Positions 1 to 64,000 of a stretch of DNA of 64,000 nt are shown one piece after another. Made by a program: the position numbers and the translations under genes. This stretch comes from an uncultured Methylomirabilota bacterium (GTDB taxonomy: Bacteria > Methylomirabilota > Methylomirabilia > Methylomirabilales > 2-02-FULL-66-22): positions 4,704,001 to 4,768,000 of the forward strand of contig OY970067.1 in NCBI GenBank assembly GCA_963705305.1, given 5' to 3'. The notes under the pieces were generated by a model. That model searched no databases. It saw only the letters and a list, made by a program, of their open reading frames with translations, and had not been told where the DNA came from. Each line of letters starts with the position of its first letter. Position 1 is the stretch's first letter.

Positions 1-531
1 GATCTGCTGCCGGGCATCCCCGAGCTGGTCGCAGCCCTGGACGCTCGGCCGGACATCATGATCGGTCTCTTGACCGGCAACGTCGAGGCCGGGGCCAAGG
101 CCAAGCTCCGGCCGACCGGTCTCTGGCCCCATTTTCGAGTCGGCGCGTATGGGTCCGACAACATGGACCGCCGGCGGCTGCCGGACATCGCCCGTGCGCG
201 GGCAGCCGCCCTCACCGGACGGCCGATCTCTTTCGACCGCGTCGTCATCATCGGCGACACACCCCTGGATGTGGATTGTGCCCGCGCCTGCGGCGCGACG
301 GCCGTCGCGGTGGCAACCGGCCAGCACTCGGTCGAGGATCTCTCCGTCTGCGGCCCGGACCTCCTGTTCCCGAACTTCTCGGATGTTCCCGGGGTTTTGG
401 CGGCCCTCGAGGAAACCGGCGATCGATTGCGGGCCTCCGCGGACCGATCCTGGCCTGTCCGCCCGAATGGCCCCGAATCCCAGCCCAACTCCGCTGCTGC
501 CTGTGGCGACGGCGGGGATGGAATCGGGTGA
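1..531 (+). CDS. HAD-family hydrolase (5' end outside window)
   Basis: GLLTGN (motif II) and VIIGDTPLDV (motif IV); C-terminal PDLLFPNFSD typical of HAD phosphatases. Confidence 0.8.
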   Translation, partial: DLLPGIPELVAALDARPDIMIGLLTGNVEAGAKAKLRPTGLWPHFRVGAYGSDNMDRRRLPDIARARAAALTGRPISFDRVVIIGDTPLDVDCARACGATAVAVATGQHSVEDLSVCGPDLLFPNFSDVPGVLAALEETGDRLRASADRSWPVRPNGPESQPNSAAACGDGGDGIG

Positions 532-663
532 ATCTGAGGCACCGGGGACCGGTGGTCCCCGCTGAAGGAGGCCGGCAGATAGCGCACGATCCCAGTCCAA
601 GGCGCCGGGACCGGACTCCCACTCGCCCCTAGGGCGGCCGGGCAATCACTTCACTGTGGAGGG

Positions 664-1140
664 ATGTCCATGGATGCCAAGACCCGCCAAGAATTGATCG
701 CCAAATACAAGGATGGGTGCCGGGTCGTCACGGCGGCCCTGCAAGGGTGCACGGACAAAGAGCTGGATGCGCGCCCGGCAGCGGGCAAATGGTCCGCGCG
801 CGAAATCGTCCACCATCTTGCGGACAGCGAGATGATCGCCGCCATCCGCCTGCGGCGGCTGCTGACCGAGGACGCCGCGACGATTCGCGCGTTTGATCAG
901 AACATCTACGCGCGTCGCCTCTACTACGATCGGCCGATCGAGGCGTCTCTGGAGGCCTTCCGCGCCTCCCGACAGTCCACGGGCGAAATCCTGGAGCGGA
1001 TGACCGACGCCGATTGGACACAGTCAGGCACCCACAGCGAGAGCGGAGCATACTCGCCGGAGAAGTGGCTGGAAGTCTACGCCCATCACGGCCACACCCA
1101 CGCGGAGCAAATTCGCAAGGCCAGGGCGGCTGCCAAGTAA
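664..1140 (+). CDS. DinB family protein
   Basis: WSAREIVHHLADSE and HGHTHAEQI metal-binding His pattern of DinB_2/YfiT. Confidence 0.85.
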   Translation: MSMDAKTRQELIAKYKDGCRVVTAALQGCTDKELDARPAAGKWSAREIVHHLADSEMIAAIRLRRLLTEDAATIRAFDQNIYARRLYYDRPIEASLEAFRASRQSTGEILERMTDADWTQSGTHSESGAYSPEKWLEVYAHHGHTHAEQIRKARAAAK

Positions 1141-1372
1141 GTCGACGGACCAGGTGACAACCGTCGGTACCCCGGACACTCCAGGGCGGGCGGGTCCGGA
1201 TCGTGCGCGCCCTCGCGTCGCCGCCGGAACGGCCGTTCACGCCTCCCGGCACTCCTCCCCCTCGGGCGCCCGGACGGAGCCCTGCACCTGACCTGCGGTT
1301 CGACCTGATGAAATGGCCGCCGACGGGCGAGGCGACGAGACGCTTCTTGGGGCGGAAGGCAAGGAGACAGGC

Positions 1373-2215
1373 ATGGGACGATTGAGCGGCAAGGTGGCCC
1401 TGGTCACCGGATGCGCTGGGGAGCGGGGAATCGGCCGCGCGATCGCCCGGCGATTCGCAGCGGAGGGCGCCGATCTCATCCTGACGGATATCGCGATGCA
1501 CGGCACCGCGGTGGTCCCGGCGAAGCCGCGGCCCGGCTGGGGCGGCCTGGAGGCCGTGACGTCCGAGGCGCGCGCGGCCGGCCGGCAGGTGGTGGTGGCC
1601 CTCCTCGACATCCGCTCCGCCGTCCAGATCGACCGCGTCATCGCCCAGGGACGGGAAGCCTTCGAGCGTATCGACGTCTTGGTCAACAATGCCGCCGCGC
1701 CGCCGGGGGCCGACCGCGTGCCGGTCGTCGAATTGCCGGAAGAGGCGTGGAACGCGGTGCTGGACGCCAACCTCACGGGAGCGTTCCGCTGCGCCAAAGC
1801 CGCAGCCCGCCTGATGCTGGCCCGCAAGACCCGCGGGCGCATCATCAACATCGCCTCGGACGCCGGCCGTGTGGGCCGGCCCAGCCTCGCGGCCTACTGC
1901 ACCTCCAAGTTCGGCCTGATCGGCCTCACGCAGTCCCTGGCCATGGAGCTGGCGCCGGCGGGCATCACGGTGAACGCCCTTTGCCCGGGAGGCGTGGACA
2001 GCGAACGATTGGATTATCTGGGGCGACGGGAGGATGGGAGCTACGATGACGCACGCCGCGCTGCGGAGATCCGCCGACGGGCCGCCGGGAACCCGATGGG
2101 TCGCCTGACGAGCCCCGAAGACGTGGCGGCGGCCGCCGTCTTTCTGGCGTCGGATGAGGCCGAGTACATCACCGGGCAGGCCATCAACGTGTCCGGCGGC
2201 TCCATCATGCACTGA
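1373..2215 (+). CDS. SDR family NAD(P)-dependent oxidoreductase
   Basis: GKVALVTG...GIG, NNAA, YCTSK catalytic motif, ITGQAINVSGG; SD AAGGAG at 1361 before ATG 1373. Confidence 0.9.
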   Translation: MGRLSGKVALVTGCAGERGIGRAIARRFAAEGADLILTDIAMHGTAVVPAKPRPGWGGLEAVTSEARAAGRQVVVALLDIRSAVQIDRVIAQGREAFERIDVLVNNAAAPPGADRVPVVELPEEAWNAVLDANLTGAFRCAKAAARLMLARKTRGRIINIASDAGRVGRPSLAAYCTSKFGLIGLTQSLAMELAPAGITVNALCPGGVDSERLDYLGRREDGSYDDARRAAEIRRRAAGNPMGRLTSPEDVAAAAVFLASDEAEYITGQAINVSGGSIMH

Positions 2216-2419
2216 CATGGAAGCGGTCGGGGCCGTGACGGCACCGACACATTCCCGGCTCGAGCGCGGGCCAGAAGGTTTGCGATTGCAGGAAGGGATG
2301 CCAGGCAGCGCGGGGTATCCCAGTGAGCAGGCCACCAAAGAAACAGCCATACATGCCAGCGCCGCGTACAGCGTCTGCCACGTTCCGGTCACCCCTCCCG
2401 CGAGTCCTCCGGGCGATCT

Positions 2420-2866
2420 TTACCCCTTGCCGGACTCCAGCGCGGCCACGCCGGCCCGCGCCACCTGGGCGTCCTCTTCGCCCGATCCGCCGCTCACCCC
2501 GACCCCACCCACACAATGCCCGTCCACCACTATCGGCACGCCGCCCGCAAAGGTGATGTACGCGTCCGTTCCGGCCGCCAGCGGGAGCGCGATGGCCATG
2601 TGGTCGTCCAGCGGCTTCCCGGACGAGCTGATCTTTCCGGTCGGCAGGCGGTTCGAGGCGGCGGCCCGGGCCTTGACGTGGGCGACGCGAATGTTGTGCA
2701 GCTTCCCATCGTCTGTCCGGGCGAACCCGAGGAGATGGCCGCCCTCGTCCACTACGGCGATGCTCATGGGGATCTTCATCTCCTGCGACTTTCGGACCGC
2801 AGCCTGGAGGATCCGGTTGGTCCCCTCCCAATTCAACTTGAGTGCCTGACGTGTGATCATGCGCAT
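2420..2866 (-). CDS. GlcG/HbpS family heme-binding protein
   Basis: SIAVVDEGGHL, KARAAA, GGVPIVVDG..VGGVGVSGG..EEDAQVA. Confidence 0.85.
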   Translation of the reverse strand: MRMITRQALKLNWEGTNRILQAAVRKSQEMKIPMSIAVVDEGGHLLGFARTDDGKLHNIRVAHVKARAAASNRLPTGKISSSGKPLDDHMAIALPLAAGTDAYITFAGGVPIVVDGHCVGGVGVSGGSGEEDAQVARAGVAALESGKG

Positions 2867-2984
2867 GCCCTCTCTGGCGGAAAGCGGTGCCGACGAGGCG
2901 CCTGCCTCTCTTCATCCCGCACGGAGGCGCTGGGCGACCAGACAGGTTCGTCCCCGGCGCCCCACAGCCCGAGCCGGCCGCCCC

Positions 2985-3581
2985 TCACCCGATCTCCGCG
3001 TACCGAAAGCAGCCTACCAGGTGATCGTTCACCAATCCGACTGCCTGCATGAACGCATAACAGATGGTCGAGCCGACAAATGTGAAGCCGCGCCGGGACA
3101 GGTCCGCGCTCAAGGCGTCGGATTCCCGGGTGCGGGCCGGAATGTCCCGAAGTGTCCTTCGGCGATTTCGCTTCGGACGGCCGCCGACGAATCGCCACAG
3201 GTAGGCATCGAAGCTTCCCCACTCCGCCTGGACCTCTAGGAACGCTCTCGCATTCCGGATCGCCGCCGCGATCTTCAGCCGGTTGCGGATGATCCCCGCA
3301 TCCCTCAGCAGCACGGCTGTCTTCCGCTGGTCGTACGCAGCGATGATCTGCGGATTGAAGTGATCGAAGGCCGAGCGGAAGTGCTCTCGCTTCTTGAGAA
3401 TTGTCTCCCAGCTCAATCCCGCCTGCGCCCCTTCAAGGATCAGGAACTCGAAAAGCCGCCCATCGTCGTGGACCGGCACTCCCCACTCCCCATCGTGGTA
3501 GGCGATTGACAGGGGTGTCTTGGCCCAGCCGCAGCGACGAAGCTCGGAGGGCCGGCCCGTCCGTGCACGCAGCGGCGTCAC
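2985..3581 (-). CDS. tag: DNA-3-methyladenine glycosylase I
   Basis: RCGW, YHDGEWG, LEGAQAGLSW, IIRNRLKI, FVGSTICYAFMQAVGLVNDH. Confidence 0.95.
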   Translation of the reverse strand: MTPLRARTGRPSELRRCGWAKTPLSIAYHDGEWGVPVHDDGRLFEFLILEGAQAGLSWETILKKREHFRSAFDHFNPQIIAAYDQRKTAVLLRDAGIIRNRLKIAAAIRNARAFLEVQAEWGSFDAYLWRFVGGRPKRNRRRTLRDIPARTRESDALSADLSRRGFTFVGSTICYAFMQAVGLVNDHLVGCFRYAEIG

Positions 3582-3597
3582 GGCCCACCCCCTCCTC

Positions 3598-4836
3598 TCA
3601 TTCCGCGGCCAGCCTCAGCAGCGACAGGAGCAGCACATTGGCGCCCCGCTCGATCTCCTCATCGGCCGTATACTCCATCGGGGAATGGCTGCGACCGTCC
3701 CGGCTTGGAACGAAGACCATCCCCGCCTTGGCAACGCGGCCGACCACCTGGGCGTCGTGCCCGGCCATGGCGGGAATCCGAAAGGACCGAAGACCCAGCT
3801 CGCCTGCCGCAGACTCGATCGCTTCCTGCAGCTCGGGGGCCAGCGGCACCGGCGCGACATCGAGGATGGTTTCGATAGAGAGCTCCAGGCCCCAGGATGA
3901 TGCCACATCGGTCGCGAGGGCGCGCGACCGTTCGGCAAGATGCAGGAGCCGCTCCCGCGAGACCTCGCGAAGCTCGTAGGTCAGATGGGCCTCGGCGGGG
4001 ACAATGTTGGGCACGGCCGGCTTCAGCTGTACCACGCCCACCGTCAGACGGCTTGCCGACGTGCCCTCGGCCATGACCAGTTGCCGCCCCTTCAGGGCAA
4101 GGTCGGCGGCCCCCATGAATGCATCCTTCCGGCCGGTCATAGGGGTGGTCCCCGCATGATCCGCCCGACCGCGAAAGGTCATCCCAAACCGGCAGATGCC
4201 GACCACGGCCTCCACGACCCCGATAGGAATGCCGAGCGCTTCCAGGATCGGGCCCTGCTCGATATGGAGCTCGAGGTAGGCCTTGATCTCTTTGGGGTCC
4301 CGCCGGGCGGCCGGGGCCTGCAGCGCGTCCAGCCCATGCCGGGCCATGGCATCGACGATCCGGTGGCCGTTCGAATCCCTGATCCGGGGGATATCCTCAG
4401 CCCGCAGCACCCCGGTCATGGCGTAGCTGCCAAAGAAGCCGCCGAACGCCCCCTCCTCGTCGGTGAAGGCCACCAACTCCAACGGATGTCGGAGTCGAAC
4501 CGCCTCCTCTTTGATCCGCCGTAGGCATTCCAGACCCGCCAGGACGCCCAGCGCCCCGTCGAATCGGCCACCGTTAGGAACCGTATCGATGTGCGACCCT
4601 ACCATCTCGACCGGCGCCCCCGGCTGCCAGCGCGCGAAGATGTTGCCCGCCGCATCCTGGCGGGCCTCCATCCCGGCCTGGCCAATCCGCGCCAGCAGCC
4701 AGCGCCGCGCCTCCATATCGGCGTCGCTCCAGGACGGCCGCGACACCCCGCCGTCGGGGGTCCTCCCGATCGTGCCCAGCGTCCGCAGGTCGTCGCAGAG
4801 CCGTTCGCGGTTCACCCGCATTGCAGCCTCCGTCAT
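3598..4836 (-). CDS. M20 Zn-dependent amidohydrolase (N-carbamoyl-L-amino-acid/allantoate amidohydrolase family)
   Basis: GSHIDTVPNGGRFDG, DEEG, ELHIEQGP, HAGTTPM, GHDA, SHSPME; ATG 4836 overlaps upstream stop (ATGA). Confidence 0.9.
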   Translation of the reverse strand: MTEAAMRVNRERLCDDLRTLGTIGRTPDGGVSRPSWSDADMEARRWLLARIGQAGMEARQDAAGNIFARWQPGAPVEMVGSHIDTVPNGGRFDGALGVLAGLECLRRIKEEAVRLRHPLELVAFTDEEGAFGGFFGSYAMTGVLRAEDIPRIRDSNGHRIVDAMARHGLDALQAPAARRDPKEIKAYLELHIEQGPILEALGIPIGVVEAVVGICRFGMTFRGRADHAGTTPMTGRKDAFMGAADLALKGRQLVMAEGTSASRLTVGVVQLKPAVPNIVPAEAHLTYELREVSRERLLHLAERSRALATDVASSWGLELSIETILDVAPVPLAPELQEAIESAAGELGLRSFRIPAMAGHDAQVVGRVAKAGMVFVPSRDGRSHSPMEYTADEEIERGANVLLLSLLRLAAE

Positions 4837-5795
4837 GGGACGAGGACAATCTTGCCGTAGGCGCCGGACGCCAGGACGGCTTCGTGCGCTTTGGGCGCCT
4901 CCACCAAAGGAAACTCTCTGCCGACGACCGGCCGCAGGGTTCCGTTGGCGAGACCCGCTCCGATCCCGGCATGGATCCGCTGCATCTCCTGGGGGGAGGC
5001 GTTGAACAGAACCATGCCGAGAATGCTGGCGTCCCGCGCCATGGCATCCCGGGGGTTGATCTCGATCGTCCCCCGGCAGCCGATGACCACCACCCGGCCG
5101 CCCCGGGCCAGGACGGTGAGGTCCTTCCCCAGGTTCACATTGGAGAGCATCTCCAGTACCACGTCCACCCCGCGGCCGTCGGTGAGCGCCTTGATCTTCT
5201 CTAGGTAGTCCGCCGCCGTGTGGTCCAGCACGTGATGGGCCCCCTGCTCCTTGACCAGGCTGCGGCCCTTCTCGGTTCCCGCCGTCCCGATCACGGTCAT
5301 CCCGCGGGCGCGGGCGAGCTGTACGCCGGCGATGCCGACGCCGCCGCTGGCCCCGTGGACCAGCACCGTCTCTCCGGCGAGGGCATGCGCCCGCTGGAAC
5401 AGCGCACGGTAGGCCGTGCCGTAGGGGACCGATATCCCGGCCCCTGGGGTGAAGTCGATGTTGGGAGGCAGCGGCTTCACATCCTTGGCCTCGCACAGGG
5501 TAAGCTCGGCGTAGACGCCGGTCACCGTCCAGAGCGTGTATACGCGGGCCCCTTTCGCCAGCCCGCTCACACCGCTGCCCACGGCCTCCACTGTCCCGGC
5601 CGCATCAGTCCCCGGCGTGTAGGGAAGCTGCGGCTTGAGGGCGTAGGCCCCCGACCGGATGTAGGCATCCACCGGGTTCACACCCGCGGCCTTGACCCGC
5701 ACCACGACCTGTCCCGGTCCGGGCGTGGGATCCGGGACCTCCTCCACCTTCAACACCTCCGGACCACCAAATTGGTGCACCCGAATAGCTCTCAT
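4833..5795 (-). CDS. NADPH:quinone reductase (zeta-crystallin-like MDR)
   Basis: FGGPEVL, GVNPVD, PYTPGTDAAG, HGASGGVG, C-terminal GKIVL. Confidence 0.9.
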   Translation of the reverse strand: MRAIRVHQFGGPEVLKVEEVPDPTPGPGQVVVRVKAAGVNPVDAYIRSGAYALKPQLPYTPGTDAAGTVEAVGSGVSGLAKGARVYTLWTVTGVYAELTLCEAKDVKPLPPNIDFTPGAGISVPYGTAYRALFQRAHALAGETVLVHGASGGVGIAGVQLARARGMTVIGTAGTEKGRSLVKEQGAHHVLDHTAADYLEKIKALTDGRGVDVVLEMLSNVNLGKDLTVLARGGRVVVIGCRGTIEINPRDAMARDASILGMVLFNASPQEMQRIHAGIGAGLANGTLRPVVGREFPLVEAPKAHEAVLASGAYGKIVLVP

Positions 5796-5931
5796 GGCTC
5801 TCCTCGCTCCGCTAAAGTTTCAAGCAGCTGGCAGAAGGACGTCAGCCCATCCGGTCGCTGATCCTGCCCCCCTCCTCATTCGCCGAAGGAATGGCCGTGC
5901 TCACAGCACGGCGGTAGGCGGCGTCCTGTTT

Positions 5932-5960
5932 ACGATACGCCACAAGAAGGCGCGATGCAA
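5932..5960 (-). promoter_or_regulatory. putative sigma70 promoter for quinone reductase operon
   Basis: minus strand TTGCAT-N17-TATCGT. Confidence 0.45.
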
Positions 5961-6015
5961 TGGGACGGCCGCGGGGGAGGATCACCAGTTGCGGACGCCG
6001 AGCGGATCTCCTGGC

Positions 6016-7020
6016 CTAATCCGCCGGCGTATGGTACACGTTCGGATTGACCACGAATTCCGGTCGTTGGCCCCGCAGCACGGCAAGCACAGCCTCTACG
6101 GCGCGGTCCCCCATGCAGCGGATGGATTCCCGGGTGTGCGTTCCCATGTGCGGCGTGCCGATGACGTTGGGTAGAGAAAGCAGCGGACTGTCCGTCGGAG
6201 GCTCCTGCTCGAAGACGTTGGTGGCGTACCCGGCGACCTTCCCCGAGACCAGCCCCTCATACATCGCCGTCTCATTGACCAGCTTGCCGCGTGAGGTATT
6301 GACGATCCAGACGCCCGGTCGCATCCGGGCGATCTCATCCGCGCCGATCACCCCCTCGGTCTCGGGGGTCAGCGGGGCGTGCAGGCTGAGAATGTCCGAT
6401 CCAGCCAGCAGGCCCGGGAAGTCCACCTGGCGGATGCCGATCTCCCTGGCCGCCTCCTCGGGCCACGCCGGGTCGACGCCCAGAAGCTCCATCCCAAACC
6501 CCTTGGCTCGCCGGGCCACGTTCTGGCCGATGCGGCCCAACCCCAGAATGCCCATGGTTTTGCCGGTGAGCCCGGCCCCGAGGAACCGCTCCCAGCGACC
6601 GGCTTTGACGCTGGCCGAGGCCTCCGGGATGCGCCGCAACAGGGCCAGCAGGAGGCCTACGGCGAGATCGGCCACGGCCTGATCGTTGGCGCTGGGGGCG
6701 GTGGCGACGACGATCCCGCGCGCCGTGGCCGCCGCGATGTCAATGTTATCCACCCCGACGCCATGCTTGGCGATGATGCGGAGCCGCGGCGCGGCGTCCA
6801 TGAGGGCGGCCCCGATGGGGTGAAATGCCACGATCCAGGCATCCGCACGGGCAACCTTCGCGCGAAGGTCTGCCTCGGCAATGCCGCTCCCTTCACGCCA
6901 CTCGAGGATGACGCAGCCAGCCTCGCGGAGGCGCTCCATCGGCTCGGGCACCTCTCGTCCGAAGGACCGGGTCGTCACCAGCACGTTGCAGCTGTACACT
7001 GTCCCTCTCCCAGCGGGCAC
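6016..7020 (-). CDS. D-2-hydroxyacid dehydrogenase (phosphoglycerate dehydrogenase-like); start may be the GTG near 6999
   Basis: KHGVGVDNID, GLGRIG, LHAPLTPET, NTSRG, TPHMG. Confidence 0.9.
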   Translation of the reverse strand: MPAGRGTVYSCNVLVTTRSFGREVPEPMERLREAGCVILEWREGSGIAEADLRAKVARADAWIVAFHPIGAALMDAAPRLRIIAKHGVGVDNIDIAAATARGIVVATAPSANDQAVADLAVGLLLALLRRIPEASASVKAGRWERFLGAGLTGKTMGILGLGRIGQNVARRAKGFGMELLGVDPAWPEEAAREIGIRQVDFPGLLAGSDILSLHAPLTPETEGVIGADEIARMRPGVWIVNTSRGKLVNETAMYEGLVSGKVAGYATNVFEQEPPTDSPLLSLPNVIGTPHMGTHTRESIRCMGDRAVEAVLAVLRGQRPEFVVNPNVYHTPAD

Positions 7021-7056
7021 AAGCCGGTACCCAGACGGCCGGCCGCCTCGCCATAC

Positions 7057-8544
7057 TCAGTGGCGCAGGGCCTTCAGGGCCTGCAGGATCCGGTCCGCCC
7101 TCTCCCGCTGCTGCCGGTAGAAATGGCGGGTCTGGTCATCCGGCTCGACCGACGCGCCGGATTCGGACAAGCCCTTGGCCACACCGAGGTCCGGCGCCAT
7201 CCCCAGCGCCACCCACGCCAGCACCGCCGCGCCTAAGGCCGAACCCTCGGCGCATTGGGGGACCCGGATGCGAGCCCCGAACATGTCCGCCGCAATCCGC
7301 AGCCACGCGGGGGAGCCGGCGAGACCCCCGGTGACGCGGATCTCCTCGATCGCCCCAAGCTGCTCCCGGAGCGTCTCGACGGTCCGCGCCACGGAGGCCG
7401 CGATCCCCTCGAGGACCGCCCGGGCGAGCTGTTCGCGCCCATGGCGGAGCGTGAGCCCCCAGAAGCCTCCCGTCGTCTCCGGGTCCCAGACGGGGCACTG
7501 CTCCCCGGACAGGTAGGGCAGGAAGATCAGCCCCTCCGCCCCCGCGGGGACCGCCGCCGCCAGATCGGTCACCTCGGCACGCAGCAGCTCCGGGTTGGCC
7601 GTTTGCGGCTCCAGGACCCGCAAGAACCAGTCGTACACAATGGCCCCGCTGCTCACGATGCCGCCGATCACCCACCAGCGCTCGTCCAGAGCGTACGTCC
7701 ATAGCCGCTCCTGCCGGTCCAGCGTGGGTGCCTGGATCAGGCAGCGACAGGCCGCGCTCGTTCCCACGTTCACGGCGGCGACCCCCGGGCCGACCGCCCC
7801 CGCCCCGATGCTGGCCAGCACGCCGTCCCCGGCGCCGATCACGCAGGGGATGCCCTGGGGGAGACCGGTGCGGGCCAGCACCCCTGGCAGCCAGCGGGTG
7901 AATGTCTGGTACGGGGAGACCGGGACCGAGAGGGATGACCGGTCGATCCCGGCGGCCTCCAACGCCTCCGGTGCCCAGTCGCGTCGGCGGATGTCGAAGA
8001 GGCCGCTGGAAGAGGCCATTGACCAGTCGACGACGTACTCGCCGAAGAGACGGCGGAAGACGTACTCTTTGACGGAGATGAATCGAGCCGGCCGCGCGGG
8101 CAGATCTGCCTGCCGGAGCCAGATGATCTTCGACAGCGGGTAGATGGCGTCGAGCGGACATCCGGTGGCGCGAAAGATCCGGCGCCCACGCACGGACCGC
8201 CGCAGGCCGTCGGCCACCGCTGCGCTGCGGCGATCCGACCAGATGAGGAAGGGGGACAGGGCCCGGTCGTCGGCGCCCACGGGCATGGTGCTGTACCATT
8301 GGGCGCTGAAGGACACCGCGTCTACGGGGAGACCCGACGGCCGATCCCGATAGGCCGTCCCGATGGCATCGAGCACGGCGGAATAGACCAACTCCGGATC
8401 CTGCTCCGCCCAATCCGGCCGAGGGGTGAGCATGGGGTAGGCGCGCCGGGCAAGGGATAGAACCCGACCCTGGCCGTCGAACAGCGCCGCCTTCGTGGCC
8501 GACGTCCCGATGTCCACCGCCAGCACAACCCCGCGCTCGGACAT
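7057..8544 (-). CDS. FGGY carbohydrate kinase (gluconokinase-like)
   Basis: DIGTSATK, AEQDPE, GAGDG, GTS, FLPYLSGEQCP, TGG. Confidence 0.85.
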   Translation of the reverse strand: MSERGVVLAVDIGTSATKAALFDGQGRVLSLARRAYPMLTPRPDWAEQDPELVYSAVLDAIGTAYRDRPSGLPVDAVSFSAQWYSTMPVGADDRALSPFLIWSDRRSAAVADGLRRSVRGRRIFRATGCPLDAIYPLSKIIWLRQADLPARPARFISVKEYVFRRLFGEYVVDWSMASSSGLFDIRRRDWAPEALEAAGIDRSSLSVPVSPYQTFTRWLPGVLARTGLPQGIPCVIGAGDGVLASIGAGAVGPGVAAVNVGTSAACRCLIQAPTLDRQERLWTYALDERWWVIGGIVSSGAIVYDWFLRVLEPQTANPELLRAEVTDLAAAVPAGAEGLIFLPYLSGEQCPVWDPETTGGFWGLTLRHGREQLARAVLEGIAASVARTVETLREQLGAIEEIRVTGGLAGSPAWLRIAADMFGARIRVPQCAEGSALGAAVLAWVALGMAPDLGVAKGLSESGASVEPDDQTRHFYRQQRERADRILQALKALRH

Positions 8545-8570
8545 CTTCCGACCTCTCGCCCGGCGGATCC

Positions 8571-9482
8571 CTACCTGACGAGGGAGGGATCGAAGACCGC
8601 CTTGGGCAGCGACTCGAAGGCCGCGTGAATCTCTGCGGTCTCCCTGTCGTTCAGGCCGCGCAACGGGGCCTTCATGTCCAGCGGGAATTGGCGCCCGCGC
8701 AGCCGCATGACCTCCTTGTAGCCGGCCAGGTATGGCCCGATCTTCAGCACCACGCGGAGCCGGTTGACCAGAAGCTGCAATCTACGCGCGCGTTCGTACT
8801 GCTTCGCCATTACCGCATCGTAGAGGGCCACCATCAACTCCGGGAACGGGTTCGCCACCGCCGACACCACCCCCGCCCCGCCCACCATCATGGCCGGGTA
8901 GACCAGCCCGTCCGTGCCGATGATGCAGGCGAAGCCATCCCCGCCCACCTCGACGTACTCCTGGAAGAGGATCAGGTCTTTGCTGGAGTCCTTGATCCCG
9001 GCGATGTTCTTCCCCTGCTTGACCAGCTTTCCCACCAGGGAGGAGGAGATTCCCGAGGCCGAGCGGCCCGGGTTGTTGTACAGGAACACCGGCAGGCCGG
9101 GCACGCAGGCGGCCACCGCGCCGAAGAAGGCCTCCAGGGCGGCGCCGTCGGACGGGTAGAAGTAGGGCGTGATGACCGAAATGGCATCGGCCCCGGCCTT
9201 CTCGGCATGCCGGGCCAGCTCGATGCAGCCGCCGGTGTTGTTGGTGGTCACTTGCGGCATCACGAAGGCCCGGCCCTTCACCTGGTCCACGCAAATCTCG
9301 ACGGCCCGCCTCCGCTGGGCATCGGAGAGGGCGATGCCTTCACCCATAGTCCCGCAGGGGAAGATGCCGTGGATGCCGGATTGGACCATCCACTCCACGT
9401 GGTCGCGCAGCGCCTCCTCGTGGATCTCTCCGGAGGGGGTGAGCGGGGTGTGCAATGCAACGATGATACCGTGGGCGTTCAT
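8571..9482 (-). CDS. DHDPS/NAL-family aldolase or dehydratase
   Basis: GTMGE, LYNNP, GIKDSS Schiff-base lysine. Confidence 0.85.
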   Translation of the reverse strand: MNAHGIIVALHTPLTPSGEIHEEALRDHVEWMVQSGIHGIFPCGTMGEGIALSDAQRRRAVEICVDQVKGRAFVMPQVTTNNTGGCIELARHAEKAGADAISVITPYFYPSDGAALEAFFGAVAACVPGLPVFLYNNPGRSASGISSSLVGKLVKQGKNIAGIKDSSKDLILFQEYVEVGGDGFACIIGTDGLVYPAMMVGGAGVVSAVANPFPELMVALYDAVMAKQYERARRLQLLVNRLRVVLKIGPYLAGYKEVMRLRGRQFPLDMKAPLRGLNDRETAEIHAAFESLPKAVFDPSLVR

Positions 9483-9519
9483 GGGTCGATTCTCCCGTCC
9501 TCCGAGGCAACAGGCGCCT

Positions 9520-9557
9520 TCCCCGGGCGGGGGTCCTGTGCGGCCCCCGCCCGGGGA
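9520..9557. repeat. perfect 14-bp GC hairpin between dctP and the aldolase gene (possible mRNA-stabilising or attenuating stem)
   Basis: TCCCCGGGCGGGGG (9520-9533) pairs with CCCCCGCCCGGGGA (9544-9557); no U-tract. Confidence 0.6.
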
Positions 9558-9599
9558 GAGGCTCCCCGCCGCTCCCGAACGCGAATGGTCAGCCGGTCC

Positions 9600-10613
9600 T
9601 TACCGGCGCGTAGCTTCGATGGTCTTGAAGAGGTCGTCCACGTACTCCTTGCCGATCTCCTTTTCGGCCCACGCCTTGACCGGCGGCTGGGCCAGCGTGC
9701 GGAACCGCGCCAGCTCGGCGGGCGTCAGCTCCGTGACTTCCATGCCGAGCTTCGTGAGGATTTCCTTGGCGTGCATGTCCTGATCGCTCGTCATCTTGCG
9801 GTGGATGGCGATCGCTATCCGCGTGCCCTCCTCCACCGCCTTCCGCTCGACCGGCGTCAGGCTCTGATAAAACTTCTCGTTGATCAAGTAGCCGTGGACG
9901 CTCCATACGTGGGCGTCCAGCGTGATGTATTTCTGGTACTGGTACAGGCTGGCGGCCAGAATGTTGGTCACCCCGTTCTCCTCCCCGTCCACGACCTTCT
10001 GCTGGAGTGCCGTGGGCAGTTCGGCCCAGGGGATCGCCGAGGGGCTGGCACCCAGGGCACTGACCAGGATCTGGAACACGGGGCTGGGCATGACGCGGAT
10101 CTTGAGCCCCTTCATGTCGTCCGGCGTCTGGATGGGCCGCTTGCTGTTGGTGAAGTGGCGCACGCCGTTGTCGGCAAAGCCGAGCAGGCGGATCCCGGTC
10201 TTCTTGATCATGTCCTCGGAGAGTCTGTTCATCCAGGGGCTGTCGTACACGCGCCAGGCGTGCTCGTGATTGTCGTAGAGGAAGGGGATGCCGAGAATGC
10301 CGATGGGCTTGTACGCCAGGGCGATGGCGCCGTCGTGGGCCACGGCCATCTCCAGCGTGCCGAGCCGGAGCCCCGTCATGGTATCGGCGTCCCCCCCGAA
10401 CTGGCCGGCCGGGAAGATCTCGACCTGGATAGAGCCGTTGGTCGCTTTCTCGACATACTCCTTGAAGGCAAGCGCGGCAGCGTGCTTCGGCTGGTCAGGT
10501 CGGGCCGGCTGGAAGTGTGCGTACTTGAGGATCTTCGGTTGGGCCAGGGCGCTCGCCGGGAAGGCAAGCAGCGCGATGGCCAGGATGATGAGGGCCCTGC
10601 TTCTCCATTGCAT
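9600..10613 (-). CDS. dctP: TRAP transporter substrate-binding protein (DctP family)
   Basis: signal peptide, NGVRHFTN, KGLKIRV, LQQKVVDGEEN; SD GGAGG before ATG 10613. Confidence 0.9.
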   Translation of the reverse strand: MQWRSRALIILAIALLAFPASALAQPKILKYAHFQPARPDQPKHAAALAFKEYVEKATNGSIQVEIFPAGQFGGDADTMTGLRLGTLEMAVAHDGAIALAYKPIGILGIPFLYDNHEHAWRVYDSPWMNRLSEDMIKKTGIRLLGFADNGVRHFTNSKRPIQTPDDMKGLKIRVMPSPVFQILVSALGASPSAIPWAELPTALQQKVVDGEENGVTNILAASLYQYQKYITLDAHVWSVHGYLINEKFYQSLTPVERKAVEEGTRIAIAIHRKMTSDQDMHAKEILTKLGMEVTELTPAELARFRTLAQPPVKAWAEKEIGKEYVDDLFKTIEATRR

Positions 10614-10639
10614 GACACTTCCTCCTTCTCGATTCAGGG

Positions 10640-11929
10640 TTAACGAGCGAACCCGAACCAGCCGGGCACGGTCAGGCTGATCGCCGGGACGTACAACACC
10701 AGCGCCAGCACCGCCAAGAGCACGAACACCATGGGAAGGATGGCTCGGGCGAGTTTTTCGAAGCTCAGCTGGCCCACGGCCGTGAGGATGAAGAGGACGG
10801 CCCCTACCGGGGGCGTGACCATGCCGATGGTGATGTTCAGGACGAACGCCATAGCGAAGTGCAGGGGGTTGATGCCGACCTGATCGGCCAGCGGGGCCAG
10901 CACCGGCACCAGGATGATGACCGCGGGCAGGGTGTCGATGAACATGCCGCAGATCAGGACGAAGATCGCCACGATCGTCATCACAACCGTGGGATTCCGG
11001 CTGATGCCCATGATGTAGGCGGCGACGATCTGCGGGACCTGGACCAGGGTGAGGATATTGGCGAAGAGGGATGCCATGGAGACGATCAGGAGCGCGGCCG
11101 ACGTGACCAAGGCACTCTGCACCACAACCCGGGGGAGGGTGCGTAGGGTCAGCTTCTTGGTGACGAAGAAGCCGACGAACAGGGCGTAGAAAACCGCCAC
11201 CGCCGAGGCCTCGGTGGCGGTGAAGACGCCGCTCAGGATCCCGCCGATGATGATCGCCGGCATGAGCAGCGCGGGGACCGCCCGCCATACGCTGCGGAGC
11301 CGCTCCTTCCAGGTGGCCAGCGGCGACCGGAACAGGTAGTTGCGGCGGATGGCGGTGACGTGGTTGAGGGCCATCAGGGCGAGACCCATAATGGCGCCGG
11401 GAAGCACGCCGGCCAGGAACAGGCCCGCGATGGTCACCTTGCTGTCGGTAATGGCGTAAATCACCATGATGATGCTGGGCGGGATGATGGGACCCATGAT
11501 GGCCGTGGAGGCGGTCAAGGCCGCGGAGTAGTATTCGTCATACCCCGCCTTCTTCATCATGCGCATGATCAGGGCGCCGGGACCGGCGGCATCGGCCAGC
11601 GCCGAACCGCTGATCCCGGCGAACAGCATCATGGTGAGCACGTTGACATGGCCCAGCCCGCCGCGGATGTGCCCCACCATATTGGTGGTGAAGCGGAGCA
11701 GGGCCATGGTGATCCCGCTCGCGCTCATCAGGTCGGCCGCCAGGATGAAGAACGGAACCGCCATCAGGGGAAAGGAGTCGATCCCGTTGAAGAACCGCTG
11801 GGGCACGGAGAGAAGCGACAGCTTGCCACCCAGCAGAAGGGCCAGGAATCCGGAGCCGCCCATGCTGATGGACACGGGAAACCCGATCGCCATCCCAAGA
11901 ATGAACGTGACGACCAGCGTGATCCCCAT
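10640..11929 (-). CDS. dctM: TRAP transporter large permease
   Basis: FPLMAVPFF, GISGSALAD, GPIIPPS, FTATEA, TPPVG. Confidence 0.95.
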   Translation of the reverse strand: MGITLVVTFILGMAIGFPVSISMGGSGFLALLLGGKLSLLSVPQRFFNGIDSFPLMAVPFFILAADLMSASGITMALLRFTTNMVGHIRGGLGHVNVLTMMLFAGISGSALADAAGPGALIMRMMKKAGYDEYYSAALTASTAIMGPIIPPSIIMVIYAITDSKVTIAGLFLAGVLPGAIMGLALMALNHVTAIRRNYLFRSPLATWKERLRSVWRAVPALLMPAIIIGGILSGVFTATEASAVAVFYALFVGFFVTKKLTLRTLPRVVVQSALVTSAALLIVSMASLFANILTLVQVPQIVAAYIMGISRNPTVVMTIVAIFVLICGMFIDTLPAVIILVPVLAPLADQVGINPLHFAMAFVLNITIGMVTPPVGAVLFILTAVGQLSFEKLARAILPMVFVLLAVLALVLYVPAISLTVPGWFGFAR

Positions 11930-11932
11930 GCC

Positions 11933-12448
11933 TTACGCCTCCTCCCCCGAAAGATCTTCCAGCACAACCCCGGGCGCGAACTTTCGGTTCGCATAGTCGC
12001 GGAACATGAGGATGAGGTGCGCGGCGAAGAGCAGGCTGCCGATGGGGATGGCCAGAGACGGGATGCCGAGGGAGATGTTCAGGACGGGGGTCTCCTGATT
12101 CCAGACGAAGAGGGCAAATTGAAATCCGAGAACCGTCACCGTCCCGAGAAACGCCAGCACCAGCCCACCGACCACCATTCTTACCCGGCGGCTCAGCGGA
12201 GCGGGGAGGCGATCGTGCAGGATCTCCAGGGCCACGTGACGCCCCTCGCGCAGGGCGAGGCCGGCCCCCACGTAGGCGATCCAGATCATTAAGTACTGCG
12301 AGACCTCCTCGGCCCAGATGATCGAGAAGTTGAAGACATACCGGGTGACGACGTTGACGAAGACCAGCGTGGACATCGTGGCCATCATGACAAAGATCAC
12401 CGCTCGATTGGCGGTGACGAGGTAGTACTCGAACCGACTCTCGAACAT
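11933..12448 (-). CDS. dctQ: TRAP transporter small permease
   Basis: NVVTRY, WAEEVSQYLMIW, GRHVAL; 4 TM segments; start set at ATG 12448. Confidence 0.9.
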   Translation of the reverse strand: MFESRFEYYLVTANRAVIFVMMATMSTLVFVNVVTRYVFNFSIIWAEEVSQYLMIWIAYVGAGLALREGRHVALEILHDRLPAPLSRRVRMVVGGLVLAFLGTVTVLGFQFALFVWNQETPVLNISLGIPSLAIPIGSLLFAAHLILMFRDYANRKFAPGVVLEDLSGEEA

Positions 12449-12586
12449 GGAGAACCTCCCTGGAGGGTCGAGTCCTTGGTCCCGAAACTGTCCGGCCGCA
12501 CCGCTCCTCTCCGGATCACGGGCCAGGGGCCGGTTCTCGCCGACGTGCGCAGCCACGCCCGTCGCCGAGCACGCGACGCGAAGCGC

Positions 12587-13465
12587 TCAGTACCGCTTGC
12601 TGATCAGGGCCTGGCGGGTCTTCTGCACGCTCGCCACGAATTTCTCGCTCCTCCGCAGGGCCACCCCCACTGCCAGCACATCGATGACCGACAGGTGGGC
12701 GATGCGGGAGGACATTGGTTCTGGCTTGAAGCCCGTCTCGCGTGTGTGCACACACAGCGCGACATCCGCCAGGGCCGCGACCGGGGACTTGCGGTGGCTC
12801 ACGATGGCGATGCTGGCCGCTCCCGCCTGCCTGGCGATCTCCAGCGTCTCCACGATGTCCTTGGTGGAGCCGGAATGAGAGACGGCCACCACGACGCAGC
12901 GCGGCGTCATCAGCGCCGCCGACATAACCTGCATGTGTGGATCGTCCTGCCAACCGCAGGGGATGCCGATGCGGAAGAACTTATGGTAGGCGTCCATGGC
13001 CACAGGCGCGGAGCCGCCGAAGCCGATGAACTCGATGCGAGAGGCCCGGGCGAGAAGCCGGATGGCCCGTTCCACGTGGGCCGGCTCCAGCGTTTCCGCA
13101 CTGTCCTGGATCGCCAGGGCGTTGGCAGTCAGGATCTTGCGGATGAGGGTGGCCGGGTCGTCCCCGGGCTGCACATCCTCATGGATGTTCTTCACCTCGG
13201 GGACAAGGTCCTGGGCCAGACGGATCTTGAGGTCATGATAGCCCTTCAGGCCCAGCGCGCGGCAGAAGCGGATGACGGTGGGCTCGCTGGTGCCGGCGTT
13301 CTCGGCCAATTCGCTGATGGACTGGTAGATGACCTTGTCCGGGGCCGCCAGGACGTACTCCCCCACGCGCCGCTCGGCCGCTCGAAGCTCATCGCTCTTG
13401 GCGCCGAGCATCCGCAGGATGCTTCCGCGCCGGGAGGAGCCGTCAGCCGTCCGCTGCTCGCGCAT
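12587..13465 (-). CDS. RpiR/MurR family transcriptional regulator (HTH + SIS)
   Basis: SISELAENAGTSEPTVIRFCRALG, GFGGS, SHSGST, SSRIAHLSVID; start uncertain. Confidence 0.9.
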   Translation of the reverse strand: MREQRTADGSSRRGSILRMLGAKSDELRAAERRVGEYVLAAPDKVIYQSISELAENAGTSEPTVIRFCRALGLKGYHDLKIRLAQDLVPEVKNIHEDVQPGDDPATLIRKILTANALAIQDSAETLEPAHVERAIRLLARASRIEFIGFGGSAPVAMDAYHKFFRIGIPCGWQDDPHMQVMSAALMTPRCVVVAVSHSGSTKDIVETLEIARQAGAASIAIVSHRKSPVAALADVALCVHTRETGFKPEPMSSRIAHLSVIDVLAVGVALRRSEKFVASVQKTRQALISKRY

Positions 13466-13501
13466 CGCCACCGCCCTGGCTGGATCGGGGGAAAGGTCTG
13501 T

Positions 13502-13559
13502 CTGTAGTTTTCCTACTACCAAAGCCATTTATTAAAGTCAATAGGAAAAAATACTACAG
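13502..13559 (-). promoter_or_regulatory. promoter with two HexR/RpiR-like operator boxes
   Basis: AT-rich; GTAGT-N6-ACTAC at 13504-13519; second box ending ACTACAG at 13553-13559; minus strand TTGACT (13536-13541)-N17-TAGTAG. Confidence 0.6.
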
Positions 13560-13682
13560 GACCTCCTTCGCCAGCCTTTCCGGACCACGCCGGAGTCCCC
13601 CGGCACCGCGCGCCGGCTTGGCGGACTGGCGCTTACCGCCAGCCGCGACTCTGCGGCGGCCGCAGTTCCCGGGCCATTTCGC

Positions 13683-13712
13683 TTGCCAGAGGGACGCCCA
13701 GAGCGCTATGCT
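13683..13712 (+). promoter_or_regulatory. putative sigma70 promoter of sodB
   Basis: TTGCCA-N18-TATGCT. Confidence 0.4.
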
Positions 13713-13797
13713 ACGCCCTGCTCGGCGCCTGCGAGGTCTTCTGGGACCCTCCGCGGATTGGCGCTGTGTCTGCTTTTCTTCCGAAAGGAGGGAGACC

Positions 13798-14400
13798 ATG
13801 GCCTTTGATCTTCCGACGCTCCCCTACGCCGAGAACGACCTGGAGCCGCACTACTCCGCCAAGACCATCGGCTTTCACCACGGGAAGCACCACAAGGCCT
13901 ACGTGGACAATCTCAACAAGCTGATCGCCGGAACCGATTTGGAGACCAAATCCCTTGATGAGATCATCAGGGCGACGGCGGGCAATGCCCAGCGGGTCGG
14001 AATCTTCAACAATGCAGCCCAGGTGTGGAACCACACGTTTTTCTGGAACAGCATGAAGCCCGGTGGCGGCGGAAAGCCGGCGGGGTCAGTGGCCGCCAGA
14101 ATCGACCAGAGCTTCGGGAGTTACCAGAAGTTCGCCGAGCAGTTCAAGGGAGCGGCGGTGGCTCGCTTCGGCAGCGGCTGGACATGGCTGGTTCTGGAGC
14201 GAGGCGCCTTGAAGATCATCAGCACGCCGAACGCCGAGACCCCCCTGACCAGCGCGCAAATCCCGCTCGTCACCGTGGATGTCTGGGAGCACGCGTACTA
14301 TCTCGACTACCAGAACCGGCGGCCCGACTTCGTCCAGGCTTTCTTGGATCATCTGGTGAGCTGGGACTTTGCGGCGGCCAATCTGGCCGGCGCCAAGTAG
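13798..14400 (+). CDS. sodB: superoxide dismutase, Fe-type signature
   Basis: HHGKHH, FNNAAQVWNH (Fe-type AAQ), FGSGW, DVWEHAYYLDYQN; SD before ATG 13798. Confidence 0.93.
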   Translation: MAFDLPTLPYAENDLEPHYSAKTIGFHHGKHHKAYVDNLNKLIAGTDLETKSLDEIIRATAGNAQRVGIFNNAAQVWNHTFFWNSMKPGGGGKPAGSVAARIDQSFGSYQKFAEQFKGAAVARFGSGWTWLVLERGALKIISTPNAETPLTSAQIPLVTVDVWEHAYYLDYQNRRPDFVQAFLDHLVSWDFAAANLAGAK

Positions 14401-14574
14401 GACCGCTGCGCTCTCTCCACCTGTCGGCGGGACCCCCTCCGGGCACTCGGCGGGGGGGTCCGCGCCTGCCGGCGCGGCGGCCGTCTCGGACATTCTGCAG
14501 AACCTCCCGTCTCCCCCCTCCTGCGGGGTGCGGGGCAGGAGGGGCCCCCTTCCGCGGAAGGCCCCCTCGATATG

Positions 14575-15534
14575 CTAGCCCTCGGCCAGGACTGCGCGGG
14601 CTCTGGCCACTTCTTCGGCAGTCAACAGCACACCATCGCTGGCCGCGCTGTTATCCCGCGCCTGCTCGGGGGTCTTGGCGCCCGGAATAACCGTGGACAC
14701 GGCCGGATGCGCCAGGCAATACTGGAGCGCCGCCTGGGCCAGTGTCCTGCGTTTTCCCACAGTGAGAAAACTGAGCTGCGCGACCTGTGCCACCATGCGG
14801 CGGACCTTCTCCGCGGTGTACGTCCCGGCCCGGTGGTCATTCGCCGGGAACGCCACATCGGCCTTGAATTTTCCGGTGAGGAACCCCGACGCCAGCGGCA
14901 CGCGCGCGATGATCCCGATCCCTCTTTGCTGCGCCAGGGGAAGCAGCTCCTTCTCCGGCTCCCGCTCCAGCATGTTGTAGACGACCTGAATGGTGTCCGC
15001 GGGCGTATGCTGGATCACCCAGGGACCATGCGCCGCCGGCCCCACCGACACGCCAGAGAACCGGATCTTGCCCTGCGCCTTCAGCATTTCGAGCGCCTCG
15101 AATGCATCATCTCCGTAGCCCGCGAGATCGGTCGGGGAATGCAGCTGGTAGAGGTCCACATAGTCCATCCCCAGCCGCCGGAGGCTGCCCTCGATGGCCT
15201 CGAGGATCCACGGCTTCGAGAAATCCTTCACCCACTTGCCCTCGGGAGAGGTCCGGTTGCCGACCTTGGTGGCGATCACCACCTGGTCCCGGTTGGACCG
15301 GAGCGCCTTGCCGATCAACACCTCGCTGCGGCCCGCCCCATAGGCATCCGACGTGTCGAAGAAGGTCACGCCGGCATCCCGGGCGGCCTGGATGGCCCGG
15401 ATCGAGGCGGCATCGTCCACCTCGCCCCAGCCGATCTCGACAGGCCCCAGCTTGGAGGGGCCGCCGATGGCCCAGGCCCCGAAACCCACCTCCGACACGC
15501 GCAGCCCCGTGCGTCCCAGTGTTCGGTAGTTCAT
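14575..15534 (-). CDS. aldo/keto reductase
   Basis: YRTLGRTGLRVS, FDTSDAYG, ATK, DLYQLH, PLASGFLTGK, VIPGAK. Confidence 0.9.
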   Translation of the reverse strand: MNYRTLGRTGLRVSEVGFGAWAIGGPSKLGPVEIGWGEVDDAASIRAIQAARDAGVTFFDTSDAYGAGRSEVLIGKALRSNRDQVVIATKVGNRTSPEGKWVKDFSKPWILEAIEGSLRRLGMDYVDLYQLHSPTDLAGYGDDAFEALEMLKAQGKIRFSGVSVGPAAHGPWVIQHTPADTIQVVYNMLEREPEKELLPLAQQRGIGIIARVPLASGFLTGKFKADVAFPANDHRAGTYTAEKVRRMVAQVAQLSFLTVGKRRTLAQAALQYCLAHPAVSTVIPGAKTPEQARDNSAASDGVLLTAEEVARARAVLAEG

Positions 15535-15727
15535 TGCTCCTCCGCTATCAAGGGGTCCAGTCCGAGATGATGCACTTACACCCTTCGCCCGCCACGCGCC
15601 GGTCTCTGCGGCAGCATGCGGCGGCAAGCCCCGAGCGTCAACGAAGGCATTCGGCCGGATCTCCCCGCCAATATCCGGCCCGCTCGCCGACCATCCGGGC
15701 GCGCCACCGCGCCTCCGGCGGGCTATC

Positions 15728-16519
15728 CTACTGCGTCTTCGGCGTGGCCCGCATGGCGCCGATCGTGAAGCCGCCGTCCACGAAGAGCAGCTGGCCGGTC
15801 ACGTACGCCGCCTCGTCGGAGGCCAGGAACACCATGGCCCCGTCCATGTCGTTGGGCAGGCCGGTCCGGCCGGCGGGAATCTTCTCGACCACGTTCGCCA
15901 CCCACTGCGGGTCTTCATAGAGGATGGCGTTCTGGGCGGTCTTGAACCAGCCGGGCGCCAGGACGTTGACCGTGATCCCGTGCGGCGCCCATTCAGCCGC
16001 CAGCGCCTTGGTCATCTGGGTCATGCCCCCCCTGGCGGCGCAGTATGGGACGATCCCCGGAAATCCGAACAGCGACGTGCCCGATCCGATGTTGACGATG
16101 CGCCCCCGCTTCTGGCGCAGCATGGCCGAGCGGACCACAGCCTGAGAGACGAAGAACGCGCCCCTGAGGATGGTGTCCACGACCGTGCTCCAATCCTCCG
16201 GGGTGAGCTCCACGCTGGCCTTCCGGATGTTGCAGCCGGCGTTGTTGACGAGGATATCGATGCGCCCCCATTCCTTCAGCACCCGATCCACCACGGGCTG
16301 GATGGTCTCCAGCTTCCGGTTGTCCAGGGCGCACGGCAGGGCCTTTCGCCCCAGGGCCTCAATATCCGCCCGGGTCTGTTGAAGCGACTCCACCGTCCGG
16401 CTCGTGATTGCCAGGTCCGCCCCGGCGCGCGCCAGGGCCCGCGAGAAGTACTGCCCCAGGCCGCGGCTGGCTCCCGTCACCAGGGCCACCTTCCCACTCA
16501 GGTCACAGTATCCCGCCAT
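15728..16519 (-). CDS. SDR oxidoreductase (gluconate 5-dehydrogenase/KduD-like)
   Basis: TGASRGLG, NNAG, YCAAR (Arg at the usual Lys), APGWFKT, VTGQLLFVDGG. Confidence 0.85.
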   Translation of the reverse strand: MAGYCDLSGKVALVTGASRGLGQYFSRALARAGADLAITSRTVESLQQTRADIEALGRKALPCALDNRKLETIQPVVDRVLKEWGRIDILVNNAGCNIRKASVELTPEDWSTVVDTILRGAFFVSQAVVRSAMLRQKRGRIVNIGSGTSLFGFPGIVPYCAARGGMTQMTKALAAEWAPHGITVNVLAPGWFKTAQNAILYEDPQWVANVVEKIPAGRTGLPNDMDGAMVFLASDEAAYVTGQLLFVDGGFTIGAMRATPKTQ

Positions 16520-16615
16520 CCGTTCCTCCTTTGGATAGGTGATCTCCGCGTCGGACGACGCACCCGGCGGCGACCATTGCGGGCGCCGCTCCCGCTGCCG
16601 CGCTTGTCCCCGCGC

Positions 16616-17647
16616 TCACGGCTGGAGGACCACCTTCATGAGCCCCGATTCGCCGTGGTGCAGGGCGTCGAACCACTTCTGCCCCTCCGCCAGCGGGGCA
16701 ACCCGGCTGATCAAGGGGCGTGCCTGCAGGCGTCCCTGCGCCATGAGATTCAGACACGCGGCGTACTCGCCGGCGATGGCGCAGGAGCCGCGGATCGTCA
16801 GCTCGCGGGCCACGACATTCTGCAGGTGCATCTCGATCTTCGGCGTCACATTCCCGATGAGAGTGACATGACCGCCCATCTTCACCAAGCCCAGGGCCAG
16901 ATCGACCGTGGCCTGGATGCCGACAGCCTCCAGCACCGCGTCCACGTCGGGCCGGCCGAGCTGGCGCGTGAGCTCGGCGGCTGCATCCGTCTTGGCGGTG
17001 TTGATGACAATGTCGGCGCCCAGGCTCCGCGCAAACGCCAGCCGCTCTTCCCGCACGTCCAGCGCCACCAGCGTCCCGGCCCCCTTGATGCGGACCCCCT
17101 GCATGGCAAACAGTCCGATTTGGCCGGCCCCCACCACGGCGACCACGTCGTTGATCTCGATGGGCGTGATCCGGGCGGCATGCATCCCCACGCCCGCGGG
17201 CTCGATCAGGGCCGCCTCCTCGAATGACACGGCATCGGGGAGCCGGTAGATGATCCAGCGCGGAACCACCACGTACTCGGCCATGGCCCCTTCCGCCCGG
17301 AACGTGGGCGTGGAGACGCCCAGCACCTTGCGATTCTGGCAAAGGTTGACGCGCCCCTGGCGGCAGGCCGGACACTCGTTGCAGTAGATGGTGGAATCGA
17401 AGGTGATGCGATCCCCGACCGCCACCTCGGTCACGCGGCGGCCGATGGCCTCCACCACGCCGGCAGCCTCATGGCCCATGATGATGGGCGGGATGCGGCG
17501 CCCTGTCTTTCCGGTATAGCCGTGCACATCCGACCCGCAGATGCCGACGGCTTTCACCCGGACCAGCACCTCCTCATCAGCGATCCGGGGATCCGGAACG
17601 TCCTTGAATACGAATTGCATGGGGGCCGTGTGCACGAGGGCCTTCAT
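16616..17647 (-). CDS. Zn-dependent polyol/sugar dehydrogenase (galactitol-1-phosphate/sorbitol dehydrogenase-like)
   Basis: GICGSD, GHE, CNECPAC..NLC structural Zn site, GAGQIG. Confidence 0.9.
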   Translation of the reverse strand: MKALVHTAPMQFVFKDVPDPRIADEEVLVRVKAVGICGSDVHGYTGKTGRRIPPIIMGHEAAGVVEAIGRRVTEVAVGDRITFDSTIYCNECPACRQGRVNLCQNRKVLGVSTPTFRAEGAMAEYVVVPRWIIYRLPDAVSFEEAALIEPAGVGMHAARITPIEINDVVAVVGAGQIGLFAMQGVRIKGAGTLVALDVREERLAFARSLGADIVINTAKTDAAAELTRQLGRPDVDAVLEAVGIQATVDLALGLVKMGGHVTLIGNVTPKIEMHLQNVVARELTIRGSCAIAGEYAACLNLMAQGRLQARPLISRVAPLAEGQKWFDALHHGESGLMKVVLQP

Positions 17648-18010
17648 GGGTCCATTCCTCCTGTGGCTGTCCGAGGCAGGGTTGAGGGCCGCCACTCCAG
17701 GGACGGCGAAGAGTCCGCCGGCGCCTCGCCGTCCGGCATCTTCTGCGAGCACGGAGCCGAGTATAGGCATTGCGGCGGCTGGAATCAACCCGCGCCCGCA
17801 GGATGTCAGGCGGTCCGCACCGGTGCGGTCGCCCATCGGACCCCACCAGCGCACGGGACAGGGGCAGACGGCGACATCTGGTCAGCCGGGCCGGTCGATC
17901 GCACCTTTCGCAGCGTTTGCTTGCAGTTCGAGCAACTTTCGGGTACATAGATTCCATGCGGTTGCCCGCTGGGGATGGCGGCCGGCCCGTCTGAGCTGCG
18001 GTGAACCATC

Positions 18011-18394
18011 GTGGAGGAGAGGCGCGTGATGGCCGAGCTGCGGAGAGCCGTCGGAGTCGATGTCGATCTCGTCGAGGAATCGGTCAAGAGGCATTTCGGA
18101 GGAGACTTCACCTCGAAGATTGCCTGGGATTTCCTTCGAAACCGATTTGTCCCTTCCGATCTGCCCAGGCGTCTGGCCACTCCTCAGAAGATCTTGGGCA
18201 TTCGGATCTGGTGGAAGAGCATCGGCGAGTTTACCGACAATCTGGGGTTTCGCTTGGAACTCTGGGATGCGACCTATCTTCCCCAAGCCCGGGCCGTTGC
18301 TGAGGAGTACAACCGCCGGACCGAGGGAACGAAGCTCGAGCTCTACCCCGTCTCCATGGGCTGGCCGACGTCCAGCCACCCGCGGGCGGCCTGA
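18011..18394 (+). CDS. hypothetical protein
   Basis: 127-aa ORF with protein-like composition filling an intergenic gap; GGAGGAG SD before alternative start 18029; no motif recognised. Confidence 0.55.
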   Translation: MEERRVMAELRRAVGVDVDLVEESVKRHFGGDFTSKIAWDFLRNRFVPSDLPRRLATPQKILGIRIWWKSIGEFTDNLGFRLELWDATYLPQARAVAEEYNRRTEGTKLELYPVSMGWPTSSHPRAA

Positions 18395-18566
18395 GGCCTT
18401 GCCCCGGGAACACTGCAGCCGCACCGAAACCTCCCGACGAACCAGAGCGGCCTCGCCCTCGAACGACGAAGCCTCGCCCGTGAATCATCCGGCCGAGGCC
18501 GGATCACTTCCGGCCCCCCCGAGCCGCCGAGAGGCCGGGCGGGCCCCATCCTGAACCGGGAGGCGG

Positions 18567-18908
18567 CTACCACGACTGGCGGGCGATATCGAAGAGGCGT
18601 TGCGCGAAGGGGGGCCCCTGCTCCATCTCGAAAACAACACCGTGCAGGTGAGGACCGCCTTCGGCATCGGCCCAGACGACCCGGCCCGAGAGCGTGAACG
18701 ACATCACCGGCGTCTTCAGGTCCACATCGAGGCGGGTGCCCACGGGCAGCGGGCGGGGGAGGAACAGGCGGACTCCCCCCTCGCTCACATCCAGGAGCTT
18801 GCCGGTCATCGTCTGCGGAGAAGCTTCCGACACGACGGTCACGGAAAAGACAACGAGGTAACGCGGGTGGAACCGCCGCTCCGAATCTTTGCTGTTCCCT
18901 GAGGCCAT
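18567..18908 (-). CDS. single-domain PilZ protein
   Basis: RRFHPR (RxxxR) and DVSEGG (D/NxSxxG) c-di-GMP-binding motifs, GRVVW, HGVVF. Confidence 0.85.
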   Translation of the reverse strand: MASGNSKDSERRFHPRYLVVFSVTVVSEASPQTMTGKLLDVSEGGVRLFLPRPLPVGTRLDVDLKTPVMSFTLSGRVVWADAEGGPHLHGVVFEMEQGPPFAQRLFDIARQSW

Positions 18909-18943
18909 AACGGGCATTGCGCCTACCTAGATCGGTACCGCGG

Positions 18944-19777
18944 TCACTCTGCGGTGGGCCGGCCGCCGGGTCGGTACCCTTCCAGATCGAGGACGACGTA
19001 CTGGTACCCCGCCGCCTTCACCGCCTGGACGACGTCACGGACGACCTCAGGCTTCAGAAACTGCCCCCACGCCTCCGGCGGAGCCTCGATCCTGGCGATG
19101 GCCTCGTGGTGCCGCACCCGGACGTCGAGGAAGCCCAGCCGGTGAAGCGCAGCCTCTGCCCGTTCGACCTGCCCCAGGCGCTCGATCGTCACCGGAACCC
19201 CGTGCGGGATCCGCGAGGCAAGGCACGCCATGGCGGGCTTCTCCGAGGTCGGCAGCTCCAGCCTCCGGGACAGCTCGCGAACGGCCGCCTTTGTCAGTCC
19301 CGCCTCCACGAGGGGGCTTCGGACCCCGTGCTGCCTGGCGGCCTCCCGGCCCGGGCGCAGATCCCCGAGATCGTCCCGGTTGGCCCCGTCCGCCACGCAG
19401 GCGTACCCCTCGCCCCGCGCCACGACTTCCAGCCGGCTGAAAAGCTCGCGCTTGCAGTAGAAGCACCGGTCGGCGAGGTTCGCCACGTAGCCCGGCTGAT
19501 TCATCTCCTTTGTCTCGACCCAACGGTGGCGAGCCCCCAGGCGGCGCGCCAGTTTCTCCGCCGCCTCGCGCTCCTCGGCGGAGAGGCTGGGCGAAACGCC
19601 GGTGACCGCGAGCACATTGTCTCCCAGCACCTGCACCGCGACCGCCAAGAGAAACGTGCTGTCCACCCCGCCGGAAAATGCCACCAGGACCCGCCCCATC
19701 TCATGCAGTACGCCTCGCAGGCGCTCATACCGGGACTCGAGATCCGGCGCAATGGCAGCCACCGCGGGTGACGTCAT
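18944..19777 (-). CDS. larE: LarE-family ATP-dependent sulfur transferase
   Basis: AFSGGVDS PP-loop, DRCFYCK, DDLGDLRPG, KPAMACLASRIP, RVRHH..IARIE, DLEGYR. Confidence 0.9.
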   Translation of the reverse strand: MTSPAVAAIAPDLESRYERLRGVLHEMGRVLVAFSGGVDSTFLLAVAVQVLGDNVLAVTGVSPSLSAEEREAAEKLARRLGARHRWVETKEMNQPGYVANLADRCFYCKRELFSRLEVVARGEGYACVADGANRDDLGDLRPGREAARQHGVRSPLVEAGLTKAAVRELSRRLELPTSEKPAMACLASRIPHGVPVTIERLGQVERAEAALHRLGFLDVRVRHHEAIARIEAPPEAWGQFLKPEVVRDVVQAVKAAGYQYVVLDLEGYRPGGRPTAE

Positions 19778-20403
19778 GGCCCCGGCCTCCTTTCCTCTTC
19801 AGTCAACTGTACGATCGGCTCCAGGGATGCGACCTCCGGAAGAACGAAGAACCTCCCCGTGATGTGGCTCTCGGGATCCTGAATGCGTGCCTGGATCACC
19901 AGGACCTCCGAGGCCTGCAGGCCCAGCGCCGTCGTCATCTGCTGGATCAACTGCGGGATGTTCTCCACATGCATCTGCGGCGGCGACGGCATCAGGCGCC
20001 GACCCACCAACTCGCTCAACTCGGTAAGAAACCCAGACGCCAGCACATTCCCGACTTCCTCCACCGCCGACCGCTCCAGCATCGACAGGGACCGCTGCTC
20101 GTTCGACCCCCCCAGGAGGGTCCGCAGCATCCGGAAGATGGTCAGCATCGGAAAGAGGATGATGATGTGGCCGGCTCCCTCGCCGGTGATTTGAAACTGC
20201 AGCGCGACGACCCCTCGGTTGCCGCTCTCTTGCAGCAGCGCGGGGAGGGCCGGAACGGGCAGGCGAAGGACGTCGGACAGCTCCAGGCGCACCGGACGGG
20301 CGAGGAGGGCCTTCAGGGACTCCCCCGCCTGGGACAGGCTCCGCTCGCTCAGGGCCCAGAGCTTCTGCACTACCGCCGGGTCGATCCGGCTTGCTTGTTC
20401 CAC
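19774..20403 (-). CDS. cheC: CheC-family phosphatase
   Basis: ERSAVEEVGNVLASGF (S-x3-E-x2-N) in second repeat, first repeat degenerate; PSPP; directly after cheA. Confidence 0.8.
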   Translation of the reverse strand: MEQASRIDPAVVQKLWALSERSLSQAGESLKALLARPVRLELSDVLRLPVPALPALLQESGNRGVVALQFQITGEGAGHIIILFPMLTIFRMLRTLLGGSNEQRSLSMLERSAVEEVGNVLASGFLTELSELVGRRLMPSPPQMHVENIPQLIQQMTTALGLQASEVLVIQARIQDPESHITGRFFVLPEVASLEPIVQLTEEERRPGP

Positions 20404-20474
20404 GACCGGCCCCCACCCTCAGCCCGTCCCGCCCCTCCCGCAGAAGCGCATCAGACTCGACGCGTGGACCCGCC

Positions 20475-22472
20475 TCAGAGCGTGTTGGGGTCCAGAATCA
20501 GCACCGTGCTGCCGTCTCCCAGTATGGTCACGCCCGCGTATCCCCGCACGGTCTTCAGGGCCTTATCCAGCGGTTTGACCACAACCTCACGATATCCGAC
20601 CAAGCGATCGACGACCAGCCCCACGAGCCGCCCCCGCATCTCGCACAGCACGACCAGGCGGGAATCCGCGGGGGCCGCCTCCGGACAGCCGAGGATCTTG
20701 CGCAGCTCGAGCAGCGGCAGCAGGGCGCCGTCCCGGGCAATCATCTCCTGCCCCTGCGCCCGCTGGATTTCGCTGCCGGCAACGGACAGGGTCTGCTCCA
20801 CCGAGGACACCGGGATGGCATACCGCTCCCCGGCAATTTCGATCAGCAGCACAGCCACCACGGCGAGTGTCAGCGGGAGCCGGAGGGTGATGGTGCTGCC
20901 CTGATCGACGACCGACTCGATCACCAAGCTGCCGTGAAGCGACTCGACCGCGGTCCGCACCACGTCCATTCCCACCCCACGCCCGGAGACATCCGTGACC
21001 TCCTTGGCCGTACTGAACCCCGGCAGGGTGATGAGTTGGAGCGTGTCGGCGTCCGACATGGCATCGTGCTGCTCCCGCGTGATGACTCCCCGCTCCAGGG
21101 CCACGCGTCGCAGGATTGCCGGATCCATCCCCCGGCCGTCATCGCTGACCCGGATGACGACCCCCTCCCGTTCTCTGGCCGCCTCCAGGCGAACCGAGCC
21201 CGTGGGAGGCTTCCCTTTTCGCACCCGCTCCTCCGCCGCCTCGATCCCATGGTCGATGCAATTGCGGAGAATGTGCAGGATAGGGTCCGGCAGCTCCTCC
21301 AGGATGGCCCGATCCAGCTCGATCTCCTTGCCGATCACGTCGAAGTTCACTTCTTTGCCGCGGCGCCTCGCCAGGTCGCGAACGGCGCGGGGAAAGCGGT
21401 CGGCGATGAGCTCCAGCGGCATCATGCGGAGCTTCATCGCCTGCTGCTGCAGCCCGCGAACCAGCGTATCCACTCTCCCAATGCTCTCGCGTAGCACCTG
21501 CGACTCGATAGTCTGGCCGCGCTCCACCAAGCTGCCCTTGGCGGTCACGAGCTCTCCGACCTGATCCATCAGGTTATCCAGCAGGCGGGTATCCACCCGC
21601 ATCATCGTCGCCGAATGGACCCGCCGGGCGGGCGGGGGCGCGGCCGCCGGCACAGCCGGAGCCGCCTCCGCCGCAACGGCCGCGCGAGGGGCGACGGATC
21701 CCGGCGCCGGAGGAGCCGCCGCCTGCCCGGACCGCGTCTCCGGAGGGGCTGGCTGCGGCCCTAGCTCCGCGGGACGGACAACCACCGAGACCACGTCGGG
21801 GAGACTGCCCAGGAAGGCCTTGAGTTCCTCCGCCGTTCGGGTGGTGCCGATGAGCATCGAGAGGCCACCGGAGAACTGCCCGGCCTGTACCTGCTCTATC
21901 GTCGGGGCCGACCGAAGGACCTCGCCCAGTTCCCGGACCCGTTTGAGGGTGATGTAGGCGCGTGCGGAGGGCAGGGGAGCATCGCCCGTGATCTGGATCT
22001 CGACGGCAAACTGCGTCGCGCCCGGTGGAGCAGGGACGGATTTGACGGCCGCCACGGGAACATCCGCCGTCACGTCCGGGAGCGCTGGCGCGGTTGCCAG
22101 CAGGTGCGAGGCCATCTTGGCCACGTACTCGTCGGACTTCAGCGAGGGCGGCTGCCCCGCGGCGATCTCCTCCACCGTCCGTCGCAGGAGATCCACCCCC
22201 TCGAACAGGAGATCGATGCCCCGGCGCTCCAAGGCCCCTTTGCCTCCGCGAAACTGATCCAGGTAATCCTCCATCCGGTGGGAGACCTTGGCCAGCTCCT
22301 CGTACCCCATGGATGCCGACATGCCCTTGATGGAGTGAGCCTCGCGGAACAGGTTGTCGATGGCTGCGCGATCCGCCCCGTTCTGCTCCAGCTGGAGCAA
22401 GAGGCCATCCATGCGCTGCATCCGCTCCTGCGACTCGCTGACGTACATCTTGATGTACTTCGACATATCCAT
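20475..22472 (-). CDS. cheA: chemotaxis histidine kinase
   Basis: FREAHSIKGM Hpt, MRVDTRLLDNLMDQVGEL, HILRNCIDHGIE, DDGRG, PGFST, SGRGVGMDVV, C-terminal CheW domain. Confidence 0.97.
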   Translation of the reverse strand: MDMSKYIKMYVSESQERMQRMDGLLLQLEQNGADRAAIDNLFREAHSIKGMSASMGYEELAKVSHRMEDYLDQFRGGKGALERRGIDLLFEGVDLLRRTVEEIAAGQPPSLKSDEYVAKMASHLLATAPALPDVTADVPVAAVKSVPAPPGATQFAVEIQITGDAPLPSARAYITLKRVRELGEVLRSAPTIEQVQAGQFSGGLSMLIGTTRTAEELKAFLGSLPDVVSVVVRPAELGPQPAPPETRSGQAAAPPAPGSVAPRAAVAAEAAPAVPAAAPPPARRVHSATMMRVDTRLLDNLMDQVGELVTAKGSLVERGQTIESQVLRESIGRVDTLVRGLQQQAMKLRMMPLELIADRFPRAVRDLARRRGKEVNFDVIGKEIELDRAILEELPDPILHILRNCIDHGIEAAEERVRKGKPPTGSVRLEAAREREGVVIRVSDDGRGMDPAILRRVALERGVITREQHDAMSDADTLQLITLPGFSTAKEVTDVSGRGVGMDVVRTAVESLHGSLVIESVVDQGSTITLRLPLTLAVVAVLLIEIAGERYAIPVSSVEQTLSVAGSEIQRAQGQEMIARDGALLPLLELRKILGCPEAAPADSRLVVLCEMRGRLVGLVVDRLVGYREVVVKPLDKALKTVRGYAGVTILGDGSTVLILDPNTL

Positions 22473-22478
22473 GACAGA

Positions 22479-23147
22479 CTACTCCGCGATGAAGGCCAGC
22501 GCCCCCTCCCGGGAGGCCATGGCCGCTCGACACGCCGCCCGGATCTCGGCGGCCATCTCGCCCAGGGGCACCATGCGATCGGCGAGGCCCGACTCCGCCA
22601 GCGCCCGCGGCATTCCGTACACCACGCACGTCGCCTCGGACTCGGCCAGGATCAGCCCCCTGCGGGCCTTGATGGCCCGCGCGCCCTCGAGCCCATCGCG
22701 CCCCATCCCGGTCAGCACCACGCCGACGGTCCGAGCGCCAAAGGCCTCTGCCATGGACAGGAACAGTTCGTCCACCGACGGCCGCACGCCGTGCCGAGGC
22801 GGCGCGTCCGTCAGGAGCGTCCGATACGCCCTGCGCGAGGCCCGCTCCACCACCAGATGCCGGCCGGCCGGAGCGAGGTAGAGCCCGCCCGGTGCGACCG
22901 TCTCGCCGTCCTTCGCCTCCCCGACCGGGAACACCGCCACCTCGGCCAGGCGACGGAGCAGGACCCCCGTGAACTTAGGATGGATGTGCTGGACGAGAAA
23001 TGCGTACGACGTGGCGGGAATCTCGAGCTCCGTCACCAACTTGAGGAGAGCCCTCGGGCCTCCCGTGGAGGCTCCAATGCAGAGTCCGATCGGTGCAGTC
23101 GTCCGGGATCGAGGCCCAGCGCCCGGCGACTGCCCATCGCCGGTCAC
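22479..23147 (-). CDS. cheB: CheB methylesterase, catalytic domain only (no receiver)
   Basis: GASTGGP, VQH, PSVD.LF, LTGMGRDG, VVYGMP; GTG overlaps cheY stop (GTGA). Confidence 0.88.
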   Translation of the reverse strand: MTGDGQSPGAGPRSRTTAPIGLCIGASTGGPRALLKLVTELEIPATSYAFLVQHIHPKFTGVLLRRLAEVAVFPVGEAKDGETVAPGGLYLAPAGRHLVVERASRRAYRTLLTDAPPRHGVRPSVDELFLSMAEAFGARTVGVVLTGMGRDGLEGARAIKARRGLILAESEATCVVYGMPRALAESGLADRMVPLGEMAAEIRAACRAAMASREGALAFIAE

Positions 23148-23560
23148 CGCTCCTCCCCCTCGCGCCGGTAGGGCGACAGGGGCTGGAAATGGTCGTCGAG
23201 GCCGAGCACGCTCTGGACGACGCGGAGGACCCGAGCCGGCTGAAAGGGCTTGACGATGAAATCCCGGGCGCCCGCCTCGATGGCCTCGGCAATCAGGGTC
23301 TCCTGGCCTAGCGCGCTGCACATGATAACCTTGGCGGTTGGATCAACGCCCATGATCTCCTTCAGCGCGGTGATCCCATCCATCTGGGGCATCACGATGT
23401 CCATGGTTGTCAGGTCCGGGCGAAGCTCTTTGAACAGACGGACGGCTTCCACTCCGTTCTCGGCCTCTCCGGCAATGACGAACGGCTGGCGGGCAAAGAT
23501 GTCGCGGATTATGCTCCGCATAAAGATCGCATCGTCCACGACCAGGATCTTGATGCTCAC
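23144..23560 (-). CDS. cheY: CheY response regulator
   Basis: VVDDAIFMR, MDIVMPQMDG, CSALGQ, FIVKPF. Confidence 0.93.
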   Translation of the reverse strand: MSIKILVVDDAIFMRSIIRDIFARQPFVIAGEAENGVEAVRLFKELRPDLTTMDIVMPQMDGITALKEIMGVDPTAKVIMCSALGQETLIAEAIEAGARDFIVKPFQPARVLRVVQSVLGLDDHFQPLSPYRREGEER

Positions 23561-23608
23561 CCGTACCTCCCGACCCGGGCACTCGTGAGCGCCCCTCGGG
23601 TCCCGGAA

Positions 23609-24145
23609 TTACACGACGCCCCAGTTCTCGATTGAGAGTCCCCACTCTTCCTGGAAGCGAGCAAACACCCGGGACAGGTCCAGCAGGCCGATCACCCGAC
23701 CCTCCAATTCGAATACCCCTTCGAGCGCTCCCGGGCTATTCTCCCGCAGGGGGGGCGGTTCGATGGTGGAGGGGGCGATTTCCCAAACCTGGCCGATCTC
23801 CTGAACCGCCAAGCCGACCGACAGGTCCGGATCGCCTAGGTCCAGCACCACGGCGTGGGTGACGGGGCGCATCCCCGGGTCAAGGCTCAAGCAGCCCGCC
23901 AGGTCGAACAGGGCGAGAATCCGCCCCCGCAGATTCAGCATGCCCAGAATCTCCGGGGGGGCATTGGGTACCCGGGTCACCCGTTCCAGACGCTGGACCT
24001 CCCGCACCCATTGGATGGGGAGGCCGAACCACTCGTCGCAGGCGCGGAACAGGATGATCCGGCGGAGCTCCTCCGGCGGCGTCTCCGCCAGCGCCTCCGG
24101 TCCGAGCGGCGCCAGAACGCCTTCTCGATCCTCAGGCCCCGACAT
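23609..24145 (-). CDS. cheW: CheW coupling protein
   Basis: [26 protein letters not shown]. Confidence 0.9.
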
Positions 24146-25400
24146 TGAAGCGCGCCACCAGGGTCTTGAGCTTGTCCGCCAGGCCGCTCAGCTGCTGCGC
24201 CGACTGGGCCATCTGCTCCATGGAGGCCGTCTGTTCGGTCGTGGCCGCCGAAGCTTCCTGGGTGGAGGCCGCATTGTCCTCCGCCACCTTGGCGATCTCG
24301 TCGATCGTCTTCACCAGCTCCTGCGCACTCTGGGTCTGTCGGTCGGTGAGGGCGGAGATCTCCTGCACCTTCTTGACCTGGTCCACCACCACGCGGACGA
24401 TCTCCTCGAGGGCGTCGCTGGTGTACGTCAGTCCCTCGCGGCCGGAGGTGATCTCCCCCGTGGCCACCTCCATGGACGAGCCCACCCGGACCGTTTCCGC
24501 CTGGACCTGGCGAATGATCTCGGCGATCTTCTCCGCAGAGCTGGCCGCCTCGGTGGCGAGCTTGCGCACTTCTTCCGCCACCACCGCGAAGCCGCGACCC
24601 GCCTCCCCGGCCCGCGCCGCCTCGATGGTGGCGTTCAGCGCCAGAAGATTGGTCTGCTGGGCGATCTTGGTGATGACGTCCACAATGGTTCCGATCTGTT
24701 GGGTCTTCTCGCTGAAGCCTTTCACCCCGCCCGCCGCCCCTTCGATGATCGTGAAGACCTGGCGCATCTTCTCCATGGCTTCACGGGCGGACTTGCCGCC
24801 CGTCTGCGCCGTGTACCCTGCTTCGGACGCGGCCTCGGACGCGGCCTTGGCCCGCGTGGCGATCTCGGTGATCCCGCGGGCCATCTCGCGCATGACGTTG
24901 GAGGTCTGCTCGATCAGGCTGGCCTGGTGCTCCGCCCCTTTGGCGATCTGCTCGACGGTGGCCGCAATCTCCTCGGTCGAGGCGTTCATTTCCTCTGCCG
25001 ATGCGGACAGGGCCAGGGCGGAGCTCGTCACGGCCTCCGAGGTCGTCTTTACTTCCCGTGCGATCTCCCGGAGGCTGCCGACCATCTGGTTGAAGGTCGT
25101 GGCCAGTTCCCCCACCTCGTCGGTCGTGTTGACGGGGACATCGCGGCTCAGATCCCCCTCCGCCACTGTCCTGGCGGTGCTGACCAGGGAGCGGATCTCT
25201 GTGGTCAGGCTCTTGGACATCACGAACGCCAGAACCATGCCTGCGAGAATCGCCATCATCCCCGTGATGATCAGGATGTACTCCGGGGGGATGAACCGCT
25301 GCAGGCCGATGGAGAGCAGCCCGGACAGCACCACGGTCGCCAGGATCACCAGGAGAAATCCGGCGTACAGCTTCTTGCCGATGGTCGCTGATGATTGCAT
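24132..25400 (-). CDS. methyl-accepting chemotaxis protein lacking a periplasmic sensor (2 adjacent TMs + HAMP + signalling domain)
   Basis: [54 protein letters not shown]; about 8 residues between TMs. Confidence 0.95.
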
Positions 25401-25480
25401 CGATCTCCTCCCCGGGATCCACTCGATACACTCGCACCTGGCCTAGAAAACCAGCGGGCCCGCGCCTGAGCGTGCACCGT

Positions 25481-25540
25481 ACCTTACCGTAGCCCGATCA
25501 CCTTCGTCAAGCGGAAACCCCCATTTTCACACGGGGTTTC
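25481..25540 (-). promoter_or_regulatory. putative promoter of mcp-che operon with upstream inverted repeat
   Basis: TTGACG (25505-25510)-N18-TAAGGT; GAAACCCC-N11-GGGGTTTC at 25514-25540. Confidence 0.4.
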
Positions 25541-25579
25541 TGAATTCGATCCGCATGCATCCCGATTCCGGCCGTCGCA

Positions 25580-26437
25580 CTAGACCCGTTTCCGGTACAC
25601 TCGCTCGCCCACGTCCACCGCCTCGAACAGCCGGTGGGTGGCTCCACTGAGCCCTTCGACCTTTCCCAGGACCAGAAATCCGCCGGGTTTGAGCGCCGCA
25701 TGGAGTCCGCCCAGCACGCGTTCCTGCAGCCCTTCCGTCATGTAGATCAGGACGTTCCGGAAAACGATCAGGTCCAGGCGGCCGAATGGGGGCGGATCCA
25801 GAATGTTGTGAGTCCGAAAGTACACCAGGCGACGCAGCATGGGCCGCACCTGGTACATGCCGCCGACGGCCGTGAAGTAGCGCCGCCTCCAGCGCTCGGG
25901 AACGTGGACGAGGCTCCCAGCCGGATACCGGCCCTCCCGGGCCTGCCGCAGGCAGTCGGGCTCGATGTCGGTGCCGTAGATGGCGCAGGCCGGCTTGCGG
26001 ACGGTATCCGGCAGCACCTCCAGGAAAAGGATGGCCAGGGAGTACGCCTCCTCCCCACAGGCACACCCGGCGCTCCAGACGCGCAGGAGTATTTCCTCCG
26101 ACCGGATCTTCTCGGCCTGAAGAACGGGGAGCACCCTGCGGCGTATAGCCTCAAAGGCCGTCGGGTTCCGAAAGAATTGGGACACGTGAATGGTGAGGGC
26201 CTTGACCAGCCGGCCCCGCTCGACCGGATCCCGGCTGACCAACCTGAGGTAGGCCCGCAGCTGGGGAGCGCCGCAGGCCCGCTGGCGAACCGCAATGCGG
26301 CGCAGGATGCATTGATCCTTGTAGAGGTTGAGGTCGATCCCGCCCGCCGCCACCACCAGGTCCCGAAGCTTGACGTACGCCTCCGCCTCCAGCTTCGCGC
26401 GCAGGGTGGATGCCGACCGTTCGCCTGTTGGGGCCAT
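25580..26437 (-). CDS. cheR: CheR methyltransferase
   Basis: LTIHVSQFFRN, WSAGCACGEEAYSLA, GTDI, RNVLIY, LKPGGFLVLGKVE. Confidence 0.92.
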   Translation of the reverse strand: MAPTGERSASTLRAKLEAEAYVKLRDLVVAAGGIDLNLYKDQCILRRIAVRQRACGAPQLRAYLRLVSRDPVERGRLVKALTIHVSQFFRNPTAFEAIRRRVLPVLQAEKIRSEEILLRVWSAGCACGEEAYSLAILFLEVLPDTVRKPACAIYGTDIEPDCLRQAREGRYPAGSLVHVPERWRRRYFTAVGGMYQVRPMLRRLVYFRTHNILDPPPFGRLDLIVFRNVLIYMTEGLQERVLGGLHAALKPGGFLVLGKVEGLSGATHRLFEAVDVGERVYRKRV

Positions 26438-26501
26438 GCTCTCGTCCCGGCTCGCTTTGGGGGGACACCCGGCAGTCCCCCCGCAGGATGACGAACGGCG
26501 C

Positions 26502-26936
26502 CTAGCGTTTCTTGGGCAGCTCGGGCTTGGCCCCACGCGCCTGCCCGGTGCCCACCAGGGGATTGGCCTGGGCGTCCAGGCCGGACACCACCCGAAGATT
26601 CTGCTCGAATTCCTTGAGGCGGGCCATCTCCACCTTCAGCCGCCCGAGCTGCTCCGCCTGGCCTTCGAGGAGTGCGGCGAGCGAGCGGTTCTCGCGCTCG
26701 AGATACGCGATGCGGGCCAAGTCCATCTGCCCCCGGAACAGCCGCAGGATGGCGGCCGCGGAGCCGAACAGCAACACCAGAATAAGCAGGACGGCGACGA
26801 GCAGTACGCGCTTGGACACCCGGAGTCGATGCATGCGCCCGGATTCCGTGAAGGCCACGATGGTCACGGACCCATGCAGCGGCCGCCCCGGGCGCCCTCG
26901 GCTGCTGCGGCGAGGAGTTCTGGCTTCCGCGGCCAT
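26502..26936 (-). CDS. hypothetical membrane-anchored coiled-coil protein
   Basis: beta-hairpin-like N-terminus, one TM helix, coiled coil (LERENRSL...LKEFEQNLRVVSGL). Confidence 0.65.
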   Translation of the reverse strand: MAAEARTPRRSSRGRPGRPLHGSVTIVAFTESGRMHRLRVSKRVLLVAVLLILVLLFGSAAAILRLFRGQMDLARIAYLERENRSLAALLEGQAEQLGRLKVEMARLKEFEQNLRVVSGLDAQANPLVGTGQARGAKPELPKKR

Positions 26937-27159
26937 GCGTGCCTCCTTCTCCAGCGGCGCCGGGAACGCGTTCGAAAACCCGGCGGAGGGCGAAACCGCT
27001 CCGGGATGCCGCTGGCGTCGGCTCAAACAGGGGAATGAACAGGACCGGGCTCGCCCCCGGGACGCAGCGCCTCCACCGCCATAGGCTGCAAAACGGATCC
27101 GTCCGCGTCAAGCGCCATTTGCTCGTTGTCTCTTCCCGCCAGTGAGGCTATCGGCCTCA

Positions 27160-27445
27160 CAGGCGGCTAAAAACCCGTCACCTTCCAGGCTGCTCAAAAA
27201 GGTCCAGATGTCCCTCGACTTCGCTCGGGACCGTGAGCGGTTCGACTGTGCTCACCGCCCTGAGCTTGTCGAAGGGCCTGTCGAACGGCAAGGCGGCGCG
27301 CCGGGTACCCGTCCGCAGGATGGGTGCAGGCGCGAGGCGTACTAACGGGTACCTCGCAGCGTCGCGGGAGCGCGCGGGGTACCCGTCCGCAGGATGGGCA
27401 CCCATCAGATGGGTACCCGGCAGATGGGCCTTTTTCAGCAGCCCG
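27160..27445. mobile_element. MITE-like element with nested REP-like palindromes
   Basis: imperfect TIRs GGCTGCTCAAAAAGGTCCAGATG (27188-27210) and CAGATGGGCCTTTTTCAGCAGCC (27421-27443); internal palindromic units; 22-bp direct repeat at 27303-27324 and 27377-27398. Confidence 0.7.
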
Positions 27446-28612
27446 CTACAGGCCCACCTGGTCCAGGTCCGCCAGCACCTGCCGCCGGATGGTGTGCACG
27501 TCCGGGAGTGTCCGCGCCAGACGTCCCGCCGTCAACAGGGGCTGCAGCAGGGGAACCATCTCGTGATCGCAGCATCTCGGGGTGGCGCCGCCGGCGGGCA
27601 GTACCTGGTTCCGGGCGCAGCGCGGGCAACGAAAGACCGCCTTGCGACCCGACATCTTCCCCCGCTTGGCCACCGGATGGCCGTCCACTTCCACGATGTC
27701 CATGGCGAAGTTCAGCACCGGGGCGTTGCTGATGGACGTGCCGATGCCGTACGCATCGGCCACGCTGTTGAGGCGCAGGATCTCGTCCTCGTCCAGGCCT
27801 CCACTCACGAACAGCTGGACATGCCGGAACCCCCGGAGATCCAGCTCCCACCGCACCTCCCGCAGAATCTCCGCCAAGTCCCCCCGCCGCGACGCGGGCG
27901 TATCCAGACGAACGGCATACAGGTCCGATCCCAGGGCCTCGGCCACACGGACAGCTTCGACCTTTTCGTCCCCAAAGGTGTCGATCAGCACGACCCGTCG
28001 CACGGCGCGGTCCACGATCTCGTGGAAGGCTTGCGCCGCCACCACCGTGTCCCCTAGCATAAGGACCAGGGAGTGTGGCATGGTCCCGCTCGGCTCCACC
28101 TGCAAAAGCTCCGCACTCTTCACCACGGCCACCCCGACGCAGCCCCCCAGGAATGCGTTCCGCTCGATCATGGGCGCGAGGACCGGGTGCATGCGCCGGG
28201 CCCCGAAGCTGATCACCGGGCGCCCCGCCGCCGCCTTGGTGCAGCGGGCGGCCTTGGTGGCCACCCCCGACGCCTGGCAGAGGACTCCCAGCAGGGCCGT
28301 CTCAAATTGCGCATAGTCCACATACCGGCCTTCGATCGTGAGGACCGGCTGCATGGTCCCGAAGATCGTCCCCTCCGGAAAGGCGTGCACGGTGACGGGG
28401 AGCCCGCGCAGTAAGGCCGCCGCCTCTTCGATCCCCGCCAGGACGCCCCAGCCCCACCCGGACGGAAAGCTCTTCAGGACCACTTCCGCCACGGCATGCT
28501 TGGTGACCCCGCGCGCCCGCAGAATTTCGAGAGTCCGCAGGAAGTACACGTCGGTGATCTGCCCTTCCCGAATCTCCCGCTCCGTCGCTGTATGGAATCG
28601 TGGCTCAATCAT
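27446..28612 (-). CDS. pncB: nicotinate phosphoribosyltransferase (short archaeal-like type)
   Basis: TDVYF, FGARR, GTMPH, LIDTF, VRLDTP, SGGLDE, GIGT, AKRGK. Confidence 0.9.
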   Translation of the reverse strand: MIEPRFHTATEREIREGQITDVYFLRTLEILRARGVTKHAVAEVVLKSFPSGWGWGVLAGIEEAAALLRGLPVTVHAFPEGTIFGTMQPVLTIEGRYVDYAQFETALLGVLCQASGVATKAARCTKAAAGRPVISFGARRMHPVLAPMIERNAFLGGCVGVAVVKSAELLQVEPSGTMPHSLVLMLGDTVVAAQAFHEIVDRAVRRVVLIDTFGDEKVEAVRVAEALGSDLYAVRLDTPASRRGDLAEILREVRWELDLRGFRHVQLFVSGGLDEDEILRLNSVADAYGIGTSISNAPVLNFAMDIVEVDGHPVAKRGKMSGRKAVFRCPRCARNQVLPAGGATPRCCDHEMVPLLQPLLTAGRLARTLPDVHTIRRQVLADLDQVGL

Positions 28613-28658
28613 CAGGGTCCCGTCCCCTCAGGTGCGCCCGGCCTGGTGCGGGCGCTCC

Positions 28659-29543
28659 TCAACCGCGGCTTCCGCCACCAGACGGAAGCGCATCGCTCAG
28701 GCGAGCGAACTCCTCCAGCCGCAACGTCTCTCCCCGCCGCGTCGCGGCAATCCCCACGCGCTCCAACGCTGCTTCGACCACGGCAGGCTCCCACCCCCCA
28801 TGCCGAAGGGCATTCCGGAGCGTCTTGCGGCGTTGCCCGAAGGCTGCCCGGATGACAGCAAACAGGTTCGACGGGTTCGCCGCGTGCACGGGCGGGGATT
28901 CCAGGAGATCGAAGCGGACCAGAGCCGAGTCGACCTCCGGAGCCGGATAGAACGCGCTCCGGGGAATCAAAAAGATCCTGTGGGTCGCCGCCCGATACTG
29001 GCACGCCAGGGTCAATGCCCCATAGGCCTTGCTGCCCGGCACAGCTTCCAGCCGGTCCGCCACCTCTTTCTGCACCGTCAGAAACAGTTGCCGGAACAGG
29101 GCGGGAAACTCCAGCAGGCGCAGAACCAGCGGAGTGGTGATGTAATACGGGATGTTGGCCACGACCCGGAGCGCCCCGCGCGCCGGATGGTCCCCCAACT
29201 CGGCATTGAAATCGAAGGTCAGGACATCGGCAATTCGAACCGTCAGCTCCGGGAAGCCGCCCAGCCGCTCCGAGAGAATCGCGGCCAGGTCTGGATCAAG
29301 CTCCAATGCGAGGACGCTGGCCCCTGCCGCCAGCAGGGCCTCGGTCAGCTCGCCGGTGCCCGGCCCGATCTCAATGACGGCAGTGCCCGGGATCACACCG
29401 GCGGCCTTCACGATCCGGTCCCGGATCTCCGGATCCGCCAGGAAGTGCTGCCCACGCCGCTTGCGGGGCCGCAGGCCATGGGCCTGCAGCAGTGTCCGGA
29501 TCCGGCCAGCACGTGGCGCCGAAGATCGAATCGGTAGAGTCAC
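28659..29543 (-). CDS. rsmA: 16S rRNA adenine dimethyltransferase
   Basis: GQHFL, EIGPGTG.LT, ANIPYYITTP, QKEVA, FYPAPEVDS, QRRKTLRN, RGETL. Confidence 0.95.
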   Translation of the reverse strand: MTLPIRSSAPRAGRIRTLLQAHGLRPRKRRGQHFLADPEIRDRIVKAAGVIPGTAVIEIGPGTGELTEALLAAGASVLALELDPDLAAILSERLGGFPELTVRIADVLTFDFNAELGDHPARGALRVVANIPYYITTPLVLRLLEFPALFRQLFLTVQKEVADRLEAVPGSKAYGALTLACQYRAATHRIFLIPRSAFYPAPEVDSALVRFDLLESPPVHAANPSNLFAVIRAAFGQRRKTLRNALRHGGWEPAVVEAALERVGIAATRRGETLRLEEFARLSDALPSGGGSRG

Positions 29544-30256
29544 TCCGCATCGACTCCGCGGTCCGTGGCCTGCCGCAGAAAAATCCGGGCCAGCCGGTGG
29601 GTGGGGTCGAGTCGCAGGGCCTGCTCCCAGGCTCGCACGGCGTCTGCCAACCGCCCCATCCGCTGGTACAGGACGCCGAGGTTGACGTGCGCTTCCACGT
29701 AGCTCGGGTTCAGTTCTAGCGCCTGCAGCAGGGAGGCCCGTGCGGCCTCCAGATCCCCGAGCTCCCGACAACTCAGGCCGCGGCGGTGATGGAGATCCGG
29801 AAAATTCGGACACAACTCCAGGGCCCGGTCATACTCCACGATCGCCTGCGCATACCAGCCCAGCTCGTGATACTTCCGGGCCAGGTCTGCATGCGCGTTG
29901 GCCAGCCGTCCCAGAACCCCCAGACTGAATCGGGTGGGGGCTTCCGGCTCTTCGGCCTGGATCTTTCCGACCTCCTCCGCCGCTTGGTCGTACGCCCCGA
30001 CCTCCGAGAGGGCAATGGCCAAGTTCACCTGAGCCTCGCGGTAGTTGGGGTTCAGGCTGAGGGCGCGCCGGAAAAAGGCCACGCCTTTCTCCCGCGCCCC
30101 CTGGTGGATGGCGATCACCCCCAGCATGTTGTACACGCTGGCATAGGTGGGGGCCTGGGTCACCACCCGGAGGAGGAGCTGCTCGGCCTCGGGATACTGG
30201 CCCGCCTGGAACGCCGCCGTCCCTTGCTGGAGAATCTGACGGATCTCGTTGGCCAT
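29540..30256 (-). CDS. tetratricopeptide repeat protein
   Basis: repeated ALxLNPxYxEAxxNL TPR units. Confidence 0.85.
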   Translation of the reverse strand: MANEIRQILQQGTAAFQAGQYPEAEQLLLRVVTQAPTYASVYNMLGVIAIHQGAREKGVAFFRRALSLNPNYREAQVNLAIALSEVGAYDQAAEEVGKIQAEEPEAPTRFSLGVLGRLANAHADLARKYHELGWYAQAIVEYDRALELCPNFPDLHHRRGLSCRELGDLEAARASLLQALELNPSYVEAHVNLGVLYQRMGRLADAVRAWEQALRLDPTHRLARIFLRQATDRGVDAE

Positions 30257-30350
30257 CGGTACAGCCCTTTGGGAAGCGATCGTCAGCGGGCTGCGCGCCC
30301 CGCCTCCCCGTCCAGACAACGACGGGCGCGGGGCGGCTGGCCCTCGGCCG

Positions 30351-31298
30351 TCACTGCTGGAAGAACGTGTAGTCGTGGACCGTGTCGACAACCTCTTTCC
30401 AGGTCAGCTGCAACCCTTGCCACATCCGGGCGAACATGCTGGGACCCGCCGGCTTGGGCGGTCCCGTGCGGACCAGCGCGATCCCCAGCCGTGCGGCGGC
30501 CGGAGCCGCCCACTCCGACTGGGAATAATCATCCACCAAACGCTGGAAGGCGACTCGGGCCTCGTCTTTCTGCTCGAGGCGCCACAGCGACTCGCCCAGG
30601 AAGTAGAGGGCCTCGTCGTCGAACCCGGCGTTCGGATACTGATCCAACACGCTGCGGAGCCGGCCGACGGCCGCCGCGTAGTTCCCCCGATCGAAATAGA
30701 ATCTGCCGATGTATACCTCTTTCTCCGCCAGCTTGAGGCGAGCGCCGGCGCTCCTCACCCGGCAGTCGGGAGCATACTGCGAATCCGGCATCTGTTTCAG
30801 CAGCAGCTCGCATTCATCCAGCGCCTTGCGGGTATAGGTTTGGTCGCGATCCACACCCTCGGCCTGCTGAAAGTACGTCATGGCCAAGTAGTAGTGGGCT
30901 TCGTCCGCCCGCTCGTGCTGGGGATGCAGCTCGAGGAAGCGCTGGTACTCGGCGCGTGCCTCGTCGTATTTCTTCTCCAGGTACAGCGCCTTGGCGGAGG
31001 CGAGCCGGGCGACTGCCACGAGATCGCTGTCCGGATATTGATTCATGAGCCGCTGGAGGTCTTTGCGGGCGTCCTCGTAGCGGCGGCGCTGCAGGCTGGT
31101 CTCGGCGGACTGGTACAGGTCCTTATCGTTCCCCTGCGCCTCTCGCCGGGGGGGGGGACCGCCGTACATGGCCCGGTAGATGCTGCAGCCCTGGAACAGG
31201 CTCAGGGCGCCCGCCAGGAGGAGCATCCAGCCGCCGATCATCCAGCGCCCTGGACGACGTGCGCCCCTCCCCACGTTCGCCGCACCGCTCATTCGCAT
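30351..31298 (-). CDS. bamD: outer membrane protein assembly factor BamD-like lipoprotein
   Basis: lipobox FQGC, TPRs, RFLELHP, DRDQTYT, LAEKEVYIGRFYF; start uncertain. Confidence 0.85.
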   Translation of the reverse strand: MRMSGAANVGRGARRPGRWMIGGWMLLLAGALSLFQGCSIYRAMYGGPPPRREAQGNDKDLYQSAETSLQRRRYEDARKDLQRLMNQYPDSDLVAVARLASAKALYLEKKYDEARAEYQRFLELHPQHERADEAHYYLAMTYFQQAEGVDRDQTYTRKALDECELLLKQMPDSQYAPDCRVRSAGARLKLAEKEVYIGRFYFDRGNYAAAVGRLRSVLDQYPNAGFDDEALYFLGESLWRLEQKDEARVAFQRLVDDYSQSEWAAPAAARLGIALVRTGPPKPAGPSMFARMWQGLQLTWKEVVDTVHDYTFFQQ

Positions 31299-31486
31299 CG
31301 CCCCCTCCCGAGCATTCGCCCCCCTCCTCCTCCCCGCATTCCCTCCCCGGCGCGCCGAAAGTCGGAATCGCGCTCGTTACCGGAAGTCGCCGGAGGGACC
31401 GGAGGATACGGGCTGGCCCTGCGCATCGAAGACGGGCCCCCGCGAAAACACTGAGGGCTGGGTGGCCGGCGGACGGATGCCGGCCG

Positions 31487-32734
31487 TCAGGCCGATTCCG
31501 CCTTCTTCTTGTAGAGGATGATGGGATGCTTCCGCTCGATCACCACGTCCCGGTTGATGATGCACTCGCTGATTCCGGATTGCGAGGGCAGGTCGTACAT
31601 GATATCGAGCATGATGTCTTCCAGGATGGCTCGCAGCCCCCGCGCGCCGGTCTCGCGCTTCGCCGCTTCCTCGGCCACAGCCACGATCGCATCGTCCGTG
31701 AAGGTCAACTTGACGTGCTCAAAATCGAAGAATTTCTGGTACTGACGCAGCAGCGCGTTCCGGGGCTCCTTGAGGACCCGGACCAGGAGCTTTTCGTCCA
31801 GCTCGTGCAGGGTGGCCACCACGGGCAGGCGGCCCACCAGCTCCGGGATCAGGCCGTAGCGCAGCAGGTCCTCGGGCTGAAGCACGCTCAGCACCTCGCT
31901 CTGCCTGCGCTCCTTTCGCCCCTGGATGTTGGCTCCAAACCCCACCCGTATCTCGCCGACTCGCCCCTCGATGATCTTATCGAGGCCCACAAACGCTCCA
32001 CCGCAGACGAACAGGATGTTGGTGGTATCGACCTGTAGGTATTCCTGTTGAGGATGCTTGCGCCCTCCCTGCGGCGGCACGTTGGCCACCGTCCCTTCCA
32101 GGATCTTGAGCAGGGCCTGCTGCACCCCCTCTCCGGAGACATCGCGCGTGATGGATGGGTTCTCGGACTTGCGCGCGATCTTGTCGATCTCGTCGATATA
32201 GATGATTCCCCGCTCCGCCCGCTCCACATCGTAATCGGCAACCTGGAGCAGCCGTAAGATGATGTTTTCCACATCCTCGCCGACATAGCCGGCCTCGGTC
32301 AGGGTGGTGGCGTCGGCAATGGTGAAAGGAACGTCGAGGATCTTGGCCAAAGTCTGGGCCAGGAGGGTTTTCCCGGAGCCGGTGGGACCGATCAGGAGGA
32401 TGTTCGACTTGCTGAGCTCGACGTCATCGAAGACTTGCCGCGCGTTGATCCGCTTGTAATGATTGTGGACCGCCACCGCCAGCGTCTTCTTCGCGCGGTC
32501 CTGGCCGATCACATATTGGTCGAGCACGGCTTTGATCTCCGCCGGCTTGGGAAGCTGGCCCACTCCCTTGGATTTCTCCTGCTCCCACTCCTCGGCGATG
32601 ATGTCGTTGCAGAGCTCGATGCACTCGTCGCAGATGTAGACCGTGGGGCCCGCGATCAGCTTGCGGACATCGTCCTGGCTCTTGCCGCAGAACGAACACT
32701 GGAGCTTCCCTCCACCCTTCACCGCCTTGGCCAT
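31487..32734 (-). CDS. clpX: Clp protease ATP-binding subunit
   Basis: CSFCGK zinc finger, [19 protein letters not shown] loop, GARGLR. Confidence 0.98.
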
Positions 32735-32801
32735 CCGCGCCTCCCGCTCTCCGGAAGAACGAACCGGAATCGAACCTGGGTCCCCCGCCCGACATGCCGT
32801 C

Positions 32802-33437
32802 CTAGGACGTGGCGGCGACCGGGATCACGGGGCTCCCCGCCACCCGCTTGGCGACATCTCGATAGAAGATCACCTCGTCCACCAGCCCGTACTCCTTCGC
32901 CTCCTCCGGAGACATGAAGAAGTCGCGGTCGCTGTCCTTCTCTATCCGATCGAGGGACTGGCCGGTGTGATGGGCCAGGATCCGATTCAGCTCCTCCCGC
33001 ATGCGCAGGATCTCCTTGGCCTGAATCTGGATATCCACTGCCTGCCCCTGCGTCCCGCCGGACGGCTGATGGATCATAATCCGGGAGTGCGGGAGGGCCA
33101 TGCGCTTCCCCTTGGTCCCCGCAGCCAGGAGGAGCGCCGCGCCGCTGGCCGCCTGTCCCATGCAGATCGTCTCGATGGCCGGCTTGACGAATTGCATGGT
33201 GTCGTAGATCGCCAGGCTGGAGGTCACCGAGCCGCCGGGCGAATTGACGTACACGTGAATGTCCTTATCCGGGTCCTCCGCCTCCAAGAACAGCAGTTGA
33301 GCGATGACCAGGTTGGCCACCTCGTCGTCGATGGGGGACCCGATGAAGATGATGCGATCCTTCAGCAAGCGGGAATAGATGTCGTAAGCCCGCTCGCCTC
33401 GGCTTGTCTGCTCCACCACCATGGGAACGAGGTACAT
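32802..33437 (-). CDS. clpP: Clp protease proteolytic subunit
   Basis: [29 protein letters not shown]. Confidence 0.98.
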
Positions 33438-33498
33438 GCTCTGTCTCCACCCCATCCCGCCCCCTCGGGCCGGGGCCCGTGCAGCCCCCGGCCTCCGG

Positions 33499-34803
33499 TC
33501 ATGCGGGCGTGATCAGCCGGTAACTCTCCGTCACTGTCGCCTGCTGATACAGCAGGTCCAGGGCTTTTCGCTCCAGCAGCCGGACGGTCATGGCCTCCCG
33601 GCGATTCGGGTCTTCCAAGATGCTCCGTCGCATCGCCGCCACATCCTGGCGGTAGGCCGACGCCACTCGAGCGACTTCGGCGTCCAGCTCTTCGTCCGTC
33701 ACGGTCAGGCCCTCCTGCCGGGCCACGGCCTCCAGCAGCAGGGACTCCTTGACCCGCCGCCGGGCCGCGTCTTGGGCCTGGGCTCGCACGGCCTCCGGGC
33801 TCTCCGGCAATCCCTCCACGCGCCCGCCAGCGGCGCGGATCGTCATCAGCATCTCTTCCAGGATAGCCGCCGCCTCACGCTCGACCATGGCCTCCGGCAG
33901 TTCTACCTCGTGCCCGGCGCTCAACTTGTCGAGGAGCGCGCGCTTCAGCTCGGCCTCCTGCGCCCGTGTCTTCCGATCCAGCAGCTGCTGCCGGAGCTTG
34001 CTCCGCAAGGCATCCACCGTTTCCACGTCGCCGGCCGACTTGGCAAATTCCGCGTCCACCTCCGGCAGGCGGCGCTTTTTGACCTCTTTGACAGTCACCC
34101 GGAATTCCACCGTGCGCCCGGCCAGCTCTTTGCGGGGGTATTCGGCCGGGATCGCGAGGGAGAACTGCTTCCGATCCCCCTTCTGCATGCCCGCGATCTG
34201 CTCTTCCAGGCCGGGCAGGTATTCGCCCCGGCCCAGCACCAGGATCACGTTCGTCCCGCTGCTTCCCTTGAACGGCCTGCCGTTGACGGTCCCTTCGTGG
34301 TCGAGGATGACGAGGTCGTCCCGCATGGCGGGCCAGCCCTCCATGGGGATGAATTCGGCCGCCTCTTCACGCAGAAACTCCAGCGCGCGGTCCACCTCCT
34401 GGTCTGCCACCTCGACTTTGTCCCGCTCCACTGCCAGGCCGCGGTAGTCCGTGACGGTCACCGCCGGCTTGACCTCGACCACCGCCTTGTAGGTGAGAGG
34501 CTCTCCCTCGTGAAAATGAACGTCCTCGAGGGTCGGCTGGCCGACCGGCTGGAGCGCCGTCTGCGCCACCGCTTCGCGAAAGGAGTCCGGGATGAGCTCC
34601 CGCAGGACCTCGTCCTGGACTTCCGATTGGAAGCGCCGCCGGATGATCTCGTGCGGGACCTTTCCCCGGCGGAAGCCGGGAAGCTGAAGCTTTCGTCCCC
34701 ATTCGCGAAAGGTAGCTTCGATCTGAGCAGCAACGCGATCGGAGGGAAGCTCCACGTGGAGTGCGCGCTTCGAAGGGCTTAACTCTTCAACGGTGACTTT
34801 CAT
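33499..34803 (-). CDS. tig: trigger factor
   Basis: PGFRRGKVP ribosome-binding motif, FKBP domain; tig-clpP-clpX order. Confidence 0.95.
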
Positions 34804-34842
34804 GAGTTCTCGCGTAGTCTGGGGGACGCTGGTTGCCGGGCG

Positions 34843-34926
34843 TGGTGCGAGAGGGGGGAGTTGAACCCCCACGGGTCGCCCCATCCCGCCCTAAACGGGA
34901 CGCGTCTGCCATTCCGCCACTCTCGC
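34843..34926 (-). tRNA. tRNA-Leu(TAG)
   Basis: GCGAGAG/CTCTCGC acceptor, TCCCG-TT TAG GG-CGGGA, long variable arm, CCA. Confidence 0.9.
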
Positions 34927-35025
34927 GGCAGGCACAGGACCCCCGCGACCTCGCCCGGCCGCAGGGTGCATCGGACGCCCGACGTGCGTTCAGTCATCTC
35001 CTCCGACGGTTCGGCATCCCTGGTG

Positions 35026-35101
<76 letters not shown>

Positions 35102-35119
35102 ATCCGTGCACTCAATCTG

Positions 35120-35195
35120 GGAATGCGGATTTCCGATTGGGGAATGAATCTTCACGCTCTCCCGGTTCCGCACTCCGCGCGCTGCATTCCGCAAT
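35120..35195. repeat. convergent heptamer arrays (TTCCGCA family) in tRNA spacer
   Basis: GGAATGCGGATTTCCGATT... then TTCCGCA CTCCGCG CGCTGCA TTCCGCA. Confidence 0.6.
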
Positions 35196-35200
35196 AGATC

Positions 35201-35276
<76 letters not shown>

Positions 35277-35388
35277 CCCATCTGCACCGACCAGTTTTTC
35301 GATGACCACATCCCAATGCACACTGGCCGGAGAGTTGCCTTGCCCACGTGATCATTGGAAACTGGTCATTGGTCATTCACCCCGTCGC

Positions 35389-35465
35389 TGGCGCGCCCGG
35401 AGAGAATTGAACTCCCGACCTGCTGGTTCGAAGCCAGCCGCTCTATCCAACTGAGCTACGGGCGC
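35389..35465 (-). tRNA. tRNA-Arg(TCG)
   Basis: GCTGG-CT TCG AA-CCAGC, CCA. Confidence 0.93.
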
Positions 35466-35492
35466 CTTGCCTCCTCCCCGGCCCGGGGCCGC

Positions 35493-35570
35493 TGGGGTGA
35501 ACGGAGGGACTCGAACCCTCAACCCCTGGAGCCACAGTCCAGTGCTCTGACCAATTGAGCTACGCTCACC
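35493..35570 (-). tRNA. tRNA-His(GTG)
   Basis: CTGGA-CT GTG GC-TCCAG, G-1:C73, CCA. Confidence 0.95.
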
Positions 35571-35589
35571 ATGCCCCGCTGCGGGTCAT

Positions 35590-35652
35590 GGAATGCGGAT
35601 TTCGGCATAAGGCGCCCTGCGCGCCCCTCTGCATTCCGCACTCCGCAATCCG
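35590..35652. repeat. convergent heptamer arrays (TTCCGCA family) in tRNA spacer
   Basis: GGAATGCGGATTTCGG... CTCTGCA TTCCGCA CTCCGCA ATCCG; shares GGAATGCGGATTTC with 35120. Confidence 0.6.
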
Positions 35653-35662
35653 AGACTGTCGC

Positions 35663-35740
35663 TGGCGCGCCTGGGGTGATTTGAACACCCGACACACGGC
35701 TCCGGAGGCCGTTGCTCTATCCGGGCTGAGCTACAGGCGC
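35663..35740 (-). tRNA. tRNA-Arg(CCG)
   Basis: ACGGC-CT CCG GA-GCCGT, CCA. Confidence 0.95.
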
Positions 35741-35748
35741 AAATTCAT

Positions 35749-35833
35749 AATGACCGATTCCCAATGACAGAATGACCGGTGGGGACTCTTCAGCTCCTGA
35801 TTGGTCATCGCTCTTTGTGTCATTGGCCATTCG
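35749..35833. repeat. convergent heptamer arrays (AATGACC/TCATTGG family)
   Basis: AATGACC..AATGACA GAATGACC then TTGGTCATC..TCATTGG CCATTCG; related array at 35352-35378. Confidence 0.5.
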
Positions 35834-35878
35834 ATTCTCTCGTCCGGTTGGGGCGATCCTGCAACACCCTCTGCCCTA

Positions 35879-35955
<77 letters not shown>

Positions 35956-35988
35956 AAGTGTTTCCGGTGATTTCTCGCCCCGACCAGA

Positions 35989-36612
35989 TCAGCGGCCACC
36001 CGTAACGATCAGTCGCTGCAAGACCCCCCGCATCTTGGTCACGGCCTGACCCCGGTGGCTAACCTGGTTCTTCACCACGGGCGCCATCTCGGCCAGCGTT
36101 TGTCTCAGCCTCGGGATCTCAAAAAGTGGATCGTAACCGAATCCGCCTTCCCCTCGAGGCGACAGAGCGATCCGGCCTTCGCAAACGCCCTCCGTCGCAT
36201 GCACCACCCCCCCGGGGTTGGCCAGGGCAAGGGCGCACCGGAAGCGGGCCGTTCGTTTCTCCAGGGGAATGCCCCGCAATTTGTCCAAGAGCAGATGGTT
36301 CCGGTCGTCGTCACTGGCCCGAGGGCCGGCAAAGCGGGCCGAACGCACACCGGGGAGCCCGTCCAGGGCGTCCACTTCCAGTCCGGAATCGTCCGCCAGT
36401 GCCCATTCTCCGCTCGCACTGGCAACCGCCCGAGCCTTGGTCCGCGCGTTCTCCTGAAACGACTCGCCGCCCTCCGGCGGCACCGCGATGGGCCCAACCC
36501 GGTCGAGCGGCAGGAAGAGAACGTCCAACCCGCAGAGCAACGCGACGATCTCGTTGAATTTCCCGCGATTCCCGGTGGCGATGACCAGCGTGATTCTATG
36601 GAGGGCTGCCAC
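35989..36612 (-). CDS. rdgB: non-canonical purine NTP pyrophosphatase
   Basis: [29 protein letters not shown]; follows rph. Confidence 0.93.
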
Positions 36613-36625
36613 GTTTGTCAAGCCA

Positions 36626-37360
36626 CTAATTGGCGCCGCGAACCCGCTCAGCGAGCAGCTTTCGTTGAATCGCAATGAGATCGCGGATCCCGGTCGCGGC
36701 CAATTGCAGCATACTGTCCAGCTGTCCCCGGTCGAACGGTCGCTCCTCGGCCGTCCCCTGAATCTCGATGAAGCTCCCTCCGCCCGTCATCACCACGTTC
36801 ATATCCACATCCGCCATGACGTCCTCGGCATAGCACAGATCGAGCACGGCCTGCCCGGCGACCAGACCCACGCTGGTTGCGGCGACGAAGTCCTTCAGGG
36901 GCAGGCTGGCGATCAGGCCGTTCTCCCGCAGTCGGTGAAGCGCATCCGCCAGTGCCACGTAGGCGCCGGTGATGGCCGCGGTGCGCGTTCCCCCATCGGC
37001 CTGAATGACGTCGCAGTCGATCCAGATGGTCCGCGGTCCCAGCACGGGCAGATCGGTGACTCCCCGCAGGCAGCGCCCAACCAGTCGCTGGATCTCAAAC
37101 GTCCGGCCGCTCGGACGCCCCCCTGATGTCTCACGCGGCGATCTGGTCTTGGTGGAGCGCGGCAGCATGCCGTATTCCGCCGTCACCCATCCCTGACCTG
37201 TTTCCCGAAGGAAGGGCGGCACTTTGTCTTCGATGCTGGCAGAGCAGATGACCTTCGTCTCCCCGACCGTCACCAAGACGGACCCGTCCGCATACCGGAG
37301 GAAATCCCGGCTGATCGTCACAGGGCGCATCTCCTCCGATCGTCGACCGTCCGGTCGCAT
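36626..37360 (-). CDS. rph: ribonuclease PH
   Basis: [43 protein letters not shown]. Confidence 0.97.
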
Positions 37361-37372
37361 ACGTCACCCCAC

Positions 37373-37999
37373 TCACTGACTCGGCTGAGGCGCCCCCCCT
37401 GCACTTGCCTCGCCCGGGAAGTCCGGGCTGAGGGGCCGGCGCAGGTCCAAGGAGCCGACCGTCATGGCCAATTCCTGCCCGTCCGACATGAACTGAACCC
37501 GCTTGATCTCGCTGAAGCTGCTCGTGAATGTTCCAACGATCGCCAGGATCGCCAAATCCACCTGCGGGCCGGTCTCGTTCGTCACGAAATCTTGAAACGG
37601 TCGATTGAAGTCCAGGTAGAGGATGCCAAATGCGTCCACATACACCTGCTGAAGCTTGACACCCGGGGGAAGGGGCGGATGAACCCCCGGCTCACCACCC
37701 GTGGCCAGCGCCTGTAGGAGCGCCCGCGCGTCCTCCGCCAGCCCGGTTCCGCGCGGGATGTCCCGCTCCTGCTCCCGGAGGGCGGCGCGGCCCGTCTCCG
37801 GGAAGAACAACCGCACGCGCCGCTGTGCCTTAACCGCCGGCGGCGGCGCCGACTCCGGAGCCTGCACCTGAAGGCCGGGGAGCGCGGGAAGATGAGGCCA
37901 CACCTCCCAGCCGATCCCGGCCGCAACCCCTGCGCCGCCCAGCAGCAGGAGGAGCCAGGGCCAGAAGGCAGGCGGGCGCCGCTTCGACCCGGCCACCAC
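37373..37999 (-). CDS. GerMN domain membrane protein
   Basis: TM anchor, VRLFF, PLPPGVKL..VYV, YLDF, IVGT, IKRVQF; GTG start just after amidase stop. Confidence 0.75.
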   Translation of the reverse strand: MVAGSKRRPPAFWPWLLLLLGGAGVAAGIGWEVWPHLPALPGLQVQAPESAPPPAVKAQRRVRLFFPETGRAALREQERDIPRGTGLAEDARALLQALATGGEPGVHPPLPPGVKLQQVYVDAFGILYLDFNRPFQDFVTNETGPQVDLAILAIVGTFTSSFSEIKRVQFMSDGQELAMTVGSLDLRRPLSPDFPGEASAGGAPQPSQ

Positions 38000-38000
38000 C

Positions 38001-39431
38001 TCAGGACCCCACGGCGGCGGGAGCGCGGCCCCGTCCAACCCGCCGCTCGTACCGAACCTTGTATTTGGCGATCGCATCAAAGAGCGCCTCGGCGATCTGC
38101 TGCCGGTACGACTGCCTTTGAAGCTTTCGCTCCTCCTTGGGGTTGCTGATGAATGCGCTCTCCACCAGGACGGCCGGCATCGCCGCCGTGGCCAGGACGC
38201 GGAACGGTCCGGACTTTACGCCGCGGTTCTCCCCTTTGAGGAGCTTGTCCAGGGAGCCCAGCAAGAGCTCCGCTAGCCGCTCCGACTCCTTCATGTCCCG
38301 GCTGACCGCCATGTCTGCGAGGGTAGTCTTCAAGAGGGATTCCTGATCTGCTCCGGTCGCCCCGTCGGTCTGGATGACCAGGTTCTCACGCTGCGCGGAG
38401 GCGCGCGCGTCGTTGTCCGATGGCTCGCGGGTAAAATAGTATGTCTCGAACCCGTCCGTCCCGCGCTGCCCGCCCGCATTCATGTGGAGACTGATGAAGA
38501 AATCGGCCTTGGCGCGATTCGCAAAGGCGGTTCGCTCCTCCAGGGGCACGAAGACATCCGTCGTGCGCGTCATGAGAACGCGGACCCCCAGGCGGTCTTG
38601 GAGCAGCTTGCGGAGGCGGAGCGCCAGGTCCAGGACCACCTCCTTCTCCATGAGGCCCGTGGGTCCGATGGCCCCGGTGTCGTGACCCCCGTGTCCGGGA
38701 TCCAGGACGATGGTCAGCGGAGCGGCTTCCTCGGCGGGCCCCTCTTCCGGCGTGGCGGGAGACGCCTGGTTCGCGGCCGCCGCAGTTCCGGACGCTCGAG
38801 GCGTCCGTTCTTGGGGCGCCGCAGAGACCCGGGGAGCACCCGCAGCCGGTGCGGTTGCCCGAGGAGGCGCCTCGGGCGGCGCAGGGGCCGTCACGGGGGC
38901 GGGCGGCCTTGCGTGAGCCGTCTCAGGAGGACCGGCGTGGACATCCACGACGATCCGGTCCGGGCCCGCCAGGCTGAAGCTCTTCACGGATGTGCTGCGG
39001 GAATCGCAGAGCAGCGTGATCTCTGCGCCACCGGGACGTTGGGTCGTTCGGATCGACCTCACGATCCCGTCTTTCAGCCCGATTGAATGGATCGTCGAGG
39101 CCAGCAGACCCCCCGGAACAAGAATCTGCACACTGTCAGCCGTCCGGCGCTGCACCGACCATTCCCACGGCCTCGACATCTCGAGCACGATCCGGGTATA
39201 GGTCGGATATCTTCCGACGCGCAGCTTCGTAAGCGTAACCCCGTCCGCCCTCCCGGCCCTCACAGTCTGCCGGGCCGCGGCACTTGCCGCGCTTCTGTCC
39301 AATCCGGGGCGCGCCCCTGGGGCCGCCCAGCCCAGTTGAGCGGCAGCACATGCCAGGACTGCGGCTGAAACGAGGATCGGCGTCCAGCCATGACAGAAGC
39401 GCCAACGTTCTCCGCCCGTGTGGCAAATCAT
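38001..39431 (-). CDS. N-acetylmuramoyl-L-alanine amidase (AMIN + Amidase_3); start uncertain
   Basis: YTRIVLE, PDRIVVD, LDPGHGGHD, EKEVVL, SLHMN, AVLVESAFISN. Confidence 0.92.
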   Translation of the reverse strand: MICHTGGERWRFCHGWTPILVSAAVLACAAAQLGWAAPGARPGLDRSAASAAARQTVRAGRADGVTLTKLRVGRYPTYTRIVLEMSRPWEWSVQRRTADSVQILVPGGLLASTIHSIGLKDGIVRSIRTTQRPGGAEITLLCDSRSTSVKSFSLAGPDRIVVDVHAGPPETAHARPPAPVTAPAPPEAPPRATAPAAGAPRVSAAPQERTPRASGTAAAANQASPATPEEGPAEEAAPLTIVLDPGHGGHDTGAIGPTGLMEKEVVLDLALRLRKLLQDRLGVRVLMTRTTDVFVPLEERTAFANRAKADFFISLHMNAGGQRGTDGFETYYFTREPSDNDARASAQRENLVIQTDGATGADQESLLKTTLADMAVSRDMKESERLAELLLGSLDKLLKGENRGVKSGPFRVLATAAMPAVLVESAFISNPKEERKLQRQSYRQQIAEALFDAIAKYKVRYERRVGRGRAPAAVGS

Positions 39432-39553
39432 TTAATATTTCCGAGAGGTTCAGATGCTATCTGTAACACACTCCTTGCATCCTGTCAAACAACTCCTGAT
39501 AAATTCGCCATAAAGAACAGAAATGGGGACGATCAGCTGGCCAACCAATCAAA

Positions 39554-39591
39554 GCAAAAGGCCCCACGCCATTCGGCGTGGGGCCTTTTGC
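39554..39591. terminator. bidirectional intrinsic terminator closing the rRNA operon
   Basis: GCAAAAGGCCCCACGCC-ATTC-GGCGTGGGGCCTTTTGC directly after 5S. Confidence 0.9.
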
Positions 39592-39598
39592 CTAATTA

Positions 39599-39716
39599 TC
39601 CCGGCGGCGACCTACTTTCCCACCCGGTTGCCCGAGCAGTATCATCGGCGCTGGAGGGCTTAACTGCCGTGTTCGGGATGGGAACGGGTGTGTCCCCTCC
39701 GCCATGGCCACCGGAA
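39599..39716 (-). rRNA. rrf: 5S rRNA
   Basis: ACACCCGTTCCCATCCCGAACACGGCAGTTAAG and GAAAGTAGGTCGCCGCCGG on minus strand; ends approximate. Confidence 0.95.
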
Positions 39717-39745
39717 ATCGATACGTTTTCCTATGCGGCTGCGCT

Positions 39746-40075
39746 CTAGCGGCCGTCGTGGCCGACCGTCACCAGCTCCCGGATTCGAGCAAACTGCTTT
39801 TTGCCGAGAATCCGGCGCACTACCACGTCATCCAGATTTCGGTACGGACGGTTCCGCACCAGCCACTCCGCCGCTTGCGGCGAGATCCCCGGCAGACGAC
39901 TGAGCTCCTCTACCGTGGCGCGGTTCAGGTCGATCTTCCCTGCCGTCGGAACGCTTGAGGGTGCCGTCGCCGGCGCCGAGGTCTCCCTCCCCCCAAGCTG
40001 GGCGGTGGCATGCCACGCCAGGCCCGCCATCAATATCAGTGCGACAATGGCGACCACTACCAGAGCGCGCTGCAT
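39746..40075 (-). CDS. ComEA-like helix-hairpin-helix protein with N-terminal TM/signal, in the 23S-5S spacer
   Basis: 109 aa: hydrophobic N-terminus, Ala/Pro/Ser linker, KIDLNRATVEELSRLPGIS..A..LV.NRPY.NLDDV HhH pattern. Confidence 0.85.
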   Translation of the reverse strand: MQRALVVVAIVALILMAGLAWHATAQLGGRETSAPATAPSSVPTAGKIDLNRATVEELSRLPGISPQAAEWLVRNRPYRNLDDVVVRRILGKKQFARIRELVTVGHDGR

Positions 40076-40140
40076 AGTGAAAAGAGAATAGCGATTGGGG
40101 TATCCACCCTGCTTCCCGGATAGACGATCCATAAGGAAAA

Positions 40141-43159
<3,019 letters not shown>

Positions 43160-43200
43160 ATACGGATCGGTGAAACAGAGTGGATACCCAATCGCTATTC

Positions 43201-43216
43201 AGTTGTCAAAGAGCAC
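43201..43216 (-). promoter_or_regulatory. spacer boxA antiterminator
   Basis: GTGCTCTTTGACAACT on minus strand, just before the 23S processing stem. Confidence 0.7.
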
Positions 43217-43269
43217 AGCCCCCATTCCTGGGAGCTCTCTTCACCATCGATCACACGCCACATCAGCGC

Positions 43270-43345
43270 TGGTGGAGATGAGCGGAATCGAACCGCTGAC
43301 CCCCTGCTTGCAAAGCAGGTGCTCTCCCGTCTGAGCTACATCCCC
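43270..43345 (-). tRNA. tRNA-Ala(TGC)
   Basis: G3:U70, CCTGC-TT TGC AA-GCAGG, CCA; rrn spacer. Confidence 0.96.
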
Positions 43346-43415
43346 ACAACCCAGTGTCGGAACACGGATAGCGGACGTCCAAATCCGCATTCGACATTCA
43401 ACATTCCGCAATGGG

Positions 43416-43492
43416 TGGTGGGCCTTCCTGGGATCGAACCAGGGACCTCACGCTTATCAAGCGTGCGCTCTAGCCAGCTGAGCTAAAGGCCC
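43416..43492 (-). tRNA. tRNA-Ile(GAT)
   Basis: CACGC-TT GAT AA-GCGTG, CCA; rrn spacer. Confidence 0.96.
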
Positions 43493-43717
43493 TCGTGGGT
43501 CGTTCATCCCCGGATCAGGCATCGTGCCCCTGGCAAGACGCCGCCGGCACTGCCGCCGGCCTTGACCCGCGATCCGCACGCCCATTCGACAGATCACGGG
43601 AAGAGGCAGCTCCTCTCCCCGCTGATGTGCGCGTCGATGAAAATATCATTGCTACCGGCTTGGGGTAAATCGACCAGCGAGCCTCGCAACCCTGCTCGAA
43701 AGCAGGGCGGGTCGGCT

Positions 43718-45281
<1,564 letters not shown>

Positions 45282-45387
45282 AAAAAACTCGCTCTCTCAT
45301 GCGAGAGATCTCGGACCACCCCGTCCTTGCGGACGGGTGTGGAATTGTGCGTGTGTCCACCCACAAGCCAGTAGCAATGATATTCGA

Positions 45388-45545
45388 TTGTCAGAGAACA
45401 GAAATGGCGGGCTGAGATGCCCCCGCCACATAATGTAGAACAACTGCCGCGAAGCTGTCAAGGTCTCTCGGAAGAAACCCGATATCCGGCAAGACCCTGT
45501 TTTTTACCAGTACTTCATAGAATTGTCAAGCCTTTTTTTCTTTCC
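45388..45545 (-). promoter_or_regulatory. rrn tandem promoters and leader boxA
   Basis: TTGACA (45524-45529)-N17-TAAAAA with A-rich UP tract; TTGACA (45456-45461)-N18-TACATT; boxA-like TGTTCTCTGACAA at 45388-45400. Confidence 0.7.
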
Positions 45546-45584
45546 AATCTAGATAAATCGACCGCCGTGAATTGCACCGTCTTT

Positions 45585-46826
45585 TCAGGGGGTTACCCGG
45601 ACGAATCGGCGCTTCCCCACTTGCAGGCGGTGCTCCTGATCCAGAAGTATGCGGGCATCCTCGTCTCTCAGGATCTCCCCGTCCACCTCCACACCACCCT
45701 GCCGGATCAGCCGCCTGGCTTCCGAGCTGCTCGCGGCCGCCCCCGCCAGAGTGATCAACCGGACGATCCATATTCTCCGGCCCGGCTCCAGGGCCTCCGC
45801 CGGGGGCGTGAACACGGGGGCATTCGCGGGAAACTTCCGGGCGCCGAACGTCTCGGCAAACCACCGAGCCGCCTCTGCGGCCGCAGGGGCGGAGTGATAC
45901 TGGGTGACGAGAGCCGTGGCCAACGTCACCTTCGCATCCCGCGGATGGGCCGTCCCCTCCGCCAGGCCCGAGCGCACGGCCTCGATCTCCTCCGGCGGGA
46001 TGGCCGTCGCCAGCTCCATGTACCGCAGGATCAGGCCGTCGGGAATCGACATCGCCTTTCCGAAGATGGCCTGCGGCGGCTCGTCGATCCCGATGTAGTT
46101 CCCCAGGCTCTTGCTCATCTTCTGCACGCCGTCGAGCCCTTCCAGGATCGGCAGCGTCATGATGACCTGCGGCTCCTGCCCGTATTCCCGCTGCAACTCC
46201 CGCCCGACGAGCAGATTGAATTTCTGGTCGGTCCCTCCCAGCTCGACATCCGCGCGCAGCGCTACCGAGTCGTAACCCTGGAGCAGGGGGTAGAGAAACT
46301 CGTGGATCCCGATGGGACGTCCCTCGGTGAACCGGTTGTGAAAGTCGTCCCGCTCCAGCATGCGGGCCACCGTCCACCGCGCCGCCAGGGTGATCATGCC
46401 CTCCGACCCCAGCGCCCTCCCCCAGCGGCTGTTGTAGTCGACGGTCGTCCGGACGGGATCCAGGATCTTGAAGATCTGCCGCTTGTAGGTTTCGGCGTTC
46501 TGCTGGATCTGCTCGGGGGTCAGCGGCTTCCGGGTCTCCGAGCGGCCGCTGGGGTCGCCGATCATGCCCGTGAAGTCTCCGATCAAGAAGATGATGTCGT
46601 GTCCGAGAGCCTGGAACTCGCGCAGCTTGTGGACTACTACGGTGTGCCCGATATGCAGGTCGGGCGCCGTGGGATCCAGCCCCAGCTTCACCCGGAGGGG
46701 CATCTGGGTCCGAAGCGACCGGCAGAGCTTCTCGAAAAGCTCCTCCTCCACCAGGAGGTCCACGCACCTGGCCTTGAGAATTCCCAACTGACGCCGGGCT
46801 TCGGTTTCAACCGCGGTTGCGTTCAT
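45585..46826 (-). CDS. tyrS: tyrosine--tRNA ligase
   Basis: GLDPTAPDLHIGH, YPLLQGYDS, GGTDQKFN, KMSKS, C-terminal S4 domain. Confidence 0.97.
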   Translation of the reverse strand: MNATAVETEARRQLGILKARCVDLLVEEELFEKLCRSLRTQMPLRVKLGLDPTAPDLHIGHTVVVHKLREFQALGHDIIFLIGDFTGMIGDPSGRSETRKPLTPEQIQQNAETYKRQIFKILDPVRTTVDYNSRWGRALGSEGMITLAARWTVARMLERDDFHNRFTEGRPIGIHEFLYPLLQGYDSVALRADVELGGTDQKFNLLVGRELQREYGQEPQVIMTLPILEGLDGVQKMSKSLGNYIGIDEPPQAIFGKAMSIPDGLILRYMELATAIPPEEIEAVRSGLAEGTAHPRDAKVTLATALVTQYHSAPAAAEAARWFAETFGARKFPANAPVFTPPAEALEPGRRIWIVRLITLAGAAASSSEARRLIRQGGVEVDGEILRDEDARILLDQEHRLQVGKRRFVRVTP

Positions 46827-46964
46827 GCACACGACCTCGTCTGCGGTCTCTGCGGCAGCGGCGGTTTGTATCACAGGTACGGCCGCTTCGCAATCAAAAA
46901 GAGCGCCCCGCAGGCAGGCGCGTCAGCTTTGCGAGGCCCGCTCTGTATGTTATAGTCCTTCATT

Positions 46965-49508
46965 ATGGCAGGGCGAGGGCGGACGCGCGCATCCTACTCC
47001 AGCCGCCAGGCCTTTCGACGGCGGCTGGTGATCTCCGGTCTCTGGACGCTCGGCATCCTCCTGGTCATCGGACTGGGGGCCGGCGCCGGCGTGTTCGCCG
47101 GATTTATCCGCGACCTTCCCAGTCTGCACGGGCTGGAGGAATATCAGCCCAGCATCGTCACCACCCTGTACGCGAACGACGGGGAGCCGTTCGCCTCGTT
47201 CTACGAGCAGCGGCGCATCCTGGTTCCGCTGGCCCAGATCCCCGTCCGGTTGAAGCAGGCCGTCCTGGCGGTCGAGGACGCCCACTTCTACCAGCACCAC
47301 GGCCTCTCCCCCAAAGCCATCCTGCGCGCCTTCGCCATGAACGTCCTGGCCCGGCGCAAGGCGCAGGGCGGCAGCACCATCACCCAGCAGCTCGCCCGGG
47401 TGCTGTTCCTGACCCCCGAAAAGAGCCTGTCGCGGAAGATCAAGGAGGCGCTCCTCGCCGTCGAGATCGAAAAGCACTACTCCAAGGACAAGATCCTGGA
47501 GATGTACTTCAACCAGGTCTATTTCGGCCACGGGGCCTATGGGGTCGAGGCGGCGGCGCAGACCTACTTCCGGAAATCGGTTGGCCAGCTCACGCTGGCC
47601 GAGGCGGCCATGCTGGCCGGCCTGCCCAGCGCCCCGGGCCGGTTCTCCCCCATCGTCAATCCCGAGCTGGCCCGGCGCCGCCGCGCGCACGTGCTGAGCC
47701 GGATGGTGGAGCAGAAGTTCATTACCCAGGCCGAAGCCGATGCGGCGAACCAGGTTCCTTTCGACAGCAGCCTGTACGCCCGGTCCGACACCGTCGCCCC
47801 CTACTTCGTCGAGCACGTCCGTCAGCTGCTGGAGGACGAGTACGGCGCGTACGCCCTGTACAACAGCGGGCTGAAGGTCTACACCACCCTCGACCTCAGA
47901 ATGCAGCACGCCGCGGAGGCCGCCCTGGTCGGCGGCCTGCGGGACATCGATAAGTCGCGCGGCCTGCGGCCCCGCGCAGAGCGCCTGGCGGCGTCGGCGC
48001 GGCCGCGCCCGGGCCCCTTTACGCCGCAGACGGGCCAGATCCTGTCCGGCACGATCGCGCGCGTCACCCCCAGCGTCCTGGAGGTTCAGCTGGGCCGGTT
48101 CCTGGGCCAGATCTCCCTGGAGAGTGCGCCGTGGACCAAGCTCACGAGCTTCGCCTCCGCCTTCCAGAAGGGCGATCCAGTGCTGGTGCGGGTCCAGAGC
48201 GTGGACGAACGGCGAAAGCTGGTCGAGCTGTCGCTGGAGCAGGAACCGGAGATCGAGGGGGCGTTCGTGGCCCTGGACCCGCGGGACGGCTCCGTCAAGG
48301 CCATGATCGGCGGATACAGCTTCGAGCGCAGCAAGTTCAACCGGGCCACCCAGGCCAAGCGGCAGCCGGGTTCGGCCTTCAAGCCCATCGTGTATGCCAC
48401 GGCTTTTGACCAGGGGCTGACCCCCTCCACGATCATCGAGGACTCGCCCGTCAGCTTCCACTTCCGGGTGGGGGATAAGGTGGTCGAGTGGGCCCCGGAA
48501 AACTATGACCGCAAATTCCGCGGGCCCATGACCCTCCAGCGCGCCCTGGAGAACTCCATCAACGTCGTCGCGGTCAAGCTGATGGAGCGAGTGGGGGCGG
48601 AGGCGGTCATCCGCATGGCACACCAGATGGGCATCCAGAGCGATCTGCGTCAGGAGATTGCCCTGGCCCTGGGTGTCTCCGAGGTCACCCCGCTGGAGCT
48701 GGTCTCGGCCTACGGGGTGCTGGCGGACGGGGGGCTGCGCGCCGAGCCGTTCGCCATCCGGAAGGTCACCGACAGCCAGGGCCGGACCCTCGAGGAGCAC
48801 GTCGTCCAGCCGCAGGAAGTCATGCGGCCCGAGACCGCCTACGTGACGGTGAACGCCATGAAGGGAGTCGTCCAGCGCGGGACGGCCGTCCGCGCCCGCG
48901 TGCTGAATCGTCCCCTGGCCGGCAAGACCGGCACCACTTCGGAGGCGACCAACGTCTGGTTCGTCGGCTTCACTCCCAGTCTGGTCGCCGGCGTCTGGGT
49001 AGGGTACGACGTGAAGCGGTCCCTGGGTCCGGCCGAGACGGGCAGCCGGATGGCCCTCCCGATCTGGATTCACTTCATGCAGGAGGTCCTGGATGACTCC
49101 CCCCCGGAAGACTTCAAGATCCCGGACAACGTGGTGGCTGTCTCGGTGGATCTGATGACGGGCCGCCCCGTCCCTCCGGGAGAAAAAGGGGCTATCCGGG
49201 AGTATTTCATCCGCGGCACCGAGCCAGCCGCGGTCCAGGCAGAGCGCCATCCGGACGTCGGCACGCCGACCGGCCCGGTCGCGGTCCCGCCAGACACCTC
49301 CCCTGCCCTCTCACCCGGCCCGCCCCCCGCCGCTTCCCTGCCCCCGGCCGCCCGCCCCGTGGAGGAGACGCGGGATGCCTCGTCTGGTCCGCTCCCCCGC
49401 CCGGTGCAGGCTGCCGGAACGGTGCTCCCAGACCGCAGCGTCCCCCTCGTCTCGTCGAAGCCGGCAGTCCCGGCCGCACCCGTTCCCCCGCAGGCCGGCG
49501 ATCGGTAG
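46965..49508 (+). CDS. mrcA: class A penicillin-binding protein 1A with S1/OB insert
   Basis: EDAHF, GGSTITQQ, RKIKE; SAFK, SIN, KTG transpeptidase motifs; Pro-rich tail. Confidence 0.93.
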   Translation: MAGRGRTRASYSSRQAFRRRLVISGLWTLGILLVIGLGAGAGVFAGFIRDLPSLHGLEEYQPSIVTTLYANDGEPFASFYEQRRILVPLAQIPVRLKQAVLAVEDAHFYQHHGLSPKAILRAFAMNVLARRKAQGGSTITQQLARVLFLTPEKSLSRKIKEALLAVEIEKHYSKDKILEMYFNQVYFGHGAYGVEAAAQTYFRKSVGQLTLAEAAMLAGLPSAPGRFSPIVNPELARRRRAHVLSRMVEQKFITQAEADAANQVPFDSSLYARSDTVAPYFVEHVRQLLEDEYGAYALYNSGLKVYTTLDLRMQHAAEAALVGGLRDIDKSRGLRPRAERLAASARPRPGPFTPQTGQILSGTIARVTPSVLEVQLGRFLGQISLESAPWTKLTSFASAFQKGDPVLVRVQSVDERRKLVELSLEQEPEIEGAFVALDPRDGSVKAMIGGYSFERSKFNRATQAKRQPGSAFKPIVYATAFDQGLTPSTIIEDSPVSFHFRVGDKVVEWAPENYDRKFRGPMTLQRALENSINVVAVKLMERVGAEAVIRMAHQMGIQSDLRQEIALALGVSEVTPLELVSAYGVLADGGLRAEPFAIRKVTDSQGRTLEEHVVQPQEVMRPETAYVTVNAMKGVVQRGTAVRARVLNRPLAGKTGTTSEATNVWFVGFTPSLVAGVWVGYDVKRSLGPAETGSRMALPIWIHFMQEVLDDSPPEDFKIPDNVVAVSVDLMTGRPVPPGEKGAIREYFIRGTEPAAVQAERHPDVGTPTGPVAVPPDTSPALSPGPPPAASLPPAARPVEETRDASSGPLPRPVQAAGTVLPDRSVPLVSSKPAVPAAPVPPQAGDR

Positions 49509-49519
49509 CCCAGACGCGA

Positions 49520-50389
49520 TTACCCCCCCCGGATCGATTGCTCGAATGCCAGGAGTGTGTTGCGGAGAAGCATCGCCACCGTCATGGGGCCGACGCCTCC
49601 GGGGACCGGCGTGATGGCGGACGCCACCTGAGAGGCGGACGCGAAGTCCACGTCCCCGATCAGCTTTCCCTCCACCCGGTTGATCCCGACGTCGATGACC
49701 ACGGCGCCAAGCTTCACCATATCGCCGGTGATCAGGCGCGGCCGCCCCGCGGCCGCCACCAGGATGTCCGCGCGCCGGGTCTCGGCACCGAGATCCGCGG
49801 TGCGCGAGTGGCAGATGGTCACAGTGGCGTGGCGGTGCAGCAGGAGAAACGCCACCGGCTTGCCCACGATCTCGCTGCGTCCCACCACCACCGCGTGCGA
49901 TCCGCGGATCTCGATTCCCTCTCGATCCAGCAGCTCGAGGATGCCTGCCGGAGTGCACGAGACGAAGCGAGCCTGATTCTCCACCAAACGCCCGATGTTG
50001 GTGAAGGTGAAGCCGTCCACATCCTTCCGGGGATCCACCGCCTCCAGGACGGCCCGCTCGTCCAGATGCCCGGGGAGGGGGAGTTGGACCAGGATCCCCT
50101 GGATCTCGGGGTCGACGTTCAATCCACCAACGACCGCCGCCAGATCCTCTTGGCCCACATCCCCGGGCGGACTGATCTGCCGCAAGACGATGCCGACCTC
50201 CTGGCAGGCCCTGGTCTTGGCGCGGACATACGTGGCGGAGGCCGGGTCGTCGCCGACCAGGACCACCGCCAGGCCGGGGACCCTGCCCGTCCTTTCGCGC
50301 AGCGCCCGCACGCGCTGGGCCACCTCCTCCCGCACCTTGGAGGCGGCCGCCTTTCCGTCGATGAGTCGCGCGCTCATGTCTGGCTCCAT
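49520..50389 (-). CDS. folD: methylenetetrahydrofolate dehydrogenase/cyclohydrolase
   Basis: [35 protein letters not shown]. Confidence 0.97.
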
Positions 50390-50448
50390 GCTACCCGACC
50401 GAGGCAGCCGAGGAGAGCCCCGGTGCCCGCAGGCATGGGCCGGACGGG

Positions 50449-51225
50449 CTAGTCATCCTGGATCTGGAGCCGGGCGATGCGCTGGGCCCGCCCGTCCTCG
50501 CCGATATCCAGGACCACCCCGCAGAGCTGCGCCGGCCCCTCCGCCGGCGTGAACCGGTTGGGAATCTGGGTGAGAAACCGCCGGATGGCGTCTTCCCGCC
50601 GGATCCCGATGACCGAATCCCGGGGGCCCGTCATGCCGACGTCGGTGATGTAGGCGGTTCGCCGGGGCAGGATCCGCTCGTCGGCCGTCTGCACGTGGGT
50701 GTGGGTGCCGAGCACCGCCGACACCCGGCCGTCCACGTACCAGGCAAAGGCCTGCTTCTCCGCCGTGGCCTCGGCGTGGAAATCCACCAGGATGATATCG
50801 GTGACCCGCTGGAGCTCGGCCAGCTCCCGGTCGGCCGCCTTGAAGGGGCAATCGATGGCGGGGAGAAAGGCCCGCCCCTGGAGATTCAACACCCCCATCA
50901 GGCGGTTCCCCTTTCGCAGGATGTGGGCGCCGCTGCCGGGAACCTCCTCCGGATAATTGGCCGGCCGCAGGACGCGCGTTTCTCGCGCCAGGTACCCTGC
51001 AGCCTCCTTCCGGTCCCAGACGTGGTTGCCGGAGGTCAGCAGATCGATGCCGAGACCGAAGAGCTCCTCGCCGATGGACGGCGTAATCCCAAAGCCGCCG
51101 GCCGCGTTCTCCGCATTGGCGAGCACAAACTCCGGCTCGTGGGCCGCCACCATCGCTTTCAGGTGGCGCGAGACCATGCTGCGGCCGGCCTGGCCGACGA
51201 TATCGCCGACGAACAGAATCCTCAT
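50449..51225 (-). CDS. ymdB: YmdB-like metallophosphoesterase
   Basis: [39 protein letters not shown]; follows rny. Confidence 0.9.
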
Positions 51226-51229
51226 CCAG

Positions 51230-51262
51230 TTTCGAATTTCGAAATTCGAATTTCGAAATTCG
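51230..51262. repeat. self-complementary heptamer tandem (WTTCGAA, about 4.7 copies)
   Basis: TTTCGAA TTTCGAA ATTCGAA TTTCGAA ATTCG fills the rny-ymdB gap. Confidence 0.85.
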
Positions 51263-51265
51263 CCG

Positions 51266-52828
51266 CTAGCGGGCGTATTCCACTGCTCGCGTCTCCCGGA
51301 TGACCGTCACCTTGATCTGTCCGGGATACTCCATCTCGTTCTCGATGCGCTTGGCGATGTCGCGGGCCATGACGTACGCGGCCTGGTCGTTGATCTGCTC
51401 GCTCTCGACCACCACCCGGATTTCCCGTCCGGCCTGGACCGCAAAGCATTTCTCAACGCCCTTGAACGAGGTCGCGATCTCTTCCAGCTTGGCCAGGCGC
51501 TTGACATACGTCTCCATGATCTCGCGCCGGGCGCCCGGCCGGGCCGCGGACAGGGTATCGGCGGCCTGCAGCAGCACGGCTTCCGGATACTGGGGCGCAA
51601 CCTCTTCGTGGTGCGCGGCGATGATGTTGATGACGCGCGCGTCCTCGTTGTACTTCTTGGCCAGTTCGGCGGACAGCAGCGCGTGGGAGGTTTCGCTCCC
51701 CTGGTCCGCGGCCTTGCCGATGTCGTGCAGGAGCGCGGCCCGCTTCACGGCCTTGACGTCCAGTTTCAGCTCGGCGGCCAGGAGTCCGGCCAGCGTCGCC
51801 ACCTCCTTGGTATGGGCCAGCTGGTTCTGGGAATAGCTGTACCGGTACTTGAGCCGGCCGACCATGCGGACCAGCTCGGGATGCAGCCCGGTGATGCCCA
51901 GCTCGAAGCAGGCCTGCTCCCCCGCCTCGCGGATGTCTTTCTCGACCTCTTTGACGACCTTCTCGACCGTCTCCTCGATGCGGGCGGGATGGATGCGACC
52001 GTCCTGGATCAGGCGCTGGATGGCCACCCGGGCGACCTCGCGCCGGACCGAGTCGAACCCCGAGAGGATGATCGTCTCCGGCGTGTCGTCTACGATGATA
52101 TCGATGCCGGTGGCCTTCTCCAGGGCCCGGATGTTGCGGCCCTCGCGGCCGATGATGCGGCCCTTCATGTCGTCGCTGGGCAGGTCCACCACCGAGACGG
52201 CGGCCTCGGCGACATACTCCGAGGCGATCCGGCAGATGGCCCGGCCGATGATCTGTTTGGCCCGCTCCTCCCCCATCTCGTTGGCCGCGTCCTCGATCCG
52301 CTTGACCCGGCTCGCCGCCCGGAGTTTGGCCTCTTCCTCCAACGCCAGGAAGAGCTGGCTCTTGGCCTCTTCCGAGGTCAGACCGGCGATCTGCTCGATC
52401 CGTCGTGTCGCCTCCTCCACTAGGTGATGCCAGTGCGACTCCTGCTGGGTCACGCTCTGCTCCCGGTTCCGCAGCTCCTGTTCGTGGCCGGTCTGCTCCC
52501 GCTCGCGACGATCCAGCACCTCCAGCTTGCGGTCGAGGATCTCCTCCCGCTGGTTCAGCCGCCGCTCCACACTTTGGATTTCCTCCCGCCGCGCGTGGGA
52601 CTCCTGCTCGAATTCGGTCCGCGCCTGGAGCGTCTTGTCCTTGATCTCCAGGTCGGCCTCCCGGCGGCGCGCCTCCACTTCGCGCTCGGCCTCGCGGATG
52701 ATCAGCTTGGCCTGGTTCGCCATATCCTGCTTCAGCCGGTTCTGTCGCCAGCGCTCCAGGAGCAGGCCGATTGCCGCCCCGGCCAGTACCAGCACCAGCG
52801 CCAGTACGATCATTTTCCAGATGTCCAC
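51266..52828 (-). CDS. rny: ribonuclease Y
   Basis: TM + coiled coil + KH (KGRIIGREGRNIR) + HD (LHDIGK), SAARPGAR, YPGQIKVTVIRE. Confidence 0.97.
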   Translation of the reverse strand: MDIWKMIVLALVLVLAGAAIGLLLERWRQNRLKQDMANQAKLIIREAEREVEARRREADLEIKDKTLQARTEFEQESHARREEIQSVERRLNQREEILDRKLEVLDRREREQTGHEQELRNREQSVTQQESHWHHLVEEATRRIEQIAGLTSEEAKSQLFLALEEEAKLRAASRVKRIEDAANEMGEERAKQIIGRAICRIASEYVAEAAVSVVDLPSDDMKGRIIGREGRNIRALEKATGIDIIVDDTPETIILSGFDSVRREVARVAIQRLIQDGRIHPARIEETVEKVVKEVEKDIREAGEQACFELGITGLHPELVRMVGRLKYRYSYSQNQLAHTKEVATLAGLLAAELKLDVKAVKRAALLHDIGKAADQGSETSHALLSAELAKKYNEDARVINIIAAHHEEVAPQYPEAVLLQAADTLSAARPGARREIMETYVKRLAKLEEIATSFKGVEKCFAVQAGREIRVVVESEQINDQAAYVMARDIAKRIENEMEYPGQIKVTVIRETRAVEYAR

Positions 52829-53152
52829 GGAATATCCTCCCTCCTCCGTGTCCTTTTACAGGGCAGGTCCGACATTTCGGGCCGGCCCGTCGTCCCCCCT
52901 CCATCTTCCCGGGCACCGCCGGTCGAGCGCGCAGGCGATCCGCGTGGTCCGATGGCCCGCTGGCCGCGCGCCCATCCGGCGGTCCGGGACGCCGGCAGCA
53001 CCGCCAGCGTGACCCAGCCACACAGGCCGGGCCTCTCGAGGAATCATGCGCAGGGACGGATGAACTTCAGGACAGAGAAGGGCTGGAACGAGGATCAGGC
53101 CGGCGCTAGGCCGGCCTGCCGGGCGGGAACGTATCCTGTGCTGAAAAAGATG

Positions 53153-53341
53153 GAACCCCTACCCTTGTGCCGTGTGCCGTTCCTTGTTTGAACCTGGAAA
53201 ACCAGGTGGGAATCCCGCAAGCGCCTTAGGCTTCCCTTCCGCCTGAACGGACGGGCCTGCTCACGGCGTCCTGAGGAGGATCCCCCTTCTGAGGGTGTTG
53301 GCTCAAAAAGCGTTACGGCATCACGCGCACGGTAGGGGTTC
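53153..53341 (-). ncRNA. ssrS: 6S RNA
   Basis: about 190-nt rod closed by GAACCCCTACC/GGTAGGGGTTC, central TGAGCCAACAC..CCCACC..GGTTCA; directly downstream of zapA. Confidence 0.85.
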
Positions 53342-53443
53342 TCGTCATCTCGTATAGCTGGAAGCCACGCTAGCACAGGCCGATCCTCGCTGCAAGCCCT
53401 TTCTGCACCCCGTCCACCGTCCCGACGTGCAGCCGTCGCGCCC

Positions 53444-53740
53444 TTAGCGGGCGACGTTTGCGCGGTGCAGCAATTGGAAGATCCCGTCGATCCGGGCGAG
53501 CACTTCCTGCTCGACCCGCTGAGCCTCCTGCGTGTGTTTGAACAACTCGTCCGCAATGTTCAAGGATGCCAATACGGCCACCTTGGCGGGAACGAGCGAC
53601 GGACCCTCTTTGGCGACCGCGCGGAATTTGTCATCGACGTATTCCGCCACGCGCTGCAGGTACGCCGGATCATCGGTCGAGCGCAGCGTATATCGCTCTC
53701 CGAAGATCTCGACCTCGGCCCCTCGCTCGCCTGGCTTCAT
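53444..53740 (-). CDS. zapA: cell division protein ZapA
   Basis: VEIFGERYTL, VAEYVD, AVLASLNIADE. Confidence 0.92.
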   Translation of the reverse strand: MKPGERGAEVEIFGERYTLRSTDDPAYLQRVAEYVDDKFRAVAKEGPSLVPAKVAVLASLNIADELFKHTQEAQRVEQEVLARIDGIFQLLHRANVAR

Positions 53741-54045
53741 GTGCCGGACCCCTGAGCGCCGGCACCCTGGACGGCGGACTCCAGGCGGGCGATCTCCGCC
53801 AAGAGCCCCTCCACCCGACCCCGGATCTCCTCCCGCTCGGTCCGCAGGCGGGCCGCGTCACCGGCCGCACGCTCCCGCTCGCTCCGCAGCGCGGCGTTCT
53901 GCTGCTCGTGCGAGCGAAGATCGGTCTGAAGCGCCTGGAGCTTGGCCTGCAGGGCATCGCGCTCGCCGCGGACCTGCGCCAGCTCCGCCAGGGTCTCGCG
54001 AACCTTGGCCTCCAGTGCCTGCAACTTCTCCAGCAGCACGTCCAT
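53737..54045 (-). CDS. ZapB-like coiled-coil protein
   Basis: all coiled coil, EREEIRGRVEGLL; overlaps zapA start (ATGA). Confidence 0.75.
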   Translation of the reverse strand: MDVLLEKLQALEAKVRETLAELAQVRGERDALQAKLQALQTDLRSHEQQNAALRSERERAAGDAARLRTEREEIRGRVEGLLAEIARLESAVQGAGAQGSGT

Positions 54046-54173
54046 CGCTCTTGACTCCCCCCGATCCGCTCAGAACCTAGCAAAGCCTCAAAGCTTTGTA
54101 AAGGACGATTTCTCCCTTCCTGCGCGGGGAGCGGCGGCCGGAGGCCGTGGCGCACGCCGTCGGGAGAGGAGGC

Positions 54174-56660
54174 TCAGCCTCTCAGATGCGCCCCCAGGCC
54201 GCGCGAAATGGTCTCCAGGATGCGCTGCCTTTCCGCGTCGATCTCCGCATCGGTCAGCGTACGGTCGGGAGCCTGGAACGCCAGGGAGAACGCCACGCTC
54301 TTCTTGCCGTCCGCCACCTGCGGACCCTGATAGACGTTGAACAGCCGGACCGACGCCAGCCAGGGCCCCCCGGCAGCCTGGATGGCGTCGGTGAGATCCG
54401 CGGCCGGGACGGTCGCATCGACCACCACGGCGATATCCTGCAGCACCGGCGGGAAGCGCGGGACGGCCGAGACCCGGCGGACCCCCGAGACCCTCGCCAG
54501 CAGGGCGTCCAGATCGAGCTCCCCCAGACAGACGGGCCCGGGCGGCACGTCAAAGCTGGCGCGAACCCTGGGATCCAGCTCTCCCAGGATGCCCACCGCC
54601 TCTCCGTCCATCCGCAGGCCGGCGGTCCGGCCCGGGGACAGGGCGGGATGGACGGCCGGCTCGAAGGAGATCCCGGGGAGGCGAAGGCCCTGGAAGAGCG
54701 CCTCCAGGACTCCCTTGAGGGCGAAGAAATCGATCTGGGGAGGGTCCGCGTCGTGGGCCGAGGCCGCGGCCGTTCGGCCGGCCATCCCGATGGCCAGACG
54801 CCTCGGCTCGGCGGGAAGGTCCAAATCGGGCACGGGCAGAAAGACCGGACCGATCTCGAAGAAGCACAGGCGATCGCGCAGCCGGGCGTTGTGGGCGATC
54901 ACCTCCAGCATTCCCGGCAGCAGGGTCTGTCGCATCGCCGTCCGGTCGGCGCTGATGGGATTGGCGATCCGAACGTAGGCCCGCTCGGCGGGCGGCTCCC
55001 CGCCCGGAACGAGCGAGGCCTCGCGCTGCGGGGTCGTCAGGCGATACGAGATCACCTCCTGGAGGCCGGCCACCGTCAGGAGGTCCCGAACCAGTTCCTC
55101 CTGCTCCACTTGGATGTTGCTCCGCTGCGGCGGCAGCCGGTCGGCCAGCTCGGTGATCGGGATCCGATCGTACCCGGAGACGCGGGCGATCTCTTCCAGG
55201 AGGTCGGCCACTCCCACGACGCCGGTCCCGATGTCCAGGCGATGCGGCGGCGCCGTGATCCGGAATCCGTCCGACCCCTGCGGGTCGCAGGTGAACTCCA
55301 GGGCGGTGAGGATGCGGGTGATCTCCGCCCTCGGCACGTCCATGCCCAGCACCCGCCGCACGTCGCCGAGCTTGAGGTCCACCACGACGGGCGCCTGGGG
55401 GGCCGGGTAGCAATCGACCACACCCGCGGCGATGGTTCCCCCGCCCAGGCGGCGCATCAGCTCGGTGGCCCGCATCACGGCGGCGACCGCCAATGCCGCC
55501 GGAACCCCCCGTCCGAAGCGGGCGCTGGCCTCGCTGGGCAGCTTGAGCGCCTGCGTGGTCTTGCGGATGGAGACGAAATGGAAATTCGCCGATTCGAGGA
55601 GCACGCGGGTCGTGCGGTCGGTGACCTCCGTTTCGGCTCCCCCCATCACCCCGGCCACGGCGATGGGACCCGCCGCATCCGTGATCAGCAGCCGCTCGGG
55701 CCCCAGGGGGCGAGTCACGCCGTCCAGCGTGGTGAGGCTCTCGCCTGGGCGGGCCGTCCGAACGGTGATGTGAGGAATCCCCTTGGCCCGGCGGACCAGG
55801 GCGTCGTAGTCGAAGGCGTGGAGCGGCTGTCCCCACTCCAGCATGATGTAGTTGGTCACATCCACGAAGTTGTTGATGGGCCGGATGCCGGCCAGGCGGA
55901 GGCGGCGGCGCATCCACTCCGGGGAGAGGCGGATCGTCACGCCGCCGATCAGGGTGGCCGTGTACCGGGGGCACAGGGCCGGATCGGCGATGCTGAGCCG
56001 CACCTGGCCCTCGGCCGGCTCGCCTTCGGCCAGCATGTCCGTGCGGGGCGGCCGGACCCGGCCCCCGGTCAGGGCTGCGACCTCCCGCGCCACCCCCAGC
56101 ACGGAGAGGCAGCGGGCCATGTTGGGCGTAATCTCGAGGTCCAGCACGACGTCTCCGAGGTAGTCCGACAGGGGCGCGCCCACGGGCGCATCCGCATCCA
56201 GGAGCAGCACCCCCGTGTGGTCGTCGGAGAGGCCCAGCTCCTTCTCCGACAGGATCATGCCGTCCGAATGGACGCCCCGGACCTTCCGCCCCTTGAGCGT
56301 GGTGATCTGGGGCGCCGCGGCGTAGGCATCCCAGTACCGCGCCCCCTCCAGGGCAAAGGCCACTTTCTGGCCGGCGTCTCCCACGCGGAGGTTGGGCGCG
56401 CCCGTCACCACGGTCTTGCGCCGCCCCTCCCCGTATGCCACCGCGGCCAGGACCAGCCGGTCCGCGTCGGGATGGGGGCGGACCTCCAGGATCTCCGCCA
56501 CCATCATCCGGGCGGGGTCCCAGGGCAGCGGGCTGCCCGGCACGCCGACCTGCTGGATGGACGCCACCTCCAGCCCGGCCAGCGTCAGGCGCTCGGCCAG
56601 CTCCGGAACCGGCAGAGGGATCTCGACGAACTCCTGCAGCCAGCTCATCGGCACGCGCAT
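54174..56660 (-). CDS. pheT: phenylalanine--tRNA ligase beta subunit
   Basis: HPDADRL, TPNMARC, NYIMLEWGQPLHAFD, DLLEEIAR, FDX-ACB C-terminus. Confidence 0.97.
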   Translation of the reverse strand: MRVPMSWLQEFVEIPLPVPELAERLTLAGLEVASIQQVGVPGSPLPWDPARMMVAEILEVRPHPDADRLVLAAVAYGEGRRKTVVTGAPNLRVGDAGQKVAFALEGARYWDAYAAAPQITTLKGRKVRGVHSDGMILSEKELGLSDDHTGVLLLDADAPVGAPLSDYLGDVVLDLEITPNMARCLSVLGVAREVAALTGGRVRPPRTDMLAEGEPAEGQVRLSIADPALCPRYTATLIGGVTIRLSPEWMRRRLRLAGIRPINNFVDVTNYIMLEWGQPLHAFDYDALVRRAKGIPHITVRTARPGESLTTLDGVTRPLGPERLLITDAAGPIAVAGVMGGAETEVTDRTTRVLLESANFHFVSIRKTTQALKLPSEASARFGRGVPAALAVAAVMRATELMRRLGGGTIAAGVVDCYPAPQAPVVVDLKLGDVRRVLGMDVPRAEITRILTALEFTCDPQGSDGFRITAPPHRLDIGTGVVGVADLLEEIARVSGYDRIPITELADRLPPQRSNIQVEQEELVRDLLTVAGLQEVISYRLTTPQREASLVPGGEPPAERAYVRIANPISADRTAMRQTLLPGMLEVIAHNARLRDRLCFFEIGPVFLPVPDLDLPAEPRRLAIGMAGRTAAASAHDADPPQIDFFALKGVLEALFQGLRLPGISFEPAVHPALSPGRTAGLRMDGEAVGILGELDPRVRASFDVPPGPVCLGELDLDALLARVSGVRRVSAVPRFPPVLQDIAVVVDATVPAADLTDAIQAAGGPWLASVRLFNVYQGPQVADGKKSVAFSLAFQAPDRTLTDAEIDAERQRILETISRGLGAHLRG

Positions 56661-56726
56661 GGGTGTCTGTCCTCTCCTCCGGGCGGGTGAAGGCCCGCCG
56701 CGTCCGGCCGCCGCGCGAGACGGCGG

Positions 56727-57761
56727 TCAGAACTGCTCCAGGAACCGGAGGTCGTTCATCCAGAAGTAGCGAATGTCCTCGATCCCGTGGCGGAGCATGG
56801 TGATCCGCTCCGGTCCCATGCCGAAGGCGAAGCCCGAATACGCTTCGGGATCGTAGCCGCCGTTCTTGAGGACCACGGGATGCACCATGCCGCAGCCCAG
56901 GATCTCCAGCCACCCGCTCTGCTTGCAGAGGCCGCAGCCCGTCCCGTTGCAGATCATGCACTCCACATCCATCTCGGCGCTGGGCTCGGTGAAGGGGAAG
57001 TGGCTGGCGCGGAAGCGGACCCGGCGCTCCGGACCGAACATGCGGTGGGCGAAGCTGATCAGCGTCCCCTTCAGGTCGGTCATGGTGATGTGGCGGCCGA
57101 CGGCCAGCCCCTCGACCTGGTGGAACTGGATCTCGGAGCGCGCCGTGATCTGCTCGTAGCGGTAGCACATGCCGGGCAGGATCACCCGGATGGGCTCCGG
57201 GCAGTACTCCCGCATGGCCCGGATCTGGCCGGGCGAGGTGTGCGTCCGCAGCAGGACTCCGTCCTGCGTCGTGTAGAAGGTGTCCCACATGTCGCGCGCG
57301 GGATGGTGGGCGGGGATGTTGAGGAGCTCGAAGTTCATCTCGTCGCTCTCCACATCCCGGCTGCGGTAGATCTGAAAGCCCATGTCGGCGAAGATCTGGC
57401 AGATCCGCCGCAGCACCTGCGTGCTGGGATGCAGCCGGCCCACCGGGACCGGCCGGCCCGGCAGCGTGACGTCCAGCCGCTCGGCCGCCAAGGCCGCCGC
57501 GCGGCTGGCCGCCTCCAGGGCCGTCCGGCGCTCCTCGAGGGCGGCCTCCAGCCGCTGCTTGACGTCATTGGCCAGCTTGCCGACAGCGGGACGCTCGGCC
57601 GCATCCAGCGCGCCGAGACCCCGCAGGATCGCGGCCAGGGATCCCTTCCGTCCCAGGTAGCGCAGGCGGACCTCTTCCAGGGCGGTTGCGTCCGCCGCCG
57701 CCCGTAGGTCCGCCTGGGCGGCCGCTTCCAGCGATGCGAGAGTCTGCGAGATTTCGCTCAT
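56727..57761 (-). CDS. pheS: phenylalanine--tRNA ligase alpha subunit
   Basis: [39 protein letters not shown]. Confidence 0.97.
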
Positions 57762-57773
57762 GGGTCGCTCACG

Positions 57774-57803
57774 AAAAAAGCGCCCCGAAGGCCTTCGGGG
57801 CGC
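57774..57803 (-). terminator. intrinsic terminator after rplT
   Basis: GCGCCCCGAAGGCCTTCGGGGCGC followed by TTTTTT on minus strand. Confidence 0.75.
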
Positions 57804-57826
57804 CTGGGAGAGGTGCGATCCGGAGG

Positions 57827-58186
57827 CTACGCGGCGGCCTGCTTCTTGGCCATCTCCGCCAGCGTATTGAAGGCGGCCGCATCGCGGACCGCCAGGTCCG
57901 CCAGCATCTTGCGGTCGACCGTCACCCCCGCCTTGCGCAGTCCGCCCATCAGGCGGCTGTAGGAGAGACCGCACAGGCGCGCCGCGGCGTTGATGCGGAC
58001 CACCCAGAGGTTCCGGAAGTCCCGCTTGCGATTGCGCCGATCCCGGTAGCTGTACGCCAGGCCCCGATCCACCGCCTCCTGGGCGCTGCGGAAGGCGTTC
58101 TTCCGCTTGCCCCAATAGCCCTCCGCCTGCTTCAGGACGCGATTGCGGCGCTGGCGTGTCTTGAACCCACCCTTTGCACGTGGCAT
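57827..58186 (-). CDS. rplT: 50S ribosomal protein L20
   Basis: [31 protein letters not shown]. Confidence 0.98.
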
Positions 58187-58228
58187 GGCTGAAACTCCTT
58201 GCGGCTTGCGCTGCTCCGATCCCGAGTG

Positions 58229-58427
58229 TTACCCGTACGGAAACAACACCCGCATGCGCTTGACGTCTCGTGGGATCGACCAGAGTCCCCTGGCGCAGCT
58301 TGCGCATGCGCTTGGTGGACTTGCCGGTCAACAGATGACTCTTGGACGCGTGCCAGCGGCGCAGCTTCCCGGTTCCCGTGGTCTTGAACCGCTTCGCCGC
58401 TCCGCGGTTGGTCTTCATCTTCGGCAT
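58229..58427 (-). CDS. rpmI: 50S ribosomal protein L35 with one extra base near 58268 (frameshifted as given)
   Basis: [15 protein letters not shown]; removing one base yields ...[20 protein letters not shown], 65 aa. Confidence 0.9.
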
Positions 58428-58534
58428 GGAACCACTCCTCTCCTCGCCAACAACCGATGTCAACTGGGCAACGCGCCGCGGAAGCCGACGGGCCCGGATC
58501 GCGCCCGGTTCCGGCCCACCGCGGGCGCCGGGTC

Positions 58535-59044
58535 TCAGTGCTTGGGAGCCAGGATCAGGCTCATGTTCCGGCCCTCGACCTTGGGGGCCTGCTCCACCAC
58601 CGCCACGTCCTTCAGTGCCTCGACGAACCGATCGAGGAGTGCCTTGCCCCGATCCATGCGCACCATCTCGCGCCCGCGAAACATCATCGTGATCTTGGCC
58701 TTGTTCCCTTCCTTCAGAAACCGTTCGGCGTGGCGGGCCTTGAACTGGAAATCGTGCTCCTCGGTCTTCGGCCGGAGCTTGATCTCCTTCAACTCGATGA
58801 CGGTCTGCTTCTTCTTGGCCTCCCGGGCCTTCTTGCTCTGCTCGTACCGGTACTTGCCGTAATCCATGATCCGGCAGACCGGCGGCCGGGCCTCGGGCGC
58901 CACCTCGACCAGGTCGAGGTTCTGGCTGTACGCCATCTGCAGCGCCTGCTCGGTGGGCAGGATGCCGAGCTGGCTTCCGTCGGGGCTGATCACCCGGACT
59001 TCCCTGATGCGGATCCGCTCGTTGACGCGCAGGCCTTTGCTGAT
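58535..59044 (-). CDS. infC: translation initiation factor IF-3, probable ATC start
   Basis: [48 protein letters not shown] then ATC at 59044. Confidence 0.93.
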
Positions 59045-59080
59045 GACGCCACCCTCCCGCCGCGATCAGGGGCCGCCTGG

Positions 59081-61075
59081 TCAGGCGGCCTGCGGCGCGT
59101 TCTCGGAGGCCAGCAGCCGGACGAACTCCGCCAGGGGCGTGGCGCCGCGATCCTGGCCGCCCCGCGCGCGGACCGACACCGTCCCCGCCGCCGTCTCCTT
59201 GTCCCCCACCACCAGGATGTACGGAATCTTCTGCAGCTCCGCTTCCCGGATCTTGTACCCGATCTTCTCGTTGCGGCTGTCCACCTCGGCCCGCAGCCCG
59301 TCCCCCACGAGCCGGGAAACGACGCCGGCCGCGTACTCGTGATGGCGATCCGCCACCGGCAGCACCCGGGCCTGCACCGGGGCCAGCCACACCGGGAACG
59401 CCCCTCCATAGTGCTCGATCAGGACCCCCAGGAAGCGCTCCATGGACCCCAGCAGGGCGCGGTGCACCATGTAGGGCCGGTGCTGCCGGTTGTCCTCGGC
59501 CACGAAGGTGATCCCGAACCGCTCTGGAAGATTGAAATCGAACTGGACCGTGGTGCACTGCCAGGGACGGCCCAGCGCGTCCTTGACCTTGATGTCGATC
59601 TTGGGGCCGTAGAAGGCGCCGCCGCCCGGGTCCACCTCATACGACTGGCCGGCGCGCTCCACCGCCCGCTTCAACGCCTCCGTCGCAGCGTCCCAGTCGC
59701 CTGGCTCCCCCACGAACTTCTCGGGACGGGTGGCCACGTACACCTCGTAGTCCGTGAACCCGAAGGTCCGCAGGAAGAACAGGCTGAACTTGACCGCTCG
59801 GGTGATCTCCTCGTCCATCTGCTCGGGCGTGCAGAAGATGTGGGCGTCATCCTGGGTGAATCCCCGCACCCGCAGCAGACCGTGCAGGACGCCGGCCCGC
59901 TCGAACCGGTACACCGTCCCCAGCTCGGCAAACCGCAGGGGCAGGTCGCGGTAGCTCCGCACCTTGGACTGGTAGATCATGATGTGGAAGGGGCAGTTCA
60001 TCGGCTTGACGTAGTACTCGTTCCCCTCCCCCTCCATCCGAGGGTACATGAGCTCCTTGTAGAAGTCCAGGTGGCCGCTCACCTCCCACAGCTTGCCCCG
60101 GCCCACGTGGGGGGTGTAGACGATGTCGTACCCGTTCCGCAGGTGCTCGCGCCGCCAGAAATCCTCGATGAGCGTGCGAACGATTCCCCCCTTGGGATGC
60201 CACAGGATCAGGCCGCCGCCGACCTCGTCGGCAATGCTGAACAGCTCCAGCTCCTGCCCGAGCCGCCGGTGATCCCGCCGCCGGGCCTCTTCCTGCCGTG
60301 CCAGGTGCACATCCAGGGCGGCCTGGCTGGCAAAGGCGGTGCCGTAGATCCGCTGGAGCATGGGACGGCGCTCATCCCCCCGCCAGTAGGCCCCGGCGAT
60401 GTGCGTCAGCCGGAAGGCGGTGAGCCACGAGGTGTCCGGAACGTGCGGGCCGCGGCAGAGGTCCGTGAACTCCCCCGTCTGGTAGAAGCTGACGGCGCCC
60501 GCTCCCGCCTCGGCCTCGCCGGCCAGCTCGTCGTCCGACGCGGCCTCCGCCCCCTCGGGGCGCGAGGTGCCGGTCCGCCGGATCGTCTCCAGGATCTCGA
60601 CCTTGTAGGCCTGCCCGTGCTCCCGTGCCCAGGCCAGGGCCCGATCCATGGGCAGCTCGCGGCGCTCGTAGCGGAGGCCCCGGTCGGCCAGCTCGCGCAT
60701 CTTGGCCTCGATGGCGGGGAGGTCTTCCGGAACCAGGGCGCGCGGAAGCTCCATGTCATAGTAGAAGCCGTCGTCGATGGCGGGGCCGATGGCGAACTTC
60801 GCCTCCGGGAAGAGGGCCTGCACGGCCGCGGCCATCAGATGGGCTGCGCTGTGCCGGAGGATCCGGAGCCCCACCGGCGAGTCGGCCGGCACCAGGACCA
60901 GCCTGGCCCCCGCCGGCGCGGGTGTCATGAAGTCCAGGATATGGCCGTCCCACGCGGCGGCCACGGCACCCCGCACGGCGGCGGCCCCGAACGAGGGGAG
61001 ACTCGCCAGGATCGGCTGCTCCGCCGGGACGGAAACCCGGCGGCCGTCGGCCAGCATCAATTCGGCGTCAGCCAT
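59081..61075 (-). CDS. thrS: threonine--tRNA ligase
   Basis: [45 protein letters not shown]. Confidence 0.98.
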
Positions 61076-61090
61076 GGGACTCCGCACAAC

Positions 61091-61126
61091 AAAAAAGCAT
61101 CACGATACCGCCCGCATCGTGATGCT
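61091..61126 (-). terminator. intrinsic terminator-like hairpin between tRNA-Val and thrS
   Basis: AGCATCACGAT-N9-ATCGTGATGCT followed by TTTTT. Confidence 0.7.
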
Positions 61127-61163
61127 GAGATCACTCACTATGCCGTCACGGAACAAGAGATGG

Positions 61164-61238
61164 TGGTGGGCACGGGTGGTTTCGAACCACCGACCTCTTG
61201 CGTGTCAAGCAAGCGCTCTCCCCCTGAGCTACGCGCCC
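61164..61238 (-). tRNA. tRNA-Val(GAC)
   Basis: CTTGC-TT GAC AC-GCAAG, CCA. Confidence 0.95.
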
Positions 61239-61283
61239 ACGCCCTGTCTCCGGGCAGGCCATAAAGACGCAAAACAAAGGATA

Positions 61284-61311
61284 TTTATACCCGAAAGCCC
61301 AAATCTGTCAA
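61284..61311 (-). promoter_or_regulatory. sigma70 promoter of tRNA-Val/thrS
   Basis: TTGACA-N16-TATAAA. Confidence 0.65.
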
Positions 61312-61375
61312 GGGAAAAGGTCCCTTGCAGGCCGGCGTCGGGAGCCGCTCCGGTCATCCAAGATTTGGACCGCCT

Positions 61376-61432
61376 TGGTGCGGGAGGCGGGACTTGAACC
61401 CGCACGGGCCGAGGCCCACAAGATTTTAAGTC
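61376..61432 (-). pseudogene. 3' half of tRNA-Leu(TAA), probable attachment site
   Basis: GA-CT TAA AA-TC, variable arm, GCGGGTTCAAGTCCCGC, CTCCCGCACCA present; D-arm and 5' acceptor strand absent. Confidence 0.8.
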
Positions 61433-61510
61433 GAAACCCCGCGTGAGCGGACCATACAGGAAAACCGGGGAGTTGGCAAGGGAATCACGGGGTTTCGCGT
61501 TTATCGCTCG

Positions 61511-61777
61511 TTGGTTCTTGTTGGGAGTTTTCCGGTGTTTCAGAAGCCACTTTGGCACAATCCTAGGCACAGCAACCTGGAGGCCCGGCTCGCCCGCCGC
61601 CTGTATGATGTGAAGCAGGCTGGGGTGTTTCTCGGGGTCTCCGCCTGGACCGTGCGTGAGCTCATTTGGCGGGGGGACCTCCCGAGTATCCGGGTCGGTC
61701 GATTGCTTCGCGTGGATCTGCAGGACCTTGAGTCGTTTATCGCCCGGAACCGCACCGACGGGGCCGCCAAGTCGTGA
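61511..61777 (+). CDS. excisionase-like HTH DNA-binding protein; start uncertain
   Basis: LYDVKQAGVFLGVSAWTVRELIWRGDLPSIRVGRLLRV..DLESFI. Confidence 0.8.
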   Translation: MVLVGSFPVFQKPLWHNPRHSNLEARLARRLYDVKQAGVFLGVSAWTVRELIWRGDLPSIRVGRLLRVDLQDLESFIARNRTDGAAKS

Positions 61778-61808
61778 CGGCCCCCGCGCAACCGGAAAGG
61801 GAGACCGG

Positions 61809-62123
61809 GTGAACTACGGCGGGAACTCGCAGGACGAGATGGAAGTCACGATCCGGCTCGATCGCCAGGATCGGCAAGCGCACATCTGCTCCACCTGGCC
61901 GGAGTGGAGCCGGAAGCTCGAGCGGCTGTACGGGGCCCCGAAGCAGGTCACGGAGCGCGACGGGAAGGCGACCTCGGCCTTCTGGGTGGTTCCCCTCCCC
62001 GCGATCCGAGTGCGCCGGCCAGGGCCCGGTCGGGCGGGGACCGTGGAGCAACGGCGCGCGGCGGCAGACCGCCTCCGGACCGCCCGCTCTGCCCGAGGCC
62101 GCCCAGCGAACACTCTGGCCTGA
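61809..62123 (+). CDS. hypothetical mobile-element protein
   Basis: SD AAGGGAG before GTG 61809; 104 aa; co-oriented between excisionase and recombinase. Confidence 0.6.
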   Translation: MNYGGNSQDEMEVTIRLDRQDRQAHICSTWPEWSRKLERLYGAPKQVTERDGKATSAFWVVPLPAIRVRRPGPGRAGTVEQRRAAADRLRTARSARGRPANTLA

Positions 62124-62239
62124 CGCCCGATCGCCTCGGGGTGGCGCATGTAGCCGCTCCGGGGGTCCCGGGGAATGAGCTTCACCCTGGCGCGCGGCCG
62201 GCGGCGGTCGGGTCAGCTGCGATGCAAGGAGATGCGCTC

Positions 62240-62951
62240 ATGCCTACCGTCCAGCACGAGATCCGTTCTCTGACCGCGGAGGAACCTGACCCGCCTCCGC
62301 CGGTTCGCCGAATCTCGGGCAACCCAGGCCCGCCAGCAGGGCACTACAGGGCCGATCCGGTCCTGGGGCCTGCTCGACCCCCTTCTCTCTTCCGGCCTCC
62401 GGGCCTCCGAGGTGGCCGGCCCCCAAGTCCGGGACTGCCTCCTGGGCTACGGCCAGGCCTCACTGGCGGTCCGCCAGGGCAAAGGGAACAAGCAGCGGGA
62501 GGTCTTCATCCCCCCGGACCTCAAGACGCACCTGAAAGCCTTCCTGACCTGGAAGCGGGACCTTGGGGAGAATGTGTCCGAGGAGGCCCCGGTCTTCCTC
62601 GGCCAGCGGGGGCCCCTCACCCGGAAGGGGGTCTGGCGGGTGGTGAAAGGCCTCATGGCGGCCGTGGGGCTGGATCCCCGGTACGCCACTCACAGTTGTC
62701 GGCACACCTACGCCACCCACCTGGACCGGGCCAGCGGGAACGACCTGGCGGTCGTCCAGGAGTAAGTGGTGCACGCGAGCATCAAGGCGACCACGATCGA
62801 CGCCAGGGTCACCAAGGAGGACAAGCTGCGGGCGGCCAATGCCCTCACCCAGCTCCTCCACAACTCGCAACAGAAGAGAACTGGTGCGAGTTGGCCCCTC
62901 CGACGCCCCGGAAGTCCCGGAGATCCGTCACGAAGTGTTGCGAGATCCTAA
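62240..62951 (+). pseudogene. tyrosine recombinase pseudogene (catalytic domain only)
   Basis: SGLRASE, GKGNKQR, HSCRHTYAT; +1 frameshift near 62285, TAA at 62763-62765, TTID where TTIY is expected. Confidence 0.85.
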
Positions 62952-63302
62952 GCCTTTCTCTCGGAGCCTCCGAGCTCCGTGCACTGCCTGGTCCATACAA
63001 GAGCGTCCGTAACCTCTGTCCAGTCTATATAAGCATGGCTCGAAGTACCCGCCCGAGGAATCAATGCGGGTGCCACTCCTTCGGCCGGAGTGCCAGTTGC
63101 GTAAGCGTCGGCCCACCCCCGACAGCGTTGGGTAGTGGCTGCAGACCGCTGCGCTAATGAGTCTGGGTGTGGTCAGGAGCGACACCAACACCACAGCCCT
63201 GGCCTGGTTAGCCAAGGGGTCCGGCCGAAGCAGGAGCAATTGGCTGCGGCTCTCACCTGCCGGATCACCCCGGACTACCCGTACCTGCGGGGCCTCGACG
63301 TG

Positions 63303-64000
63303 TCATCCTGAATCGCCCAACCGCCGTCCCCACAGGTGGGCCGCTCCCGCCCCCAGGGCCATGACGGCCGCCGCGACCCCAAAGATGCCGCGATAGCCGA
63401 TCCACTCCCCGACAGCCCCGAGACCCACGGTGGCCAGGACCACGCCTAGGTCGGAGGCCGCGGAGTAGAGTGCCACGGCCCACCCGCGGCGATGGCGGGG
63501 GAGGCCGATCAGGAGGGAGGCATACAGGACCGGAATGGCCGCTCCGTGCGCAGCCCCGCAGGCGAGAGCGACGAGGGCCAGGCGGAGTGCGCCGTGCCCG
63601 AAGGGGAGCGCCGCCAGGCCGGCGGCCAGGACCCCATACGCGGGGAGAAGCATCCCCGGTTGCACCAGGCGGCTCACCCCGAGCCCGCCCGCTAGGCGCA
63701 CAACGATCAGTCCGAGGTAGTACGCGAAGAAGAACAGGCCGACCCGCCCCGGGGCGGCGGCGATCCGGGCCACGGGGACGAAGGTGGAGAGCGTGCCGAA
63801 CTCCCACCCGACCAGCAGGGTCCCCAGCAGGAACGGGCCCGACCCGGTCGGGACCCCCTGCAGCGATATTGGCCGCTCGGCGCGGGGCCGCGCCGTCTCC
63901 GGGAGCTGCAGGACCAGCAGGAAGCAGGCGGCCAGGGCGAGGGCGGCGACGCCGAAGAGGGGGAAGAAGCCAGCCCGGCGGACGAGGGCCTCCCCGAGCC
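63303..64000 (-). CDS. MFS transporter (5' part outside window)
   Basis: multiple TM helices, RRGWAVALYSAASDLG, GYRGIF C-terminal MFS pattern. Confidence 0.75.
   Translation of the reverse strand, partial: LGEALVRRAGFFPLFGVAALALAACFLLVLQLPETARPRAERPISLQGVPTGSGPFLLGTLLVGWEFGTLSTFVPVARIAAAPGRVGLFFFAYYLGLIVVRLAGGLGVSRLVQPGMLLPAYGVLAAGLAALPFGHGALRLALVALACGAAHGAAIPVLYASLLIGLPRHRRGWAVALYSAASDLGVVLATVGLGAVGEWIGYRGIFGVAAAVMALGAGAAHLWGRRLGDSG

Follow-up and report, generated by a model that had tools for sequence, protein, structure and literature searches.

Textbooks present bacterial rRNA operons as transcription units that are antiterminated and remain untranslated, and the spacers between their 23S and 5S genes are treated as short non-coding linkers. 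In the E. coli pre-rRNA, RNase III cuts the helix formed by the flanks of 23S rRNA and RNase E trims the 9S precursor of 5S rRNA. Operons that mix stable RNAs with mRNA also exist, two examples from E. coli being thrU-tyrU-glyT-thrT-tufB and secG-leuU. A protein gene between 23S and 5S, in the same orientation and counted as part of one operon, was described in 2021 in CPR bacteria (PMC8172020). The passages of that report on the spacer gene describe it as often a homing endonuclease, give no mechanism and leave the operon status open; outside CPR bacteria, we know of no earlier mention of coding rRNA spacers. A full-text literature search, judged from the openings of abstracts, returned nothing on the gene presented below or on coding 23S-5S spacers in Methylomirabilota.

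The window, that is, the whole stretch of DNA analyzed here, comprises 64,000 nt of an uncultured Methylomirabilota bacterium (assembly GCA_963705305.1, contig OY970067.1, positions 4,704,001-4,768,000 of the forward strand), and all coordinates given below are window positions. The genome is a single contig of 5.65 Mb with a sole rRNA operon; 5S is hit once, and the 711-nt stretch from 23S through the open reading frame (ORF) to 5S likewise occurs only once. The 23S-5S spacer measures 426 nt and is filled by a minus-strand ORF of 109 codons, which is intact from the ATG at 40075 to the TAG at 39748-39746 (Table 1). An earlier sequence-only reading had described an intact frame of this length on the rrn strand, ending about 30 nt before 5S, with the only terminator located after 5S. 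Rfam boundaries and a matching translation bear out the frame, the distance to 5S was measured as 30 nt (39745-39716), and a strong hairpin with a U-run follows 5S (-40.5 kcal/mol, z -6.5, none of 200 shuffles as stable), with none between 23S and 5S. In 14 relatives the linker between the stop codon and 5S is 13-70 nt long; in family f8 it is 7 nt. The boundaries of 14 whole operons were located by blastn. The upstream of the two promoter-like sites is absent from the output of the consensus scan because the scan rule demands a T at the last -10 position. The leader element is presumably a boxA, a name that we apply to it together with the E. coli consensus.

Table 1. Features of the rRNA operon, in order of transcription (window positions).
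Feature	Position	Strand	Evidence and remarks
Promoter-like site, upstream one of rrn	45501..45529	-	TTGACA, 17 nt, TAAAAA; read by eye
Promoter-like site, second	45432..45461	-	TTGACA, 18 nt, TACATT; 10/12 matches, consensus scan
Leader boxA-like element GTTCTCTGACAA, preceded by GC hairpin	45388..45399	-	Read from the sequence; differs from spacer boxA at 2 positions
16S rRNA	43724..45285	-	Rfam, 1612 bits
Two spacer tRNA genes	43492-43419 and 43345-43273	-	Rfam; anticodon loops read GAT (Ile) and TGC (Ala)
Hairpin (43236-43217) and boxA-like GCTCTTTGACAA (43214-43203)	43203..43236	-	Directly before the 23S processing helix
23S processing helix, 5' strand	43158..43200	-	Consensus fold and cofolds
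23S rRNA	40142..43157	-	Rfam, 2921 bits
23S processing helix, 3' strand	40086..40141	-	Core CGGGAAGCAGGGTGGATACCCCAATCGCTATTC at 40118-40086; ends 10 nt before the ATG
Pyrimidine-rich 10-nt leader TCTTTTCACT	40076..40085	-	Without Shine-Dalgarno motif
CDS, 109 aa	39746..40075	-	Predicted signal peptide/anchor about 1-27, linker about 28-45, (HhH)2 domain 46-102
Stop-to-5S linker, 30 nt	39716..39745	-	3' end A/U-rich
5S rRNA, the genome's only copy	39599..39715	-	Rfam
Intrinsic terminator-like hairpin with U-run, closing the operon	39546..39598	-	Folding against shuffles

The ORF is confirmed as a bona fide protein gene maintained by selection; it is not a chance frame, because relatives carry it in the same slot, its substitutions are of the protein type and its codon usage is frame-specific and typical of the genome. 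Two checks proposed in the sequence-only reading, a search of the spacers of related genomes and an estimate of dN/dS, both came out in favor of the gene. Twenty-four genomes from four families (f1, f2, f7 and f8) carry the same ORF at this position. It lies between 23S and 5S in 22 of them, and in the other two the contig stops short of 23S; three of the 24 assemblies (G000, G055 and G041) are single-contig or nearly so. Among the best 80 metagenomic loci, 5S is present downstream in 77, the 23S end upstream in 78 and both junctions in 75, four of the five missing flanks occurring where the contig ends within 2-42 nt; one locus (L156) departs mid-ORF into unrelated sequence. Protein identities between orthologues reach down to 32% across the four families. 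In the HhH domain, the 105 pairs formed by 15 sequences yield a mean pN of 0.26 and a mean pS of 0.77, with saturated synonymous sites, and the median dN/dS, computed on the 33 pairs with usable dS, is 0.17, far below 1. Conservation at the first, second and third codon positions of the 15 sequences amounts to 0.755, 0.854 and 0.529. The N-terminal and linker part evolves almost neutrally (dN/dS 0.86). The log-likelihood of codon usage per codon is -3.91 for the ORF and -3.77 +/- 0.23 for the genes of the genome, whereas the remaining five frames range from -4.1 to -4.8. At 40075 lies the conserved start codon, the first of an M-[RK]-R motif. A longer frame beginning at a GTG inside 23S (40156) was rejected: several relatives have stops in the extension, and what looks like conservation in it ('GGYPNRYS') results from translating the 3' strand of the processing helix.

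Comparison of the operons indicates that the gene is an old resident of the 23S-5S spacer, present since before f1, f2, f7 and f8 diverged and lost once. On an rRNA tree with 28 rows, its presence and absence need only two state changes. The gene was lost by deletion in one sublineage (G013 and G014), where relics remain, and it is frameshifted in G010, a 76%-complete MAG. A second copy of ATCGCTATTC before 5S in G014 was treated as a one-off. Copies embedded in rrn score at least 116 bits with the HMM and other copies at most 88 bits; from this gap and from motif differences, a single clade of rrn-embedded copies may be supposed. Around the free-standing homologues of family f9, no shared neighbor was recognized in the ORF lists of six loci. 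Spacer length carries phylogenetic signal in the phylum, because gain, loss and relics of the gene are recorded there.

These data bear on two other explanations of the frame. It might be a chance opening in a GC-rich spacer that is conserved for its RNA structure, or an artefact of assembly. GC-rich DNA of this region does yield long open frames on both strands, and the processing helix within the spacer is under constraint as RNA, but neither accounts for variation at third codon positions, for saturated dS combined with low dN, for codon usage confined to one frame or for free-standing homologues of the same architecture elsewhere in the phylum. RNA contigs, the 24 independent assemblies and 75 of the best 80 metagenomic loci moreover share the same junctions, which leaves this explanation a negligible probability. 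The sequence-only reading had itself offered the alternative of a passenger that landed in rrn. As a recent arrival, such a passenger is contradicted by the rRNA tree and the deletion relics, which point to long residence and a single loss. A recent passenger or mobile insertion, or a decaying pseudogene devoid of function, could draw on the deletion in G013 and G014, on the frameshift in G010 and on the almost neutral N-terminal half. It would still have to occupy the same site in four families at identities down to 32%, change state only twice on the tree and be under strongly purifying selection in its domain, and it has left neither flanking direct repeats in 15 spacers nor a transposase nearby; we regard it as very improbable.

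The encoded protein is small and is predicted to be exported by means of a Sec-type signal peptide or held by a membrane anchor. In 14 of the 15 aligned members and in the f8 copy, the sequence starts with M-[RK]-R and continues with about 20 hydrophobic residues, the exception reading MKW. An A-x-A-Q motif occurs in five of the nine members of genus g1 in the alignment, including the protein of the window, and the N-terminus in genus g7 has no clear AxA cleavage site; an exact look-up of the g7 protein P0024 returned no record. The N-terminal hydrophobic helix, linker and ComEA-type HhH domain that the sequence-only reading had described were recovered by several methods. The Pfam profile HHH_3 (PF12836) matches residues 46-102 over its positions 4-64 of 65 with 42.4 bits, above a cut-off of 27. 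The HMM search proposed for HHH_3 and ComEA was thus successful in its first part only, since the NCBIfam cut-offs for ComEA were missed (TIGR01259, comE, 26.7 vs 152.35; TIGR00426, 22.3 vs 53.1). PsbU (PF06514) passes in Pfam with 29.3 vs 24.5, overlain by the stronger HHH_3 match, and the NCBIfam PsbU equivalog NF002708 stays below its cut-off (39.3 vs 85). A profile search returned 2DUY at 1.9e-10 and the ComEA entries 8DSS and 8DFK, together with many PsbU chains at 2e-8 to 2e-3. The AF2 model has an N-terminal helix at residues 3-27 and four helices at 55-98, with a pLDDT of about 90 in the HhH part. The best Foldseek match to this model is again 2DUY (target-normalized TM 0.80, rmsd 1.2 A, 56 columns, 36% identity), and many PsbU chains match it as well. 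The domain is basic, with a net charge of about +5 counted by hand from the translation. Its first hairpin, L-P-G-[IM], is nearly invariant among the aligned members, and the second is degenerate, reading V-L-G-K-K or V-L-G-R-K. JGI pipelines label relatives 'DNA uptake protein ComE-like'. The protein is most likely a periplasmic, non-specific nucleic-acid binder, DNA being the presumable ligand, and distinct from canonical ComEA; DNA binding is uncertain in view of the degenerate second hairpin (VLGKK) and of scores that fall short of the NCBIfam ComEA models.

ComEA proteins of Gram-negative bacteria are short periplasmic forms, and the hallmark of ComEA is two hairpins of the G-hydrophobic-G type. 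Like ComEA/ComE receptors, the rrn-embedded protein has a predicted signal or anchor at its N-terminus, followed by a linker and, at the C-terminus, an (HhH)2 domain that passes HHH_3 and resembles 2DUY in fold. The solved relatives are the Thermus 'ComEA-related protein' (2DUY) and the ComEA of Geobacillus/Bacillus (8DSS/8DFK). Its second hairpin, however, is VLGKK instead of G-I-G, it has a short 'NRPY' loop where the canonical ComEA of the same genome has a 'YRxxxGPF' insert, and its gene sits inside rrn, away from competence genes. This canonical ComEA has 162 aa, lies at about C1:4.579 Mb and carries the hairpins LPGVGP and VPGIGP; a gene of the ComEC type (PF03772, 224 bits) is located at C1:3443319, about 1.3 Mb from the rrn ORF. 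Judged by sequence, the rrn-embedded protein is not the organism's ComEA, because it misses the NCBIfam cut-offs for ComEA and PsbU, its second hairpin is degenerate, and canonical ComEA and ComEC are encoded elsewhere. Weak hits in family f4, considered as homologues, were identified as canonical ComEA genes.

Evidence at the RNA level comes from contigs of the sister genus g7, and contigs of this kind show neither 5' ends nor strand nor true levels. The gene-bearing group includes a genus sampled by RNA-seq studies of bioreactors and sediments. Fifteen runs on record as RNA, belonging to seven studies, hold the stretch of the locus. In run X1, a 363-nt contig joins 5S and the ORF (348-710) and a second one joins the ORF and 23S (739-1101), both with 0 mismatches; run X2 contains the same pair, and a 455-nt contig of run X6, which belongs to a second study, spans the whole spacer. 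Contigs joining the ORF and 5S have depths of 134-668, depth beyond the terminator is 5-10, and directly after 5S it is 0 in four of four runs. The contigs support co-transcription of the ORF with 5S and 23S in genus g7. RNA 'joints' at 410->901 and 434->840, which might have been taken for splicing, belong to contigs of other community members with short spacers. Breaks between the ORF-5S and ORF-23S contigs in study P1 (near L082 672-739) were not taken for RNA ends, since ends are not visible in contigs.

The flanks of 23S pair, with support from covariation, in a processing helix. Its consensus over six operons of genus g1 contains 32 inter-flank pairs, six of them compensatory, and the same helix is present in relatives that have no ORF. 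The distance from the end of the helix to the ATG is 10 nt in genus g1. In genus g7, cofolds of single sequences place the start codon inside the helix in three of five operons and partly inside it in a fourth, and the consensus fold has 10 inter-flank pairs, none compensatory and six with non-standard cells; in family f8 the helix likewise reaches or includes the ATG. All 15 operons examined conserve the spacer boxA-like element, one of them deviating at a single base. On the sense strand between the end of 23S and 5S, nothing resembling a promoter or a terminator turned up, promoters having been sought with a sigma-70 consensus scan; the proposal of the sequence-only reading that the ORF belongs to the rrn transcription unit therefore stands, neither an internal terminator nor an internal promoter having come to light. 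Use of Shine-Dalgarno motifs is low throughout the genome, GGAG or GAGG preceding 26% of the 343 genes with an unambiguous start, compared with 10.5% at a control position.

Taken jointly, these observations are best explained by the gene of an exported protein that is an old resident of the spacer, is expressed from the rrn transcript and is released by processing of the 23S helix, a reading to which we assign a probability of roughly 0.6. The gene would have no transcription signals of its own. RNA polymerase would start at the rrn promoters, carry the boxA antitermination modification and have to pass through the gene on its way to the only 5S of the cell; one copy of the message would therefore be made per ribosome's worth of rRNA. 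Cleavage of the helix, presumably by RNase III, would then free an RNA of about 0.55 kb containing the ORF and 5S, which may be seen as a protein-coding equivalent of the 9S precursor of E. coli. With the helix gone, translation could begin from the short leader without Shine-Dalgarno motif, and 5S would be trimmed from the 3' end of the same RNA. In this scheme, release of the message by RNase III is assumed by analogy, and export, DNA binding and translation after processing are inferred. DNA uptake may in this way be tied to ribosome synthesis.

It is conceivable that the gene is instead served by its own promoter, located in the 3' end of 23S or in the helix DNA, which would produce an independent mRNA of the ORF, with or without 5S, at a level untied from rRNA synthesis. 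A separate and more abundant species would fit the greater depth of the ORF-5S contig relative to the ORF-23S contig (668 vs 64 in X1, 134 vs 62 in X2), although contig depths cannot rank the parts of a gene, and depletion of rRNA or a stable processed ORF-5S species would lead one to expect the same gap just as well. The scan covers only sigma-70 consensus sites, which leaves room for promoters of other kinds, but a promoter would be confined by the 10 nt between helix and ATG in g1 and by an ATG in or at the helix in g7 and f8, and no promoter-like site appears on the sense strand from 23S into the spacer. RNA contigs, in addition, bridge the ORF and 23S, and the single 5S gene requires transcription through the ORF at rRNA level in any case. 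A dedicated promoter is thus decidedly unlikely. A different doubt concerns the protein, which may not bind DNA at all and might be a PsbU-like subunit docking on a periplasmic or membrane complex, or a binder of another polyanion. The Pfam PsbU match above its cut-off, the many PsbU chains that match profile and model, the lack of the G-x-G of DNA-binding ComEA in the second hairpin and the presence of a canonical ComEA in the same genome all lend it some weight. Yet the best sequence and fold matches are to ComEA-type domains (2DUY, 8DSS), matches to PsbU being weaker and the equivalog model staying far under its cut-off, and the domain is basic. PsbU, the 12-kDa extrinsic subunit of photosystem II, is a small exported protein with HhH fold, as is predicted for the rrn-embedded protein, but Methylomirabilota is known as a non-phototrophic phylum, which would offer no photosystem context. 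That the protein is something other than a DNA binder is rather unlikely, without being far-fetched.

Expression from the rrn transcript could be extended to a regulatory model, in which rRNA processing licenses translation. The helix would mask or abut the start codon until RNase III cuts, the released RNA would be part mRNA and part 5S precursor, and export of a DNA binder would be proportional to the flux of ribosome building. This extension is speculative and, in our judgment, unlikely to hold as a whole. If it were true, the capture of extracellular DNA, be it for nucleotides, for phosphate or for uptake, could be coupled to the demand for rRNA synthesis, and a direct line of regulation leading from ribosome biogenesis to the periplasm would have been conserved for a very long time in Methylomirabilota.

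The locus places a protein gene under clear purifying selection inside the rrn unit across several families of a non-CPR phylum. Since its start codon touches the 23S helix, it offers a natural and testable system for three questions: how an mRNA arises from pre-rRNA, how ribosomes initiate on an RNA that RNase III has cut and that lacks a Shine-Dalgarno motif, and what it means to hard-wire a periplasmic protein of the DNA-binding type to ribosome synthesis. Pipelines that mask rRNA operons may overlook such a gene.

Compared with the E. coli pre-rRNA, the architecture is familiar in that the 23S flanks form a long helix right after boxA and the segment between helix and terminator holds 5S; relatives without the ORF have the same E. 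coli-like layout with a spacer of 55-160 nt. In contrast to the E. coli 9S RNA, the '9S-like' segment has about 0.55 kb and a frame of 109 codons whose start adjoins or lies inside the helix, and its cleavage is predicted. With the mixed operons of E. coli, the locus would share a primary transcript in which mRNA and stable RNAs are parted by processing, but those operons combine mRNAs with tRNAs, whereas here a coding sequence stands between two rRNAs under rrn promoters and antitermination. The cases described in CPR bacteria are the nearest in layout, with a same-strand protein gene between 23S and 5S (PMC8172020). They come from ultra-small genomes, whereas the Methylomirabilota genome has 5.6 Mb and is of the free-living type; the gene presented here encodes a member of a known fold family that also has free-standing paralogues, its arrangement is conserved over four families and its co-transcription is supported by RNA contigs.

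The window carries a complete rRNA operon on its minus strand, and an intact ORF for a ComEA-like HhH protein occupies nearly all of the 426-nt spacer between 23S and 5S. The sequence-only reading had described a 109-codon ORF that fills this spacer on the rrn strand and ends about 30 nt before 5S; every checked detail of the description is correct, and the measured distance from stop codon to 5S is 30 nt. The window corresponds to C1:4704001-4768000 of a 5.65-Mb genome in one contig, which holds one 5S match and one occurrence of the 23S-ORF-5S stretch. Since the single-copy 5S gene lies 3' of the ORF, rRNA-level transcription must traverse the ORF.

Positions of the rRNA operon, the embedded ORF and surrounding genes in the window
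Feature	Position	Strand	Remarks
16S	45285-43724	minus	Rfam
tRNA	43492-43419	minus	Rfam
tRNA	43345-43273	minus	Rfam
boxA-like element	43214-43203		before 23S
23S	43157-40142	minus	Rfam
ORF	ATG 40075 to TAG 39746	minus	intact, 109 aa
5S	39715-39599	minus	Rfam
Gene next after rrn terminator	38001-39431	minus	476-aa product; C-terminal half resembles N-acetylmuramoyl-L-alanine amidase, by eye from translation
Eight-tRNA-gene cluster	34846-35955	minus	about 3.6 kb downstream of operon
6S RNA gene	53152-53341	minus	about 8 kb upstream of operon
Additional tRNA	61167-61238

The ORF is a real gene. Its codon usage (-3.91 per codon) fits that of the genome (-3.77 +/- 0.23), with values of -4.1 to -4.8 for the remaining five frames. 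Selection was assessed by the Nei-Gojobori method on 15 sequences (105 pairs). The earlier reader had held that a dN/dS near 1 would speak against the proposal; the HhH domain is under purifying selection, with a median of 0.17 (usable dS in 33 of 105 pairs), a mean pN of 0.26, a mean pS of 0.77 and codon-position conservation of 0.755/0.854/0.529. Sequence constraint is almost absent from the N-terminal helix and linker, which retain their character (mean pN 0.60, mean pS 0.68, median dN/dS 0.86, usable dS in 70/105 pairs). The start is conserved among relatives as M-[RK]-R; a longer frame from GTG 40156 was rejected, as it is closed in relatives. GGAG or GAGG occurs at -18 to -4 in 26% of 343 genes with unambiguous start compared to 10.5% at a control position, and an ORF without a Shine-Dalgarno motif is ordinary for this genome.

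The same ORF was sought in the spacers of related genomes and was found directly upstream of 5S in 24 genomes in total. A protein search gave some HhH match in 28 of 41 related genomes, and an Rfam scan placed 14 of the 15 best places outside the window between the 23S 3' end and 5S; at the fifteenth (L018) 5S lies downstream and the contig start is too near to show 23S. Alignment A1 of 15 orthologues served as a profile against 251 genomes of the phylum and matched with at least 116 bits at 22 places, all in families f1 (the window's genus g1), f2 and f7, the next best match scoring 87.6 bits; the phylum-wide profile and 5S tallies include the unpublished genomes G217 and G050, on which no specific claim depends. 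The seven of these top places that the first scan had not covered, all in f7, were then scanned: 23S and 5S flank six, and the seventh (L052) has 5S on a contig that ends before 23S. The near-complete genome G041 of family f8 has a 380-nt spacer with a diverged copy whose stop lies 7 nt before 5S. Among the best 80 metagenome loci, 5S follows in 77 and a 23S end precedes on the same strand in 78; four of these misses, two for 5S and two for 23S, fall where the flank is only 2-42 nt long. In the remaining exception (L156), a metagenome contig of 1333 nt, a matching 23S end is followed by codons 1-98 of a g1-type ORF; the contig then switches mid-ORF into unrelated coding sequence and has no 5S. 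It is probably chimeric and possibly a rearranged locus.

Candidate transcription signals lie at the two ends of the operon. Two sites in the leader upstream of 16S resemble promoters, and the leader also contains a hairpin and a boxA-like element; a strong hairpin with a U-run (-40.5 kcal/mol, z -6.5) lies directly 3' of 5S, where the sequence-only reading had seen the only terminator. That reading had also named an internal terminator and promoter as features that would separate the ORF from the rrn transcript; a consensus scan of the sense strand from 23S to 5S revealed no promoter-like or terminator-like site. The main rival explanation, less probable and with no positive support, places a cryptic promoter within the 3' end of 23S. 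The ORF sits exactly between the 23S helix and 5S, and any promoter of its own would have to lie in rRNA or helix sequence for lack of other space.

RNA data come from sister genus g7, in which the orthologous stretch of a complete genome (L082) is recorded in 15 RNA runs from seven studies. Four runs from two studies were compared with L082 as contigs, which carry no 5' ends, strand or true levels. In run X1, a 363-nt contig equals L082 348-710, where it takes in 5S together with two thirds of the ORF, and a second equals 739-1101, with the start of the ORF plus 254 nt of 23S; both have 0 mismatches, and X2 has the same pair. In X6, from the second study, a 455-nt contig spans the whole spacer but overlaps 5S by only 23 nt and 23S by only 16 nt. 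RNA continuity is shown in g7 by these contigs. Contig depth is 134-668 over ORF and 5S. In each of the four runs it is 0 in the 50 nt right after 5S, and past the terminator it is 5-10; this pattern speaks against carried-over DNA and favours termination after 5S in this genus. Some sediment metatranscriptome contigs of X4 and X6 lack the ORF region and run almost straight from 5S into 23S (L082 410-901 and 434-840); they most likely stem from co-occurring relatives with short, ORF-less spacers.

The ORF start borders on a processing helix. The 23S upstream flank contains, in order, a hairpin, an element GCTCTTTGACAA, which we take to be a boxA, and GAATAGCGATTGGGTATCCAC..., and the 3' flank bears the complement of the 5' flank (...GGTGGATACCCCAATCGCTATTC, to 40086). 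The two flanks form a long-range helix bracketing 23S, the classical arrangement. The consensus of six g1 operons comprises 32 inter-flank pairs (20 invariant, 6 with one-side changes, 6 compensatory), two with a non-standard cell. BoxA and helix occur in 15/15 operons compared, ORF-less ones included, one boxA having a single base change. In g1, 10 nt separate the end of the helix from the ATG; in f8 the helix reaches the ATG and ends there. Per-sequence cofolds of g7 place the AUG in an internal loop and pair codons 2-5 with the conserved 5'-flank GCGAUCCG in three of five operons and partly in a fourth; the g7 consensus fold is weak (10 pairs, 0 compensatory). RNase III cleavage (this enzyme and the 9S precursor are the textbook names) would give birth to the mRNA as an ORF+5S RNA. 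With the helix gone, initiation would occur on a short pyrimidine-rich leader, 5S would be trimmed from the 3' end, and protein output would track ribosome synthesis.

The claim of a ComEA-type HhH protein held for the domain: Pfam HHH_3 matches with 42.4 bits (cut-off 27), with PsbU beneath it (29.3, cut-off 24.5), and matches to the NCBIfam PsbU and ComEA models fall far under their cut-offs. The family profile matches the Thermus 'ComEA-related protein' 2DUY (1.9e-10), the ComEA entries 8DSS and 8DFK, the HhH repeats of EEPD1 (9YI2) and many PsbU chains. The predicted model (mean pLDDT 73.6) has an N-terminal helix (residues 3-27), disorder (26-44) and a four-helix domain (pLDDT about 90). 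Among PDB entries this domain is best matched by 2DUY (target-normalised TM 0.80, rmsd 1.2 A, 36% identity). By inspection, the N-terminus resembles a Sec signal, with M-R-R (positive-inside rule is the textbook term) followed by about 20 hydrophobic residues and A-x-A-Q in 5 of 9 g1 alignment members, window included; in g7 it could be a membrane anchor instead. The protein may be exported, and it may bind DNA.

The protein is not the canonical ComEA. That of the same genome (162 aa) has two G-x-G hairpins and a YREVHGPF insert, whereas in the rrn-embedded family the loop is short (NRPY) and the second hairpin is degenerate (VLGKK); the ComEC-type gene lies 1.3 Mb from the ORF. Free-standing homologues of the same architecture occur in 129 of 159 genomes of sister family f9 (E <= 1e-8, at most 88 bits), with no rRNA near the seven loci checked, and second copies of this type also in some g1 genomes, so the rrn-embedded gene appears to form its own subfamily of a small periplasmic HhH protein that occurs across the phylum. 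The f9-type paralogue stands beside the rrn-embedded gene in G005:C6, G002:C390 and G020:C1 of g1 (L101, L102, L104), where its motif is ...RPYKRKDELV.KKVVP.ATY..IKD...; an HhH protein search of the window's genome gave the rrn copy and its canonical ComEA but no f9-type paralogue.

Spacers measure 360-470 nt in 16 ORF carriers (the window, 14 relatives and G041) and, without the ORF, 56-64 nt in f4 (n=5), 55-56 nt in f5 (n=3) and 70-111 nt in f9 (n=4). A 23S+5S tree (28 rows, many partial) needs at least two changes of ORF state and leaves the deep order of f8+f2, f4, f5 and f7+g1 without resolution. Nested within ORF-bearing g1 is a clade (100/99) of two g1 genomes, G013 and G014. The 160-nt spacer of G014 (L066) keeps relics only, namely the first 3-4 codons (ATG CGA CGC) and the last dozen or so (...KQFARIR...), which points to loss by internal deletion, completed in its sister G013 (76 nt, no gene remains). 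In L066 a second copy of ATCGCTATTC, the processing-helix strand end, lies just before 5S. The copy in G010 (a 76%-complete MAG; L018 on C23) is frameshifted, split over two frames within the first HhH motif region (around ELSRLPG), and is either a pseudogene or an assembly error. No direct repeats were found flanking the ORF. The most economical account is that rrn captured a paralogue once, long ago, and that the gene was then kept for a long time and lost now and then. Elsewhere, about 1390 nt in two f9 loci (L080 of G131, L081 of G130) cover 23S model positions about 1835-2925 (about 1090; Rfam), and the excess implies that an insertion or intervening sequence about 300 nt long lies in the 23S 3' half; in the rRNA tree, the branch of G131 is very long. 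In f4, a weak 5S-like match of 63 bits whose upstream 1 kb holds no 23S (L076, G049:C93) and several on one contig of the unpublished G050 (C8) may be unlinked or extra 5S-like genes.

A full-text literature search, at the level of listings, found no description of the ORF or of such an arrangement in Methylomirabilota. For CPR bacteria, PMC8172020 reports that a gene in the 23S-5S spacer is often a homing endonuclease and leaves its operon status undecided. Compared to those CPR genes, the Methylomirabilota case concerns another phylum and another genome size, a protein in a known fold family with free-standing paralogues, and a broadly conserved ORF whose start codon contacts the processing helix and for which the g7 contigs provide RNA evidence.
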